A stretch of DNA of 64,000 bases from the NCBI GenBank assembly GCA_965204735.1, contig OZ242008.1, positions 2,400,001-2,464,000 of the forward strand, read 5' to 3'. Source of the stretch: Longimicrobiales bacterium. GTDB taxonomy: Bacteria; Gemmatimonadota; Gemmatimonadetes; Longimicrobiales; Gaopeijiaceae. Made by a program: the position numbers and the translations under genes. Below, piece by piece: positions 1 through 64,000 of the stretch (the first letter of the stretch is position 1; each line of letters begins with the position of its first letter). The notes beneath the pieces were generated by a model, which worked only from the letters and a program-made list of their open reading frames with translations, was not told the origin of the DNA and searched no databases.

Positions 1-699
1 GGCGGCACCGCCGGTGGTGCGGAAGCCCATGTGGATGGCGATGACGGGGATGGCGAAGCCGAAGACCGTCGCCTTCATGAGGGAGTACAGCAGGTCCCAC
101 GAGTGCCAGAAGAGGCGAGCGCCGTAGAAGAAGGTCTCGTAGCTGAGCCCCAGGGAGAGGTCGGCGGCCACCATTCCGGAGAACATGCCCACTGCGTTGG
201 CCAAGCCCACAAGCAGGGGCATGACCAGAAGGCCCGCCAGGATTCGGGGGGCGCCCAGGACAACCACCGGATCGCGCCCCAGCGAGTGGTATGCGTCGAT
301 CTGCTCCGAAACCACCATCGTGCCCAGCTCCGCGGTGATGCGGGCGCCGACCCGGCCCACCAGGACGACCGCGGTCAAGACCGGACCCAGCTCCAAGACG
401 ATGCTGGTGACGGTGACGCTGCCCAGCACGTAGAGGGGAATCGTGGAGGTGAACTGGTAGCCGCCCTGCTGGGAGGTGACGATCCCGGAGAGCACTGCCG
501 TGACCATCACGATCGGGATGCTCTGGACGCCCATGACGTACATCTGCCGCACGAACTCGCGGAGCGACACCTGAAGGCGGAGCGACGCGACGAAGGTCGA
601 CCAGACCAGCTGGGCGATCTGGCCGGCGTGCCCGGCCCATGCTTCCCACCAGCGGCCTACCGCTTGGACGGGCCGGACGGGGAAGGTGCTTCCCGTCAC
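1..699 (-). CDS. mlaE: MlaE-family ABC permease (3' end runs off window)
   Basis: Manual translation: GVQSIPIVMVTAVLSG, LELGPVLTAVVLVGRVGARITAELGTMVVSEQIDA, MKATVFGFAI...GFRTTGGA; GTG start overlaps upstream stop (GTGA). Confidence 0.9.
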   Translation of the reverse strand, partial: MTGSTFPVRPVQAVGRWWEAWAGHAGQIAQLVWSTFVASLRLQVSLREFVRQMYVMGVQSIPIVMVTAVLSGIVTSQQGGYQFTSTIPLYVLGSVTVTSIVLELGPVLTAVVLVGRVGARITAELGTMVVSEQIDAYHSLGRDPVVVLGAPRILAGLLVMPLLVGLANAVGMFSGMVAADLSLGLSYETFFYGARLFWHSWDLLYSLMKATVFGFAIPVIAIHMGFRTTGGAA

Positions 700-1265
700 A
701 GCCCCGGGCTCGAGATGCGCGATCGGGGCGCACCGGGGGGCCCGGCGGGCGGTCGCCGCCTTTCGCCAGCGCCCACCAGGACGCCCACGGCGATCGTCTG
801 CCGGTTGACGGCGCCGCCGAGCTGCTGGCGGAACTCTCCGAACGGCGTCACCACGGGCACTTGGGGGAACCGAACGCCTGCGATCAGGCTGAACGCCCAC
901 TCGTTGCTCGGCTCCAGCATGGGCGTGTCGTCGCCCGGGTCGAAGCTGCGGTAGGAGGCCCCGCCGCCCACGTAGAGGGGTCCCGGGCCGAAGAGGAGCT
1001 GGCCGCCGACCTCGTAGGAGCTGCATTGGTCGCAGTCCAGGAAGAAGTGGTCGTAGGCGCCGGCCAGCGTCGTTCCGGGACGGATGAAGTCCAGGTCCAG
1101 CTCGAGGCGGCCTCCGGCGCCGAAGTCGCCGCCGACGATCTTGGTCTGGTACGCGGCGTGGGCGCCGACCCGAAACTGGGCCCGGGCGGCGGTCGTCGGG
1201 AACGCGGCGACGAGAGCCGCGATCGCCGTTGCGTGGAAGAGCCGTCGCGGACGAGTGCGGGGCAC
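696..1265 (-). CDS. Secreted protein, probable small outer-membrane beta-barrel
   Basis: GGAGG before GTG 1265; signal peptide ending ARA-Q; alternating beta-strand pattern (GAGGRLELD, YVGGGASY, FSLIAGVRF). Confidence 0.65.
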   Translation of the reverse strand: MPRTRPRRLFHATAIAALVAAFPTTAARAQFRVGAHAAYQTKIVGGDFGAGGRLELDLDFIRPGTTLAGAYDHFFLDCDQCSSYEVGGQLLFGPGPLYVGGGASYRSFDPGDDTPMLEPSNEWAFSLIAGVRFPQVPVVTPFGEFRQQLGGAVNRQTIAVGVLVGAGERRRPPAGPPGAPRSRISSPGL

Positions 1266-1353
1266 GGGCGCGCCTCCCTGGATGGTTGCGAACGGACGCT
1301 TGGAATGTAAGCTAAGCCGCGTCGAGCGGAACGGAGCGAGGAGGCCCGACCCC

Positions 1354-1881
1354 GTGAACTTCAAGTGGTGGCTGATCGTGGGGCCAGTGTTGCTGGCCGA
1401 GGGGCCGGTGTTGCGGGACGTGGAGCCGGCGCACCCCTTCCGTCTGTCGGTGGCCGACGTGATCGTCTCGGGGGCGTCGATGGAGGTGCGGATCCGCTTC
1501 TTCTGGGACGACCTGCAGATCGCCGTGATGGAGAGCGAGTCCGACATGGACTTCCGCTTGGCCGAGACGCCGGGCGCGGACTCGGTGGTCGCGCGCTACA
1601 TCGGCGAGATGCTGGTGTTCGAGGCCGGCGGCGCACCGCTGGCGGGCGTCCTGGCCGAGCGCGGCGTCGAGGAAGCGGCCCGGATCGACGAGGTGATGTG
1701 GTGGTACCGCCTGCGCTACGAGCTGCCGCCTGGAACCGAAAGGATCGGCATCCGCAACCGGGTCCTCTTCAACATGTTCGAGGACCAGCGCAACTTGGTC
1801 CACCTGAAGACGCGGAGCGGGAGGGAGCGGACGTACTACTTCACGTGGGACGACGACCGGGTCGCAGCGCCGATTGGCTGA
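1354..1881 (+). CDS. Exported hypothetical protein (DUF6702-like)
   Basis: GAGGAGG upstream of GTG; HPFRLSV..IRFFWDDLQ and NRVLFNMFEDQRNLVH motifs resemble this family. Confidence 0.6.
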   Translation: MNFKWWLIVGPVLLAEGPVLRDVEPAHPFRLSVADVIVSGASMEVRIRFFWDDLQIAVMESESDMDFRLAETPGADSVVARYIGEMLVFEAGGAPLAGVLAERGVEEAARIDEVMWWYRLRYELPPGTERIGIRNRVLFNMFEDQRNLVHLKTRSGRERTYYFTWDDDRVAAPIG

Positions 1882-2972
1882 CCGTCTTCCGGTTGGCCGA
1901 CCATCTTCCAGAACGCGATGCCGCCGGCCTGCTCTCCCACGGCCACGTCGGCGACCCTCTCGAAGGTGGAGAGGTCGAAGACGTCCACCTTGCCGGGCTG
2001 CGAGCCGACCCCTTCGGCAGAGACGAAGGCGTATCGGCCGTCGGGGCTCGTCGCCACGCCGTGGGTCACGGTGGTGGAGGATGCGGTCACGGCCAGGGAG
2101 CGGCCCGCCTCCAGGTCGAAGAACTGGACTGCGCCGCCCTGCTTGAGGGTCGCGATCAAGAGGTTCGAGCCGGGGACCACGTCCAGGTTGTAGGGGCCTT
2201 CTCCGGTCGCCAGGGTGCGGGCAAGGGACCAGGACTCGCGGTCGATCTCGAGGACGCGGGCGAGGCGGTTGCAGGCGACCAGGACGGTGCCCCGCCCGGG
2301 CACGGGCGTCGCCCACGTCGGCGAGCAGCCGGGGTCCACCGAGAACCGTCGCGCCACCTGGAAGGTGCGGGTGTCCACCTCGACGATCTGGTCGTCCATC
2401 ATGCACGCCGAGTAGAGGAAGTCGCCGGAGGCGTCCAGGCGGGCCCCGTGGGGCATGACGCACGTCTCGATCCGCTCGACCTCGACCATGCCGGGGGCGT
2501 ACACCACCGACACGGAAGAGGGGGTGGTCTCGCCGTGGAGGTTGAAGTTGGCCACGAAGGCGTAGAGGCCGCCCGGGGTCACGTCCAGCGTGGCGGGGAA
2601 GTGGCCCAGGGGTATGGGATCGGCGACCAGCGTGTCCGGCCCTGCGTCGTACTTCCACAGCTTGCCGCTGGGGACGCCGTGGCCGGTGGTCATGTAGAGG
2701 AAGCGTCCGTCGGGCGAGAAGCGGAGGCCGTGGGGGCCCTCCGTCTCGGCGGCCGCTTCGCCGACTACGACGGTGCGATCGACGGCCGCCCCTTCCGGGC
2801 CGAAGCGGATCCGGTGCAGAAGATCGGCGGATTCGGCGCCCACGTAGACGTAGTAGGTCGCCTGCGGCGCCTGGGCCTGGGCCGAGTGGGCGGCCGCAGG
2901 GCTCCAGAAGGCCGGGCAGGCGCCCAGAGCGCCGGCGACGAAGATGGAGACGGTTCCCGTTATCCTTGCCAT
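1836..2972 (-). CDS. YncE/YVTN-like beta-propeller protein
   Basis: Signal peptide; repeated PHG...SPDGR.YV blades. Confidence 0.8.
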   Translation of the reverse strand: MARITGTVSIFVAGALGACPAFWSPAAAHSAQAQAPQATYYVYVGAESADLLHRIRFGPEGAAVDRTVVVGEAAAETEGPHGLRFSPDGRFLYMTTGHGVPSGKLWKYDAGPDTLVADPIPLGHFPATLDVTPGGLYAFVANFNLHGETTPSSVSVVYAPGMVEVERIETCVMPHGARLDASGDFLYSACMMDDQIVEVDTRTFQVARRFSVDPGCSPTWATPVPGRGTVLVACNRLARVLEIDRESWSLARTLATGEGPYNLDVVPGSNLLIATLKQGGAVQFFDLEAGRSLAVTASSTTVTHGVATSPDGRYAFVSAEGVGSQPGKVDVFDLSTFERVADVAVGEQAGGIAFWKMVGQPEDGQPIGAATRSSSHVK

Positions 2973-3076
2973 GGAACAACCCTAGAATCACCTTGGCGGT
3001 TGCGGCAAGTCGCCGCCGTCCTGGCCGGCGCGGCGCACCGGTCGAAGCTTCCGTTCCCCGTGATCCGGCGCGGCGA

Positions 3077-4324
3077 TTGATCCTTCTCGCAGTCGTGGTG
3101 GTCGCTTCCCTCTCCATCTCCTTCCTCTGCTCGGTGCTGGAGGCGGTCCTCCTCTCGGTGAACCAGGCCTACGTGGCGCTGCTTCAGGACCGGGGCGACC
3201 GAACGGGCGAGCTGCTGGCCCGGATGAAGCAGCGGATCGACGAGCCGATCGCCGCCGTCCTCACCCTGAACACCGTCGCCCACACCGTCGGCGCGGCTTG
3301 GGCCGGCGCCATCGTCGCCCGGACCTACGGCGACGTGTGGATCGGCGTCTTCTCGGCCTTCCTCACCCTGGCCGTCCTCGTCTTCTCGGAGATCATCCCC
3401 AAGACGATCGGCGCCACCTTCTGGAAGGGGCTCGCCAAGCCTTCGGCCCACCTGTTGCGCGCCATGGTCGTGGCGCTGAAGCCGGTGATCGTGCCCTTGG
3501 GGCTGGTCAGCCGCTGGACGGGGGCGGCGCGCAAGCCGCGAGCGACCGTGAGCCGGGCGGAGATCGAGGTGCTCGCCGAGATCGGGCGCCGGGAAGGCGC
3601 GATCGACGAGGACGAGTTCCAGGTGATGTCCAAGGTCATGCAGCTGGACGAGATCACGGCGGGCGACGTGATGACGCCCCGGATCGACATCGTGGCGGTG
3701 CCGGCGGAGGCGACGGTGAGGGAGGCGATGGACGTGATGCTGGACCGGGGCAAGCTGCGGCTGCCGGTCTACGAGGCGAGCCTGGACCAGATCGTCGGCG
3801 TCCTGCTGGCACGGGACCTGTGGCGGGCCGACCGGGAAGGACGGGAGCGGGTGCGGAAGGTGGCGCGGCCCGCCCAGTTCTCGCCTGCGGTCAAGCCCGT
3901 GGAGGACTTGATCCAGGAGATGCGGGCCACGAAGACCAAGATGGTCGTCGTGCTGGACGAGTTCGGCGGCACGGCCGGGCTGGTGACCTTGGAAGACCTG
4001 ATCGAGGAGATCGTCGGGGAGATCCGCGACGAGCACGAAGCCGACGAGCCCGGGAACTTTCAGGATCTGGCGGATGGGCGAACGGGCGTCCGGGGAGGCG
4101 CGCCGACGAAGGAAGTGGAGGAGCGGCTGGGGATCGTCCTGGGCGAGGAGTACGGCACGGTGGGCGGCTACGTCTTCGGCGCCCTGGACCGGGTGGGAAG
4201 GCCTGGAGACTCGGTGGCCGCCGGCCCCGGACGCCTCAGGATCGCGAAGGTCAGGCGGCGCCGGATCGAGTACTTGGTCTACGAGCCGGGCGAGCCGGAG
4301 GGGGCCGAACCCGAGGCCGGCTGA
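3077..4324 (+). CDS. Hemolysin/CNNM-family protein (DUF21 + CBS pair + CorC domain)
   Basis: SFLCSVLEAVLLS, FSEIIPKT, DVMTPRIDI, VLDEFGGTAGLVTLEDLIEEIVGEIRDEHE; start uncertain (2966-3077). Confidence 0.9.
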   Translation: MILLAVVVVASLSISFLCSVLEAVLLSVNQAYVALLQDRGDRTGELLARMKQRIDEPIAAVLTLNTVAHTVGAAWAGAIVARTYGDVWIGVFSAFLTLAVLVFSEIIPKTIGATFWKGLAKPSAHLLRAMVVALKPVIVPLGLVSRWTGAARKPRATVSRAEIEVLAEIGRREGAIDEDEFQVMSKVMQLDEITAGDVMTPRIDIVAVPAEATVREAMDVMLDRGKLRLPVYEASLDQIVGVLLARDLWRADREGRERVRKVARPAQFSPAVKPVEDLIQEMRATKTKMVVVLDEFGGTAGLVTLEDLIEEIVGEIRDEHEADEPGNFQDLADGRTGVRGGAPTKEVEERLGIVLGEEYGTVGGYVFGALDRVGRPGDSVAAGPGRLRIAKVRRRRIEYLVYEPGEPEGAEPEAG

Positions 4325-4830
4325 CCCTCTGCCCGCTCCGCCCGCTTGTGCCGTCTCTCCTCCAGCCAGAAGGAGACGGCGAGGAGAACCGCACCGCAGG
4401 AGATCGCCATGTCGGCGACGTTGAAGATCGGCCAGTCCCAGGTGGTGAAGGGCAGGTCCACCGGACCGATGAAGTCCACCACCCCCCGGTCCCAGCGAAC
4501 GCGGTCGATCAAGTTGCCCAGGGCGCCGGAGACGACGAGGACCAGGGCGAAGACGCGAACCCTGTCGGTCCCGGGGGTTCGGATCAGCAGGGAGAGCATC
4601 AGCCCCAGGGCGAGGAGGGTGAGTGGAATGAAGAACCAGCGAGGGTCGTTGCCGACGGAGAGACCGAAGGCCGCCCCCCGGTTGTAGGCCAGCGTGAGGG
4701 GCACGTGCCCGCCGAGAAAGTCCGGACGGGGAGCGCCGGGGAGCGCCGCCACGGCCCACCGCTTGGTGAGGATGTCCGCTACGAGGATCGCCGGCAGGCA
4801 GGCGGCGAGGATCGCAAGCTTGCGCTTCAC
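4279..4830 (-). CDS. lspA: Lipoprotein signal peptidase II
   Basis: DILTK, NRGAAFG, GALGNLIDR, VVDFI, FNVAD motifs. Confidence 0.97.
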   Translation of the reverse strand: MKRKLAILAACLPAILVADILTKRWAVAALPGAPRPDFLGGHVPLTLAYNRGAAFGLSVGNDPRWFFIPLTLLALGLMLSLLIRTPGTDRVRVFALVLVVSGALGNLIDRVRWDRGVVDFIGPVDLPFTTWDWPIFNVADMAISCGAVLLAVSFWLEERRHKRAERAEGQPASGSAPSGSPGS

Positions 4831-4886
4831 GTGACGAGACTCCGGGCTGGTCGGCACTCCGCCAGCCCGGCAGAGTGAAGTGGAAG

Positions 4887-5237
4887 TGGAGGCGGCGGGA
4901 GTCGAACCCGCGTCCGCGAGAGGTTCCCTCGAAGCCTCTACGTGCGTAGATCGCCGTTCGGTTCACGTCCGGAGGGGTCGGCGAACCACCCTTCCGAGGC
5001 TAGCCACCTGGCGTCTCGCCTGCCGGTTCAGTAGCCGAAACCGGCAAGCCAGCCCGAATCGTCGACGCTTCGTCGGCCTGCCTCGGGCAGGCGGACCGTG
5101 AAGCGGGCTGCTTGGATCAAGCAGCCAGGGCCAAGTCGTTGTTGGCGTTTGATTGGTTCTCGGGAGGTTTCGCGAGGTTCCCGAACCTCGGCACGCAGCC
5201 GCAAAGTCGCCAAACACGTCGAAACCGTGTCGCCCCC
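4887..5237 (-). ncRNA. ssrA: tmRNA, tag peptide (A)ANNDLALAA
   Basis: 5' GGGGGCG pairs with 3' CGCCTCC-A (G3:U wobble); T-arm GCGGGTTCGACTCCCGC; tag ORF 5146-5117. Confidence 0.97.
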
Positions 5238-5305
5238 TGGTTGTCAATCCGCGACCGAACCGATCTCGCCGCCTGGAGGGCACGCGCGTCGGCCGTCGCA
5301 CTCCG

Positions 5306-5334
5306 AATGTACCAAGAACGGACCGGATGGGGAA
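5306..5334 (-). promoter_or_regulatory. Possible sigma70 promoter for ssrA
   Basis: TTCCCC-N17-TACATT about 70 nt upstream of the mature 5' end; weak -35. Confidence 0.35.
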
Positions 5335-5368
5335 GCCGGCTCGTGGGGCACGCGGGCGGGCCGAGCCC

Positions 5369-5489
5369 CGGTGGACCGGCCGAGCAACCGGGGCCGCCCG
5401 ACGCGCGGGCGGGCGATTCGCTCCGACGGTGGACCACTCGCCGGCCCAGGCTGGCCGCCCGACGGCGCGCGCGGGGCGATTCGCCCCGA
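5369..5489. repeat. Degenerate ~60-bp tandem repeat (2 copies)
   Basis: cggtggacc...ggccgcccgac...gggcgattcgc[t/c]ccga at 5369-5426 and 5427-5489. Confidence 0.6.
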
Positions 5490-5502
5490 TTGCAGGGCTG
5501 GA

Positions 5503-8500
5503 CTACTTGAAGGTGATCGTGCCGGCAAGTCCGACGCGGCGTTCCGGGGGCTGGAAGCCGTCGGTCGCCTGCTCGCCGAAGAAGTCCATCACCAGGCGGA
5601 GGCCGGAGGCCTGCTGCTCGGCGGTCTCGCCGCCCAGCGTCGCCCACTGCGTCCCCACGTTCAGGCGGTAGCCGGCCGCGCCCTGGCGGCTCCAGCGGCC
5701 GAACGGCTTGAGCTGGCTGCCGCCGGGCAGCGCCAACCCGTAGCCGACCTCCATCGCCAAGCCGTCCGGCGCCCAGCCTCGTGTGGCCTGGGGCGCTCCG
5801 AAGCCGTGGGCGGACGGGAAGCCGTGGGTCGGGCCGGCGCCGGGGCTCGCGGGACCACCTTGACCGGTGGCGCCGCCGTGGCCGGCTTGGTCGCCGCCGG
5901 CGGGCACGGCGCCGCGCGGAGCCGTCGGACCCATTGCGCCCACGCGCGGCACGCCCGCGGTCCGCCACACGTCGGCGCCGCCTTGCCACAGCGTCTGCGC
6001 TCCGCCCGAGGCATTGCCCCACGACGGCTCCAGCGAGAACGACAGCCCGCCGTCTTCGCGGCGGGGCTGGATCCGCAGCGCCACGGCCGCGCCCCAATCC
6101 TTGAAGTTCCGGTCCTGGTGGATCAGCAGCATCCGGCCACGGGCGTCGAGGCTCAACCCGCTGCCTTCGTGGGTGAACCCCAGGTCGGCGCCCGCTTCGG
6201 CGCCCATCCCCGTCTCCGCGTCGCCCCGGTCGTAGCGACCGCCCACCTCGATGCGCGTGCGCATGGCGATGCTGCCGCTCGTCCACTGCCCGCCCAGCTC
6301 GGGCGCCAGGCGCACCCGCTGCGCGTCGGCCGTCACGGCCGCCACGTGCACGTCGGACGCGTCGGTCATCATGCGCACGGCGAAGGCGTCGGCCTTGAGC
6401 GCCAAGCCGCCGACCAGCTTCTGGCGCACGCCCAGCGCGCCCATCCGCATCCTCAGGTCGGCGTCGTAGGTGGGACCCTGCTCGCCCACGTTGGCGGCGC
6501 CCATCCCCGCGCCCGCCAAGCCCCATATCCCGAAGCCGCCCTGGGACGACCAGCTGAGGTAGGGGTAGAGGCTGGTCAGGTGGGCCTTCGTCTTGCCCAC
6601 GCCGTTGATCCCGCTCTCGTAGTTGGCGGCCACGTCGCTGCGCGAGCCGGCCAAGCCCATCAGGAAGCCCGAGCCGAAGCGGTAGTCCAGGCCCACGTAC
6701 GCCGAGCGGGTGCGGCCGTCCATGGCGAAGTCGTCTTCGGGACGGCCCTCGAACTCGCCGATGTTGGCCTGGCCCCACAGCGTCCAGCCGGCCTGGGAGG
6801 CCGTCTGCGCCGGGGCGCCGTCGGCGTCGGCGCCGCCCTGCTCGTCGGGCGAGCCGCCGCCGAAGGAGAGCTGGAACGAGCTCCGGGAGCGGAGGTCGCT
6901 GCTCGTCAGCGGGCTGAAGCCGATGCCGCCGCGCTCGCGCTCGGCGGGCAGCGCGCCCTCTTCCCGCTGACCCTGGTACGAGCCGCCTTGTCCGAGCGAG
7001 CCGCTCCCGGCGGCGCCCAAGCCCGCCGCGCCGTCGCCGAAGAGGATCGCCGCCAAGTCCAGCGTCCCGCCGGCGCTGCCGCCGGCGACGCCCGGATGGG
7101 TGATCTGGAACCCGAGCAGGCCGGTTGCGTCCCGCACCAGCGACTCGAGTCCGCAACGGCCCGAACCGGCGTGGGCCGCGGCCGCGCCGCCCTCGCCCGT
7201 GCTGTCCGTTTCGGCGACCGCGACCACGCCAGCGCCAGCGCCGCCGAACGCGAGGCAGCTCAGCGAGCGTCCGCCCAGCTGCACGTGCGAGCGGCCCGGC
7301 GAACCCGACGGCTCCAGACCCAACCGACCGCCGATCGTCTCGACCGTCTCCGTGCCCAGCGACCGACCGAACGCCGCCAGCGTCAGCTTCAGCGCACGCG
7401 CCCGATCCGCACGCGACGCCGACACCGTCACGCTCGCCTGCTGCGTCGCCGCCAAGCCCTCCGCGTCGGTCGCCGTCACCGTCACCACCGACGCGCCGAT
7501 CTCCCGCGGCGACACGGACAGCCGGCCCGCGCCCGACACCGACGCTGCCGCCACGTCCGGCGACGACGACACCACCACGTAGCTCAGCGCGTCGCCGTCC
7601 GGGTCACGGAAGTACTCGCCCAGACCCACCTCCCACGGCGCGCCGCCCACCTCGAGCACCGGCGGCGACAGCGACCCCACCGCCTCCGGCCCCTCGTTCA
7701 CGTCCAGCAGCGTCACCACGACCGCAGCCTCCGCCGTCAGTCCGCCCACGTCCGTCACCCGCACCGTCAGCGCGAACTCCGGCGGACCGTCCTCGTAGTC
7801 CTCGCCGGCGCCTACGTAGCGCACCCGCCCGCTCGCGCCGTCCACTGCGAAGCGGCCCGCGTCGCCCTGCGCCAAGCTGTACGTCAGCGCGTCGTCGCGG
7901 TCCGGGTCCGTCGCCTCGACCCGCCCCAGCTCCCGAGGCCCGCGCACGTTCTCGGCCAGCTCGAAGGCGTACGCGGAGTCCACGAACGCGGGCGCCTCGT
8001 TCACGTCCAGCAACAGCACCTTCACCTTCGCCACCGCCGCCAACCCCGCACGGTCCGTCGCCACCACCTCGAACTCCCAGCCATCAGGACCCGTCTCCGC
8101 GTCCTCGCCAGCGCCCACGTACCGCACCACGCCGCTCGACTCGCCCACGTCGAACAACGCCGCGCCCACGCCGCTCAAGCTGTAGACGAGCGTGTCGCCC
8201 ACGTCCACGTCGGTCGCCTCGACCGCGCCCAGCTCGACCGGGCCCGCCACGTGCTCCGCCAGCTCCCACTCCCAGATCGGCTCGACGAACACCGGGCCCT
8301 CGTTCCGGTCCTCGAGCGTCACCACCACCCGCGTCCGCGCTGTCAGGCCGCCTCGGTCCGTCGCCGTCACCTCCAGCTCCCAGCTGCCCGGACCCGTCTC
8401 CGCATCCTCGCCGGACCCCACGTACCGCACGGCACCGCTCGTCGCGTTCACCTTGAACCGCTCGGCGTCGCCCGCCGTCAGCGCGTACGACAGCCAGTCG

Positions 8501-11500
8501 CCGCCGTCCGGGTCCGTCGCCCGTACCTCGCCCAGCAGCAGCGGGCCACGCTCGTTCTCGGCCAGATCGAAGGCGTACGCAGAGTCGGCGAACGCTGGCC
8601 CCTCGTTCACGTTCGTCAGCGCCACCGCCACGACCGCCTTGGCGCTCGAACCCGCCAGGTCCGTCGCCGTGACTTCCAGCTCCCACGACTTCGGTCCCGC
8701 GCCCTCGTAGTCCTCGCCCGAGCCCACGTACTGCACCGCGCCCGTCACGCTGTCCACGGCGAAGCGATCGGCGTCGCCCGACGCCAGCCGGTACGTCAGC
8801 GTGTCGCCCTCGTCCAGGTCCACCGCCTCCACGGCGCCCAGCGCCAGCGGCCCGGCAGCGTTCTCGGCCATGGCGAAGGCGTAGCGCTCGGCAGTGAACA
8901 CCGGCGCGTCGTTCACGTTCACCAGCCGCACCGTCACCGTCGCGTCGCCCGTCCGCTCACCGTCGTCGGCCGTCGCGCGCACGATCATCACGAACTCCGA
9001 ACGCGACTCCGCGTCCTCGCCCGTCCCCACGTACCGCACCTCGCCGGTGCGAGCGTCCACCTCGAAGAGGCCCTCGTCGCCCGCCGCCAGCGAGTACGCC
9101 ACCTCGCCGCCGAAGGGGTCGGTCGCGCTCACCGTCCCCACCACCACCGGCCCCGCCACGTCCTCCGTCAGCTTGAACTCGTACTCGGCGCGACCGAACA
9201 CCGGGTCCGTGCCGCCAGCCCCGTTCACCTGGTGCTCCTCCAGGTTCTCCACCTCGTGGCCGCTCAAGTCCAGCGCAGCCGCCGTCGTGCCGCCCGCGAT
9301 CCGCAGCGCAGCGCCGCCCGTCGCAGTCAGCGCGTCGGCAGCGATGCTGATCCCGTCCTCGTCCCGGTCCGCAGGCTGCACCACGTACTCGAACACCACC
9401 GCCGGCGTGCCCGAACCCGACGCGTAGCTCGCCTGGCGCACGGCCGTCCCGATCTCGATCGACAGCTGCGGCGCGCCCACCACCTCGACCGGCCTGCTGA
9501 ACGTCACCGCCACCCGGATCACGCTGCGCGGACCGTACAGCCCGCTCGCGCCCGGCGTGCTCGTCACCGCCATCGCCATCACCGCCGGAACCGCTTCGAC
9601 CGTGCCGTCCACCTTGTCGTTCGCCGCCGCCGCGATCGCATGGCTGCCCAACGCCAGCACCGCCGGACGAACCCCGTCCGCCGTGTTCACGATCGTCGCG
9701 CCGTTCAGCGTCAGCGCAGCAGCTGCCACGCCCACGCCGTCGGCGTCGGCGTCCACGCCGCCCGTCCCGCTGCCGCCACTGCCCGCGCCCTGCACGCGGT
9801 ACGCGAACGACAGCGTGGCCGTGCCGCTGCCGCCGACGTAGCTCGCCTGACGCGTCGCCGTGCCCACCGTCAGCGCGAGCTGCGGCGCGCCCGTCACCGT
9901 CACCGCGCGGTCGAACGTCACCTGCACCTCGATCCGCTCGCCCAGGCCGTACGTGTCGCCGCTCTCCGGCGTGCTCGACACCGCAACGCCGCTCACCGAC
10001 GCGCCCGCCAGCGTGCCGTCCACCTTGTGGCCCGCAGCAGCGCTCAACGCGTGGCTGCCCAGTCCCAGCGCCGCCGCAGTCGAGCCGTCGCGGGCGTCGT
10101 TGATCGTCCCGCTGTTCAGCGCCAGCGCGCTCGCGCCGATGCTGATCCCGTCGGTGTCGGCGTCCGCCGCCGCCACCGTGTAGCGGAACGTCAGCGTGTG
10201 CGTGCCCGTCCCGCTCGCGTAGTCCGCCTGCCGCGTCGCAGCGCCCACCGTCAACGCCACCTGCGGCGTGTCCGTCACCGCCACGCGACGGTTGAACGTC
10301 ACCTGCACCTCGATCTGCTCGCCCCGCGCGTACGTCGTCGCCACCGCCGGCGAACTCGTCAGCGACACGCCGCTCACCGACGCCGCCGTGAACGTCCCGC
10401 CCGCAACCTTGTGGCCCGCGCTGTTCGTCACCGCGTGGGCGCCCAGCCCCAGAACGGCGTCCACCGTGCCGTTCGCCACGTCGATCATTCCGCCGTTCAG
10501 CGCCAACGCGCTCGCGCCGATGCTCAGCCCGTCGGCGTCCACGTCCGCCGTCACCACGACGTACCGGAACACCAGCGACGCCGTGCCCGTCCCCGAAGCG
10601 TAGCTCGCCTGCTTCGTCGCAGCGCCGATCGTCAGCGCCAGCTGCGGCGTGCCCGTCACGTCCACTCCCTTGTTGAACGTCACCGTCGCGATGATCGTGT
10701 CGCCACGCTCGAAGGTGTCGCCGATCGGCGGCGACGCAATCGACACGCCGCTCACGCCCGGCGGGCCCTGGCTCCCGTCCACGGCCTGGCCCGAAGCGTT
10801 CGTGATCGCGTGCGACCCCAGCCCCAGGCCCGCCGCCGTCGAACCGTCGCGAGCGTCCGAGATCGTCCCGCCGTTCAGCGCCAACGCGCTCGCACCGATG
10901 CTCAACCCGTTCGCGTCCGAGTCGCTCGACTGCACCGTGTAACGGAACGTCAGCACTCGACCGCCCGCCCCCACGCTCGTCGCCGAATCGTACGCCGCCT
11001 GCCGCGTCTGGCTCCCGATCGTCAGCGCCAGCTGCGGCGCGCCCGTCACGCTCACGTGGCGGTCGAACGTCACCTCGACCTCGATCTCCTCGCTCAACCC
11101 GTACACGCTCCCGTCCGCCGGGCTGCTCGCAATCGACACGCCGCTCACCGCCGACGCCGTGAACGTCCCGCCCGCAACGCGCAACGCGCCGTCGTTGCTG
11201 ATCGCATGATGCGCCAAGCTCAGCAACGCGTCCGTCGTCCCGCCCGCCACGTCGATCGTCCCGCTGTTCAGCGCCAGCGCGCTCGCACCGATGCTCAACC
11301 CGTCGGTGTCCACGTCCGCCTGCACCACCACGTACCGGAACACCAGCGACGTCGTGCCCGTCCCCGAAGCGTAGCCCGCCTGCCGAGTCTGCGTCCCAAT
11401 CGACAACGCCAGCTGCGGCGTGCCCGTCACGTCCACCTGCTTGTTGAACGTCACCGTCGCAACCACCGTGTCGCCACGCTCGAACGTGCCGCCCACCAGC

Positions 11501-14500
11501 GGCGAAGCCACCGACAACCCCGCCACCCCCGGCGGCCCCTGGCTGCCGTCCACCTTGTGCGCCGCAGCGTTCGTCACCGCGTGCGACCCCAAGCTCAACG
11601 CCGCAGCAGCAGCGCCCGGACGCACGTCCGCAATCGACCCGCCGCTCAGCGTCAACGCGCTCGCGCCGATGCTCAACCCGACCGTGTCCGCGTCCGCAGG
11701 TCGGACCGCGTACCCGAACACCAGCGTGTCCGCCTTGCTCGTCGCCGAATCGTAGGCCGCCTGCCGCGTCTGCGTGCCAATCGTCAGCGCCAGTCGCGGC
11801 GTGCCCGTCACCGCCACCGGACGACTGAACGCCACCTTCACCTCGATCGACTCGCCCAGCTTGTACGTGCTGTCCGCCGCCGGAGCGCTCGATATCGCGA
11901 CCGCGCTCACCGCCGGCGTCGTGAACGTCCCGCCCGCAACCTTGTGTCCAGCGCTGTTCGCCACCGCGCTCGCGCCCAGTCCCAGCAGCGCGTCCAGCGT
12001 ACCGCCCGCAACCTTGATCGTCCCGCCGTTCAACGCCAACGCGCTCGCGCCGATGCTCAACCCGTCGGTGTCCGCGTCGCCGCTCGCCACCACGTACTGG
12101 AACGCCAGCGTGTCCGTGCCCGTCCCGCTCGCGTACTCCGCCTGCCTGGTCGCGTTCCCGATCGTCAGCGCCAGCTGCGGCGTGCCCGTCACGTCCACCG
12201 CCCGCGTGAACGCCAACGACACCTCGATCGTCTCGCCGCGCTCGAACGTGTCGCCCACCGTCGGAGAACTGATCGACAGCGCCGTCACACCCGGCGGACC
12301 AACGCTCCCGTTCACCTTGTGCGCCGCCGCGTTCGAGATCGCGGCCGAACCCAGTCCCAGGCTCGCCGCCGTCGTTCCGTCCCGCGCGTCGGCGATCGTA
12401 CCGCCGTTCAGCGTCAGCGCGCTCGCGCCGATGCTGATCCCCGTCGAGTCCTCGTTCGTCGCCACCACCGTGTAGCTGAACGCCAGCGTGTTCGTCCCGC
12501 TCCCGCTCGCGTCGTACGCCGCCTGCACCGTGTCGTTCCCGATCTCCAGCGCCAGCTGCGGCGCACCCGTCACCGTCACCGCCCGCGTGAACTCCACATC
12601 GACCTCGATCTGCTCCGTCCGACCGTACGTGCTGTCGCTCGACGGTACGCTCGTGATCGACACGCCGCTCACCGCCGACGCCGTGAACGTCCCCCCAGCC
12701 ACCTTGTGTCCAGCGCTGTTCGTCACCGCATGGCTGCCCAACCCCAGCAACGCGGCCCTCGTCGTGCCCGCCTGCCGGATCGTGCCGCCGTTCAGCGTCA
12801 ACGCGCTCGCACCGATGCTGATCCCGACCGTGTCCGAGTCCGCAGCCACCACCGTGTACCGGAACACCAGCGTGTCCGTGCCCGTGCCCCTCGCGTAGTC
12901 CGCCTGCCGCGTCAGCGTGTCGACCTCCAGCGCCAGCTGCGGCGTCCCCGTCACTTCCACCGCCGTGTTGAACACCACCGACGCCTCGATCGTCTCGCCC
13001 CGCTCGAACGTGTCGCCCACCAGCGGCGAACCAATCGACAACCCGGCCACGACCGCCCCCTGGCCGCCGTCCACCTTCCGCGTCCCGTCGTTCGCCACGG
13101 CCAGCACACCCAAGCCCCTGAACGGCCCGCGCGCATGTGGCCACGACTGAAGATTCCCGCCGTTGAACGCATTCGCCGCGATGCTGATCCCGTCCGCGTC
13201 CATGTCCGAAGCCTGCACCACGTAACGGAACGTGAAGCTCCCGTGCCGGTTCCCGCCTCCGGCTGTCCACGTCGCCTGACGCGTCGAGTCGCCAATCGAC
13301 AGCGCCAGCTGCGGCCCCGACAGCACCACCAGGTCGCCGGAGAACGTCACCGTCGCCTCGATCGTCTCGCCTATCGCGTACGTGTCGCCCGAACTCGGCG
13401 TGTTCAGCGTCAAGCCGCTCGGACCCCGCAACTCGCCCGGGCTCACCCTCTCGCCCGTAAGCCCGCTCCTCAAGTCCAGGATCGCCGCCCTGCTGCTCCC
13501 AGCCTCGTTGATCGTGCCACCGTTCAGCGTCAATGCATCCCGCGCCACCGTGTACGGGTCCGCACCCGAGTTGTCGTAGCCGTGCACCAGATACCGGAAC
13601 ACCAACGCCGTCGTGCCCGTCCCCGACGCGTACTCGGCATGCCGCGTCGCGCTCCCGATCACCACCGCCACACGGGGCGTACCCGTCACGTCCACCGCCC
13701 TGTCGAACGTCACCGTCACCTGTATCCACGCCCCCGCATGGAAGTGGGAAGCCCACACAGCCTTCGAGCCCGTCAGCGCCGCACTCGCCACAACGGGCGG
13801 CGGCAACACGCTCCCGTCCACCTTGTGCGCCGCCGCGTTCGCCACCGCTTGCGCCCCCAAACCCAAGCTCGCCGCCGTCGAGCCGTCCCGAGCGTCGAAG
13901 ATCGTCCCGCCGTTCAGCCCCAACGCGCTCGCCCCGATGCTCAACCCGTCCGTGTCCGCGTCCGCCTGCACCACCACGTACTGGAACACCAGCGTGTCCG
14001 CCGTGCTCGACCCCGACACGTACCCCGCTTGACGCGTCTGCGTACCGATCGTCAGCACCACCTGCGGCGTGCCCGTCACCGCCACCGACCGGTTGAACAC
14101 CACCTGCACCTCGATCTCCTCGCCCCGCCTGTACGTGCTGTCGCCCGCCACCGAACTGCTCGCGATCGACAACCCGCTCACCGACGCCGCCGTGAACGTC
14201 CCCCCAGCCACCTTCCGGCCCGAATGGTTCGCTATCGTCCGACCCGTCAAGTCCAGCAACGCGTTCACCGTCGTCTGCTGACGCCTGACCGTGCCTCCGT
14301 TCAGCGTCAACGCGCCCGCCTCCACGCTCAACCCGTCCGCGTCCGCATCGCCACTCGCCACCACGTAGTCGAACACCAGGAACCACGAGCCCGACGCCCC
14401 GCTGTTGTAGCTCGCCTGACGCGTCGCGCTCCCGATCCGCAACGCCAACCGCGGCGACCCCGTCACCGCCACAGGACCGCTGAACACCACGAACGCACGA

Positions 14501-17500
14501 ATCGTGTCCCCGCGCTCGAACGTGTCCCCCACCACCGGAGCGTCTACCGTCACCCTGTTCACAACCACCGCGTTGCCCGCCACCTTGTGCGCCCCAGCGT
14601 TCGTCACCGCGTTCGACCCCAACCCCAGGCTCGCCGCCGCCGTCCCGCCCGCCAGCACGATCGTACCGCCGTTCAGCGCCAGCGCCGTCGAGTCCACGCT
14701 GATCCCGTCCGCGTCCACGTCCGACGCCCCCACCGTGTGCCGAAACGCCAGAATGTCCGTGCCCGTCCCGCTCGCGTACGACGCCTGCACCGTGTCGCTC
14801 CCGATCCGCAACGCCAACCGCGGCGTGCCCGTCACCGTCACCGCACGATCGAACACCACCTCCACCTCGATCACGTTCCCCGCCGCATACGTCGAGTCCG
14901 GACCCGCGTCGCTCGTTATCGTCACACCGCTCACGCCCGGCGCCGTCTCCTTGCCACCGTCCACCTGGAACAGCACGGAGTTCGCAAAGTTCCACGGCGA
15001 CAAAGACAGGTTCGCGTCCCCCGTCGTGCCCTGCCGCCGGATCGTCGACCCCGACGGCAACGTCAGCGCGTTCGCCCCGATGCTGATCCCCGTCGTGTCC
15101 ACGTCCGACGCCACCACCGTGTAGCAGAACACCACGATCGTCTCGCCCGACTTGTCGCAGTACGACGCCTGCCGCGTCTGCGAATCGATCCCCAGCGCCA
15201 CACGCGGCGGCTGCGCACCCGCTTCCACGTCCACCGCCACGTTGAACCCGACGCCCACCCGAATCACGTCCCCAAGCCCGAACACGCTGTCCGTGCTCGC
15301 GTACGAAAGCCCAGTGTTGTCAGCGTCCAAGAAGAACACGCTCGCCACTACAGGAACGTACGCGCCCCACACCTGGTGCGCCGCCGCGTCCGCGATCGCG
15401 TGGCTCCCCAGCGCCAAGTACGCGTTCGTCGTGCCGCCCGATGCCCTGATCGTCCCGCTGTTCAGCGCCAATGCGCTCGCCCCGATGCTGATCCCCGTCG
15501 AGTCCCTGTCCGCCGTCACTACCACATATTGGAACACCAGCGAGTTCGTGCCCGTCCCGCTCGCGTACTCCGCCTGCCGCGTCAGCGTGTCGACCTCCAG
15601 AGCCACCTGCGGCACGCCCGTCACCGCCACCGTCGAGTCGAACGTCACCGTCACCTCCACCGTGTCCCCAGCGGCGTAGATGCTGTCAGCGCCCGCGTCG
15701 CTCGAAATCGCCAGCCCCGTCACCATCGGCAACCCCTGCGAGCCGCTCACCTTGTGCGTCGCCGCGTTCGCGATCGCGTGGCTCCGCAACCCCAAGTACG
15801 CGTTCACCGTGCCGGAACCCGCCCGCCGGATCGTCGTCCCCGCCGGCAGCGTCAGCGCGCTCGCTCCGATGCTGATCCCCGTCGTGTCCGCGTCGGCCAA
15901 CTGCACCACGTAACGGAAGGTCAGCGAATCGCCGCCCGTACCGCTCGCGTAGCTCGCCCGTCGCGTCTGCGTCCCGATCGTCAGCTCCAGCCGCGGCGTT
16001 CCCGTCACGTCCACGTTCTCGTTGAACACCACCGCTACTTGTACCGTGTCGCCCGCCGCATACGTGTTGTCGCTCCCCGCGTTGCTCGCAATCGACGCGC
16101 CCGTCACGTGAGGCACCGCCTGAGCCCCGTTCACCTTGTGCGCCGAGAGGTTGAGGAGCGGCGTGAAGTCCAAGAACGCGTTCGCCGCGCCCGCCGGCGC
16201 TCCTTGCGTCCTGACGTAGTCGCTTCCGCCCAACGTCATGCTGTCGACGCTGAGCCCGTCCGCGTCCAAGTCGGCCAGCACCGGATTGTACCGCCAGTGA
16301 ATGGTTCTCGTGCCAGTGTTGACGTTCTGAACGTAGCCCTCGCGGACATTCTCTCCAATCGTCAGCCACAGGCCCGAACCCGCCGTCGTAACCGACGCGT
16401 CTATGCCCCGATCGAACACCACGAAGAAGTCGATGATGTCGCCCATGGCCCACGTCTCGTCGGACCCCGAGCCGCTGGGCAACGTAACGCTCGCTATCTT
16501 GGGCACTTGCCACACACGGTGCGCACGGTCGTCCGTGACGACGTGACTCCACAAGCTCAGGTACACATTCACCCCCGCCCTTCTGATCGTCGCCCCCGAC
16601 GGCAGCGTCAGAGCATTGCGCCCGTAGCTGATCCCGTTCGTGTCGCTGTCTCCCGGCGCCACCACGTAGTTGAACCTCAACGTTGCGGTGCCCGTCCCCG
16701 ACACGTAGCTCGCCTGCACCGTCGACGACATTATCAGCGCCAGCTGCGGCGTACCCGTCACGTCCACCGCTTGGCTGAACACGACCTCTATCGCGATCGT
16801 GTCCCCCTCCACGTAGATGCTGTCGGCGCCCGGATCGCTCGTGAACGACGTGCCCGTCACGATCGTCGCACCCGACGTCAGCACCTTGTGGGCCGCCGCG
16901 TTCGCCACAACGAAGTTCACTGTCGTCAGCGACGCGTCCACCGTCGTGCTGCCCGCCCGCCTGATCGTCCCGCCGTTCAACGTCAGCGCGCTCCCCCCGA
17001 TGCTCAACCCGTCCGAGTCCGCGTCGCCGCTCGCCACCACGTAGCGGAACGTCAGCGAATCCGTCCCCGTGCCGCCCGCGTAGCTCGCCTGCCGCGTCTG
17101 CACGCCGATCCCCAGCGCCAGACGCGGCGCGCCCGTCACGTCCACGCTCTCGTTGAACACCACCGCTACTTGCACCGTGTCGCCCGCCGCATACGTGCTG
17201 TCCGTCCCCGCATCGCTCGTGATCGGCATCCGCACCACCGCCGGCGGCCCCGCCAAACCATCCACCTTGTGGGCCGCAGCTTCGGCGACCCTGTGGACCC
17301 GCAAGCCCAGGTACGCGTTCACCACGGACCCCGCCCGCCGTATCGTCCCGCCGTTCAACGTCAGCGCGCTCGAGCCGATGCTGATCCCCGTCGAGTCGAC
17401 ATCCCCAGGCCCTACCGTGTAGCGGAACACCAGAGAATTGCCTCCGCTCCCCAGAGAGTAGACCGCTTGCCGAGTCTCCGTCCCCATCGCCATCGCCAGC

Positions 17501-18474
17501 CGCGGCGAGCCCGTCACGTCCACGTTCTCGCTGAACCAAAGACCGATCTCGATCACGTCGCCCCGAGCGTACGTGCTGTCGTTCCCCGCTTCGCTCTCAA
17601 TCGTCGTGTTCGTCACGTGAGGCACCGCCTGAGCGCCGTTCACCTTGTGGGTGACCGTATCCGTCAAAGTCACCGCTGCAAGCGAATTGTCCGCCTCAAC
17701 CAAGGTGCCCTCGAGGCGGACGGCGCCCGTGTTCGTCAATGCGCCCGCCGGCAAGCTTATGCCGTCCTCGTCCAAGTCCGCCTCCGTCACCAAGTATCGA
17801 AACCATACCGCCCAGGGGTTCTGCTGGAACGGCATCGCCGTCACCGTGTCCTCCCCGATCTCGATCGCCAGCCTCATCTGCTGCCACGTCGGCTTGTCCA
17901 CACGGGCGTCCCACGTGATGCGCAACGCGAGGTAGTCGCCCGCAGCGTACGTGTCGTCGCCCCCCGGGTCCGTCTCGATCGGAAAGTGTATCGCGGCCAT
18001 CGACGGCCTGCGCGCAACCTGGTGACTCCTGTCGTCGCCGATCGCGTGGGTCCCCAACCCCAGGGTCGCGTTCACCGTGCTCGACCCCGCCCGCCGGATC
18101 GTCGCCCCCGACGGCAACGTCAGCGCCGTCGAGTCCACGCTGATCCCGTCGGAGTCCCTGTCGGTGGACGACCCCGGCAGCACGTAGCGGAACATCAACG
18201 AATCCGTCCCCGTCCCCGAAACGTAGTCCGCCTGCCGCGTCAGCGTGTCGACCGTCAAGGCCAGCTGCGGCGTCCCCGTCACGTCCACCGAATCGCTGAA
18301 CACGACCACGACGCTGATCGTGTCCCCCTGAACGTACGTGCTGTCGCTCCCCGCGTCGCTCGTGATGCTCACGCCGCTCACGCTCGGCGCCGTCTGGGCG
18401 CTCAAGGGCACCGACGGCAAGGCTGCCGCCAGAAGGCCCAGGAGCGCCAGCGCAGTACGCCCTGCCGACAGCAT
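5503..18474 (-). CDS. Giant surface adhesin (~4320 aa): signal peptide, 24 Ig-like repeats, 5 cadherin domains plus 1 cadherin-like domain, C-terminal autotransporter-like beta-barrel
   Basis: GGAGG-N9-ATG then MLSAGRTALALLGLLAAALPSVPLSA-Q (alternative in-frame GTG 18591); ~125-aa repeats (DSTY.GD.I.V.V.F...V.VTGTPQLAL...L.F.Y.V...D.DG.SI); cadherin motifs ATDPD, (D/N)VNE.P.F; barrel strands WTLWGQ, YVGLDYRF, SLYPY; ends TITFK. Confidence 0.92.
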   Translation of the reverse strand: MLSAGRTALALLGLLAAALPSVPLSAQTAPSVSGVSITSDAGSDSTYVQGDTISVVVVFSDSVDVTGTPQLALTVDTLTRQADYVSGTGTDSLMFRYVLPGSSTDRDSDGISVDSTALTLPSGATIRRAGSSTVNATLGLGTHAIGDDRSHQVARRPSMAAIHFPIETDPGGDDTYAAGDYLALRITWDARVDKPTWQQMRLAIEIGEDTVTAMPFQQNPWAVWFRYLVTEADLDEDGISLPAGALTNTGAVRLEGTLVEADNSLAAVTLTDTVTHKVNGAQAVPHVTNTTIESEAGNDSTYARGDVIEIGLWFSENVDVTGSPRLAMAMGTETRQAVYSLGSGGNSLVFRYTVGPGDVDSTGISIGSSALTLNGGTIRRAGSVVNAYLGLRVHRVAEAAAHKVDGLAGPPAVVRMPITSDAGTDSTYAAGDTVQVAVVFNESVDVTGAPRLALGIGVQTRQASYAGGTGTDSLTFRYVVASGDADSDGLSIGGSALTLNGGTIRRAGSTTVDASLTTVNFVVANAAAHKVLTSGATIVTGTSFTSDPGADSIYVEGDTIAIEVVFSQAVDVTGTPQLALIMSSTVQASYVSGTGTATLRFNYVVAPGDSDTNGISYGRNALTLPSGATIRRAGVNVYLSLWSHVVTDDRAHRVWQVPKIASVTLPSGSGSDETWAMGDIIDFFVVFDRGIDASVTTAGSGLWLTIGENVREGYVQNVNTGTRTIHWRYNPVLADLDADGLSVDSMTLGGSDYVRTQGAPAGAANAFLDFTPLLNLSAHKVNGAQAVPHVTGASIASNAGSDNTYAAGDTVQVAVVFNENVDVTGTPRLELTIGTQTRRASYASGTGGDSLTFRYVVQLADADTTGISIGASALTLPAGTTIRRAGSGTVNAYLGLRSHAIANAATHKVSGSQGLPMVTGLAISSDAGADSIYAAGDTVEVTVTFDSTVAVTGVPQVALEVDTLTRQAEYASGTGTNSLVFQYVVVTADRDSTGISIGASALALNSGTIRASGGTTNAYLALGSHAIADAAAHQVWGAYVPVVASVFFLDADNTGLSYASTDSVFGLGDVIRVGVGFNVAVDVEAGAQPPRVALGIDSQTRQASYCDKSGETIVVFCYTVVASDVDTTGISIGANALTLPSGSTIRRQGTTGDANLSLSPWNFANSVLFQVDGGKETAPGVSGVTITSDAGPDSTYAAGNVIEVEVVFDRAVTVTGTPRLALRIGSDTVQASYASGTGTDILAFRHTVGASDVDADGISVDSTALALNGGTIVLAGGTAAASLGLGSNAVTNAGAHKVAGNAVVVNRVTVDAPVVGDTFERGDTIRAFVVFSGPVAVTGSPRLALRIGSATRQASYNSGASGSWFLVFDYVVASGDADADGLSVEAGALTLNGGTVRRQQTTVNALLDLTGRTIANHSGRKVAGGTFTAASVSGLSIASSSVAGDSTYRRGEEIEVQVVFNRSVAVTGTPQVVLTIGTQTRQAGYVSGSSTADTLVFQYVVVQADADTDGLSIGASALGLNGGTIFDARDGSTAASLGLGAQAVANAAAHKVDGSVLPPPVVASAALTGSKAVWASHFHAGAWIQVTVTFDRAVDVTGTPRVAVVIGSATRHAEYASGTGTTALVFRYLVHGYDNSGADPYTVARDALTLNGGTINEAGSSRAAILDLRSGLTGERVSPGELRGPSGLTLNTPSSGDTYAIGETIEATVTFSGDLVVLSGPQLALSIGDSTRQATWTAGGGNRHGSFTFRYVVQASDMDADGISIAANAFNGGNLQSWPHARGPFRGLGVLAVANDGTRKVDGGQGAVVAGLSIGSPLVGDTFERGETIEASVVFNTAVEVTGTPQLALEVDTLTRQADYARGTGTDTLVFRYTVVAADSDTVGISIGASALTLNGGTIRQAGTTRAALLGLGSHAVTNSAGHKVAGGTFTASAVSGVSITSVPSSDSTYGRTEQIEVDVEFTRAVTVTGAPQLALEIGNDTVQAAYDASGSGTNTLAFSYTVVATNEDSTGISIGASALTLNGGTIADARDGTTAASLGLGSAAISNAAAHKVNGSVGPPGVTALSISSPTVGDTFERGETIEVSLAFTRAVDVTGTPQLALTIGNATRQAEYASGTGTDTLAFQYVVASGDADTDGLSIGASALALNGGTIKVAGGTLDALLGLGASAVANSAGHKVAGGTFTTPAVSAVAISSAPAADSTYKLGESIEVKVAFSRPVAVTGTPRLALTIGTQTRQAAYDSATSKADTLVFGYAVRPADADTVGLSIGASALTLSGGSIADVRPGAAAAALSLGSHAVTNAAAHKVDGSQGPPGVAGLSVASPLVGGTFERGDTVVATVTFNKQVDVTGTPQLALSIGTQTRQAGYASGTGTTSLVFRYVVVQADVDTDGLSIGASALALNSGTIDVAGGTTDALLSLAHHAISNDGALRVAGGTFTASAVSGVSIASSPADGSVYGLSEEIEVEVTFDRHVSVTGAPQLALTIGSQTRQAAYDSATSVGAGGRVLTFRYTVQSSDSDANGLSIGASALALNGGTISDARDGSTAAGLGLGSHAITNASGQAVDGSQGPPGVSGVSIASPPIGDTFERGDTIIATVTFNKGVDVTGTPQLALTIGAATKQASYASGTGTASLVFRYVVVTADVDADGLSIGASALALNGGMIDVANGTVDAVLGLGAHAVTNSAGHKVAGGTFTAASVSGVSLTSSPAVATTYARGEQIEVQVTFNRRVAVTDTPQVALTVGAATRQADYASGTGTHTLTFRYTVAAADADTDGISIGASALALNSGTINDARDGSTAAALGLGSHALSAAAGHKVDGTLAGASVSGVAVSSTPESGDTYGLGERIEVQVTFDRAVTVTGAPQLALTVGTATRQASYVGGSGTATLSFAYRVQGAGSGGSGTGGVDADADGVGVAAAALTLNGATIVNTADGVRPAVLALGSHAIAAAANDKVDGTVEAVPAVMAMAVTSTPGASGLYGPRSVIRVAVTFSRPVEVVGAPQLSIEIGTAVRQASYASGSGTPAVVFEYVVQPADRDEDGISIAADALTATGGAALRIAGGTTAAALDLSGHEVENLEEHQVNGAGGTDPVFGRAEYEFKLTEDVAGPVVVGTVSATDPFGGEVAYSLAAGDEGLFEVDARTGEVRYVGTGEDAESRSEFVMIVRATADDGERTGDATVTVRLVNVNDAPVFTAERYAFAMAENAAGPLALGAVEAVDLDEGDTLTYRLASGDADRFAVDSVTGAVQYVGSGEDYEGAGPKSWELEVTATDLAGSSAKAVVAVALTNVNEGPAFADSAYAFDLAENERGPLLLGEVRATDPDGGDWLSYALTAGDAERFKVNATSGAVRYVGSGEDAETGPGSWELEVTATDRGGLTARTRVVVTLEDRNEGPVFVEPIWEWELAEHVAGPVELGAVEATDVDVGDTLVYSLSGVGAALFDVGESSGVVRYVGAGEDAETGPDGWEFEVVATDRAGLAAVAKVKVLLLDVNEAPAFVDSAYAFELAENVRGPRELGRVEATDPDRDDALTYSLAQGDAGRFAVDGASGRVRYVGAGEDYEDGPPEFALTVRVTDVGGLTAEAAVVVTLLDVNEGPEAVGSLSPPVLEVGGAPWEVGLGEYFRDPDGDALSYVVVSSSPDVAAASVSGAGRLSVSPREIGASVVTVTATDAEGLAATQQASVTVSASRADRARALKLTLAAFGRSLGTETVETIGGRLGLEPSGSPGRSHVQLGGRSLSCLAFGGAGAGVVAVAETDSTGEGGAAAAHAGSGRCGLESLVRDATGLLGFQITHPGVAGGSAGGTLDLAAILFGDGAAGLGAAGSGSLGQGGSYQGQREEGALPAERERGGIGFSPLTSSDLRSRSSFQLSFGGGSPDEQGGADADGAPAQTASQAGWTLWGQANIGEFEGRPEDDFAMDGRTRSAYVGLDYRFGSGFLMGLAGSRSDVAANYESGINGVGKTKAHLTSLYPYLSWSSQGGFGIWGLAGAGMGAANVGEQGPTYDADLRMRMGALGVRQKLVGGLALKADAFAVRMMTDASDVHVAAVTADAQRVRLAPELGGQWTSGSIAMRTRIEVGGRYDRGDAETGMGAEAGADLGFTHEGSGLSLDARGRMLLIHQDRNFKDWGAAVALRIQPRREDGGLSFSLEPSWGNASGGAQTLWQGGADVWRTAGVPRVGAMGPTAPRGAVPAGGDQAGHGGATGQGGPASPGAGPTHGFPSAHGFGAPQATRGWAPDGLAMEVGYGLALPGGSQLKPFGRWSRQGAAGYRLNVGTQWATLGGETAEQQASGLRLVMDFFGEQATDGFQPPERRVGLAGTITFK
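9210..18395 (-). repeat. Intragenic array of 24 ~375-bp Ig-like domain repeats
   Basis: Counted by eye in the translation; recurrent DNA blocks such as gccagctgcggcgtgcccgtcac and cgcgctcgcgccgatgct. Confidence 0.85.
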
Positions 18475-18534
18475 CAGGCCGACCCTCCGATGCGGATCAG
18501 GCACGACAGCCGCTCGCTGCAGGAGGGAGGGGGA

Positions 18535-18556
18535 GGGGGGGGGGGGGGGGGGGGGG
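18535..18556. repeat. G22 homopolymer (C22 on the adhesin coding strand) within a purine run 18521-18556
   Basis: Directly visible: aggagggagggggag(G)21taga. Confidence 0.95.
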
Positions 18557-18654
18557 TAGACAAGAGGGGTGCGCGTACGGACGCTCGTCACTGTTGTCGT
18601 CTCCGTCTCGACTTGGTTCAGGGCGATGGCAAGGGCGAATCTCCGAGTCACTCC

Positions 18655-18684
18655 ACGATAGCAATATATGGCATCACGGTACAA
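18655..18684 (-). promoter_or_regulatory. Possible promoter of the adhesin gene
   Basis: TTGTAC-N18-TATCGT with extended TGn, in a locally AT-rich patch. Confidence 0.35.
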
Positions 18685-18721
18685 CCAAGTCAAGCCGGTC
18701 AACCAAGTCAAGCCGGTCAAC
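18682..18721. repeat. Perfect 18-bp tandem duplication
   Basis: caaccaagtcaagccggt x2 plus caac; overlaps xerD stop. Confidence 0.95.
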
Positions 18722-19655
18722 TCCGGCTTCGCGGGTGGTGCTCCCGGTGGACCTGACGCAGGTGCTCCCGGTTCAGGTGGGTGTAGATCTGGGTGGTCGC
18801 CACGTCGGCGTGGCCCAGCAGCTCCTGGACCGCCATCAAGTCGGCTCCGCCTTCCAGCAGATGGGTGGCGCAGCTGTGGCGGAGGGTGTGGGGCGTGATC
18901 CTGCGCTCGACGCCGGCGCGCTTCGCCGAGCGGGAGACGATCGTCCACACCGCCATGCGGGTCAGCCGTCCGCCCCGGTGGTTCAGGAAGAGGGCGCCTT
19001 CGCCGCGTCCCTTGTCCAGCTTCGGACGAAGTGCCGAGAGGTACCGCCGCACCGCGTTCACGGCCGCCGACCCCAGGGGCGCCAAGCGCTCCTTTCCGCC
19101 CTTGCCCAAGACCAGGCAGCTGCCGTCGGTCAGGTCCACGTCGGCCACGGACATGCCGGTCAGCTCGCTCACCCGCATCCCGGTGGCGTAGAGCACCTCC
19201 AGCACCGCCCGGTCGCGCCAGTGGACGGGCGAGTCGGGGTCCACCGCCTCCATGACGCGCTTGGCCTCGGCCTGGGTCAGGAACTCGGGCAGCTTCTTCC
19301 CCGGCTTGGGAGCGTCCATGCGCTCCGTCGGGTCCTCGGCGACGATCTCTTCCGCCGTCAGGAAGGCAAAGTAGGCCCGCAGCGACGACTGGGCCCGCCG
19401 GATCGTCGACGACGCCCTTCCCTTGGCCCGAAGGTGGGCCAGGTAGTCGTGGAGGACGTGGTGGCCGATCTGCGACGGCCGCGGGCCGGCGACTCCCGCG
19501 TCCGCGTCGGAGAAGAACGCCAGGAAGCGCTTCACGTCGCTCTCGTAGGAAGCAGCGGAGCGCGGACGCAGCCCCCGCTCCAGCACCAGGTAGTCCAGGA
19601 ACGGCTCCACGTAGAACCGCCGCCGGAGCGCGTCGGCGTCGGACTCACGCGCCAC
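18717..19655 (-). CDS. xerD: Tyrosine recombinase XerD
   Basis: FLDYLVLERGL, RDRAVLEVLYATGMRVSEL, GKGGKER, TPHTLRHSCATHLLEGGADL..VQELLGHA...TTQIYTH. Confidence 0.93.
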   Translation of the reverse strand: MARESDADALRRRFYVEPFLDYLVLERGLRPRSAASYESDVKRFLAFFSDADAGVAGPRPSQIGHHVLHDYLAHLRAKGRASSTIRRAQSSLRAYFAFLTAEEIVAEDPTERMDAPKPGKKLPEFLTQAEAKRVMEAVDPDSPVHWRDRAVLEVLYATGMRVSELTGMSVADVDLTDGSCLVLGKGGKERLAPLGSAAVNAVRRYLSALRPKLDKGRGEGALFLNHRGGRLTRMAVWTIVSRSAKRAGVERRITPHTLRHSCATHLLEGGADLMAVQELLGHADVATTQIYTHLNREHLRQVHREHHPRSRS

Positions 19656-20343
19656 GCCGCAGCTCCGGGGGCGGCCTGCGCCCCGTCTCTTGGGAGCCGC
19701 CGCCCCGCGAGTCGAGCGGTCCGCGCCCCGTCCCTCGGGGCGGTCGGCGACGCGTCCTTCGCCACGCCACCGCCAGCGGCACGGCCAGCGCCACCGCCAC
19801 CGCCAGCAGACCTGCGTTCATGTTCCTGACCGCCGTGGCCACGGCGTCCAAGTTGTTGCCCGCCACGTAGCCGGCACCCACCAGGCCCCCGTACCAGATC
19901 GCGGAAGCCGCCAGCAGCGGCGCCACCACCCGACCCGGCGGCTGGCCGGTCACCCCCGCGAACACCGGCACGAGCGCCCGGTATCCGGGCAGGAACCTTG
20001 CCGCGAACACCGCCCCGACGCCCCACCGCTCGTAGAAGGACGCCAGGCGGGCCAGCTGGTCCTCGGCGAGGAGCCTTCGTCCCCAGCCCCGGCGGAAGAG
20101 CCCCGGCCCCCAGCGGCGTCCGGCCCCGTAGACGGCCGTGGCCGCGCCCACGTTGAACGCCCACACGACCCCGAAGGCGGCGGCCGGGTCCACCGCGCCC
20201 AGCCCGGCCAGGAAGCCGCCGGCGACGATGAAGGTGTCGGCGGGAACCACCGGCAGCACGTTCTCCACCGCCGCCCCGGCGCCCAGCAGGGCGTACACGA
20301 GAAGGGACGGCAAGCCGGTCAGGTAGGCGAGCGCCTCTTCCAC
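19645..20343 (-). CDS. DedA-family membrane protein
   Basis: AGGAGA RBS; ENVLPVVPAD, F.RWG..AVFAARFLPGYR motifs. Confidence 0.88.
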   Translation of the reverse strand: MEEALAYLTGLPSLLVYALLGAGAAVENVLPVVPADTFIVAGGFLAGLGAVDPAAAFGVVWAFNVGAATAVYGAGRRWGPGLFRRGWGRRLLAEDQLARLASFYERWGVGAVFAARFLPGYRALVPVFAGVTGQPPGRVVAPLLAASAIWYGGLVGAGYVAGNNLDAVATAVRNMNAGLLAVAVALAVPLAVAWRRTRRRPPRGTGRGPLDSRGGGSQETGRRPPPELRRGA

Positions 20344-20354
20344 GGTGGCGTCTC

Positions 20355-20873
20355 CTAGTCGGGACCCGGGGCCGCGGCGGCTCTCCCGGCGCCCAGGACC
20401 GCGACCGCGTGGACCGCAAGGCCCTCTCCCCGCCCGATCCAGCCCATCCCCTCGTTGGTCTTGCCCTTGACCGAAACGTCGTCGGCGCCGACGCCCAGCC
20501 GTCGTGCCAGCGCGGCCCGCATCTCGCCCGCCCGGGGGCCGATCCGGGGCCGCTCGCACACCACCACCGCGTCCACGTTCCCGATCCTCCACCCGGCCCC
20601 GCGCACCAGCGCGACGGCCTTGGCCAGCAGCTCCATGGAGTCGGCGTCGCGCCACGCCTCGGCGCCCGGCGGAAAGTGGCTTCCGACGTCGCCCAAGCAA
20701 GCGGCGCCCAGCACGGCGTCGGCGACTGCGTGGGCCACCGCGTCGCCGTCGGAGTGCCCCGCCAAGCCGGGAGCGTCCGGAAAGAGGACGCCCCCCAGCA
20801 CGAGGGGGCGTTCCGGATCGAAGCGGTGGGAGTCGTAGCCGGCGCCGACCCGAACGGCCGGTCCGCCGCTCAC
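20355..20873 (-). CDS. ispF: 2-C-methyl-D-erythritol 2,4-cyclodiphosphate synthase
   Basis: RVGAGYDSHRF, GHSDGDAVAHAVADA, SVKGKTNEGMG. Confidence 0.96.
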   Translation of the reverse strand: MSGGPAVRVGAGYDSHRFDPERPLVLGGVLFPDAPGLAGHSDGDAVAHAVADAVLGAACLGDVGSHFPPGAEAWRDADSMELLAKAVALVRGAGWRIGNVDAVVVCERPRIGPRAGEMRAALARRLGVGADDVSVKGKTNEGMGWIGRGEGLAVHAVAVLGAGRAAAAPGPD

Positions 20874-22141
20874 CGGCCCCGCCCTTCCTCGTGCCGCCGG
20901 ACGGCGAGGCAGGCGTTGTGGCCGCCGAAGCCGAAGGAGTTGGTCAGGGCCAGCGCCACGGGACGCTCGATCGGCCCGCCGTGAGCGTACTCCAGGTCGC
21001 ACGCCTCGTCGGGCTCGGAGAAGTTGATCGTGGGGGGAATCTTCCCGGTACGGCACGCCATCACGCAGATCGCCGCTTCCAGCGCGCCGGCCGCTCCCAG
21101 CAGGTGTCCCGTCATGGACTTGGTGGAGCCCATCACGATCGCGTGGGCGCGAGTTCCCAGGACCGCCTTCACGGCTGCCGTCTCCGTGGCGTCGTTGTGG
21201 GGCGTGGAGGTGCCGTGGGCGTTCACGTAGTCCACGTCCTCGGGGCCGGCGCCGGCGTCGTTCAGCGCCGCCCGCATGGCGTGCTGGGCGCCGTGGGCCT
21301 CCGGCGGCGGCGCGGTGATGTGGTGGGCGTCGCCCGACGTGCCGTAGCCCGCGATCTCCGCCAGCACGGGGACGCCCCGGGCGCGGGCGTGCTCCATCTC
21401 CTCCAGCACCAGGCACGCCGCGCCCTCGCCGATGACGAAGCCGTCGCGGCCGGCGTCGAAGGGCCGGCTGGCGCCCTCCGGGTCGTCGTTTCGGGTCGAC
21501 ATGGCCTTCATCGACGCAAAGCCGGCGATCGTCAGGGGCGTCACCGCGGCTTCGGTGCCTCCCGCCAGCATGAGCGTCGCGTCGCCGCGCTCGATGAAGC
21601 GCACCGCGTCGCCGATGGCGTGGGCGCTCGACGCGCACGCGGAGACGGTGGCGTAGTTGGGGCCCTGCAGCCCGTAGCGGATCGAGACCAGCCCGGCGGC
21701 GATGTCCGGGATGAACATCGGCACGAAGAACGGGCTGACCCGTCCAGGTCCCCGGGCCACCAGCGTGCGGCAGTTGGATTCGAAGGTGTCGATGCCCCCG
21801 ACGCCGCTCCCGACGATCACGCCGAACGCGGTCGCCGGCACGCCCGGGGGCGGACCCGAGAGCCCCGCCGACGCCATCGCCTGGTCTGCCGCGGCAAGGG
21901 CGAACTGGGCGAACCGGTCGTAGCGCCGGACCTCGCGCCGGTTCATGTGGGCGGCGGGGTCGAACCCCTTGACTTCGCAGGCGATCCGCGTGGCGAACTC
22001 GGGTCCCGCGTCGAAGTGCGTGATGGGGCCGCCGCCGGGAACGCCCGCCAGCAGTCCGTCCCAGGTGGACTCCAGGTCCAGTCCGAGAGGGCTCAGGCCG
22101 CCCATCCCGGTGACGGCCACCCGCCGCCGCTGCGCTGTCAT
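20870..22141 (-). CDS. fabF: Beta-ketoacyl-ACP synthase II
   Basis: SACAS, VNAHGTST, STKSMTGHLLGAAG, NSFGFGGHN. Confidence 0.97.
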   Translation of the reverse strand: MTAQRRRVAVTGMGGLSPLGLDLESTWDGLLAGVPGGGPITHFDAGPEFATRIACEVKGFDPAAHMNRREVRRYDRFAQFALAAADQAMASAGLSGPPPGVPATAFGVIVGSGVGGIDTFESNCRTLVARGPGRVSPFFVPMFIPDIAAGLVSIRYGLQGPNYATVSACASSAHAIGDAVRFIERGDATLMLAGGTEAAVTPLTIAGFASMKAMSTRNDDPEGASRPFDAGRDGFVIGEGAACLVLEEMEHARARGVPVLAEIAGYGTSGDAHHITAPPPEAHGAQHAMRAALNDAGAGPEDVDYVNAHGTSTPHNDATETAAVKAVLGTRAHAIVMGSTKSMTGHLLGAAGALEAAICVMACRTGKIPPTINFSEPDEACDLEYAHGGPIERPVALALTNSFGFGGHNACLAVRRHEEGRGR

Positions 22142-22156
22142 CGGGCGGGTCGGCGG

Positions 22157-22414
22157 CTACGCCTTCTTCTGGATGTAGGCGACGGCGTCGCCCACGGTCC
22201 GCATCTCCTCGGCGTCCTCGTCGGGGATGTCGATCTCGAACTCCTCCTCGAACGCCATGACGAGCTCGACCGTGTCGAGCGAATCGGCGCCCAGGTCGTC
22301 GATGAACGACGCGTCCGGGCCCACCTTGTCGGCCTCGACCCCGAGTTCGTTGATGATGATCTCTTTGACCTTGGCCTGCGTTTCCTTGCGCTTGGCTTCC
22401 GTGCTGTCGGACAT
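22157..22414 (-). CDS. acpP: Acyl carrier protein
   Basis: [21 protein letters not shown]. Confidence 0.98.
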
Positions 22415-22498
22415 GATGACTCTCTTTGGGATCGGGCTTCGTGGGCGAGGGGCTGGTGGGAATGGGCGGGGAACTTCGCCGCGACGCGAGAGGCGCGC

Positions 22499-23248
22499 CT
22501 ACATCGCCATGCCGCCGTCGACGGCGACGACTTGGCCGGTAATGTAATGCGCTTCCGGCCCCGCCAGGAACCGGACGAGACCGGCCACGTCGGCGGGCTC
22601 TCCCAGCCGCGCCAGGGGGATGCGCCCCTTGAGCTCGGCGACCCGGGAGTCGTCCAGGCCCGCGGTCATGTCGGTTCGGACGAAGCCCGGCGCCACGGCG
22701 TTGCAGCGGACGTTGCGCGAGGCGAGCTCCTTGGCGACGGCCTTGGTCAGCCCGTGGAGCCCGGCCTTGGAGGCGGCGTAGTTGGCCTGTCCGGCGTTGC
22801 CCACGAGGCCGATCACCGAGCTGACGTTCACGATCGACCCGCTTCGGCGCTTCATCATCCCGCGGGCGACGGCGCGGATCATGTTGAAGGCGCCCTTCAG
22901 GTTGGTGTCCAGGACCTGGGACCAGTCGTCGTCCCGGAGGCGTAGCAGGATGCCGTCGCGAGCGATTCCCGCGTTGTTGACCAGGATCGACACGGGTCCG
23001 TGCTCGCTCTGGGCGGACGCCGCAGTCTCGCGGCACGCCGCCGGGTCGGCCACGTCGCAGGCGCGGCCGGAGTGTCCCCTGCCCGGAAGCTCCGCAGCCG
23101 CGGCGGCGGCGCCTTCCCCGTTCCGGGCGGCGACCACCACCTGGGCGCCGCCGCGGGCCAGGGCGTGGGCGACGGCCAGTCCGATCCCCCGGGAGCCGCC
23201 GGTGACGAGGGCGACTTGGCCCGCCAGCTCCCCGCTTGCCGGGTTCAC
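22499..23248 (-). CDS. fabG: 3-oxoacyl-ACP reductase
   Basis: TGGSRGIG, NNAGI, NYAASKAG; operon position. Confidence 0.96.
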   Translation of the reverse strand: MNPASGELAGQVALVTGGSRGIGLAVAHALARGGAQVVVAARNGEGAAAAAAELPGRGHSGRACDVADPAACRETAASAQSEHGPVSILVNNAGIARDGILLRLRDDDWSQVLDTNLKGAFNMIRAVARGMMKRRSGSIVNVSSVIGLVGNAGQANYAASKAGLHGLTKAVAKELASRNVRCNAVAPGFVRTDMTAGLDDSRVAELKGRIPLARLGEPADVAGLVRFLAGPEAHYITGQVVAVDGGMAM

Positions 23249-24177
23249 CGGGCGGCCTTCAGCGCCGCAACGGCCGCCGGGGAGCCGAGGGGCTCGGTGA
23301 GCGCTCCCTTGGCGTTCCGCCGGTTGAGTCCCGTCAGCACCTTGCCCGGCCCCAGCTCCGCGAAGCGGGTCGCGCCCAGCTCCAGCATCCGCGCCACGCA
23401 CTCGGTCCACCGGACGGGCGAAGTGAGTTGGCGCACCAGAAGCTCCCGGATCGGGGCCGGGTCCCCTGGCACGGCCTCGGCGGTCACGTTGGAAACCACG
23501 GGGAACGACGGGGGCTTCATCGGCGTCGCCGCGAGCTGCTGCCGGAACTCGTCCGCGACCGGTCCCATGAGGGGCGAATGGAACGCGGCCGACACGTCCA
23601 GCGCCACGACCTTCCTGGCCCCCCGTTCCTTCGCGGCCTCGGCGAGCCGCTGCACGGCGGCCGCTTGGCCGCTGACCACGACCTGCCCGGCGGCGTTGAG
23701 GTTGGCCGGCACCACCACCATGCCCTCTTCCCGGGCTTGGTCGCACAGTGCGGCAACCGCCTCCAGCTCCATGCCCATCACGGCCGCCATCGTCCCCGGC
23801 GCCGTGTCGTTCGCTCGGGCCATCAGCTCGCCCCGGCGCCGGACCGCCCGCAGCCCGTCGGCGAACGACCAGGTGCCTGCCGCGCAGTGGGCCGAGAGCT
23901 CGCCCAGGGAGTGTCCGGCCGCGGCCGCCACCGGCCCCAGTCGCTCCCGGACCACTCGGAAGACGGCGGTCGAGTGCGCGTAGAGCGCGGGCTGGGCGCT
24001 CTCCGTGCTGGTGAGGGCGTCCGCCGGGCCTTCCCACATGAGGCGGGAGAGGGCGAAGCCCAGGACGTCGTCGGCTTCCTCGAAGGTGCGGGCCGCGACG
24101 GGGTGCGCCTCGGCCAGCTCCCGGCCCATCCCCACGTGCTGGGCGCCCTGTCCAGGGAAGAGAAGTCCGACGCTCAC
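23245..24177 (-). CDS. fabD: Malonyl-CoA:ACP transacylase
   Basis: FPGQGAQ, GHSLGE, AFHS. Confidence 0.97.
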   Translation of the reverse strand: MSVGLLFPGQGAQHVGMGRELAEAHPVAARTFEEADDVLGFALSRLMWEGPADALTSTESAQPALYAHSTAVFRVVRERLGPVAAAAGHSLGELSAHCAAGTWSFADGLRAVRRRGELMARANDTAPGTMAAVMGMELEAVAALCDQAREEGMVVVPANLNAAGQVVVSGQAAAVQRLAEAAKERGARKVVALDVSAAFHSPLMGPVADEFRQQLAATPMKPPSFPVVSNVTAEAVPGDPAPIRELLVRQLTSPVRWTECVARMLELGATRFAELGPGKVLTGLNRRNAKGALTEPLGSPAAVAALKAAR

Positions 24178-24225
24178 GGAGCGGCGAGTCCCGATTCCGC
24201 CACTGGATCTTGGCCGGGCGCCGCG

Positions 24226-24310
24226 CCTCCGCCGGCCACTGGACCTCCGCCTGCCACCGGACTTCCGCCGGCCACTGGACCTGCGCCTGCCACCGGACCT
24301 CGGCCTACCA
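24226..24310. repeat. 18-bp minisatellite, ~4.5 copies, alternating A/B units
   Basis: cctccgccggccactgga / cctccgcctgccaccgga / cttccgccggccactgga / cctgcgcctgccaccgga / partial. Confidence 0.9.
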
Positions 24311-25333
24311 CCGCAGGGCCATGGCGCCCCAGGTCAGCCCCGCGCCGAACGCCGTGGCAAGCACGACAGACCCCGGCCCGATCCGTCCTTCCTCCTCGGC
24401 CTCGTCCAGCGCCACGGGAATCGTTGCCGACGAGATGTTGCCGTAGCGGTGCAGGTTCACGAACACCTTCTCCATCGGTATTCGCGAGTACCGGGCGGTG
24501 GACTCGATGATCCGAATGTTGGCTTGGTGGGGCACCATCAGGTCCACGTCGTCGCTCGTCATGCCCGCGTCGTCGAGGACGCGGGTCCCGGCGGCCGCCA
24601 TCGACTTCACCGCCGACTTGAAGACCTCGCGGCCCGACATCCGCAGCAGGTGCTCCTTCTTGCGCACCGCCTCCTCGTCCAGGGGCTTGGCGCTGCCGCC
24701 GGCCGCCCGCTGCAAGAGGCTCGCCATGTCGCCGTCGGAGCGATGGAAGCTGGAGAGGATGCCTTGGCCGTCGGGCCGGCCCTGCCCGGCGCCCTTTCCC
24801 CGTCCGTTCTCCGCGCGCTGGACCACCGCCGCCCCCGCGCCGTCGCCGAAGAGGATGCACGTCGCCCGGTCGTCCCAGTCCACGATCGACGACATCTTCT
24901 CGGTGGCCACAATCAGCACCGTCTCGGCCCGGCCCGCCGCCAAGCAGCCCTCGGCCACGGAAAGCGCGTAGAGGAACCCGCTGCAGGCGGCGTGGAGGTC
25001 GAACGCCATCGACCGCCGGGAGGCGCCGATCCGCGACTGGATCTCGCAGGAAGTGGAGGGCAGCCAGTGGTTCGGGGTCGCCGTCGTGACGATCAGGGCG
25101 TCCACGTCGGCCGGCGCCACTCCGGCCTTCTCCAGCGCGTTTCGGGCGGCCCGCTCTCCCATGTCCACCGGCGTGGTCTCGTCGGACGCCAAGCGCCGCT
25201 CCAGGATGCCCGTCCGTTCGACGATCCACTCGTTGCTGGTGTCCACCATGCGTTCCAGGTCCGCGTTGGTGAGGACCCTTTCCGGGAGGTGCCGGCCGGT
25301 GGAGACGATCCGGGCCGTGGGCGCGCCGCTCAC
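24305..25333 (-). CDS. fabH: Beta-ketoacyl-ACP synthase III
   Basis: AACSGF, LFGDGAGA, PHQAN, GNISSATIP. Confidence 0.96.
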   Translation of the reverse strand: MSGAPTARIVSTGRHLPERVLTNADLERMVDTSNEWIVERTGILERRLASDETTPVDMGERAARNALEKAGVAPADVDALIVTTATPNHWLPSTSCEIQSRIGASRRSMAFDLHAACSGFLYALSVAEGCLAAGRAETVLIVATEKMSSIVDWDDRATCILFGDGAGAAVVQRAENGRGKGAGQGRPDGQGILSSFHRSDGDMASLLQRAAGGSAKPLDEEAVRKKEHLLRMSGREVFKSAVKSMAAAGTRVLDDAGMTSDDVDLMVPHQANIRIIESTARYSRIPMEKVFVNLHRYGNISSATIPVALDEAEEEGRIGPGSVVLATAFGAGLTWGAMALRW

Positions 25334-26292
25334 GACGCCAAGTCCCGCGCCATGTGGGCCACCATGTCTCGGCGCACGGCCCGGGCCGCGACGCCGATCG
25401 CGGCCCCGATCGCCTTGGGAGGCGACCCGCCGTGGCAGATGATGCTCACGCCGTTCACGCCCAGAAGGGGCTCGCCCCCGCGCTCCGTGTAGTCGAACAT
25501 GCGGAAGACCTCTTCGATGCCGTCGTTCATCCGCTCCGGGTCCATGCGCGAGCGGAGCTTGTGCACCAGGAACCCGGCCACCGACTCGTAGAACTTGAGG
25601 AGCACGTTGCCTACGAAGCCGTCGCAGACCAGCACGTCGCATGGGTGATGGATGATGTCGCGCCCCTCGACGTTGCCGACGAAGCGCAAGTCGCTGCGGG
25701 AGAGGAGGCGGTGGGCCTCGAGGACCATTTCGGAACCCTTCGTCGGCTCGGCGCCCACGTTGAGGAGCCCGATGCGAGGGCGGGCGACGCCCAGCAGGTC
25801 GTGCATGTAGATCGCGCCGAGGCGGGCGAACTGCAGGAGCTGCCCAGGCCGACATTCGATGTTGGCGCCCGAGTCCGCCAGCAGGGTGGGTCCCTTGGAG
25901 GTGGGCAGCAGGGCTCCGACGGTGGGCCGGTCCACTCCGGCCAGCGAGCGAAGCACTTGCAGAGAGGCGGCCATCACGGCGCCTGTGGAGCCGGCGGAGA
26001 CGAATGCGTCGGCGTCGCCCGACTTCTGGAGGCCCAGTCCGACGCCGATTGACGACCGGGGCCGACGCCGAAGGGCGCGAGCGGGGGCGTCGGCGGAGGT
26101 GATCCGGTCCGGCGCGTGGACGAGGCCGATCCGATCCGTGTCCGGGTACTGCTTCAGCGACTCGGCGACGACGGCTTCGTCGCCCACCAGGAGGACCCGC
26201 AGCTCCGGGTCCGCGCTCACGGCGGAAACGGCGCCGGCCACCTCCACGGACGGAGCGTCGTCCGTCCCCATCGCGTCGAGGGCGATCCGCAT
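25330..26292 (-). CDS. plsX: Phosphate acyltransferase
   Basis: MRIALDAMG, VSAGSTGA, GNVEG, DGFVGN. Confidence 0.96.
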   Translation of the reverse strand: MRIALDAMGTDDAPSVEVAGAVSAVSADPELRVLLVGDEAVVAESLKQYPDTDRIGLVHAPDRITSADAPARALRRRPRSSIGVGLGLQKSGDADAFVSAGSTGAVMAASLQVLRSLAGVDRPTVGALLPTSKGPTLLADSGANIECRPGQLLQFARLGAIYMHDLLGVARPRIGLLNVGAEPTKGSEMVLEAHRLLSRSDLRFVGNVEGRDIIHHPCDVLVCDGFVGNVLLKFYESVAGFLVHKLRSRMDPERMNDGIEEVFRMFDYTERGGEPLLGVNGVSIICHGGSPPKAIGAAIGVAARAVRRDMVAHMARDLAS

Positions 26293-26329
26293 CGGCGTCG
26301 GTTGCGCGTGCCCTTCCTCCAGGGCGGGG

Positions 26330-26512
26330 CTAGTCCTCCCTGGGCTCGAAGATCAGCTTGCCCCGGTACATGCCCGAAGTCGGGCAGACCCGATGGCGGA
26401 GCGTGGGGTCGCCGGTCTTCGAACACGTGCCCAAGGTCGCTTCCCGCGCCTTGTAGTGGGTCCGGCGCTTCCGCTTTCGCTGCTTGGAGACCCTTCTCTT
26501 TGGAACGGCCAC
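26330..26512 (-). CDS. rpmF: 50S ribosomal protein L32
   Basis: MAVPKRRVSK, HRVCP..G.YRG. Confidence 0.96.
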   Translation of the reverse strand: MAVPKRRVSKQRKRKRRTHYKAREATLGTCSKTGDPTLRHRVCPTSGMYRGKLIFEPRED

Positions 26513-26527
26513 GGTGGGTTTTCCTTT

Positions 26528-27061
26528 CTAGTTGGCTTGGTCGGAGCGCAGGGCCTGGAGCGCCGCCCACCTGGGGTCGGTCTCCGTCTCCGCTTCTCTC
26601 GGCCCTGCGCGGAAGCGTTCGACGGGACGTCCGCAATCTAGGCAGCGGCCGTCGTCCCCCTCGGCCGGGAGGACGTAGCGCGGCGCCTCCAGCAGGACCT
26701 CCTCGCGAATCGCGTCCTTCAAGTCCAGCGTGTTCGCCCGGTCGTCCAGAAGCCGCACGTCGGGGTCGTCCCGCTCGACCGACTCCCATCTGTCCCGGGG
26801 CATGTAGAGGAGGCTCATCGGCTTTCCGACGCGAAGACGAAGTTCTTCCAGGCAGCGACCGCACTCTTGGTCGACGACGGACTTCCAGGAACCCCGCACC
26901 AGGACGCCGCCGTCGGCCGCGATCGAGGCGGCGCCCGTCACGTCCACGGGTTCGGCGAAGGCGATCCCGGAGCCCTTCCAAAGCCCGGCCTCCGGTCCTA
27001 TCGCCCCGCGAACCGGGAGCGTCCGCTCCCTCCAGAGGCGAAGCAAGTCGACCGTCAGCAT
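26528..27061 (-). CDS. yceD: DUF177/YceD-family protein
   Basis: CGRCL, LDL..AIREEVLL..P, DPRWAAL; directly upstream of rpmF. Confidence 0.9.
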   Translation of the reverse strand: MLTVDLLRLWRERTLPVRGAIGPEAGLWKGSGIAFAEPVDVTGAASIAADGGVLVRGSWKSVVDQECGRCLEELRLRVGKPMSLLYMPRDRWESVERDDPDVRLLDDRANTLDLKDAIREEVLLEAPRYVLPAEGDDGRCLDCGRPVERFRAGPREAETETDPRWAALQALRSDQAN

Positions 27062-27073
27062 CTCACTTGGAGT

Positions 27074-27103
27074 AGAGTAGCCGACCGCACGGGGGCGCGT
27101 CAA
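27074..27103 (-). promoter_or_regulatory. Possible sigma70 promoter for yceD-rpmF-plsX-fab
   Basis: TTGACG-N18-TACTCT, ending 12 nt before the yceD ATG. Confidence 0.45.
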
Positions 27104-27120
27104 CGAGGGGCGGGAGCGCG

Positions 27121-27552
27121 TCAACGCGGACGGGACCGTTCCAGCACGTCCGACCCGGAGAAGAAGAAGCCGATCTCCCGACGGGCGTTCTGGTTGGAAT
27201 CGGAGCCGTGGATCGCGTTGCGCTCGACGGACTCGGCGTAGAGCCGGCGGACGGTGCCTTCGGCGGCCTGGGCCGGGTCGGTCGCGCCGATCGCCTGGCG
27301 AAGACGGGCGACCGCGTCTTCGGCCTCCAGGACGATGGGAATGCACGGACCCGAGGTCATGAACGCGACGAGCGACGGGTAGAAGGGACGCTCCCTGTGG
27401 ACTTCGTAGAAGGAGCGGGCCTGGAGCTGGGTGAGGGTGGTCATCCGCAGGGCGCGAACAGCGAAGCCGGACGACTCGAGATGGGCGATGATCCTTCCGG
27501 CGTGCCCGGCGGCGGTGGCGTCGGGCTTGATGATCGCGAGGGTCTGGCTCAT
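27121..27552 (-). CDS. ndk: Nucleoside diphosphate kinase
   Basis: TLAIIKPDA, FMTSGP, NAIHGSDS. Confidence 0.97.
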   Translation of the reverse strand: MSQTLAIIKPDATAAGHAGRIIAHLESSGFAVRALRMTTLTQLQARSFYEVHRERPFYPSLVAFMTSGPCIPIVLEAEDAVARLRQAIGATDPAQAAEGTVRRLYAESVERNAIHGSDSNQNARREIGFFFSGSDVLERSRPR

Positions 27553-27634
27553 CGAGGGTGTTCGGCGGGGGGCGTGGGGAACGGGCGCCGCGGCGCTGCG
27601 GAGAGTTGTACGCAATCAACGTTCTCGACCGGCG

Positions 27635-28624
27635 TCAACCGTTCGCTCCCGTCGTCCGCTTCGCTCGCGCCGAGGAGTCGGCCACGGTGTCGGCGAAGGC
27701 GCGCATCACGGCGGCCCGGCCGAGGAAGCCGATCATCTCGCCGTCCCTGACCACCGGAAGCTGGGCCACGCCCTGCTCGACCATTGCCCTGCCCGCCTCG
27801 GCCAGCCCTTCTTCCGGCGCCACGCAGAGCACCGAGCGGTTCATGACGTCCCGGGCGACCAGATGCGCGGCGCCCGCCGGGCTCTCCTCCTGGCGGGGGA
27901 GGACGTGGGGCAGGAGGTCTGCCGCCGTGATCACCCCCATCACCTCCCTCTGCCCGCCCACCACGGGAACCGCCGACAGCGCCCGTCCGAGCATCAGGTG
28001 CTGAACGTCGGCGACGGAAGTGTCGGGGTAGACCCGGTAGGAGAGCGGCGCGACCACGTCCTCCACGGCAACCCGCTCCTTCACGCTCGTCCGGGCGAAC
28101 TCGCTGGAGGACAGCAGGCCGTCCAGGTCGCTCCGCGTCCGTCGCTTGGGAAGGTCCGCCGAGAGGCGGCGCAGGGCCGGCGCAAGGAAGAGGTTGACGG
28201 ACGGAACCGAGAGCCCCCAGACGATCCAAGCCGCCCGTTCGACGGGCGCCGCCGGGTCCGGCGAGTCGTGGGGGGCGAAGAGGTCGAGAGCGGGGAAGAG
28301 GTCGGGGGCGGGGGCCGACCCGGGAGCGTCTGGGGGACCCTCGCCGGGCGACCCAGGAGGGTCCAGGGGACCTGAGACTCCCAGCAGCAGTCCGGGCTCG
28401 CCTTCGGCCGCCTCGGCGCGGAGCCCGCCCACGTCGAGGAGCCGGAAGCCGGCGGCGAGCTTCAGGTCTCGGGGGACCTGGCCGGCGTCGGCGGCGCGAC
28501 GAAGGGCCTGGGCGAAGGGGTGGGACCGGCCGAGCCGGGCGGCCAAGGCGTCCAGGGAAGCCGGGCGGTCCTCTCCGATCCCGGCGGCCGTTCGGGGCTC
28601 CGCCAGCATGTCGCCGAGCTTCAT
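27635..28624 (-). CDS. CBS-pair protein with unassigned N-terminal region
   Basis: C-terminal CBS motifs (AVPVVG..EVMGVIT.ADL; ARDVMNR; LPVVRDGEMIGFL). Confidence 0.75.
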   Translation of the reverse strand: MKLGDMLAEPRTAAGIGEDRPASLDALAARLGRSHPFAQALRRAADAGQVPRDLKLAAGFRLLDVGGLRAEAAEGEPGLLLGVSGPLDPPGSPGEGPPDAPGSAPAPDLFPALDLFAPHDSPDPAAPVERAAWIVWGLSVPSVNLFLAPALRRLSADLPKRRTRSDLDGLLSSSEFARTSVKERVAVEDVVAPLSYRVYPDTSVADVQHLMLGRALSAVPVVGGQREVMGVITAADLLPHVLPRQEESPAGAAHLVARDVMNRSVLCVAPEEGLAEAGRAMVEQGVAQLPVVRDGEMIGFLGRAAVMRAFADTVADSSARAKRTTGANG

Positions 28625-28744
28625 GGCGTCGTGGTCGTCGGAGGCGTCGTGGCCATGGGACTCGGGCGTCGGCGGCTCGGGGCGGAAACGCCTCGGGCGC
28701 GGCCGCGCCGCCGTGCGCGAGCGGTCTGCCGCCGGGCCGCTGGA

Positions 28745-29635
28745 TCAGCGACCCAGCAGCTCGCCGACCAGCTTGGATATCTCGGCTGGGCGCCTGGCCA
28801 CCGGGATTCCATTGTCCTCGAACGCCTTGGTCTTCTCTTCGGCCGTGCCCGCGGCGCCGCTGATGATCGCGCCGGCGTGGCCCATGCGCTTTCCCGGAGG
28901 CGCGGTTCTGCCGGCGATGAAGCCGACCGCCGGAATCTTCAGCCGCCGGCCGGCCCACTCCGCGGCTTCCTGCTCGGCCGTGCCGCCGATCTCGCCGATC
29001 AGGGCCACCGCCTTGGTGTCCGGGTCGGCGGCGAAGGCCTTCAGGCAATCCACGAAGGTGGTGCCGATCAGCGGGTCGCCGCCGATGCCGACGCAGGTCG
29101 TCTGTCCCAGCCCGTCGCGGGTAAGGTGGTGGACGGCCTCGTAGGTCAGCGTGCCGGAGCGGGAGACCAGCCCCACCGGACCCGGCGTCACGATGTTGCC
29201 GGGGATGATGCCCAGCTTGGCCTTGCCGGGAGAGATCAGCCCCGGGCAGTTGGGTCCCAGGACGCGGCATCCGCGATCCCTTGCAAGGGCGTGGGCTCGG
29301 GTCATGTCGAGCACCGGGATGCCTTCCGTCACGCACACGACCAAGCCGACGCCGGCGTCGGCCGCCTCCATGATCGCCCCCGCCGCGAACGCCGGCGGCA
29401 CGTAGACCACGGCGGCGTCGGCCCCCCCGGTCTCGGCCGCCGCGTCGGCCACCGTGTCGAAGACGGGCACGGAGCCGCCGTCCGGTCCCTCGAAGCGCCG
29501 CCCGCCCTTCCCCGGCGTCACTCCCGCGACCACGCGCGTGCCGTAGGCGATCATCTGGCGCGTGTGGAAGGAGCCGTCTCGACCGGTGATCCCCTGCACG
29601 ATCACGCGGGTGCTCTCGTCTGCGAATATCGACAT
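28745..29635 (-). CDS. sucD: Succinyl-CoA synthetase alpha subunit
   Basis: [27 protein letters not shown]. Confidence 0.97.
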
Positions 29636-29679
29636 CGATCGTCTAGTAGTTGCTGGGATCGTCCAGTTGCTGGGTTGGG

Positions 29680-30810
29680 TCAGCCCGCCAAGCGGACGGC
29701 GCTCTCCACCACTTCGTCCATGGAGCGGGCGGCCTCGAACCCCGCGTCGGCCAGGATCTCCCGGGCGAGCTCCTCGTTGGTTCCCGTGAGGCGGATGACC
29801 AGGGGAACTCGAATGTCGATCCGTCCGGCGGCCTCGACAATCCCCTTGGCCACGTCGTCGCAACGGGTGATGCCCCCGAAGATGTTGAAGAGGATCACCT
29901 TGACGCCGGGATCGGCGGTGATGATCTCGAGCGCCGCCACGACCTTGTCGGGGTTGGACGATCCGCCGATGTCCAGGAAGTTGGCGGGCTCGCCTCCGTA
30001 GTACTTGACCAAGTCCATCGTGGCCATCGCCAGCCCCGCGCCGTTGACGCAGCAGCCCACGTTGCCGTCCAGCTTGACGAAGCTCAGGCCGGCCTCTCTG
30101 GCCCGCGCGGCGCCCGCGTCCTCCGAGCCCGCGTCTCGAAGCGCTTCTAGGGCGGGGCGGCGAAAGAGTTCGTTGTCGTCGATGCTGACCTTGGCGTCGA
30201 TCGCCTTGACCCGGCCGTCCTCGGTGGAGATCAGCGGGTTGACTTCGGCCATCGACGCGCCGTTCGACGTGAAGGCGGCGTAGAGACCCGACAGGACCTT
30301 GGCGCACTGGCGGACCAAGCCCGGATCGTCGTAGAGGCGGGTCGCCATCCAGTGGGCTTGGTGCGGCAGCAGCCCGTAGCGCGGGTCGATCCGCACCTTG
30401 TGGACGGCGTCCGGGCTGGTGGCCGCCACTTCCTCGATGTCCACGCCGCCCTCGGCCGACACCATGAAGACCGGACATCGGCCGTCTCGATCCACGAGGA
30501 CGCCCACGTAGGCTTCGGTCGCAATCTCTTCGGCGGGCGACACCAGCAGCTTCTCGACGAGAAGGCCGTTGATCTCCATGCCCAGGATCGCCCGGGCGCG
30601 CTCTGCGGCCTCGTCGGGGCCGTCCGCCAGCTTGACGCCGCCTGCCTTCCCCCGCCCGCCCGAGTGCACCTGCGCCTTGACCACGACGACGCCGCCGTAG
30701 CGCTCGGCCAGCGCTCGCACTTCGTCCGGGCTGGTGGCGACTTCGCCCGGGTTCACGGGCATCCCGGCTTGACGGAACAGCTCCTTCGCTTGGTACTCGT
30801 GCAGGTTCAT
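29680..30810 (-). CDS. sucC: Succinyl-CoA synthetase beta subunit
   Basis: [38 protein letters not shown]. Confidence 0.98.
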
Positions 30811-31039
30811 TTATAGGGGACCCGAAGGCGTGAGACGGAAGGGAGAGGGCCCGCCCGATCGGTCGGGCGCGACGCCGGAGGGGTGGGGCCGGAGTGTTGC
30901 AGCGCCAACAGCCGAAGATGAGCCCGCCCAGCTGATTGGGCCAGCCTGCGCAGGGGTGGGGCGTTGGCCGGCGAGGGCTCGATGGCGCAGGGCGCGCTGG
31001 TGGCGTGCCGGGCATGTACGTTGACGGCGCCTCCGTCCA

Positions 31040-31402
31040 CTACTCCACTACCGGCCCCTCCGCGTCGTCGTCGCCGGCCACGGCCAGGAACTCGTCGGCA
31101 GTGTCGCACTCCACGACCGCGTCCCCGACCCGCGCCAGCTGCTCGGCGCTCATGGAGCGCACCCGCGCCTCCAGCCGTCGCGCCGTCTGGGCCCCGAACC
31201 GCCGCGAAGCCTGACGCAGCAACAAGACCGCTCGGCCTTCCGCGCGCCCCTGCTCGAGCCCCTGTGCACGTCCCCGCTCGAGGCCCTGCTCACGTCCCCG
31301 TTCGAGCCCCTGCTCACGTCCCCGTTCGAGCCCCTGCTGAAGCCCCTGCTCCAGGCCCCGCTGCCGGTGGCCCTCCGCCCACTCCGCATAGGTCTGGCCC
31401 AT
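31040..31402 (-). CDS. Predicted in-frame internal short product (RpnS-like, 120 aa)
   Basis: AAGGAGGAGCAAGAG-ATG just before the repeat/C-terminal domain. Confidence 0.6.
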   Translation of the reverse strand: MGQTYAEWAEGHRQRGLEQGLQQGLERGREQGLERGREQGLERGRAQGLEQGRAEGRAVLLLRQASRRFGAQTARRLEARVRSMSAEQLARVGDAVVECDTADEFLAVAGDDDAEGPVVE

Positions 31403-32194
31403 CTCTTGCTCCTCCTTCGGTTGGATGATCTGCTCCACGATGTCCTCACGTGCCTTCTCCGGCGCGCCCACCATACGCATCCGCTCGTCCGTCCAGTCCG
31501 CGAACGCCTGCCGCTCTGCAAGATAGTCCGGGCCGGCCCACTGCTCCGCCATGCTCTGGTGCACCGCCGGAAAGTTCGTCCACGGGTCCTCCTCCAGAGC
31601 CGCGACCCAGCCCAGCACGCTCTCCCTGGGAAGCAACCCTTGCGCCAGCGCCGACCGCAAGTCAAGCAGCCCGTAGCCGTGAGTGGTCGCCAGGCCGGCC
31701 ACCGCCCGCGCCACGACCGGCGACGGCTCCTCCCGGCTGGCCAGCCCGGCCAGCGTCGTCTCGGCCGTCCACGGCCTCGTGCCGGTGTAGACGACGAACG
31801 ACAACACGAGGGGCATGGTGCCGTCGGGGTTGCACTGCCGCTCGTGCGTGTGTAGCACCGTGTGGGCGGCCTCGCTGTAGCGCAGCGTCCTGAGGACCAT
31901 GCCCGGATCGACGGAGGACTGGAACTCGAAGAGGAAGACGGCGGATCGACCGTCCTTGAACCGGACGCGCCACGCGCAGTCGCAGAGCCGGCGCCGCAGG
32001 TCGGGGCCCACGGTCTCGGTGGGGAAGGGATCGACGGCCAGCAGATCGAGCTGGTCGGCCCAGCACTTGGCCGCCAAGTCGCGGATGAGGGCCACGACGG
32101 CAGCCACGGTGTTGAAGAGGCGCTTGTAGCTCTGGTCGTGGCGGCGGCGTTCCGACTTGGTGAGAGAGGGCGGTTCGCTGGTGGAAGGGTCCAT
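31040..32194 (-). CDS. Rpn/YhgA-like PD-(D/E)XK nuclease (long form)
   Basis: HDQSYKRLF, RRLCDCAWRV, FEFQSSVDPGMVLRTLRY, VVYTG.RPW; GLEQG/GREQG repeats; DUF4351-like tail. Confidence 0.9.
   Translation of the reverse strand: MDPSTSEPPSLTKSERRRHDQSYKRLFNTVAAVVALIRDLAAKCWADQLDLLAVDPFPTETVGPDLRRRLCDCAWRVRFKDGRSAVFLFEFQSSVDPGMVLRTLRYSEAAHTVLHTHERQCNPDGTMPLVLSFVVYTGTRPWTAETTLAGLASREEPSPVVARAVAGLATTHGYGLLDLRSALAQGLLPRESVLGWVAALEEDPWTNFPAVHQSMAEQWAGPDYLAERQAFADWTDERMRMVGAPEKAREDIVEQIIQPKEEQEMGQTYAEWAEGHRQRGLEQGLQQGLERGREQGLERGREQGLERGRAQGLEQGRAEGRAVLLLRQASRRFGAQTARRLEARVRSMSAEQLARVGDAVVECDTADEFLAVAGDDDAEGPVVE
31249..31360. repeat. 12/24-bp coding tandem repeats (QGLER-GRE)
   Basis: ccctgctcacgtccccgttcgagc-type units. 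Confidence 0.85.
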
Positions 32195-32441
32195 TGCGGC
32201 GGCTCCGTTGCGTCCGAGACGAGTGGCGCTTCGGAGGCGTCGCGGACGGAGTTCCCCCGAAGCTGGCCGGGACGGTCTCCGGCTCTGGCCCAAGGATCTC
32301 ACCGTGCGTGCGCCATTTCCATGGCTGGATGGGACAGATTTTTTTTCGTCTCTCGCGGGCGGGCCCGGAGACCCCCGTGCGTCCTGTGAACAAGGCGGCT
32401 GAAGCCCCTCTCGCACCTGGACCGTGGAGGCAGGGGTGGGG

Positions 32442-33317
32442 CTACCGGCGGGGGCCGAGCAGGCGGCGGCGCTCCTTCCCGACCCGGCCGGGAAAAGGTC
32501 CGGCGGGGTGACGGTAGGCGACGATCGTGGCGTTGTCCTGGTGGGGCTTGGCCCGCGCCTTGATCGCCGCCAGCACCTCCCCGGCGACCTCGGCCATGGC
32601 GCGGTCCTCGCCGCAGCGCTCCTGCACTTCCTCGTGGGAGAGGGTCTCCAGGCCGTCGGTCGCGACGACGATCCGGTCGCCGGGCTCGAGCTGGACCGGC
32701 GGCGCCCCTTCGTCGATCATCTCGATGCGGCCGCCCATGACCGCCGAGTACAGCTGGTGGACCGGGGCGGTCTCGAACTCCTCCGGCGTCATCCGGCCCG
32801 CGCGCACCATCTCCTCGAACTCCGGGCGAGCCGAGTGGTCTTCGTTGAGACGCGCGATCGTCCCGCCGGAACCGCCGCGCAGGTGCAGGAGCATCGAGTC
32901 TCCCACGCTGACCCAGTGAGCCTTCCCGCTCTCGGTCACGGCGCACGCAACCAGCGTGCACCCCATTCCGAGGAGCTCCCGCCGGCTCCATCGGTCCTTT
33001 CCCACCGCATCGTTGGCTCCGTCCAGGGCGACTCGGAGGCGCTTCGCCAAGCCCCCTTCCCCGCCGTTCCCGCCGCGGTCCGCACCGGGGTCCCCGAAGG
33101 TCTTGAAGTAGCCTGCAACCGCTCGCCGGCTCGCTTCCGCGCCTCCGGCGTGTCCCCCCATCCCGTCTGCCACCACCACGAGGAGGGCGCATCCGTCGGT
33201 GTCGGCGGCGTCGAAGCTCGCCGCCATGTATTCGTCCTCCTGCCTCTCGCGGTCGCCGACGATCAGGCCGCCGCCGAGGAGTTCGCCGATCCTGGATTGG
33301 TCGTTTGCGTGCGGCAT
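32442..33317 (-). CDS. PP2C-family Ser/Thr phosphatase
   Basis: RERQED, VADGMGGHAGG, MGCTL, SVGDS, ATDGL, QDNATIV. Confidence 0.92.
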   Translation of the reverse strand: MPHANDQSRIGELLGGGLIVGDRERQEDEYMAASFDAADTDGCALLVVVADGMGGHAGGAEASRRAVAGYFKTFGDPGADRGGNGGEGGLAKRLRVALDGANDAVGKDRWSRRELLGMGCTLVACAVTESGKAHWVSVGDSMLLHLRGGSGGTIARLNEDHSARPEFEEMVRAGRMTPEEFETAPVHQLYSAVMGGRIEMIDEGAPPVQLEPGDRIVVATDGLETLSHEEVQERCGEDRAMAEVAGEVLAAIKARAKPHQDNATIVAYRHPAGPFPGRVGKERRRLLGPRR

Positions 33318-33526
33318 GACCTTTGGGCTGCCCTCCCAGGGCTTGAGCGCGGGCCGGCGACGCGGCCCGGAAGTGGACGGGACCGACGGGCGGCGCGCCA
33401 AGGCAGGCGAACGAACGCCCGAGGCCCGTCGTTCCCACCGCGGAGCGATCTGGCCAACTTTCGGAGACGAGCCTGCCGCCGGCAAGACCGGGCGGCGGCG
33501 CCGAACAACGCCGCGCGAGCTCTCCC

Positions 33527-34732
33527 ATGCGACGATCACTGGAACCGATCTACGCCGACCACGCCGCCACCACGCCTCTGCGGCCGGAGGTCCGGGACGC
33601 CATGCGGCAGTGCGCCGACGAGAGCCTCGGGAACCCGTCGAGCGGACACGGCTGGGGGCGGCGGGCCAGGCGTCGGCTGGAAGACGCCCGGGAGTCGGCG
33701 GCCGAGTCCCTGGGCACGACGCCGGGCCGGGTGTTCTTCACTCGCGGCGGCACCGAGTCCGACAACTTGGCCGTGCTGGGGCGGGCTAGGCGCGCCCGGG
33801 CCGAGGGCGTCGCTTCTCCGCTGGTCGTCACGTCCTCGGTGGAGCACCCGGCGGTGTTCGAGGCGGCCCGTCAGGTGGTCGCGGAGGGAGGAAGGCACGT
33901 GGTGGTGGAGGTGGACGCGGGCGGGGAGCTCGACTGGGACGGCCTGCGCCGGGCGCTGGCGGAAGGGCCGGCGGTGGTCTCGTGCATGTGGGTGAACAAC
34001 GAGACCGGGATGGCGCTGCCGGCGGCTCGGGCGGCGGCCGAGTGCCGAGCCCAGGGCGTGCCGTTCCACAGCGACGCGGTGCAGGCGGTGGGCAAGGTTG
34101 CCGTGTCGGTCGCCGAGGAGGCGGCGGGCGCGCCGTCGGCGGCCGCGCCGGACCTCCTCACCGTGACGGGCCACAAGATCCAAGGGCCCATGGGGGTGGG
34201 CGTGCTCGTCGCCAAGGACCCGGCGGCGCTCGCCCCGCTCCACGTGGGCGGCGGACAGGAAGGCGGGTTGCGGCCCGGAACCGAGGACGTGGTCGGGGCG
34301 GCGGGGCTGGCCGTGGCCCTGCGGCTGGCGGTGGCGGAGAGGCCGGCGGAGGCCGAGCGCCTGGGGGCGCTGCGGGACGAGGTGGAGGCGCGGCTTCTCG
34401 GCGGGGCGGAGGAGGAGGGGGTTCCGGCGCTGGAGGTCGCCTGCGCCGACGCTCCTCGGGCGCCGCACATCTCCGCGCTGCGGGTGCCCGGCGCCGATTC
34501 CGACACCCTCCTGGCGGCGCTGGACTCGGCGGGCGTCGCGGCGTCGGGGGGGTCGGCGTGCGCCAGCGGGGCGTCGGGGCCCAGCCGCGCGCTGGCGGCT
34601 CTCTACCCGGGCGACGAGGCGGCGTCCCTGCGCCTCAGCTTCGGCCGCTTGACGCGGCGCCGCCACGTGGGCCGCTTGGTGGAGGCGGTGGCGGAGGCCG
34701 TCGGGCGGGCCCGGGCGCTGGCCGAGCCGTGA
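33527..34732 (+). CDS. Cysteine desulfurase (IscS/NifS family)
   Basis: YADHAATTP, GGTESDN, DAVQ, GHKIQGP, SGGSAC. Confidence 0.93.
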   Translation: MRRSLEPIYADHAATTPLRPEVRDAMRQCADESLGNPSSGHGWGRRARRRLEDARESAAESLGTTPGRVFFTRGGTESDNLAVLGRARRARAEGVASPLVVTSSVEHPAVFEAARQVVAEGGRHVVVEVDAGGELDWDGLRRALAEGPAVVSCMWVNNETGMALPAARAAAECRAQGVPFHSDAVQAVGKVAVSVAEEAAGAPSAAAPDLLTVTGHKIQGPMGVGVLVAKDPAALAPLHVGGGQEGGLRPGTEDVVGAAGLAVALRLAVAERPAEAERLGALRDEVEARLLGGAEEEGVPALEVACADAPRAPHISALRVPGADSDTLLAALDSAGVAASGGSACASGASGPSRALAALYPGDEAASLRLSFGRLTRRRHVGRLVEAVAEAVGRARALAEP

Positions 34733-35979
34733 GCGTCGCGGGCGGGGGGACGGTCGGCGCAGACCGCGCGGCAAGGGGCGTCGGGGGACGGCGGCAGCGC
34801 ATTCTGGTCGCCATGTCGGGGGGAGTGGACTCGTCCGTGGCCGCGGCGGAGCTGGTGGAGGCCGGCCACGAGGTGGTCGGGGCCACCATGAAGACCTTCT
34901 GCTACAGCGGAACCCCCGAAGCGACCAAGACGTGCTGCGGCTTGGACGGGATACGGGACGCGCGACGGGTGGCCGACCAGCTGGGCGTCTCGCACTACGT
35001 CTTCGACGTGGAGGACGAGTTCACCCGAGACGTGATCGACGACTTCGTGGACGAGTACTCTCGGGGGCGAACGCCCAACCCCTGCGTCCGCTGCAACTCC
35101 AACACCAAGTTCCGCGACCTCTTCAGGCGCGGCCGAGCCCTGGGCTGCGACGGCGTGGCCTCGGGCCACTACGTCCGCCTGGACCGTTCGGGTGGAGAGC
35201 CCCGGCTGCTTCGCGGCCGCGACTCGGCCAAGGACCAGTCCTACTTCCTTTGGGGCCTGCCCGCCGAGCTGCTGGACAGGCTCCACTTCCCCGTCGGCGA
35301 TCTGGAGAAGGCCGCCGTCCGGGAGCGCGCCCGGGCGCTGGGACTGGCCACCGCCGACAAGCCCGAGTCCCAGGAGATCTGCTTCGTCCCGACCGGGGAC
35401 TACCGGGACCTGCTGCAGAAGCGGCTCCTGCCGACCCACCCCGCCCTCTCTCCCGGCCCGATGGTGGACTGGACCGGTCGCGTCGTGGGCCGCCACGACG
35501 GCTACTCGAGCTTCACCGTGGGACAGCGCAAGGGGATCGGCGGCGGAAGGCCCGAGCCTTGGTTCGTGCTGGAGATCCGGCCCGCCACGCGCGAGGTGGT
35601 GGTCGGTCCTCGGGCACTCCTCGACGTGCGCGCAATCGTGGTGCGGGAGCTGAACTGGCTGACGGCGCCCCCGTCCCCAGGGGCGCGGATTCGCGTTCAG
35701 GTGCGCTACCGGGCGCCCGCCCTGGCCTGCCGCGTGGAGTCGATGGGAGAAGGCGGCTTGGCGCTCGTGCTGGAGGAGCCGGCCCCGGCTGCGGCGCCGG
35801 GCCAGTCGAGCGTGCTCTTCGACGGAGACCGGGTGCTCGGCGGGGGGCGGATCGCCCACGCGGCCGTCGCGGCGTTGGCTCCCGACCCGGGGAGCGAGGC
35901 GGCCCCGGACGGCGTCGCAGCCGACCACGGGGAGGCCGTCGCTACCACTCCATCCCCGCCGAAGCGGCGAACTGCTTGA
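34729..35979 (+). CDS. mnmA: tRNA 2-thiouridylase
   Basis: AMSGGVDSSV, TPNPCVRCN, KDQSYFL, ESQEICF, TVGQRKG. Confidence 0.97.
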   Translation: MSVAGGGTVGADRAARGVGGRRQRILVAMSGGVDSSVAAAELVEAGHEVVGATMKTFCYSGTPEATKTCCGLDGIRDARRVADQLGVSHYVFDVEDEFTRDVIDDFVDEYSRGRTPNPCVRCNSNTKFRDLFRRGRALGCDGVASGHYVRLDRSGGEPRLLRGRDSAKDQSYFLWGLPAELLDRLHFPVGDLEKAAVRERARALGLATADKPESQEICFVPTGDYRDLLQKRLLPTHPALSPGPMVDWTGRVVGRHDGYSSFTVGQRKGIGGGRPEPWFVLEIRPATREVVVGPRALLDVRAIVVRELNWLTAPPSPGARIRVQVRYRAPALACRVESMGEGGLALVLEEPAPAAAPGQSSVLFDGDRVLGGGRIAHAAVAALAPDPGSEAAPDGVAADHGEAVATTPSPPKRRTA

Positions 35980-37060
35980 TCCGGTCCTCCTGATCGACCG
36001 TCAGGGCATCGGGCACCTTCACCACGACTTCGACGAACTGGTCTCCGGTGCGTCCCTTCCCCCTGACGCCCTGTCCTCGGATGCGGAAGCGGGTCCCCGA
36101 CTGCGTGCCCGGCGGCACGCGCAGAACGACGCGCCTCCCCGAGATCGTGTCCACCGATATCTTCGACCCCAGGATCGCCTGGGCCATGTTCACGCGCTTC
36201 TTGACGTGCACGTCCAGGCCCTCGCGGCGAAAGAGCTTGTGGGGCTCGACCTTGAAGGTGATGACCAGGTCCCCCGGCGCGCCCCCCTTCTCGCCCCTTT
36301 CCCCCTGGCCCGTCAGGCGCACCTTCGAGCCGGTCTCCACGCCCGGCGGCACGGCGACCTGAATCTTGCGGTTCTGGTGAACCTCTCCAGCGCCCGTGCA
36401 CGCCTCGCACGGACGCGCGGCCTTCCGCCCCCGCCCCACGCAGGCGGGACAGGGGCGCTTGACGGCGAAGCCGCCCTGGCCGAAGGACACGCTGCCGGAG
36501 CCGCCGCACTCGTCGCAGCGCTTCCACTCGGTTCCCGGCGCGCCCCCCGTCCCTCTGCACGCCGCGCAGTCCTCGGTGATCGGCACCGAGAGGGACACCT
36601 TTCCGCCGGTGGCCGCCGTGAGGAAGTCCACTTCGACGCTGTACTCGACCCTGCGGCCCTTCTGGGGGCCCTTGGGCTTGGACGGCTGCCCCTTCTTCCC
36701 CCGGTCGAAGATCGAGGAGAAGATGTCGGAGAAGCCGCCCAATCCTCCCAGGTCCTCGAAGGAGAAGCCGCCGGCGGGAGTCGACGGCGCGGCGCCGCTC
36801 CGGGGCGCGCCCCGCACGCCGCCGAAGCCGAAGGTGCCCAGCTTCCGCATCTGGTCGTACTTCTTCCGCTTGGCCGGGTCGGAGAGAACCGCGTTCGCCT
36901 CGCCCACCTCCTTGAAGCGGTCCGCCGCCTTCGGACTGTTCCGGTTGGCGTCCGGGTGGTAGCGCTTCGCCAGCCGGCGGTACGCCTTCTTGATCTCGTC
37001 GGGGCCCGCCTTCTCGTCGACCCCGAGGATGGCGTAGTAGTCCTTGTCCGTTCTCGTCAT
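35942..37060 (-). CDS. dnaJ: Chaperone DnaJ
   Basis: J domain with HPD, G/F region, four CxxCxGxG motifs. Confidence 0.96.
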   Translation of the reverse strand: MTRTDKDYYAILGVDEKAGPDEIKKAYRRLAKRYHPDANRNSPKAADRFKEVGEANAVLSDPAKRKKYDQMRKLGTFGFGGVRGAPRSGAAPSTPAGGFSFEDLGGLGGFSDIFSSIFDRGKKGQPSKPKGPQKGRRVEYSVEVDFLTAATGGKVSLSVPITEDCAACRGTGGAPGTEWKRCDECGGSGSVSFGQGGFAVKRPCPACVGRGRKAARPCEACTGAGEVHQNRKIQVAVPPGVETGSKVRLTGQGERGEKGGAPGDLVITFKVEPHKLFRREGLDVHVKKRVNMAQAILGSKISVDTISGRRVVLRVPPGTQSGTRFRIRGQGVRGKGRTGDQFVEVVVKVPDALTVDQEDRIKQFAASAGMEW

Positions 37061-37076
37061 CGTCCGCCCCGGTCCG

Positions 37077-38036
37077 CTAGCCCGCCTTGTAGACGCTGAC
37101 CCGAGCCGGGCGCAGGAGCTGCCCCTTGAGGACGTAGCCCTTCTGGAAGACGCGCTCCACCACGTCGTCGTCTTCTTCGGAGTCGGCCGGCGCCCGCATC
37201 ATCGCTTCCATGACGTTGGGGTCGAAGGGCTCGCCCTGCGGGTCCACCACCTCGACGCCGACCTCTTCCAGGATTCGGAAGAACTTGCGTTCCACGAGCG
37301 CTGCGCCTTCGAGGACGGCATCGGCGGCGGCGCTGGTCTCCGGCCCCAGTTCCGAAATGCGGAGCAGGTCGTCCATCGGATCGAGAAGACGGGACACGAG
37401 GTCGGCCTGGGCCCTCTCCCACCGCGTCCGCATCCGCTCGTCCGACCGCTTCCGGTAGTTGTCGAAGTCGGCGGCCAAGCGAAGGTGGCGGTCGCGCCAC
37501 TGGTCCCGCTCCGCTCGGAGACGCGCCGCCTCGTCCGGCTCGCTGGGGTCGTGGGGGTCGGAGTCGTGGATGTGGGGGTCGGGGGCGTGGCGGTCGGGGG
37601 CGTGGATGTGGGGGTCGGAGTCGGGGGCGTGGGGGTCGGGGTCGGGGGTGTGGACCCCGGAATCGTGGGCGTGGATCTCGGCGGCGTCTGTTTCGGGCTC
37701 GGTGGCGGCGTGGGCGTGGATGTCGGGGCGGGCCGCGTCGTCGGGGGCAGCTGCGTCGGGGGCGGCAGCGTCGGCACAGGCAGCTGCGTCGGCGGGGGCG
37801 GCCGCGTCGGCACAGGCAGCTGCGTCGGCGGGGGCGGCCGCGTCGGCACAGGCAGCCGCGTCGTCGGAGGCGGAAGCGGCGGCGGGCCGGGCCTCGTCGG
37901 GGGCGGCAGCGCCGTCGGCTGCGGCTGCGTCTGCGTCGGCGGCCGGAGACGCCTCCGCTTCCCCGGCGGGAGCCGCACCCGGGTCGAAGAGGAGGCCGTC
38001 CGTGGTCGCATCTCGGGTCGTCTTCTTGCGTGCCAT
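37077..38036 (-). CDS. grpE: Nucleotide exchange factor GrpE with long low-complexity N-terminus
   Basis: LRLAADFDNYRKR, GEPFDPN.MEA, FQKGY...LLRPARVSV. Confidence 0.92.
   Translation of the reverse strand: MARKKTTRDATTDGLLFDPGAAPAGEAEASPAADADAAAADGAAAPDEARPAAASASDDAAACADAAAPADAAACADAAAPADAAACADAAAPDAAAPDDAARPDIHAHAATEPETDAAEIHAHDSGVHTPDPDPHAPDSDPHIHAPDRHAPDPHIHDSDPHDPSEPDEAARLRAERDQWRDRHLRLAADFDNYRKRSDERMRTRWERAQADLVSRLLDPMDDLLRISELGPETSAAADAVLEGAALVERKFFRILEEVGVEVVDPQGEPFDPNVMEAMMRAPADSEEDDDVVERVFQKGYVLKGQLLRPARVSVYKAG
37768..37856. repeat. Perfect 36-bp coding tandem repeat (~2.5 copies)
   Basis: gcgtcggcacaggcagctgcgtcggcgggggcggcc, encoding AAPADAAACADA. Confidence 0.9.
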
Positions 38037-38087
38037 GTGCTGTTGGTCCCCGTCAGTCCTTTCGCGTGTCCCTGGGCGTCGGGCAGG

Positions 38088-38603
38088 TCACCTGACCCGC
38101 CAGGCGATGGCCTCGGCGGCCAGTCGCAGCGCCGCGGCGGCGCTCTTGTCGCGGATGATCTTGCGTCCGCCCTCGAAGTGCTCCAGGCGCGCCTCGCCCG
38201 TTCCGTCGGACTGGGCCACGGCGATCCACACCGTGCCGACGGGCTTTCCGGGACGCCCTCCGTCCGGCCCCGCGATCCCGGTGACGGAGAGGGCCAGGTC
38301 GGCGGAGAAGCGCCTGCAAGCCCCGAACGCCATCTGGAGAGCCACGATCTTGGAGACTGCCCCGTGCTCTTCGATGTCCTTCGGGTTCACGTCGAGCTGG
38401 CGAACCTTGGCCTCGTTGCCGTAGACGACCATCCCGCCGAGAAAGTGGGTGGAAGCGCCGGGCACGTCGGTGATCATCTTGGCGACCAAGCCGCCGGTGC
38501 AGCTCTCGGCCGTGGCCAGGCGCAGGCCCAGCGTTGCCGCCGATATGGCGAGATGCTCCACCAGGGCCTGGGCAGATCGGTAGCGGACGACTCCCCGGTC
38601 CAC
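38088..38603 (-). CDS. CinA C-terminal / NMN deamidase (PncC-like)
   Basis: ATAESCTGG, GAVS, SVTGIAGPDGG..GKPVGTVWI. Confidence 0.92.
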   Translation of the reverse strand: MDRGVVRYRSAQALVEHLAISAATLGLRLATAESCTGGLVAKMITDVPGASTHFLGGMVVYGNEAKVRQLDVNPKDIEEHGAVSKIVALQMAFGACRRFSADLALSVTGIAGPDGGRPGKPVGTVWIAVAQSDGTGEARLEHFEGGRKIIRDKSAAAALRLAAEAIAWRVR

Positions 38604-38605
38604 GG

Positions 38606-39235
38606 CTACGCCCGCCCCTGCACGAGGGCGCGGTAGCTCCAGAGGTAGTCCACCATGGAGTATACGGTCATGACCAGCGCGAACGTCAGCGTGACGGCGA
38701 TCCAGCCGGCGTGGAACGTCCGCCACGACGACCAGAGCCCGCCGGACCAGCCCGCGTCGGCCCCGGTGCGGGCCAGGGGGTACCAGAGAAGGAGCCCGCC
38801 GACGAACAAGTTCTGGATCAGAGTCTTGCGCTTCCCCGACTTGCCGGCCGAGATCACGACGCCGCGCCTGGATGCCCAGCTGCGGAAGAGGGTGATCAGC
38901 ACTTCGCGTCCGAACACCACCAAGAGCACCCAGAGGGGCAGCGCTCCCCAGACGGGCACCTGGTCCACCTCCCCGGGCCGCTGGGCGACCATGTAGAGGG
39001 GAATGAAGGTGCACGCCAGCAGCAGCTTGTCGGCCATCGGGTCGAGCAGCTTGCCCACGTCGGTGACCAGCCCGTGCTTGCGGGCCAGGTAGCCGTCCCA
39101 CAAGTCCGACACCGCGGCCGCGACGAAGACCGCGAAGGCGGCGTAGCGGGCGCCGACCGACGACGAGAGGGCCAGCGCGAAGATCACCGGACACGCGGCG
39201 ATCCGGGCCACGGTGATCGCGTTGGGGAGGTTCAA
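38606..39235 (-). CDS. pgsA: CDP-alcohol phosphatidyltransferase (PgsA-like)
   Basis: NLPNAITVARI, DLWDGYLARK..VTDVGKLLDPMADK. Confidence 0.9.
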   Translation of the reverse strand: MNLPNAITVARIAACPVIFALALSSSVGARYAAFAVFVAAAVSDLWDGYLARKHGLVTDVGKLLDPMADKLLLACTFIPLYMVAQRPGEVDQVPVWGALPLWVLLVVFGREVLITLFRSWASRRGVVISAGKSGKRKTLIQNLFVGGLLLWYPLARTGADAGWSGGLWSSWRTFHAGWIAVTLTFALVMTVYSMVDYLWSYRALVQGRA

Positions 39236-39531
39236 GCGTCGTCTTCCCTGCGCCGCAGCTCCGCCTCCATGCGGGTCAGGACGGCGTTCGCCTGTCCCCG
39301 AAGGATCGGCCGGGGCTCCCACGCGGCGAAATCCCGAAGCAGGGTGACAGCGTCGATGCTGGCGGGCTCGCCGGTCAGGTGGCGGATCGCGGCCAAGCGG
39401 CGGAACGCGTTGGGGCTGAAGAGGTCGCGGCGGTGCCGCTCGACCTGGTCGCGAAGAACGAGGGCCGCCACCGCGCCGGCGGCGCCGACGCCCAGCAGGA
39501 AGAGCGCCGTCCGCCTCCACCTGCCGCTCAC
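39232..39531 (-). CDS. Small hypothetical protein with N-terminal hydrophobic anchor (99 aa)
   Basis: Coupled by 4-nt overlaps to recR and pgsA; protein-like composition. Confidence 0.7.
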   Translation of the reverse strand: MSGRWRRTALFLLGVGAAGAVAALVLRDQVERHRRDLFSPNAFRRLAAIRHLTGEPASIDAVTLLRDFAAWEPRPILRGQANAVLTRMEAELRRREDDA

Positions 39532-40127
39532 GGTCCCCTCATCTCCTGCCGTCCCGCCAGCGCCTCGCCGATCGTGGTCCCGTCCACGTACTCCAGGTCG
39601 CTCCCCATGGGGATTCCTCGGGCCAAGCGGGTGACCCGCAGCGGGAAGGGACGCAGGAGGTTCTCCACGTAGACCGCGGTGGCTTCGCCCTCCACGCTCG
39701 CGTTGGTGGCGAGGATCACTTCCTCGGCCTCCTCCGAACCGCCCACCCTGCTCACCAGCCCGTCGATGTTGAGCTTCTCGGGACCCACGCCGTCGAGGGG
39801 CGACAGCCGGCCGCCCAGGACGTGGAAGACGCCTCGGTACATGCCGCTGCGATCGATGGCGCCCGCGTCGTAGGCCTCCTCGACCACGCAGATCACCTTG
39901 GAGTTCCGGGCGGGGTCCCGGCACACGCCGCAGGTTTCGTCGTCGCTGTAGCTTCCGCACACCCGGCAGGGCCTGACGCGGTCGGCCACTTCGGCGAGCG
40001 CGGAGGCCAGTCGACGCACGTCCGCCTTCGGCCCCTTGAGAAGATGGTACACCATTCGGGCCGAAGTCTTGGTCCCGATCCCCGGAAGCCGGCCGAACTC
40101 CTGGGCAAGGCTGTCGATCGACGACAC
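39528..40127 (-). CDS. recR: Recombination protein RecR
   Basis: LPGIGTKTS, C4 zinc finger, CVVE, EVILATN, RLARGIP. Confidence 0.97.
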   Translation of the reverse strand: MSSIDSLAQEFGRLPGIGTKTSARMVYHLLKGPKADVRRLASALAEVADRVRPCRVCGSYSDDETCGVCRDPARNSKVICVVEEAYDAGAIDRSGMYRGVFHVLGGRLSPLDGVGPEKLNIDGLVSRVGGSEEAEEVILATNASVEGEATAVYVENLLRPFPLRVTRLARGIPMGSDLEYVDGTTIGEALAGRQEMRGP

Positions 40128-40143
40128 GGCCGGCGCGTTCGGC

Positions 40144-40452
40144 CTAGAAGAGGTCGGAGAGCTGGCCGGGCAGCCCGCCCGCCGTGCGTCTGATCTGCTC
40201 TTCCGAGAACTTGCGGGCGCCGTTCTGGGCGGCGGCCACGGCGGCGACGATGAGGTCCTCGAGCATCTCCGGATCGGAGCGGTCGATGACGGCGGGGTCG
40301 ATCTCGAGGCTCTTGAGGTCGCCCTTGCCGGACACCCGGGCGGTCACCATCCCGCCCCCGGAAGACGCCTCCAGAACCTGGGCGTCCAGCCCGTCCTGGA
40401 ACTCCTGCATCCTTGCCTGCACGTGCTTCATGACCTGCTGGATGTTCGTCAT
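40144..40452 (-). CDS. ybaB: YbaB/EbfC nucleoid-associated protein
   Basis: SGGGMV, DPEMLEDLIVAA; dnaX-ybaB-recR order. Confidence 0.93.
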   Translation of the reverse strand: MTNIQQVMKHVQARMQEFQDGLDAQVLEASSGGGMVTARVSGKGDLKSLEIDPAVIDRSDPEMLEDLIVAAVAAAQNGARKFSEEQIRRTAGGLPGQLSDLF

Positions 40453-40479
40453 TGCCCTTCTCGCTTGTTGGCTGGAACG

Positions 40480-41886
40480 TCACTCCGCCAGCTGAAGGTC
40501 CAGTTCAGCGACGGCTTGATCGAGGAACGGGGCGCGCTTGACCAAGGCCTCCATGCGGGACTTTCTGACGTGGTCCTGGGTCACCCTGGGCTTGCGGCCG
40601 CTTGGAGCGGGAGCCTCGCCCGCGTTGCCCCTGCGAACTTCGACGGGCCGGTCGCGGGCGCGCTCTCGGGGAGCGGCCGGCGGGAGGGCGGACTTCTGCG
40701 CCGGCGTCGAGCGAGGAGACCGGTCCCCGGGGGGCGCGCCGCCGAGCGCCTGGACGATCTCCTCGAGCTCGACGGTCCGGTCCAGGTAGCTCATGCGGAG
40801 CAGCAGCATCTCGATCAGGACGCGGGGCCGGCCGGTGCGGCGCAGGCTGCCCCCCGCCTCCAGCTCCGACGCCATCGCCAGCATCCGGACCAGGTCGCCC
40901 GGGGCGAAGGCCGCGGCGCGCTTCGCGAACGCCTTGCGGGTCTCGGTTCCCACGTCGCCTGCTTCCGCCTTCGGGTCCAGGGAGATGCGCAGCAGCATGC
41001 GGATGCGCTCCGCCAGCCCGTGATAGAACTCGACCAGGTCGTACCCGTCGTCCAGAAGCTCTTCCACGAAGTCGAAGACCGATCCGTGACGGCGCTCCGC
41101 GACCAAGTCGAAGAGCTCCAGGTAGCGCTGCTCGGCGACCACGCCCAGCACGCGCTCGACGGCTTCGGTGGAGACGTCGCTGTCCGACAGCGCCAGCACC
41201 TGGTCCAGCAGGGACAGGGCGTCGCGCATTCCGCCGTCGGCCTTGCGAGCGATCGCCCGCAGCGCGTCTCGCTCGTGGGAGATGCGTTCCCGGTCCAGGA
41301 CCTCGGAGAGGCGGGCGACGATGTCGCCGGCCCCGATGCGCCTGAAGTCGAACCGCTGGCAGCGCGACAGGATCGGCGACGCGGTCTGCTGTATCTTCTG
41401 GGCCTCGGTCGTGGCGAAGACGAAGATCACCCGGGGAGGCGGCTCCTCCAGGATCTTGAGGAGGGCGTTCCACGCTTCGCGGGTGAGCATGTGGGCCTCG
41501 TCGAGGATGTAGACCTTGTGGCGGCCTTCCTCGGAAGGGGCGTACATGGCCCGCTCCCGCAGCTCCCGGGCGTCGTCCACGCCCCGGTTGGAGGCGGCGT
41601 CGATCTCCACCACGTCCAGCGACGTGTGGCCCCCCCAGATGCGGGCGCAGTTCTCGCACTCGCCGCAGGGCTCGCCGTCGGGCGCGCGCTCCGGGCAGTT
41701 GAGGGCCATGGCCAGGATTCTGGCCAGCGTGGTCTTGCCGACGCCCCGGGGGCCGCAGAAGAGGTAGGCGTGACCCACCCGGTTGCCCGAGAGGGCGTGC
41801 TTGAGGGTCTCGGAAACGTGTTCCTGAGTCGAGACGTCGCCGAAGCGGCGGGGCCGGTACTTTCGGGCGAGGGCGAGGTAGGACAA
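40480..41886 (-). CDS. dnaX: DNA polymerase III gamma/tau
   Basis: LARKYRP, GPRGVGKT, EIDAASN, DEAHML, SRC. Confidence 0.96.
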   Translation of the reverse strand: MSYLALARKYRPRRFGDVSTQEHVSETLKHALSGNRVGHAYLFCGPRGVGKTTLARILAMALNCPERAPDGEPCGECENCARIWGGHTSLDVVEIDAASNRGVDDARELRERAMYAPSEEGRHKVYILDEAHMLTREAWNALLKILEEPPPRVIFVFATTEAQKIQQTASPILSRCQRFDFRRIGAGDIVARLSEVLDRERISHERDALRAIARKADGGMRDALSLLDQVLALSDSDVSTEAVERVLGVVAEQRYLELFDLVAERRHGSVFDFVEELLDDGYDLVEFYHGLAERIRMLLRISLDPKAEAGDVGTETRKAFAKRAAAFAPGDLVRMLAMASELEAGGSLRRTGRPRVLIEMLLLRMSYLDRTVELEEIVQALGGAPPGDRSPRSTPAQKSALPPAAPRERARDRPVEVRRGNAGEAPAPSGRKPRVTQDHVRKSRMEALVKRAPFLDQAVAELDLQLAE

Positions 41887-41941
41887 GGGCGCCGTCGTTG
41901 GCGGGCCGCCGCCGGGGGCCGCCGGCCGAGAAGGGGACGAG

Positions 41942-42041
41942 GCGCCCCAGGCTGGCCGCGACAACGTTCACCGCACTTACCGCTGCTGCCTGCGGGGCCC
42001 TGACGGAGTTCATGGGCTCCCGTTCCGCGGGCCTGGGGCGC
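41942..42041 (-). ncRNA. ffs: Small SRP RNA (4.5S)
   Basis: Terminal stem GCGCCCCAGGC/GCCTGGGGCGC; core GAAC..TCAGG-GCC-loop-GGC-AGCAGC..TAAG; usual position before dnaX. Confidence 0.88.
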
Positions 42042-42046
42042 GCTTA

Positions 42047-42074
42047 AAGGTAGCAGCAGCGGGGCGGGGGTCAA
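42047..42074 (-). promoter_or_regulatory. Probable ffs promoter
   Basis: TTGACC-N16-TACCTT ending ~5 nt before the RNA 5' end. Confidence 0.5.
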
Positions 42075-42466
42075 TCCCCTGGGCGCCAGGCGTCGGGGAA
42101 GTGCTCGACTTGGGGCTCGGGACCGGTCAGGTCGATCGACACGGCGTCGAAGCGGTAGGTGGCGGCGCGCGGGCCGTGCTCGTGCATCCAGCGTCGGGCG
42201 GCGGTCTCCACTGCCCGGCGCTTTCGACGGCCGACCGGCGCCAGCGGCGGTCCGCCGGAGCGGGTGGTCCGAGTCTTCACCTCCACGAAGGCGACGGTGC
42301 GCCCCCTCGACGCCACCAAGTCGATCTCCTTGGGGCCGGCGCGGTAGTTGCGGGCGAGGACGGTCCACCCCTCGGCAACCAAGTGCTCGGCGGCCAGCTC
42401 TTCGCCGCGACGGCCGGTCTCGTGCTTGTCGGCTCGGCCCGGCGCTCCGGCGCGGGATCTCGTCAC
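42071..42466 (-). CDS. YraN-family nuclease-like protein
   Basis: [14 protein letters not shown]...EIDL, FVEVKTR, RFD. Confidence 0.92.
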
Positions 42467-43503
42467 GTCCCGCGCCCGCCGCAGGCGGCCAGCGACCGGC
42501 CGATCGCCTCGGCGATTGGGCCGCACTGGGCCACCAGCTCGGCGAACTGCTGCGGATAGAGGCTTTGGGCGCCGTCGGAAAGGGCTGCGGGCGGGTCCGG
42601 GTGCACCTCGACGATCAGGCCGTCGGCGCCGGCGGCCACCGCGGCTCGGGCCATTGGGGTGACCTTGGTGCGGACGCCTGTGCCGTGGCTCGGGTCCGCG
42701 ACGATGGGCAGGTGGGTGAGCGACTTGACCAGGGGAACGGCCGTCAGGTCGAGGAGGTTGCGGGTCTGGGTGTCGAAGCTGCGGACGCCCCGCTCGCAGA
42801 GGATCACGTTGGGGTTGCCGGCGCTCACCAAGTACTCGGCGGCCAGGAGGAGCTCGTTGATCGTGGCGGACATGCCGCGCTTGAGGAGCACGGGCTTCCC
42901 CGCCTTCCCCGCACGCTTGAGTAGGGGGTAGTTCTGCATGTTGCGGGCGCCGATCTGGACGATGTCGGCGTACTGCGCCACCAGCGCGACGCTCTCCGAG
43001 TCCACGGCTTCGGTGACGACGGCCAAGCCGGTCCGCTCTCGGGCCAGGGCCAGCAGCTCCAGTCCCTCTTCGCCCAGCCCCTGGAAGGAGTAGGGGGACG
43101 TGCGGGGCTTGAAGGCGCCGCCCCGCAGCACGCTGGCGCCGGCGTCGCGCACCTGGGCGGCGATCCCGAGGATCTGGTCCCGGCCCTCGACGGCGCACGG
43201 ACCGGCCATGAGGACGACTTCGCGGCCTCCCAGGACCGCCCCGTTGCCCACGTCCACGAGCGTGTCCTCGTCCCGCCACTCCCGGGAGACCTGCTTGTAG
43301 GGCTTGCTGACCTTGATCACCTCGCGGACGCCGGGGAGTCCTTCGAGGCGGGCGGACTCCACCCGGCCGTCGTTGCCCACCAAGCCGATGGCGGTGCGCT
43401 GGCGTCCCGGAATGGGCTGGGCGCCGTAGCCCATCTCGCCGATGGCGTCGACGACGCGGTCGATCTCTTCGGGCGTGGCCCGGTGGTCCATCACGATCAG
43501 CAT
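42463..43503 (-). CDS. aroF: DAHP synthase, class I-beta with N-terminal regulatory domain
   Basis: [35 protein letters not shown]. Confidence 0.95.
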
Positions 43504-44540
43504 TGGAGTGCCTCGTTGGGCGTCTTGGGGGATGCGGCGTCGGCGGCCCCGAGCGGCGGCGCGCCCGGCTGGCCCAGGCGGAAGCGGTCGCCGTCCTCGG
43601 CGGCCACGGTCGCGCCTTCGTAGCCGGCGGCGCGGACCAGTCCGGGCGCCGCGCTGGGCTTCAGCGGCGGGTAGACATGGACGAGGACGAGCGTTCCCGG
43701 GCGGGCGGCGCCGGCCAGGGCGGCTGCGGAGCGCGGGGTGAGGTGTCCGGGTGCGGGCGGCGGGTCCCCGTACGCGCACTCGGCGACGAGGACGTCCACG
43801 TCCCGGAAGAACGGTCCCAGGGCGGGTTCGGGTCCCGTGTCGCCCGTGCAGCCCAGGGCCGCGCCGTCGAGTTCGGCGCGAACGGCCACCGAGTGGTCGG
43901 CGTGGGGCGTGGGGGCGAAGTGCAGCGCCAAGCCCGCCGGGCGGTCGGTCCAGCGGCCGTCCCGGGGGAGTTCGTGGTAGGCGACCCGGAAGCCGGGGTC
44001 GACGATGAAGTCGCCGTGGGCGGACCGCAGCGCCTTCGCGCGGTCGGCGAGGCCCGGCGGTCCCAGCACGTGGAGCGGTCGCTTCCTGGGAGTCGGGGAC
44101 GCCGACTTGAGGGCGAAGAGGAGGTGGGGGAGGTCGCCGAAGTGGTCGGTGTGGTAGTGGCTGATCACGACGTGGGTCACGGCCCACCACGGCTTGCCGT
44201 GCCGGGCCAGGCCGTGAACGGCGCCGGGGCCGACGTCCAGCAGGACTCGCGTGCGGGCGCTGGCCGGGTCGGGCGCCGCCGCGTCGGCTCGCTCCGGGGC
44301 GGCGGCGGTCCGGTCGGGGGCGGCGCGGTCGGCGCCTTCCAGAAGGCAGCAGGGCGACGAGCGGGAGGCCGAAGGCACGAGGGTGCCGGAGCCGATCACG
44401 GTGAGGATGGGCGGGTTCCCGGGCGCGGCCCTCCGGCGCCGTCGGCTCCCAGCCCCAGGGCCGCGTGCCGGCGGACCGCTTCCACGCCGTCCTTCCCCGG
44501 CACGGCGATGTCCAGAAGGCTCCTGATCTCCCCCCGTCAT
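43497..44540 (-). CDS. Metallo-beta-lactamase-fold hydrolase, RNase Z-like
   Basis: LTVIGSG, LLDVG.G, SHYHTDH, TGDT, LVH; start uncertain. Confidence 0.82.
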
Positions 44541-44789
44541 CCGTCTTGTCGCCCTCTGGTCCGTCGGAACCCGGGGAACCCGGCAAGGAACTCCCCCGAT
44601 ACCTGAAGAAACATCGGCGCGCCGGGCGCGGTCAACCCGCTCGCGCAGCCGCGGGACACCTCACCGGGAACCTTGGCCGCCGACCGGAGTAGCAAGAAGT
44701 ACGGGCACAAGCGGACCGGGCCGACCCCGGCCCCCGGGACCAACCGAAGGGGCGGCGGCCCAAGACGCCGCCCGCACCGGAAACGCAAC

Positions 44790-47084
44790 ATGAAAGGCAC
44801 CAAGCAGTTCCTCATCGCGGCCGCCCTGGCAAGCGCAGCGCCACCGTCCCCCACGTTGGCCGCCCAGGTCCCCGACTCGGGGGCTTGGGCGGTCCGAACC
44901 GTCGACCGGCCCAGCGGCGAGCCGGTGAGCGGCGTGCTCGTGGACTTCCCGGCACACGGCGCGAGCGGGGTCACCAACGACCGAGGGCTCGTGGATGGAC
45001 ACGGAGTGGACGCCACCGTCCGAGTGGTCGCCCGGCGGCTTGGGTACGCCGACTTGGACACGCTCGTCGCCGTCCCGAAGCCGGGTGGTGTCGTCGTGCT
45101 AGCCCTCGAGCGCTCCGCCGTCGAGCTGGCGCCGCTGACCGTCAAGGCCGAGCGCCGCATGACGTCCATCGAGCTGCATCGGCTCGTCTTCGACCGGGAG
45201 GTTGCCGTCGGGGCCGTCGGGATGACCCAGGCCGAGATCAAGGCCGTGCCGCCGATGGTCGAGACGGACGTGCTGCGCAGCCTGCAAGCGCTCGCGGGCG
45301 TTTCCAGCGTCAACGACTACTCCGGCGAGCTCTTCGTGCGGGGCGGCGGCAGCGACCAGGTCGCCGTGCTGATCGACGGGGCGCCGGTCTTCGCGCCGTA
45401 CCACATGTTCGGACTCTTTGGAGCGTTCAACGCCGACGCCGTCGAATCCACCGAGTTCTTTCGGGGCTCGATCCCGGCCCGCTACGGCGGCGCGTTGTCC
45501 GGCGTGGTGGCGGCTCGCCAGAAGACGGGGAGCGCCGACGGAACCCACTTCGCCGGCGGCGTCAGCCTGCTGGGCGTCCGGTTCGCCGCCGACGGGAGCG
45601 CGCCGTGGGGAGGACTCCGCTGGCTGGCCGCCGGCCGCAAGGCGTCGGTGGACGTCGCGCAGATCAACGTTCCCTACTCGTTCCACGACCTGAACTTCTC
45701 CCTTGAAGCATTCCCTGCGGACGTGCATCGTCTGCGCCTCTCGGTGTTCGCGTCCGACGACGAGTTCGACTGGGGGCTCAGCAACCGCACGTCGTTCACC
45801 TCCGACTGGGCGAACTTGGCGACTTCGGCCACTTGGTCGTGGGTGCCGGATCACCGGCTGTCCGGCGAAGTCACGGCCTACCACAGCCGCTACGACGGCG
45901 AGCGGACGACCGGGGGCACCTCGTTCTCGCCGGTGACGACCAACCGCATCTCGGCAACGGGGTTCCGTGCCGGGCTTACCCTTCGGGGCGACCAGATCGG
46001 CGGGCGAGCCGGCGTCGCCGCGGAGGCCGGCCCGGTCGCGCTTCGGAGCGCCGGGGGACCGGGCGGCTACGTGGACGGCGACATCTCCGCCTCGTACCAG
46101 CACCTCTCCGCGTTCGCCGAGATGGAGGCATGGGCCGGTCCGGTCAGGATCGCGCCCGGGGTCCGGGCGGGGAGCGAGCGGCGGGCGGGGCGCAACTTCC
46201 TCGAGCCGCGGTTGTCGGTCCGGCTGCGCACCTCCGCCTTCGCGGTGAGCGCCAGCGTGGACCGGACGTACCAGTTCCTGTCGGTGCTGCGGGACGCCGT
46301 CGCCTTGGAGCCGGGCGCTCCCATGTGGTTCCTTCACGGTCGGGAAGCGCCGGCCTCGGCCTCCGACGGCGCGAGCGTGTCGGTGGACACTTGGCGGGGC
46401 GAGGAGTGGACGGCCTCGGTGGCGGGCTGGACCAGGCGGTTCCGAGCGGCGCCCTACTGGCGTCCCGTCCTGACGCGGGACCCGTCGGGCGTCGCATACC
46501 AGGACGGCAGGGCGCGCGGCCTCGAAGTCATGGTGCAGAGGCACTCGGGCCGGGTGCGCGGCTGGATGTCGTATCAATGGGCGCGGGCGGCGTTCGACGC
46601 CGCCGACGGATCGGAGTACGCGCCCCAGTGGGACCGCCGTCACGAACTCGACGCGGTGCTGGCCGCAGATGCGCCGGGCGGCGTCGAAGTGTCGCTGCGG
46701 GCCACGGTAGGCACCGGCGCCCCGTTCTGGTTCCCGGCGGGTTCGTACGATGCGCTTCGCTTCGGGTCCACTCAGCGAGCGCGAGGACGAGAGCTCGGAG
46801 GCGGAAGCTACATGAGCTACCTCGACCAGCTGATCATTTGGTCCGACACCCAAGGCCGGCTTCCGCTCTACGCTCGCCTGGACCTTTCGGCGCGTCGCGC
46901 CTTCCGCTGGGGTTCGTGGGACGTGATTCCCTACCTCGCAGTCGTCAACGCCGGCAACCGCGAGAACGTCTTGCGGTACGACTTCGTGGGTGTTCGCGAC
47001 GACGGAGGAGGGCCGCACCAAGCGTTCCAGCACGGCAGGCAGATGCCGCTCTTCCCTTCCATCGGAATCGACTTTCGGTTCTAG
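44790..47084 (+). CDS. TonB-dependent receptor
   Basis: Signal peptide; plug ETDVLRSLQALAGV..LFVRGG..LIDG; PARYGGALSGV; WDRRH; terminal IDFRF. Confidence 0.9.
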   Translation: MKGTKQFLIAAALASAAPPSPTLAAQVPDSGAWAVRTVDRPSGEPVSGVLVDFPAHGASGVTNDRGLVDGHGVDATVRVVARRLGYADLDTLVAVPKPGGVVVLALERSAVELAPLTVKAERRMTSIELHRLVFDREVAVGAVGMTQAEIKAVPPMVETDVLRSLQALAGVSSVNDYSGELFVRGGGSDQVAVLIDGAPVFAPYHMFGLFGAFNADAVESTEFFRGSIPARYGGALSGVVAARQKTGSADGTHFAGGVSLLGVRFAADGSAPWGGLRWLAAGRKASVDVAQINVPYSFHDLNFSLEAFPADVHRLRLSVFASDDEFDWGLSNRTSFTSDWANLATSATWSWVPDHRLSGEVTAYHSRYDGERTTGGTSFSPVTTNRISATGFRAGLTLRGDQIGGRAGVAAEAGPVALRSAGGPGGYVDGDISASYQHLSAFAEMEAWAGPVRIAPGVRAGSERRAGRNFLEPRLSVRLRTSAFAVSASVDRTYQFLSVLRDAVALEPGAPMWFLHGREAPASASDGASVSVDTWRGEEWTASVAGWTRRFRAAPYWRPVLTRDPSGVAYQDGRARGLEVMVQRHSGRVRGWMSYQWARAAFDAADGSEYAPQWDRRHELDAVLAADAPGGVEVSLRATVGTGAPFWFPAGSYDALRFGSTQRARGRELGGGSYMSYLDQLIIWSDTQGRLPLYARLDLSARRAFRWGSWDVIPYLAVVNAGNRENVLRYDFVGVRDDGGGPHQAFQHGRQMPLFPSIGIDFRF

Positions 47085-47100
47085 AAAGCGAGGCGAACCC

Positions 47101-48012
47101 ATGTTCTTGTCCACACCGACGAAGACGCTGCTTCGTCTTGCGGCCGTCGCCGGGATCGTGGGCGGGTGCGGCGACGCAACCGGCCCCGGCGAGTACCCCG
47201 ATGCGCTGAGCGACGGGCTGATCCTCTTCGCCGTCCTCAACGCCGACTCCACCCGCCATCTGGTCGAAGTGGCAGCGGTCGACCACTACTCGCGCCCGAC
47301 GCTCTCGGGCGTGCGAGCGACGATCCACCAGCGCAACCGCGGCCCCGACGGACCGCAGTGGAGCCTCGTCGCCGAGTGGGACAGCGCGCGGGCCGCCGCC
47401 CGAGGCGCGTCTCTGACCGACAGAGACCAGTGCTGGAGCGCCAGCGACCTCGGGCAGCCGCGGATGCGGGCCACATGGACCATCGTCCCGGCAGAGCACA
47501 AGTACTGCCTGGCCCCGGAGGCCCGCCTGGAGCCGGGCGCCACCTACCGTGTCGAGGCCACGGCGGACGGTCGGGCAGGCGCGTCGGGCGAAACGACGGT
47601 GGTAGGCGACTTCGAAGTCCAAAGTGCGGCCATCTCCGGAAGCCAGGGGACGTACGCGCTGTCCGCCGACTGGGCCCCAAGCATGTCGGCCCACCGCTAC
47701 TTCGTGGGCATCAGGCTGCGCACCACCTTCTGCTCGAACTGCAACGAGCCGTGGTACAGCGTCGTCGACGGGCTGCACTTCGCGGGCGACGTGCCCGACC
47801 TGGCCGTCGACAGCGCAGGACGGGACCCGATGCTGGACGTGGCGGCGGTCGACCGGCACCTGCACGACTACCTCACCACGGGTCACCGAGGCATCCTGCA
47901 CGCCGTCCACCCCGCCCAGAACGTGCGGAACGGCTACGGGGTCGTCGGGTCGGCCAGGTTCCGCAGCCGCCGGCTCGTGGTCTCCGGCGGCTCGTCGCCG
48001 GGACCGCCGTGA
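47101..48012 (+). CDS. Lipoprotein partner of the TonB receptor (DUF4249-like)
   Basis: GAGG RBS; lipobox VGG-C; L.PGATYRVE; C-terminal NVRNGYGVVGS. Confidence 0.7.
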   Translation: MFLSTPTKTLLRLAAVAGIVGGCGDATGPGEYPDALSDGLILFAVLNADSTRHLVEVAAVDHYSRPTLSGVRATIHQRNRGPDGPQWSLVAEWDSARAAARGASLTDRDQCWSASDLGQPRMRATWTIVPAEHKYCLAPEARLEPGATYRVEATADGRAGASGETTVVGDFEVQSAAISGSQGTYALSADWAPSMSAHRYFVGIRLRTTFCSNCNEPWYSVVDGLHFAGDVPDLAVDSAGRDPMLDVAAVDRHLHDYLTTGHRGILHAVHPAQNVRNGYGVVGSARFRSRRLVVSGGSSPGPP

Positions 48013-51000
48013 TCAGCCGGCGGCGGCGCCCGCCTGGTCTTGCGGCTGCTCCAGGCGGACGCCGACGATCGACGACACGCCCGGCTCCTCCATCGTCACG
48101 CCGTATATCCAGTCCGCCGCCTCGATGGTGCGGGGGTTGTGGGTGATCACCACGAACTGGGTGCGGGCCTTGAAGCCCTGGAGGAGGCGGATGAAGCGGC
48201 CGATGTTGGACTCGTCCAGGGGCGCGTCCACTTCGTCCAGCACGCACAAGGGGCTGGGCTTGACCAAGTAGATGCCGAAGAGGAGGGAAAGGGCGGTGAG
48301 GGCCCTCTCGCCGCCGGAGAGCAGGTCGATCCGCTGGGTGCGCTTGCCCCGCGGGGCCGCATGGATCTCCACCGGGGACTCGAGGGGGTTCTCCGGGTCC
48401 GCCAGCCAAAGGCTCGCCTCGCCGCCGCTGAAGAGGTGCCGGAAGGTGTCCTGGAAGTTCTTTCGGATCGCCTCGAAGCTGGTCATGAAGAGCTCCGTGG
48501 CGGTGGCGTTGATCCGTCGGATCGCCGCGCGGAGGTCGTCCCTGGCTGCCGCCAGGTCCTCCTGCTGCTGGGAGAGGAACTCCAGGCGAGCACTCTCTTC
48601 GGCGTGCTCCTCGACCGCCAGCATGTTCACCGGACCGATCTTGGCCAAGCGCTCGACGATCTCGGCAAGCTCGGCGCGCAGGTCGTCCGCGGCGCCCTCC
48701 ACCGGCTCCGCTTCCTCGAGGAGCGCTTCCAGCGGGCGGCCCCACTCCCCTTCCAGCCGCTCCCGGACCCGCTCCGCCCGGTTGCGGGCGTCCTGGCGCT
48801 CCAGCTCCAGCCGGTGCCCCGCGTCGGCGGCCTCCCGCTCGGCCTGGCGGATCGTCCGCACCCGGCGCTCGGCCTCCATGACGGCCTCCGACGCCTCGCG
48901 CAGCGCTTCGTCGCGCTCGGCCAGCACGCCCTTGGCCTGGTCGCGTTCCCGAAAGAGCCGCTCCGCCCGCTCCCCGCCCTGCCGGCTGGACCGGCGCGCC
49001 GCCTCCAGCTCGTCGGCCAGCCGCGCCGACTCGCGGCCGAGCTCGGCCGTCCCCGAGGCGGCCTGCTCCATCGCCTGGGAAACGTCGGACACCCGGCCCC
49101 GCAGACGCTCGACCTGGCTCTCCAGGCGCGCAGCCCGGATCGCCGCCTCCGACTCGGCGTCGCGGGCCTGCTCCCACTCGGCGTCCACGGCGACGAGGGC
49201 GGTCCGGCGCTCGTCCACGCGCACCGCGAGATCGCTCTCTTCCTGGACGAGGCGGGCGCCTTCCGCCTCCGCCTCGCGCTCCCGGGCGGCGGCCTTCTCC
49301 CGGGCCGCCTTGGTCCCGGCCAGCTGACGGGCGAGCTCCTCCTGACGGCGGTCCAGGCGACGGTGGCGGTCGGTGTGGGCCGCGGCTTCCGAGTCGGCGG
49401 CGCGGGCCTCGTCCCGGGCCTCGAGGAGGCGCTCCGAAGCGGTGTCGGTCTCGGACTCGCAGCGGGCGTGGTCCTCCTCGAGGGCCGCCCGCGCCGACCG
49501 CGCATCCTCCAGCTCCCGACGCGCCGCCTCCCGGTCGGTCTCCAGCGACTCGATCCGATCTCGGCGCTCAAGGGCACCCGCGTCGCCGGCGGCCCGGCCG
49601 GGAAGCAGATGGACGGTGCCGAGGGAGTCGGCCCACCTGCGGGCGGCGACGGTCCCTTCCGCGACGCCGGACACGTCCGCGCCGGACACGTCCACGCCGC
49701 CCAGCAGCGCCCGAACCCAGGGGGCGCCCTCGCCGTAGGCCGAGACCCCGGCGGGAAGCGCGCCCCGCGGCCGAGGGGCTGCGTCCAGGGGCAGAAGCGC
49801 AAGAGGGGCCTGGGCCACGGCGCCGGAGCAGTACCACTCCTCCAGCCGTTCGACGGCGCCCCCGTTCCGCACCACCAGAGCCGAGCCGAAGCGGCCCAGG
49901 GCGTCGTCCACGACCCGCGCGGAAGCGCCGGCGACCCGCACGAAGTCGGGCAACGCCCCGGCGACCAGCTCGGGGAAGGCCCCCCGGGCGGCCGCGGCCA
50001 GCGCTTCCGTTCCCTCGCCGGCCTCCACCGCCCGCCGAAGGGCGGCGAGCTCGGCGTCCAGGGCGGAAAGCCCGGCTTCCGCGTTCCGCTCCCGCTCCCG
50101 CGCCCGGCGCAGCTCTTCCCGGAGCAGCTCCAGCCGCCGCCGACTGCCGTCGAACTCCCGGGAGGCCTTGGTCGCCTTGGCCGCCGCCTCGGTCGTGCGC
50201 ACCGAGAAGAGGTCGCCCTGGCTCCGAAGCTCCTTCAAGGCCCCCGCGCCCTCCCGGGCGTCGCGGGCCAGCCGCTCGAGTCGCCGCCCCAGCTCTTCCT
50301 CCTGGATGCGCGCCGCCGTCCGGTTCCCCTCCGCCCGGGCGATCCGCGTGGAGACGGCGCGGACGCGCTCCTCCAGCTCGCGAAGCTCGCGCCGGGCGGC
50401 GTCGAGTCGCCCGCGAACCTGGGCCACCTTGTTGCTGCGATCCTTTAGGTCGGACTGCACAACTTCAAGCGCAGATTGACTTTGCGCCTGTTCTTCCGAG
50501 TATCCGGCCAGCTCGTCCTGGGAACGCACGCGGAGCTTGGCCAGCCGCTCCTGCTCCGTCGCGACCTGCTCCGCCCGGCGTTCGGCGGCGGCGATCCGCT
50601 CCCGGGCCACCGCCACCTCCGTCTCCACGCCCGCCAGCTCGGTCCGCACGGCGTCGAACCGTCCGGCGGCCTCCACTCGCCCCTTCTCCGAGTCGATCTG
50701 CGCCAGTCGAGCCTTCTCCAGGTCGGCCTCGGCCGCTCCCAGGCGGGCCGCAACCCCCGCGCCCTCCTCGCGTCCGCTCTCGAGCAGCCCGTCCAGCTCG
50801 GCCAAGCGCGCGTCGAGAAGCTCCAAGTCGATCCTCACCACGGCCGCCTCGACGCCCAGGCGCCGGGCGCGCAGCTCCTGCCACCGCTGGGCCTTCCCCT
50901 TCTGGCGGGCCAACGAGCGCACCTTGGTGCGGACCTCGGCGATCACGTCCTCGACCCGCTGAAGGTCCACCTCGGAGGTCTCCAGCCGGCGCAGGGCCGC

Positions 51001-51525
51001 GCGACGCCGGTCCTTGTACTTCCCGATTCCCGCCGCCTCCTCGAAGAGGGAGCGGCGCTCGTCGGTGCGCTCCGAGAGGATCGCGTCGATCATCTTGATC
51101 TCGATCACCGCGTAGGCGTTGGCGCCGAGCCCCGTGTCCCGGCAGAGGTCGACGATGTCGCGCAGGCGGCAGGCGGTCCGGTTGAGGGTGTAGTCGCTTC
51201 CCCCGTCCCGGTAGACGGTCCGCCCGATCTCCACTTCCTCGAAGGGGGTGGGCAGCACGCCGTCCTCGTTGGAGACGGCCATGGCGACGGAGGCCCGGTT
51301 CACCGGCTTGCGGGACGCGGCGCCCTGGAAGATCACCTCCTCCATCTTCGCTCCCCGGATGGCGGAGGGGCGCTGCTCTCCCAGCACCCAGCGGATGGCG
51401 TCGCCGATGTTGGACTTGCCGCAGCCGTTGGGTCCCACCACGGCGGTGATCCCGTCGTGGAACTCGATGCGGGTGGAGTCGGGGAAGGACTTGAAGCCGT
51501 GGACGCGGAGGGAACGCAGCTTCAT
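48013..51525 (-). CDS. smc: Chromosome segregation protein SMC
   Basis: GFKSF, GPNGCGKSN, coiled coils, LSGGE, LDEVDAPLD. Confidence 0.97.
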   Translation of the reverse strand: MKLRSLRVHGFKSFPDSTRIEFHDGITAVVGPNGCGKSNIGDAIRWVLGEQRPSAIRGAKMEEVIFQGAASRKPVNRASVAMAVSNEDGVLPTPFEEVEIGRTVYRDGGSDYTLNRTACRLRDIVDLCRDTGLGANAYAVIEIKMIDAILSERTDERRSLFEEAAGIGKYKDRRRAALRRLETSEVDLQRVEDVIAEVRTKVRSLARQKGKAQRWQELRARRLGVEAAVVRIDLELLDARLAELDGLLESGREEGAGVAARLGAAEADLEKARLAQIDSEKGRVEAAGRFDAVRTELAGVETEVAVARERIAAAERRAEQVATEQERLAKLRVRSQDELAGYSEEQAQSQSALEVVQSDLKDRSNKVAQVRGRLDAARRELRELEERVRAVSTRIARAEGNRTAARIQEEELGRRLERLARDAREGAGALKELRSQGDLFSVRTTEAAAKATKASREFDGSRRRLELLREELRRARERERNAEAGLSALDAELAALRRAVEAGEGTEALAAAARGAFPELVAGALPDFVRVAGASARVVDDALGRFGSALVVRNGGAVERLEEWYCSGAVAQAPLALLPLDAAPRPRGALPAGVSAYGEGAPWVRALLGGVDVSGADVSGVAEGTVAARRWADSLGTVHLLPGRAAGDAGALERRDRIESLETDREAARRELEDARSARAALEEDHARCESETDTASERLLEARDEARAADSEAAAHTDRHRRLDRRQEELARQLAGTKAAREKAAAREREAEAEGARLVQEESDLAVRVDERRTALVAVDAEWEQARDAESEAAIRAARLESQVERLRGRVSDVSQAMEQAASGTAELGRESARLADELEAARRSSRQGGERAERLFRERDQAKGVLAERDEALREASEAVMEAERRVRTIRQAEREAADAGHRLELERQDARNRAERVRERLEGEWGRPLEALLEEAEPVEGAADDLRAELAEIVERLAKIGPVNMLAVEEHAEESARLEFLSQQQEDLAAARDDLRAAIRRINATATELFMTSFEAIRKNFQDTFRHLFSGGEASLWLADPENPLESPVEIHAAPRGKRTQRIDLLSGGERALTALSLLFGIYLVKPSPLCVLDEVDAPLDESNIGRFIRLLQGFKARTQFVVITHNPRTIEAADWIYGVTMEEPGVSSIVGVRLEQPQDQAGAAAG

Positions 51526-51956
51526 GGGGCCGCTTGGCCGCCGGGCGGCCGTGGACCAGGGACGGGAGCCTCCGAGTGGTCGGCGTCGGCGGAAGGCGGG
51601 GGCTCGTCCATGGGCAGCGCCGTGGCGTCGCCCCAGAGGGCCTCCAGCCTGTAGAACTCCCGCACCGGCGCGTGGAAGACGTGGACCACGTAGTCGATGT
51701 AGTCGAGGAGGATCCACCGCCCGTCGTCCTTGCCTTCCACATGGTCGGGACGGACGCCGGCCGCCTTCGCGGAGTCGAGCACGTGGTCGGCGATGGCCTT
51801 TACCTGCACGTCGGAACGACCGCTGGCGATCACGAAGAAGTCGGTGGCCGACGAGAGTTCGCGCAAGTCCAGGACCACGACCTCTTCCGCCTTCCTGTCG
51901 AGGGCGCAGCGAACCGCGGCCCGGACCTCGGCGGGCACGCGTTCGGAGGCGGTCAA
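51522..51956 (-). CDS. rsfS: Ribosome silencing factor
   Basis: DRKAE.V.VLD, DFFVIASG, WILLDY.DYVVHVF, FYRLEALW. Confidence 0.94.
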   Translation of the reverse strand: MTASERVPAEVRAAVRCALDRKAEEVVVLDLRELSSATDFFVIASGRSDVQVKAIADHVLDSAKAAGVRPDHVEGKDDGRWILLDYIDYVVHVFHAPVREFYRLEALWGDATALPMDEPPPSADADHSEAPVPGPRPPGGQAAP

Positions 51957-52408
51957 ACCTGCTCGGCCTCCACGACGACGCGCACTTCCACTTCCACCTC
52001 CGAGCCCAGCCGGAGGGCGACGCGGTACTCGCCCACGGCCTTGATCGGTTCGTCCAGGGCCACGTGCCGCGGATCCACCTCGAAGTCGGTTCCGGACCGC
52101 GTCGCCTCTTCGGCGATCTCCCGCCGGCCGACGGAGCCGAAGAGCCTGCCTTCCTCGCTGGCCCGGGCTTGGACGGCGAACGTCTTCCCCTCCAGCTGGG
52201 AGGCGCGGCGCCGCGCCTCGAGGTAGTCCCGGCGCGCCCGCTCGTCCTGCCGGCGGCGCTCTTCCTCGATCATCTTGACGGCTGCTTCGGTGGCCCGGTA
52301 GGCCAGCCCCTTCGGGATGAGGTAGTTGCGGGCGTACCCGGGCTTCACGTTCACGACCTGGCCGGTCGAGCCCAGGTGGTCCACGTCCTCGCGCAGGATG
52401 AGTCTCAT
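51953..52408 (-). CDS. rplI: 50S ribosomal protein L9
   Basis: VKPGYARNYLIP, GRLFGSV. Confidence 0.97.
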   Translation of the reverse strand: MRLILREDVDHLGSTGQVVNVKPGYARNYLIPKGLAYRATEAAVKMIEEERRRQDERARRDYLEARRRASQLEGKTFAVQARASEEGRLFGSVGRREIAEEATRSGTDFEVDPRHVALDEPIKAVGEYRVALRLGSEVEVEVRVVVEAEQV

Positions 52409-52409
52409 G

Positions 52410-53249
52410 TCAGGCCCCGTGATCCTTCATGTACGGGATCAGCGCCAGGTATCGGGCCCGCTTGATCGCCGCGCCCAGGCGGCGCTGGAAGCGGGCGGTC
52501 ACCTTGGTGGTGCGCTTCGGGAGGATCCTGCCCTGCTCCGTCAGGAAGCGGGACAAGGTGGTCACGTCCTTGTAGTTGAGGAGGACGATGGGCGGCCCTT
52601 CGTGGCGACGGCGACGGCCTCGGGCGCCGGCGAACTCGGGAGGGCCGGAGCGGGGCGGCGGCGCCTCGGCGGCCTCTTCCGCCCCGTCCGATTCGCCGGC
52701 TTGCTCGCCTTCGGAGCCGCCCGCGTCCCCACGGGCGGCGGCGGGAGTCCCCTGGGCGGCGGCCGCGGCCTGGCGGACGACGGCATCGCCTTCGTCGGCG
52801 CTCTCCGCCTCCTGGCGGGCGCTGCGGGCCTCGTCGGCGTGGTCGCTCGGGGCGTCCTTGGCGGGCGCTCCCGCAGGCGCCTGTCCCTCGGCTGCTTCGG
52901 GGCCCCGGTCCCCGCCTTCGTCCTGCGCGACCGTCGGAGGATCCGCCAGGACGGAAGCCCCCGACGTGGGCTGGCCCTCGTTCGCGACGATCAGGTGCCT
53001 CACCGTCTCCTCGTCCAGGCGCAGCAGCCGCTCCAGCTCGGGAAGAGAGGTCGGGTCGGCTTCCACGTGGACGACGGCGTAGTAGGCGGTCGTCCTCTTG
53101 CCGATGGGGTAGGCCAGCTGGCGGAGGCCCCAGTGGTCCACGGCGGAGACCTCGCCGTCCAGCGCGGCGTGGAAGGTCTCCAGCTTGGCGTCCACGGCGC
53201 TCCGCTCCAGGCCGGCGTCCAGAATGTAGACGATCTCGTATGCTCGCAT
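52410..53249 (-). CDS. rpsF-rpsR: Fused 30S ribosomal proteins bS6-linker-bS18
   Basis: aa 1-92 bS6 (MRAYEIVYIL, WGLRQLAYPI, VRHLIV); aa ~212-279 bS18 (NYKDV..L.RFLTEQGRILPKR.T, QRRL..AIKRARYLALIPY); one frame, no stop. Confidence 0.92.
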   Translation of the reverse strand: MRAYEIVYILDAGLERSAVDAKLETFHAALDGEVSAVDHWGLRQLAYPIGKRTTAYYAVVHVEADPTSLPELERLLRLDEETVRHLIVANEGQPTSGASVLADPPTVAQDEGGDRGPEAAEGQAPAGAPAKDAPSDHADEARSARQEAESADEGDAVVRQAAAAAQGTPAAARGDAGGSEGEQAGESDGAEEAAEAPPPRSGPPEFAGARGRRRRHEGPPIVLLNYKDVTTLSRFLTEQGRILPKRTTKVTARFQRRLGAAIKRARYLALIPYMKDHGA

Positions 53250-53366
53250 TTTCGCGGGAAGCTCCCTCGGACCGCGGTGGGTTGGCGGGCTCCGCCGTTC
53301 CCGGACGGAGCGGGCAAAGCTGCTGGCGAAAGATAGCGCGGACGAAGCCGGGAGCGGAAGGGGCGG

Positions 53367-55226
53367 TGTCGTACCAATTTAGAAATGTCCGGTCTTACCA
53401 AGATAGAAATGTCCTCTTTCGGGCGATGTTCGGCGGGAGTCGAACTCGTGCCCGGGAGAGGAGCGAATGGAGTTGAGCTTGAAGGAGCGGGACCGGATCT
53501 CGGTGTTGAGGCAGGTGAGCGAAGGCGTGCTGGCGGCGGCCGACGGCGCGGCGCGCTTCGGGGTGACGGAGCGTCACTTCCGGCGCGTGCGCCGCCGGTT
53601 CGAGGCGGCGGGCGACGAGGTGGTCGTGCACGGGCTCCGGGGTCGGAGGTCGAACCGGTCGCTGCCGTCGGAGACGCGGGAGCAGGTGCTGGTCATGGCC
53701 AGGGACCCCGACTACGCCGACTTCGGCGCCACGTTTCTGGCGGAGCACGTCGAGCGGGAGCTGGGCGTGCGCGTCAGCGCGGAGACGCTGCGGGCATGGC
53801 GGAAGGGCGCGGGCTTGTGGCAGCGCAAGCGCAAGCGGGCGAAGCACCGGCGCCGACGGCCGCGTCGCGCCGCGCGGGGCGAGCTGCTCCAGTGGGACAG
53901 CTCGGTTCACGCCTGGCTTGAAGACCGGGGGCCGCCCGACCTCGTGCTGATCGCGCTGCACGACGACGCGACGAGCGGGTTCATGCACGGTCGCTTCGTC
54001 GAGCGCGACACGGGCGCCGCGAATCGGCGAGCGATCGTCGAGTGCCTCGAACGCCACGGCCGTCCGAGGGCGGTGTACGTGGACCACGCGGGCCACTTCG
54101 GGCAGCGCCTCGGCCCGGAGGGCAAGCGGACCCGGACGATCATCGGCACGGCGCTGGAGAAGCTGGGCGTCGAGGTGGTCCTGGCGAACTCGCCGCAGGC
54201 GAAGGGCCGGGTCGAGCGGACGTTCGGCACGGCGCAGGACCGGCTGGTCAAAGAGATGCGCTTGGCGCGAGTCACCACGCTCGAGGCGGCGAACCGCTAC
54301 TTGGAGGAGCGGTGGGTTCCGTTCTGGAACGAACGCTTCACGGTGGCGCCGGCCGATCCCCTCGACGCCCATCGCCCGCTGCCTCAGGACATCGATCTGG
54401 AAGCCCTCTTCGCCGAGACGGACACGCGGGTCGTGGCCCGCGACTTCACCGTGCGCTTCGAGAACCGCTTCTGGCAGGTCACGGCCCGCGACGCCGAGGC
54501 GGCCGGCGTCGCGCCGGGCTCCCCCGTCGTCGTCGAACGGCGCCTCTCGGGCGAGCTGCGCTTCCGGCATCGCGGCTGCTACCTGACGCCCAAGGCCTTG
54601 GGGGCGGTCCGGTCGGCGACGCCCAAGCCGGCGCCGGCGCCCGCGACGGCCAAGCCCAGGCCCAAGCCGCCGAAGCCGGGAAGGGATCACCCGTGGCGCA
54701 AGCACTTCAGCGCCAGCGTGGCCCAGGCCGTGGCCAAGCGGGAACACCGCGCCGCCCACTCCAACGGGACCGGTCCCGAGCGGTGCAGGACCTCGTCCTG
54801 AGCCTGCAGGCGGGGACGGCAGCTCGCACTCCCCTTCCCGCAAAGGTCGGACGCGACCGCAGTGTCGGCATCCGTGCCTCCGAGGCTTGCCGGCGCTGCG
54901 CAGGTCGCTCGGCGCACCACGACCGTCCGAGCTGGCAGGCTCAGTGCGAACTGCGAGCCATCGGGGCAGCAGTGTCCGGACCCGTCCGCGTTGGCGTCCA
55001 CCCGGCCAGAGCTTGGCCACGGCGACGACCTCGACTCGCCCGGCCGCCACTGGCCTTGAAGCGCCTGGAACAGGGCGCCCGGCGCCGTCCAGCCCAGGCT
55101 TGCTGGATCCGCGTGTCCTGCGCCCGACACCTGGCCCCCGGCCTCAGGAAGAACCCACCGTCCACACCATCAGGGGGGACATTTCTACTTTGGCCAACTA
55201 CCGGACATTTCTACTTTGGCTTGACA
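53367..55226 (+). mobile_element. Complete IS, IS1202-family-like (formerly ISNCY), 1860 bp
   Basis: TGTC..GACA ends, each with two TAGAAATGTCC blocks; 17-bp direct repeat gggagcggaaggggcgg at 53350-53366 and 55227-55243. Confidence 0.93.
53467..54801 (+). CDS. DDE transposase
   Basis: N-terminal HTH, HGLRGRRSNR, GELLQWDSS.H.W, DDAT, YVD, SPQAKGRVER.FGT.QDRL. Confidence 0.94.
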   Translation: MELSLKERDRISVLRQVSEGVLAAADGAARFGVTERHFRRVRRRFEAAGDEVVVHGLRGRRSNRSLPSETREQVLVMARDPDYADFGATFLAEHVERELGVRVSAETLRAWRKGAGLWQRKRKRAKHRRRRPRRAARGELLQWDSSVHAWLEDRGPPDLVLIALHDDATSGFMHGRFVERDTGAANRRAIVECLERHGRPRAVYVDHAGHFGQRLGPEGKRTRTIIGTALEKLGVEVVLANSPQAKGRVERTFGTAQDRLVKEMRLARVTTLEAANRYLEERWVPFWNERFTVAPADPLDAHRPLPQDIDLEALFAETDTRVVARDFTVRFENRFWQVTARDAEAAGVAPGSPVVVERRLSGELRFRHRGCYLTPKALGAVRSATPKPAPAPATAKPRPKPPKPGRDHPWRKHFSASVAQAVAKREHRAAHSNGTGPERCRTSS

Positions 55227-55380
55227 GGGAGCGGAAGGGGCGGGCTTGCTTCTGGCGCAGGAGGCCCGCCTTTTGTACGATAGGGCCTTGCGGGCGGTCC
55301 TCCGGGGTCGGCCGCGCGACCGTTGCGCCGAGCCGGGGAGAGGTCGGCGGCGGCCCACGAAACGAAAGGGCGCGTTCCCT

Positions 55381-55414
55381 TAAATGGACTTCACATCCTA
55401 AATGGACTTCACAT
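55381..55414. repeat. Tandem duplication (period 18) of a start-codon region
   Basis: taaatggacttcacat-cc-taaatggacttcacat. Confidence 0.92.
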
Positions 55415-56484
55415 TCGCCGGCGCTTCGCGAAGCGACACCTTCGGCTGGTTCGCCGAGGGGTTGCGGAGGGTGATGGAATCGCAGGGCCATCGCTACATC
55501 GACGAAGCGTCCGACGCCAAGCTCGTCGTCAACTTCTTTCCCAGGAACGAGCCTCGGCCGGTGCGCCGCCACGCCCAGTCGGTCTTCGTGTGCGCCGTCA
55601 CCGAGTTTCCCGACCCCTTCACGGACCCGATCCCGCAAGGCTACCCCACGCTGATCCGGGCGCTGGCGAACTTGGCCGTGGGACTGGTGCCGGGCCCCCA
55701 CGGCGACCCGGACGTCCACTTCGTCACTTTGGAGCAGGGGCACTACATCGTCTCGGGCAACGCCAACCGCGCCCACTACTTCGACAAGGTGTACGACCGG
55801 ATTCATCCCCTGGCGTCGTCCACCCTGGTCATCGAGAACTTCTTCGAGCCCGACCTGCCCAGGGAGCTGTGGGAGGGCGACGAGATCACCGAGTCGATCT
55901 ACCGGGCCGGCAAGAAGCTGGACGGCCTGGACCTGCTGCCGGCCCCCTTCCCCATGGACAAGCTCCTGCCGGAGAGGGACTTCCGTCACGTGAAGCGGCT
56001 CTTCGGGATCGGCGGCCTCTCGTACGGCAACGTGTCGGCGCGCTTCGACGACGACTGGTTCTGGATGAGCGCCAGCGGGGTGGACAAGTCCAACCTGCGC
56101 GAGATCGGCGCCCACATCCTGATGGTGAAGGACTACGACCCGGAGCGGAACGGGATGCGGGTCGGCCACCCCCCCGGCGTGGAGCCCCGGCGGGTGTCGG
56201 TGGACGCGATCGAGCATTGGATGATCTACCGGGAGCACCCCACGGTCGGGGCGATCCTTCACGTCCACGGCTGGATGGACGGCATCCCGTCCACCGAGTT
56301 CAACTTCCCCTGCGGGACCCGGGAGCTGGGCCAGGCGGTGGCGGACCTGGTGCGGGACGCCGACGACCCCGCCCGCTGCGTGGTCGGACTCAAGAACCAC
56401 GGCCTGACGATCACGGGAACAAGCCTGGACGAGATCTTCGAGCGGATCGACGGGCAGATCCTGCCGACGGTGCCGATGGCGTAG
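55402..56484 (+). CDS. Class II aldolase/adducin-family protein with N-terminal extension
   Basis: GNVSAR, MSASGVDK, SVDAIEH..IY, AILHVH, LKNHGL. Confidence 0.85.
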   Translation: MDFTFAGASRSDTFGWFAEGLRRVMESQGHRYIDEASDAKLVVNFFPRNEPRPVRRHAQSVFVCAVTEFPDPFTDPIPQGYPTLIRALANLAVGLVPGPHGDPDVHFVTLEQGHYIVSGNANRAHYFDKVYDRIHPLASSTLVIENFFEPDLPRELWEGDEITESIYRAGKKLDGLDLLPAPFPMDKLLPERDFRHVKRLFGIGGLSYGNVSARFDDDWFWMSASGVDKSNLREIGAHILMVKDYDPERNGMRVGHPPGVEPRRVSVDAIEHWMIYREHPTVGAILHVHGWMDGIPSTEFNFPCGTRELGQAVADLVRDADDPARCVVGLKNHGLTITGTSLDEIFERIDGQILPTVPMA

Positions 56485-56585
56485 GCGGTCGACCCCGAGC
56501 CTACGTGCTTCTCGAAGCGACCATGGCCAGCACTCGCCGGACCGGGCGCGGCTGAAACCATCTTGAACCGCGTCTACGCGGTCGA

Positions 56586-57844
56586 TCAGGCGGTCGCGGC
56601 TCCCGGCTCCATGACGGCCGCCTGCACCGCCGGGACCAGCGCCAAGTACCTGCCGTAGGCCCAGCGGGCGTCTTCCAGCTTCAGCCGCTCGGTGTTGGTG
56701 TGGGCGTGGCGCTCCAGGCCGGGGGCGAAGCCGATGGTGGGAATGCCGCGCACGCCGCAGGTCCAGCCGCCGTCGGTGGCGAAGGTCCAGGGGCGGACTC
56801 GGGCCGGGCGACTGCTCCCGCCCGCCTGCGCGCTTCGCGTTCCCACGGCGCGAGCCGCGGCCTGCACCACCGGATGGGCCGGGTCCATGAGGAAGCCTGG
56901 GCTCAGTATGCTCCGTTCCTCCTCCATGCCGGTGTACGCCCGCTGCCGCTCGGTGGCGAGGCGGAACTCCGCTGCGCCCCACTCCCCGACCGCGCCCGCT
57001 TCTCCGGCGGCGTCCAGCCTGGGCTGCACCGCCTCGCGCACTCGCGCCAGCAGGCTCTCCTTCGTGTCCGACGGCAGGATGCGCCAGTCCAGGGTCACGG
57101 TGACCCGGTCCGGGATCACGTTGAGGCTGGCGGGGGTCGCGTGGATTCCGGTGGCTGCCACCGAGGCCGAGCCCAGAACCGGGTCCTCGTCCTGGCGCCG
57201 GGCCAAGTCGCCCACGCCGGCCAGAACCGCCGGGAGGGCGTCCAGGGCGTTCCTGGCCCGCTCGGGCGCCGAGGCGTGGCCTGCCAGGCCCCGCACCGTG
57301 ATCTCGATCTCCGCCCTGCCCCGGTGGCCGATCGCGATGTCGCCGTTGGTGGATTCGCCGATGATCACCGCAGCCGGCCGCACTCCACCGTCGCGGCGGG
57401 TCAGGTGGTCCATGCCCCAGCCGCCGCGCTCCTCGAAGACGGGGTGCGCCACGATCACGTCGCCGGCCGCCTTGCCCTTCATGGCCGCGCCCACATGGGT
57501 CTGGAGCGCCAGAGGCCCCTTGATGTCCATGGCGCCCCGTCCGTGAAGGCAGCCGTCGGCGATCACGCCGTCGAAGGGCGGGTGCTCCCACTCGTCCAGG
57601 TCGCCGGCCGACACCATGTCCAGGTGGGCGCTGAGCATGACCGACGGCCCGTCGCCGCCCTTGATCAAGCCCACCACGCTGCCCAGCTCGTCGGTCCACA
57701 CCTCGTCGTAGCCCAGCGCCTCCATCTCGGCCACGACGCGCCGCACCAGCTCTCTCTCCTCGCCGGGAAGCGACGGGATGCGGATCAGGTCCTGGGCGAA
57801 GGCGACGGCCGAGTCGAAGGAGGGGGCGCCGCGACGCGCGCGCC

Positions 57845-57848
<4 letters not shown>
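56586..57848 (-). CDS. M20-family metallopeptidase/deacylase
   Basis: [28 protein letters not shown]. Confidence 0.9.
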
Positions 57849-59908
<2,060 letters not shown>

Positions 59909-59969
59909 GTTACTTGCCTTCCTTGCGTCTGCGAGTTTGCGAGTCCGTCGCTCCGGACCCGGTTGCGCC

Positions 59970-60560
59970 TCATCGGTTGAAGCGGTTCATGGCGGCGTCC
60001 ACGCCCTCTTCCGCCCAGACGCCCACCGCCTTGCTCAGCTCGGGGAGGAGCTCCACCACCGCCTCCTCGTCCTCCTCGGGCATCGGCGACAGGACCCAGT
60101 CGGCCATCTCCGCGCCCGCCGGCGCCACGCCCACGCCGATCCGAAGCCTGGCGTACTCCCGAGTGCCCAGCGCCGCCTGGACGGACTTGAGGCCGTTGTG
60201 CCCTCCTGCTCCGCCGCTGCGCCGGAAGCGCACCTTGCCCACGGGGAGGGCCGCGTCGTCGGCCACCACCAGCAGGTCGCGCGCCGGCTCGAACCCCTCG
60301 GTCTGCCGGAGCGCGACGAGCGCCGTGCCGCTGCGGTTCATGTAGGCGCGGGGCTTCAGGAGGCGGATCGGCCGTCCCCGGAGCTCTCCCGACGCCTCGA
60401 GCGCCCTCTTGCGCCGCTCGAAGGGGCCGATCCCGCTGTCGAAGGCGAAGCGGTCCACGACCCACCAGCCCACGTTGTGGCGGGTGGCGTCGTACTCGGG
60501 CCCCGGGTTTCCGAGGCCGGCGACGACCTTCGGAACGGGCGCGAGGCGGGACGGGTCCAC
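59970..60560 (-). CDS. pth: Peptidyl-tRNA hydrolase
   Basis: [37 protein letters not shown]. Confidence 0.97.
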
Positions 60561-60617
60561 TTTGCGTCTCCACTCTGCGTCTCTTGCGTCGGAACGGGCG
60601 TCGAGCCGGCCGCCCCG

Positions 60618-61259
60618 TCAGCTCTCGCCTTCCGCTTCCGCCTCGTCTTCGGAGGGCGCTCCTTCTTCGACGCCCTCCGCTTCCTCGTCCTCCTCTTCGG
60701 CGACGACGACGGGCGCGGCGATGCCGCAGATCACCAGTCCGGGATCGGCCAGGTTCTCCACCCCCTCGGGCAGGGTCAGGTCCCCGGCCCGCAGCACGTC
60801 GCCCACCGCGAAGGGCGTCACGTCCACTTCGATCGACTCGGGGATCTTGGAGGGCACGCACTTCACCGGAATGTCGTGGGTGACCTGGTCCAGCCTGCCT
60901 CCGTCGACGCGGACGCCGGCGGCCACGCCGGAAAGGTGCACGGGAACCTGCACTTCGATGGGCACGCCCCGCCGGATGCGAAGGAAGTCCACGTGGAGGA
61001 TGTCCTGACGGTAGGGGTGGGTCTGGACCTCGCGGACCAGCGCCCGCTCCGTCGAGTCGCCCAGGGAGAGGTGCAGGATCGTGTTCTCCACGGAGATCGA
61101 GTGGAAGACCCGCTGGGCTTCCGCGGCTTCCAGCGAGACCATGACCGGCGCCTCGCCTCCGCCGTAGACGATCCCAGGGATCCTGCCGGCCCGGCGGAGC
61201 TTGCGGGCGGTCCCCTTTCCGGCTTCGCCGCGGGGCTCGAGCTTGAGCGTTGCTTCCAT
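60618..61259 (-). CDS. rplY: 50S ribosomal protein L25/Ctc
   Basis: RKLRRAGRIPGIVYG, Q.HP...ILHVDF, acidic tail. Confidence 0.96.
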   Translation of the reverse strand: MEATLKLEPRGEAGKGTARKLRRAGRIPGIVYGGGEAPVMVSLEAAEAQRVFHSISVENTILHLSLGDSTERALVREVQTHPYRQDILHVDFLRIRRGVPIEVQVPVHLSGVAAGVRVDGGRLDQVTHDIPVKCVPSKIPESIEVDVTPFAVGDVLRAGDLTLPEGVENLADPGLVICGIAAPVVVAEEEDEEAEGVEEGAPSEDEAEAEGES

Positions 61260-61272
61260 GTGGGTTCCGGAT

Positions 61273-62262
61273 TCAGGCCAGCGCGACCTTGGGCAGGTCC
61301 TCGCGTTCCGTGTACTCGAAGAGCTCGCTGACCGATTCGTTGGAGTGGATCGACGCGATGGCCTGGGCCAGGAGGCCGGCCACCGAGAGCACCTTCATGC
61401 GGGGGAACTTCTTGGTGGGAGGAACGGCGATGGTGTCGGTGATCACCAGCTCCTCGATGGGGGCCGCCGAGAGCATCGCCGTCGCGTCGCCGGAGAGGAG
61501 GGGATGGGTGGCGACCACGTAGACGGGCCCGGCGCCCCGCTCCTTCAGGGCGCGGACGGCCTGCACGATCGTCCCCCCCGTGTCGATCATGTCGTCTGCG
61601 ACGAGGCAGCTCCGGCCCTCCACGTCGCCCACCACGTTCACGATCTCGGAGACGTTGGCCGCCGGCCGCCGCTTGTCGATGATGGCGAACGTTCCCTTGA
61701 GCCGCCGGGCGAAGCCCCGGGCCATCTTCGCCGAGCCCACGTCGGGGGCGACCACCACCGGGTCGGCCAAGCGCTTGCCGAGGAAGTAGCCGGTGAAGAC
61801 CGGCGCCGCGTACAGGTGGTCGACGGGGATGTCGAAGAACCCCTGGATCTGGTGCTGGTGGAAGTCGATGCTGACCACGCGGTCGGCCCCCGCGGCGGCG
61901 ATCAGGTTGGCCACCAGCTTGGCCCCGATGGCGACTCGGGACTGGTCCTTTCGGTCCTGTCGGCAGTAGCCGAAGTAGGGGACGACCGCCGACACCCGGG
62001 CCGCCGACGCCCTCTTGGCGGCGTCGATGAGCAGGAGCAGCTCCATGATGTTGTCGCCGTTGGCGGTCGTCGGCTGCACGATGAACACGTCCCTGCCCCG
62101 CGCGTTGCGGTCGATCCTCACGAAGATCTCGCCGTCGGCGAAGTTGTGTATCTTGGCCGCCCCGGTGGACGTGCCGAGCTTGGCGCCGATCGCCTGGGCC
62201 AGGGGGCGGTTGGCGCGCCCCGAAAGGAGGAGCAGCGGCCCGCGACTGTAGGTGTCGTCCAT
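61273..62262 (-). CDS. prs: Ribose-phosphate pyrophosphokinase
   Basis: FADGE, PYFGYCRQDRK, VAPDVG, DDMIDTGGT. Confidence 0.97.
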   Translation of the reverse strand: MDDTYSRGPLLLLSGRANRPLAQAIGAKLGTSTGAAKIHNFADGEIFVRIDRNARGRDVFIVQPTTANGDNIMELLLLIDAAKRASAARVSAVVPYFGYCRQDRKDQSRVAIGAKLVANLIAAAGADRVVSIDFHQHQIQGFFDIPVDHLYAAPVFTGYFLGKRLADPVVVAPDVGSAKMARGFARRLKGTFAIIDKRRPAANVSEIVNVVGDVEGRSCLVADDMIDTGGTIVQAVRALKERGAGPVYVVATHPLLSGDATAMLSAAPIEELVITDTIAVPPTKKFPRMKVLSVAGLLAQAIASIHSNESVSELFEYTEREDLPKVALA

Positions 62263-62278
62263 TTGGGGGTTGCCCCGA

Positions 62279-62318
62279 GGAAGGCGTCTTGGGAGGCGGG
62301 AAGGCGTCTTGGGAGGCG
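62279..62318. repeat. Perfect 20-bp tandem duplication upstream of prs
   Basis: ggaaggcgtcttgggaggcg x2. Confidence 0.95.
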
Positions 62319-62379
62319 AAGGCAAGCGGCGGCTACGCTTGACCACAGCCGCGTAACATAGGAACCGCTGGAAGGCGGG

Positions 62380-64000
62380 TCAACGGGGGCTGGGCGAGCG
62401 CGAAGGCCGGGATTCTGCGACCGTGAAGGCTCGCCTGCGGACCAGCGGCGCGCGGCCCGGGACGGACACTTCGACCGCCACCTGCCAAGCGCCGGGCTCC
62501 ACTCCCGGCAGACGGAGGCTGAAGGCGCGGAAGAGGGGGCCGGGCCGGCTAGGGCCCGCTTCCGTCCACTGGACGGCGACTTTCTCCGCGGGACCAGCCA
62601 GGCCGAGGCGGCGGGCCAGGCGGCGCAGGGCGCTGGGGTCGGGGTCCTCCACCCAGGCGCGAAACCCGACGGCTTCGGAACGGTAGCCGAGGCCGTAGAC
62701 CTCGATCGCCACGCCCAGGGCTTCGCTTCCGCCGGCTTCCGTGCCCAGGCGAAGGGACTCGACCATCTCCTGGAAGTTGGTGGGAAGGCCGGACGCCCTC
62801 GGCGCCCCCGCCCCGTCCACGGGCTCGGACGTCGACGAAGGCACGCCCTCCGAAGACGAGGCGGAGGCGGAAGGCGAGAGCCGACGGAGCGGTTCCAGGA
62901 GCATCAGGTCGGAGACGGCGAAGACGTCCGGCGGCACGGCGCCGAGGCTCATCCCGGCACGCAGCCGCTGGGCGCGGCGCCGGTCCCGATCCCAGATCTC
63001 CAGACTCGCGACTCCCCAGGCCGTCGGCGCGACCTTGCCGGCGACGCGAACAGCGCCGGTGGAGTCGGGGACGGCGCGGAGGTCGAGGGCCAAGCCGTCG
63101 CCGTCCGCCGGGCCGCCGCCTGCCAGAAAGAGGCCCGCGGTCGGGCGGCGCCGAGCTGGGCTGCCCCCGCCTGCGCCGGAGGGCTGCTCGCCGACGACGG
63201 GGACAGCGCCGGGGGCGGCGGAGCCGAGCGGCGGGTCGGGCCACTCGGGCACGGCGGCCGCGGCGACGATCAGGACGCCGTCTCGCCGCCAGAAGCGCCC
63301 GACCTGCCCGGCGAGGACGCCCAGCGAATCCAGGTACGGCGGCAGGTACGCCGTTCGGGCGTGGCCGCGCGGCGGCTCCCACGCGACCACGGCGTCGTCT
63401 TTCGACGGCCTCAGCACGTCGGCCGGCGGGAACGTCCGGTAGGCGGCGGGCGGGTCGCGACCCACCACCGGGACCGCGGCGCTGCCTCCTTGCGGCCATC
63501 CCTTCTCCCACGCGACGGACCAGCCGTAGCGCGCGGCGGCTTCGGTCAGGTCGTCGCCCCACTGCATTCCGTGGGGGTTGCGGGCGGCCTCGCTGCTCAT
63601 CGCGTACGTCCTGCGGGTCAGGTGGCCGGTCCAGCGGTCGTTGCCGGTCACCACGAAGAGGGGGTCCGCCAGGGTCCAGAGGCGAGCCACCGCGCGGGCC
63701 CAGTCGGGCTGGTCTTCGACCCACTCGCGAAGGGAACGGTCCAGCAGGGGCGTCGGGTCGGTCCACTCGGTCCTGAGATTGGTCGGCATCGCGGCCAGCG
63801 CCCGGTCGAAGGCGGCGGACGAGGAGGCGCGGCCCTGCAGGTGGAGGGCGAAGCCCAGGTAGGCGTCGCAACGCCAACGGTCGGGCGCTCGGCACGCTCT
63901 TGCCAGCGCCTCGGCGTCCTCGAGTCGCCCGGCTTCTGCCAAGTAGCGCATGCGCTGTCCGAGTATCCAGTGGTCGCCGGGGATGGATTCCGCCAGGTCG
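62380..64000 (-). CDS. Hypothetical protein, TPR-like N-terminal part (5' end beyond window)
   Basis: Open frame continues to the window edge (..PGDHWILGQRMRYL..); helical A/L/W-rich N-part, Ig-like C-part. Confidence 0.75.
   Translation of the reverse strand, partial: DLAESIPGDHWILGQRMRYLAEAGRLEDAEALARACRAPDRWRCDAYLGFALHLQGRASSSAAFDRALAAMPTNLRTEWTDPTPLLDRSLREWVEDQPDWARAVARLWTLADPLFVVTGNDRWTGHLTRRTYAMSSEAARNPHGMQWGDDLTEAAARYGWSVAWEKGWPQGGSAAVPVVGRDPPAAYRTFPPADVLRPSKDDAVVAWEPPRGHARTAYLPPYLDSLGVLAGQVGRFWRRDGVLIVAAAAVPEWPDPPLGSAAPGAVPVVGEQPSGAGGGSPARRRPTAGLFLAGGGPADGDGLALDLRAVPDSTGAVRVAGKVAPTAWGVASLEIWDRDRRRAQRLRAGMSLGAVPPDVFAVSDLMLLEPLRRLSPSASASSSEGVPSSTSEPVDGAGAPRASGLPTNFQEMVESLRLGTEAGGSEALGVAIEVYGLGYRSEAVGFRAWVEDPDPSALRRLARRLGLAGPAEKVAVQWTEAGPSRPGPLFRAFSLRLPGVEPGAWQVAVEVSVPGRAPLVRRRAFTVAESRPSRSPSPR
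62830..62887. repeat. 58-bp inverted copy of 60615-60672 (rplY 3' end)
   Basis: Manual alignment, 53/58 identical to the reverse complement. Confidence 0.92.

Follow-up and report, generated by a model that had tools for sequence, protein, structure and literature searches.

Ribosomal proteins bS6 and bS18 are a textbook heterodimer, and in the canonical arrangement they are the separate products of two genes. In a preliminary description of the window (the whole stretch of 64,000 nucleotides analysed here, from contig OZ242008.1 of a Longimicrobiales bacterium), both were said to lie in one 279-codon reading frame. Is this fusion real, how did it come about, and does its product act as one chain or as two proteins cut from a common precursor?

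One gene encodes bS6 and bS18

On the minus strand, an ATG at 53249 and a TGA at 52412–52410 delimit 279 stop-free codons. Pfam places PF01250 at residues 4–88 of the product (78.9 bits; cut-off, 27) and PF01084 at residues 224–271 (69.1 bits; cut-off, 21), and the NCBIfam equivalog cut-offs are passed for both bS6 (TIGR00166, 65.3 bits against 42.9, over residues 1–90) and bS18 (TIGR00165, 72.3 bits against 38.75). The gene, its parts and its downstream neighbour are as follows.

52410–53249, minus strand: fused rpsF-rpsR gene (bS6-linker-bS18, 279 aa), recognized by its open frame, both domains, their sole copies and contig support
52980–53249, minus strand: bS6 domain, residues 1–90, from PF01250 and TIGR00166
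52944–52979, minus strand: conserved bS6 tail EGQPTSGASVLA, residues 91–102, from family alignments
52644–52943, minus strand: acidic Ala/Gly/Glu/Pro/Asp linker, residues 103–202, without conservation and predicted to be disordered, from composition and modelling
52593–52643, minus strand: family-specific motif PPEFAGARGRRRRHEGP, residues 203–219, where the ancestral bS18 start and CxxC knuckle stood
52410–52592, minus strand: zinc-free bS18 core, residues 220–279, plus the stop codon, from PF01084
51953–52408, minus strand: rplI (bL9), starting one base past the stop of the fused gene, with rsfS next

The outline given in the preliminary description is thus correct: one frame holds bS6, a low-complexity linker and a bS18 devoid of cysteine (the entire 279-aa protein has none), neither ssb nor priB lies between the two domains, and rplI follows immediately. 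Its figure of about 120 aa for the linker was fair, the variable linker measuring around 109 aa and the two domain HMMs lying 133 aa apart. The lack of in-frame ATG and GTG codons that it reported extends to TTG throughout residues 89–226, where the near-cognate codons listed are only CTG at L101, ACG at 95 and 106, and ATC at 221. The KRAR RNA-recognition residues of bS18 (K263, R264, A265 and R266) are invariant in the family alignment, and over 53 aa the bS18 core has 68% identity with one of the zinc type from a sister family.

The source genome (G000; one contig, 4.14 Mb, 98% complete) yields one S6 match and one S18 match, both inside the fused frame; a second rpsR, which had been proposed as something to look for, is absent from it. 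The canonical pair of genes with separate products is therefore replaced here by one frame carrying the sole copies. Downstream, the operon extends over 48013–52408 on the minus strand, with rplI, rsfS (51522–51956) and an SMC-like ORF, and the 1234 aa listed for the last of these probably start around 64 codons too early. In two genomes of the same genus (G001, locus L033, and G002, locus L036) the stop of the fused gene overlaps the start of rplI; G000 and G003 have a one-base gap.

Support for the frame across the linker

The open frame by itself is weak evidence, because the G+C content is 69% and the remaining two minus-strand frames across the linker are likewise stop-free. Read support, which had been named as the check to make, was sought in four runs from four studies (X1, X3, X4 and X7). 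Single contigs bridge the linker and span the ORF in frame in three of them (X1, X3 and X7), and in X4 the ORF is covered only by overlapping pieces. The X1 contig is identical to the window, X1 being possibly the source sample; the contigs from X3, a sponge metagenome according to its record, and from X7 differ from the window by 15–16 substitutions and one in-frame gap of 3 nt. Two database proteins, P0003 and P0004, are 279 aa each and 95–96% identical to the fused protein. The evidence for a real fusion is, however, its conservation throughout the family, the gene being fused in all 55 family genomes read (G000 included). High G+C content, which keeps other frames open too, and the garbled look of seven of the 49 two-domain proteins in a representative library (they were dropped) would suit an artefact of assembly or sequencing that had deleted a stop codon, but against in-frame contigs from different studies, two 279-aa database proteins and 55 fused genomes its probability is practically nil, and we take it as refuted.

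Distribution and probable single origin of the fusion

The fused proteins of these 55 genomes are 206–345 aa long, with a median of 222, and that of G000 is the sixth longest; 67 family genomes were seen in all, the 12 that were not read having S18 frames of 225–953 aa. In the two sister families rpsF and rpsR are unfused in 16 of 16 genomes (15 of 15 without the unpublished G025). The two genes there lie −4 to +4 nt apart wherever the script chose a start (15 of the 16), and bS6 ends in an acidic Asp/Glu run with the rpsR start within a few bases. A draw of 300 genomes from the phylum included 253 outside the family, and an S18 frame was seen for 252 of these (G191 was left out). Twenty-three of the 252 frames are at least 159 aa long, and the 22 that were read (G213 was left out) are all unfused, so that no fusion occurs among the 251 assessed genomes of this draw from outside the family.

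The fused proteins form one clade in the S18 tree (support 100/99) and in a quick S6 tree (SH-aLRT 97), both of which are short and midpoint-rooted and sample 30 of the fused proteins along with 31 unfused loci. The S18 tree is built on 62 columns, its bootstrap is not settled and it lacks a root from outside, so that a foreign donor of the bS18 may formally be considered. The fusion is a real, family-defining trait of one Longimicrobiales family.

Compared with this family, unfused Gemmatimonadota loci have the same gene order without ssb, the same leader apart from one extra hairpin, a related bS6 tail (GEPT/GQPT) and, in the sister family, a bS18 core of the identity given above, but their rpsF and rpsR are separate abutting genes, their bS18 is mostly of the zinc type, and the PPxF motif is missing. 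With its one origin, the contrast between the fused family and its unfused sisters is a natural experiment on the fusion of ribosomal protein genes, the loss of zinc and the change of a leader RNA along with its ligand, and the fusion is a clean marker for the family. Each of the 120 homologs listed, of 1518 found, has both Pfam domains, and the named ones among those 120, from Gemmatimonadota, are labelled S18 only or S6 only. Such names leave an annotation gap in which rpsF or rpsR will seem absent.

Other S6–S18 fusions

The preliminary description implied that such a fusion is rare, and this was not borne out. A profile search of 1.84 billion representatives (50% identity) listed 150 proteins, 55 of which have both domains: six are of the family type, seven, incomplete or garbled, were set aside, and 42 are well-formed fusions of other types. 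The proposed search for the PF01250–PF01084 architecture thus returned both a family fused throughout and 42 further representatives among the matches listed, and unrelated S6–S18 fusions are common in metagenome proteins. These 42 share with the Longimicrobiales proteins the order S6 then S18 and the lack, in every one of them, of a CxxC ahead of the bS18 core. They differ in being shorter (155–231 aa, with a gap of 8–86 aa as against 133 here) and in lacking the PPx[FY] motif. All ten that were checked pass both Pfam cut-offs, and some of the 42 may be errors, since seven of those ten are single-member clusters. Only one carries a taxon name (Gammaproteobacteria, MDA9832596.1), and the 42 count representatives, not origins.

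S6–S18 fusion is therefore recurrent across bacteria, and the Longimicrobiales case is not a first. In the literature searched it is apparently undescribed: no title or abstract describing one was found, subscription journals and supplements lying outside the coverage. What sets the Longimicrobiales protein apart is a remodelled junction and leader, and no new kind of system is revealed. According to a table of C+ and C− proteins (PMC3087516), many of the lineages behind these fusions may already have been zinc-free when the fusion took place, so the link between fusion and zinc loss is only suggestive.

The junction: motif and zinc ligands

The bS18 core is preceded by a motif, PPx[FY]xGxxGRRRRxEGP, that is near-invariant in the family. 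Both prolines, the aromatic residue and one Arg are found in 55 of 55 proteins and each of two Gly residues in 54. Because the codons of the 55 genes vary freely at synonymous positions, to saturation, and the residues are invariant, the motif is kept at the protein level.

A zinc-binding (C+) bS18 has CxxC together with C-x-x-H. All 17 unfused bS18 proteins compared carry CxxC and C-x-R-H; the fused ones carry neither, and no Cys occurs in the linker or the bS18 part of any of the 55. Zinc loss needs no fusion, as two loci of the phylum (L061 and L067) encode a bS18 that is zinc-free yet unfused. Counting back from NYK, in an alignment made by eye, the RRRR of the motif corresponds to the basic start of the ancestral bS18 minus its CxxC.

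How the junction arose may be read from unfused loci, 27 of 43 of which have at least four Gly or Arg in the six codons ahead of the rpsR start, in the rpsR frame, a count inflated by high G+C content and by the choice of loci with long open frames. Such richness follows from Asp/Glu codons, which yield Gly and Arg when read out of frame. The GGRG of the motif resembles Asp/Glu codons read in this way, which suggests a frameshift in the acidic bS6 tail as the origin of the fusion; the motif codons of the family hold no codon relic of a frameshift.

A family-wide purge of zinc was considered and rejected, because eight of 15 fused-family genomes checked (G021, G024, G013, G019, G006, G288, G012 and G014) keep a 61-aa uS14 with four Cys; six have the long one-Cys type of uS14, and one was not parsed. 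In G000 uS14, bL31 and bL33 are all of zinc-free types. Its spc operon (1173024–1173045) lacks uS14, in place of which a 101-aa zinc-free type stands alone at G000:C1:4089493–4089798; the long type is also found outside spc in G001, G003, G008, G101, G195 and G279. At G000:C1:1081664–1082511, rpmG-rpmB and rpmE form one divergent cluster in which bL33 and bL31 are Cys-free and bL28 is without a CxxC pair, as though zinc-free forms had been substituted.

The linker and other acidic tails

Residues 93–200 contain 30 Ala, 14 Gly, 13 Glu, 11 Pro and 10 Asp and have a net charge of −16. The Ala/Glu/Pro composition noted at the outset is therefore right for this protein, but as a general trait it does not hold: the expansion is present in only part of the family. 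In the first 25 family genomes the linker varies from 34 to 124 aa, and short linkers are rich in Asp/Glu. Most likely, the linker derives from the acidic bS6 tail of the unfused ancestor.

Comparable acidic low-complexity runs occur in 33 proteins of a crude gene call of G000. They include what we take, from their sequences, to be bS16 (285 aa with a 203-aa acidic run; G000:C1:2971981–2972838), uL4 (262 aa with repeated APAPEEA units in an acidic Ala/Glu/Pro tail; G000:C1:1167465–1168253) and RpoA (388 aa with a long acidic Ala/Glu/Pro tail; G000:C1:1180252–1181418). Candidatus Palauibacter irciniicola (L048, around 1682–2670) has an unfused bS6 whose 254 aa include an Ala/Glu/Pro tail of 160 aa. 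Because of these similar tails, the Ala/Glu/Pro expansion is regarded as a local feature, distinct from the fusion itself. In the Palauibacter locus the TAG of bS6 is followed directly, and in frame, by the ATG of rpsR; it is a single readthrough or substitution short of a fusion.

In G000 no tie could be made between RimK and the lost free C-terminus of bS6: the sole RimK-family match above cut-off is immediately followed by an ArgC/LysY-like ORF and is presumably LysX/ArgX.

The rpsF leader

A conserved leader lies upstream of the fused gene.

53262–53314, minus strand: rpsF leader of the S6S18CBM type, from a pattern match across loci

It consists of a CCC:GGG stem that closes on the Shine-Dalgarno (SD), a GCUCCG:CGGAGC hairpin and an extra CCG:CGG hairpin, with an unpaired CCG at 53270–53268 ahead of the SD (CCG or CCA in the matched loci). 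In PMC3854524, S6S18CBM is defined by a hairpin, a bulge, an SD in the closing stem and CCR just before the SD. The present leader has the hairpin and bulge, a stem whose 3' strand contains the SD, and the CCR ahead of that SD, and differs in that, in the fused family, part of the bulge makes an extra small hairpin. The pattern was derived from these same sequences, and the loci counted are kin that are not independent. It fits 57 of the 59 fused loci and 18 of the 35 unfused ones; among those that fit, the inner pair of the SD stem is C-G in 56 of 57 fused but U-A in 14 of 18 unfused, and 54 of the 57 fused loci, but none of the 18 unfused, have the extra hairpin. The main hairpin, too, shows two-sided changes between fused and unfused loci. 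The G000 leader alone folds no better than shuffled sequences (z −0.92), and an Rfam scan of 51000–56000 gave no match at E up to 1. In one fused-family genome (G117, L073) the conserved leader could not be recognized within the 90 nt upstream.

A leader that binds S6:S18 functions in E. coli, according to Babina 2015 (PMC4647458), and autoregulation by the fused protein via its own leader is likely. In Matelska 2013 (PMC3854524), the source of the definition, direct adjacency of rpsF and rpsR correlates with absence of the leader motif. This lineage, which has kept the leader, is an exception to that rule.

Structure models and the single-chain reading

An AlphaFold model of a short family member (G005; 207 aa, 58 sequences) has a mean pLDDT of 82.7 and a pTM of 0.74, with low confidence only at residues 113–117 and 121–142, the motif included. 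The protein of G000 itself, with 20 close sequences, gave a poor model (pLDDT 51.5, pTM 0.35), and for this reason the pairing of the two domains is argued from its relative. The pTM of the G005 model would imply that both domains are placed together, and we infer that bS6 and bS18 pair within the molecule as in the normal heterodimer. In both models bS6 has the E-H-E-E-H-E order of its split beta-alpha-beta fold, and the linker has a pLDDT below 50 over most of its length. The G005 bS6 part superposes on solved bS6 chains with an rmsd of 1.3–2.5 A (top 15 Foldseek matches; 1.3 A for 8cwo_F). Its pLDDT is about 90 over residues 91–100, and strands are modelled at 103–104 and 149–151, so that a strand in the conserved bS6 tail probably pairs with one ahead of the bS18 core. 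No PDB chain among the best 60 of 88 matched sequences, and no solved chain among the 50 Foldseek matches shown, holds both domains. The protein agrees with the canonical heterodimer (1G1X, 4YBB and 7K00) in its domain scores, bS6 fold, KRAR residues and place before rplI, but is one chain where the heterodimer has two.

The explanation that we prefer, and regard as probable taken as a whole, is a single uncleaved chain whose bS6 and bS18 would pair with each other and which would bind the platform of the 16S rRNA as well as the leader of its own mRNA, the acidic linker forming a disordered loop on the outside. Of the readings first proposed, the covalent heterodimer with its unstructured loop is the best supported, only the linker region being disordered in the G005 model; the cleaved polyprotein has won no positive support, and the implied rarity has fallen. 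The fusion would have arisen once, in the family ancestor, from abutting rpsF and rpsR, the acidic bS6 tail becoming the linker, probably by a frameshift or stop loss at the junction, and the zinc ligands of bS18 would have been lost on the same branch. The basic and aromatic N-terminus of bS18, which in other bacteria contacts the SD duplex (as stated in the review PMC4611024), would survive as the PPxF-GGRG-RRRR motif and probably touch RNA near the SD helix, a role made uncertain by the low confidence of the motif itself in the G005 model. The benefit would probably lie in a fixed 1:1 stoichiometry and in capture of bS18 by bS6 during synthesis, and the length of the linker would be nearly neutral. 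A single-chain S6:S18 with a loop of about 35 to more than 150 residues would mean that the platform tolerates a large acidic appendage.

A more ambitious proposal, which we consider doubtful, is that fusion to bS6 is a recurrent, built-in chaperone for bS18. The acidic linker would shield PPxF-GGRG-RRRR until RNA displaces it, and the zinc knuckle would be dispensable, as the lack of CxxC in all 55 family proteins and all 42 other fusions suggests; motif and leader hairpin would be a co-evolved, family-specific protein–RNA switch, either where the SD docks or in autoregulation.

The product might instead be a polyprotein cut at or near PPx[FY], freeing an acidic-tailed bS6 and a bS18 that starts with S/A-GGRGRRRR, near the ancestral state. 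The proline pair and aromatic residue are invariant directly after an unconserved linker, the motif segment is unstructured in the G005 model, a cut there would restore ends like those of unfused relatives, and a protease might recognize a conserved aromatic-Ser/Ala-Gly sequence placed in a flexible linker. The protease Prp cuts bL27 at Phe-Ala, which the PPx[FY] site resembles. However, Prp (PF04327) was found in none of 41 genomes (a control was positive in three of 14), bL27 of G000 has no N-terminal extension, and the motif is found in no other ORF of G000. Other S6–S18 fusions have gaps down to 8–15 aa and no motif, so that cleavage is not required for the architecture. Cleavage is on balance an unlikely outcome.

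Still less probable is an internal start from which bS18 would additionally be made, the long frame being only partly used as a fusion. Many relatives do have an ATG or GTG at the variable motif position or in the early linker, and Met occupies that position in nine of 55 proteins. It is His in 25 of 55, though, and no start is conserved; the gene of G000 lacks the three start codons between residues 89 and 226, as described above, and in none of the 55 does a stop codon end bS6 by itself.

Equally slight is the chance that motif and linker play the part taken in Bacteroidota by bS6, bS18 and bS21, sequestering the anti-SD tail and so altering translation starts. In Flavobacterium the site on the platform that serves this purpose is the one where the junction lies (PMC7797042), and in both cases the platform carries changes particular to the lineage at the C-terminus of bS6 and at bS18. 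The motif is rich in Arg and has an aromatic residue, and bS21 and a canonical anti-SD are present. Unlike Bacteroidota, however, the fused family makes undiminished use of the SD. In crude self-trained gene calls of three fused and only two unfused genomes, SD-like 4-mers precede ATG in 88 of 246, 40 of 84 and 28 of 89 genes (31–48%) in the fused and 26 of 99 and 45 of 91 (26% and 49%) in the unfused, with 7–14% in control windows. G000 itself has SD-like words before 36–44% of sampled ATG genes, against 9–11% in the control, and the rpsF leader itself uses an SD. A genome-wide lack of SD use of the Bacteroidota type was accordingly rejected, such words being as frequent in fused as in unfused genomes.

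The region upstream of the rpsF leader

A scan of 53200–53500 for sigma-70 promoters found none; a possible −10 box for the rpsF operon is a TATCTT hexamer at 53330–53335. Outside the fusion, around 120 nt upstream of the rpsF start and 35 nt beyond this hexamer, lies a mobile element.

53368–55193, plus strand: insertion sequence of about 1.8 kb, with inverted arms at 53374–53390 and 55177–55193

It contains a transposase-like ORF of 444 aa (53467–54801), its HTH matches being below the Pfam cut-offs and the name a putative one. Twelve near-full-length copies, this one counted, are present in G000 at 99–100% identity, together with several internally deleted ones. The contigs from X3, X4 and X7 also end at 53366, beside the element. 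Beyond it, on the plus strand, 55402–56484 encode a protein of 360 aa whose N-terminal 200 aa are unassigned and whose C-terminal part holds a class II aldolase/adducin domain (PF00596, residues 202–289); at 56586–57860 follows an ORF that we take to be an M20-like peptidase.
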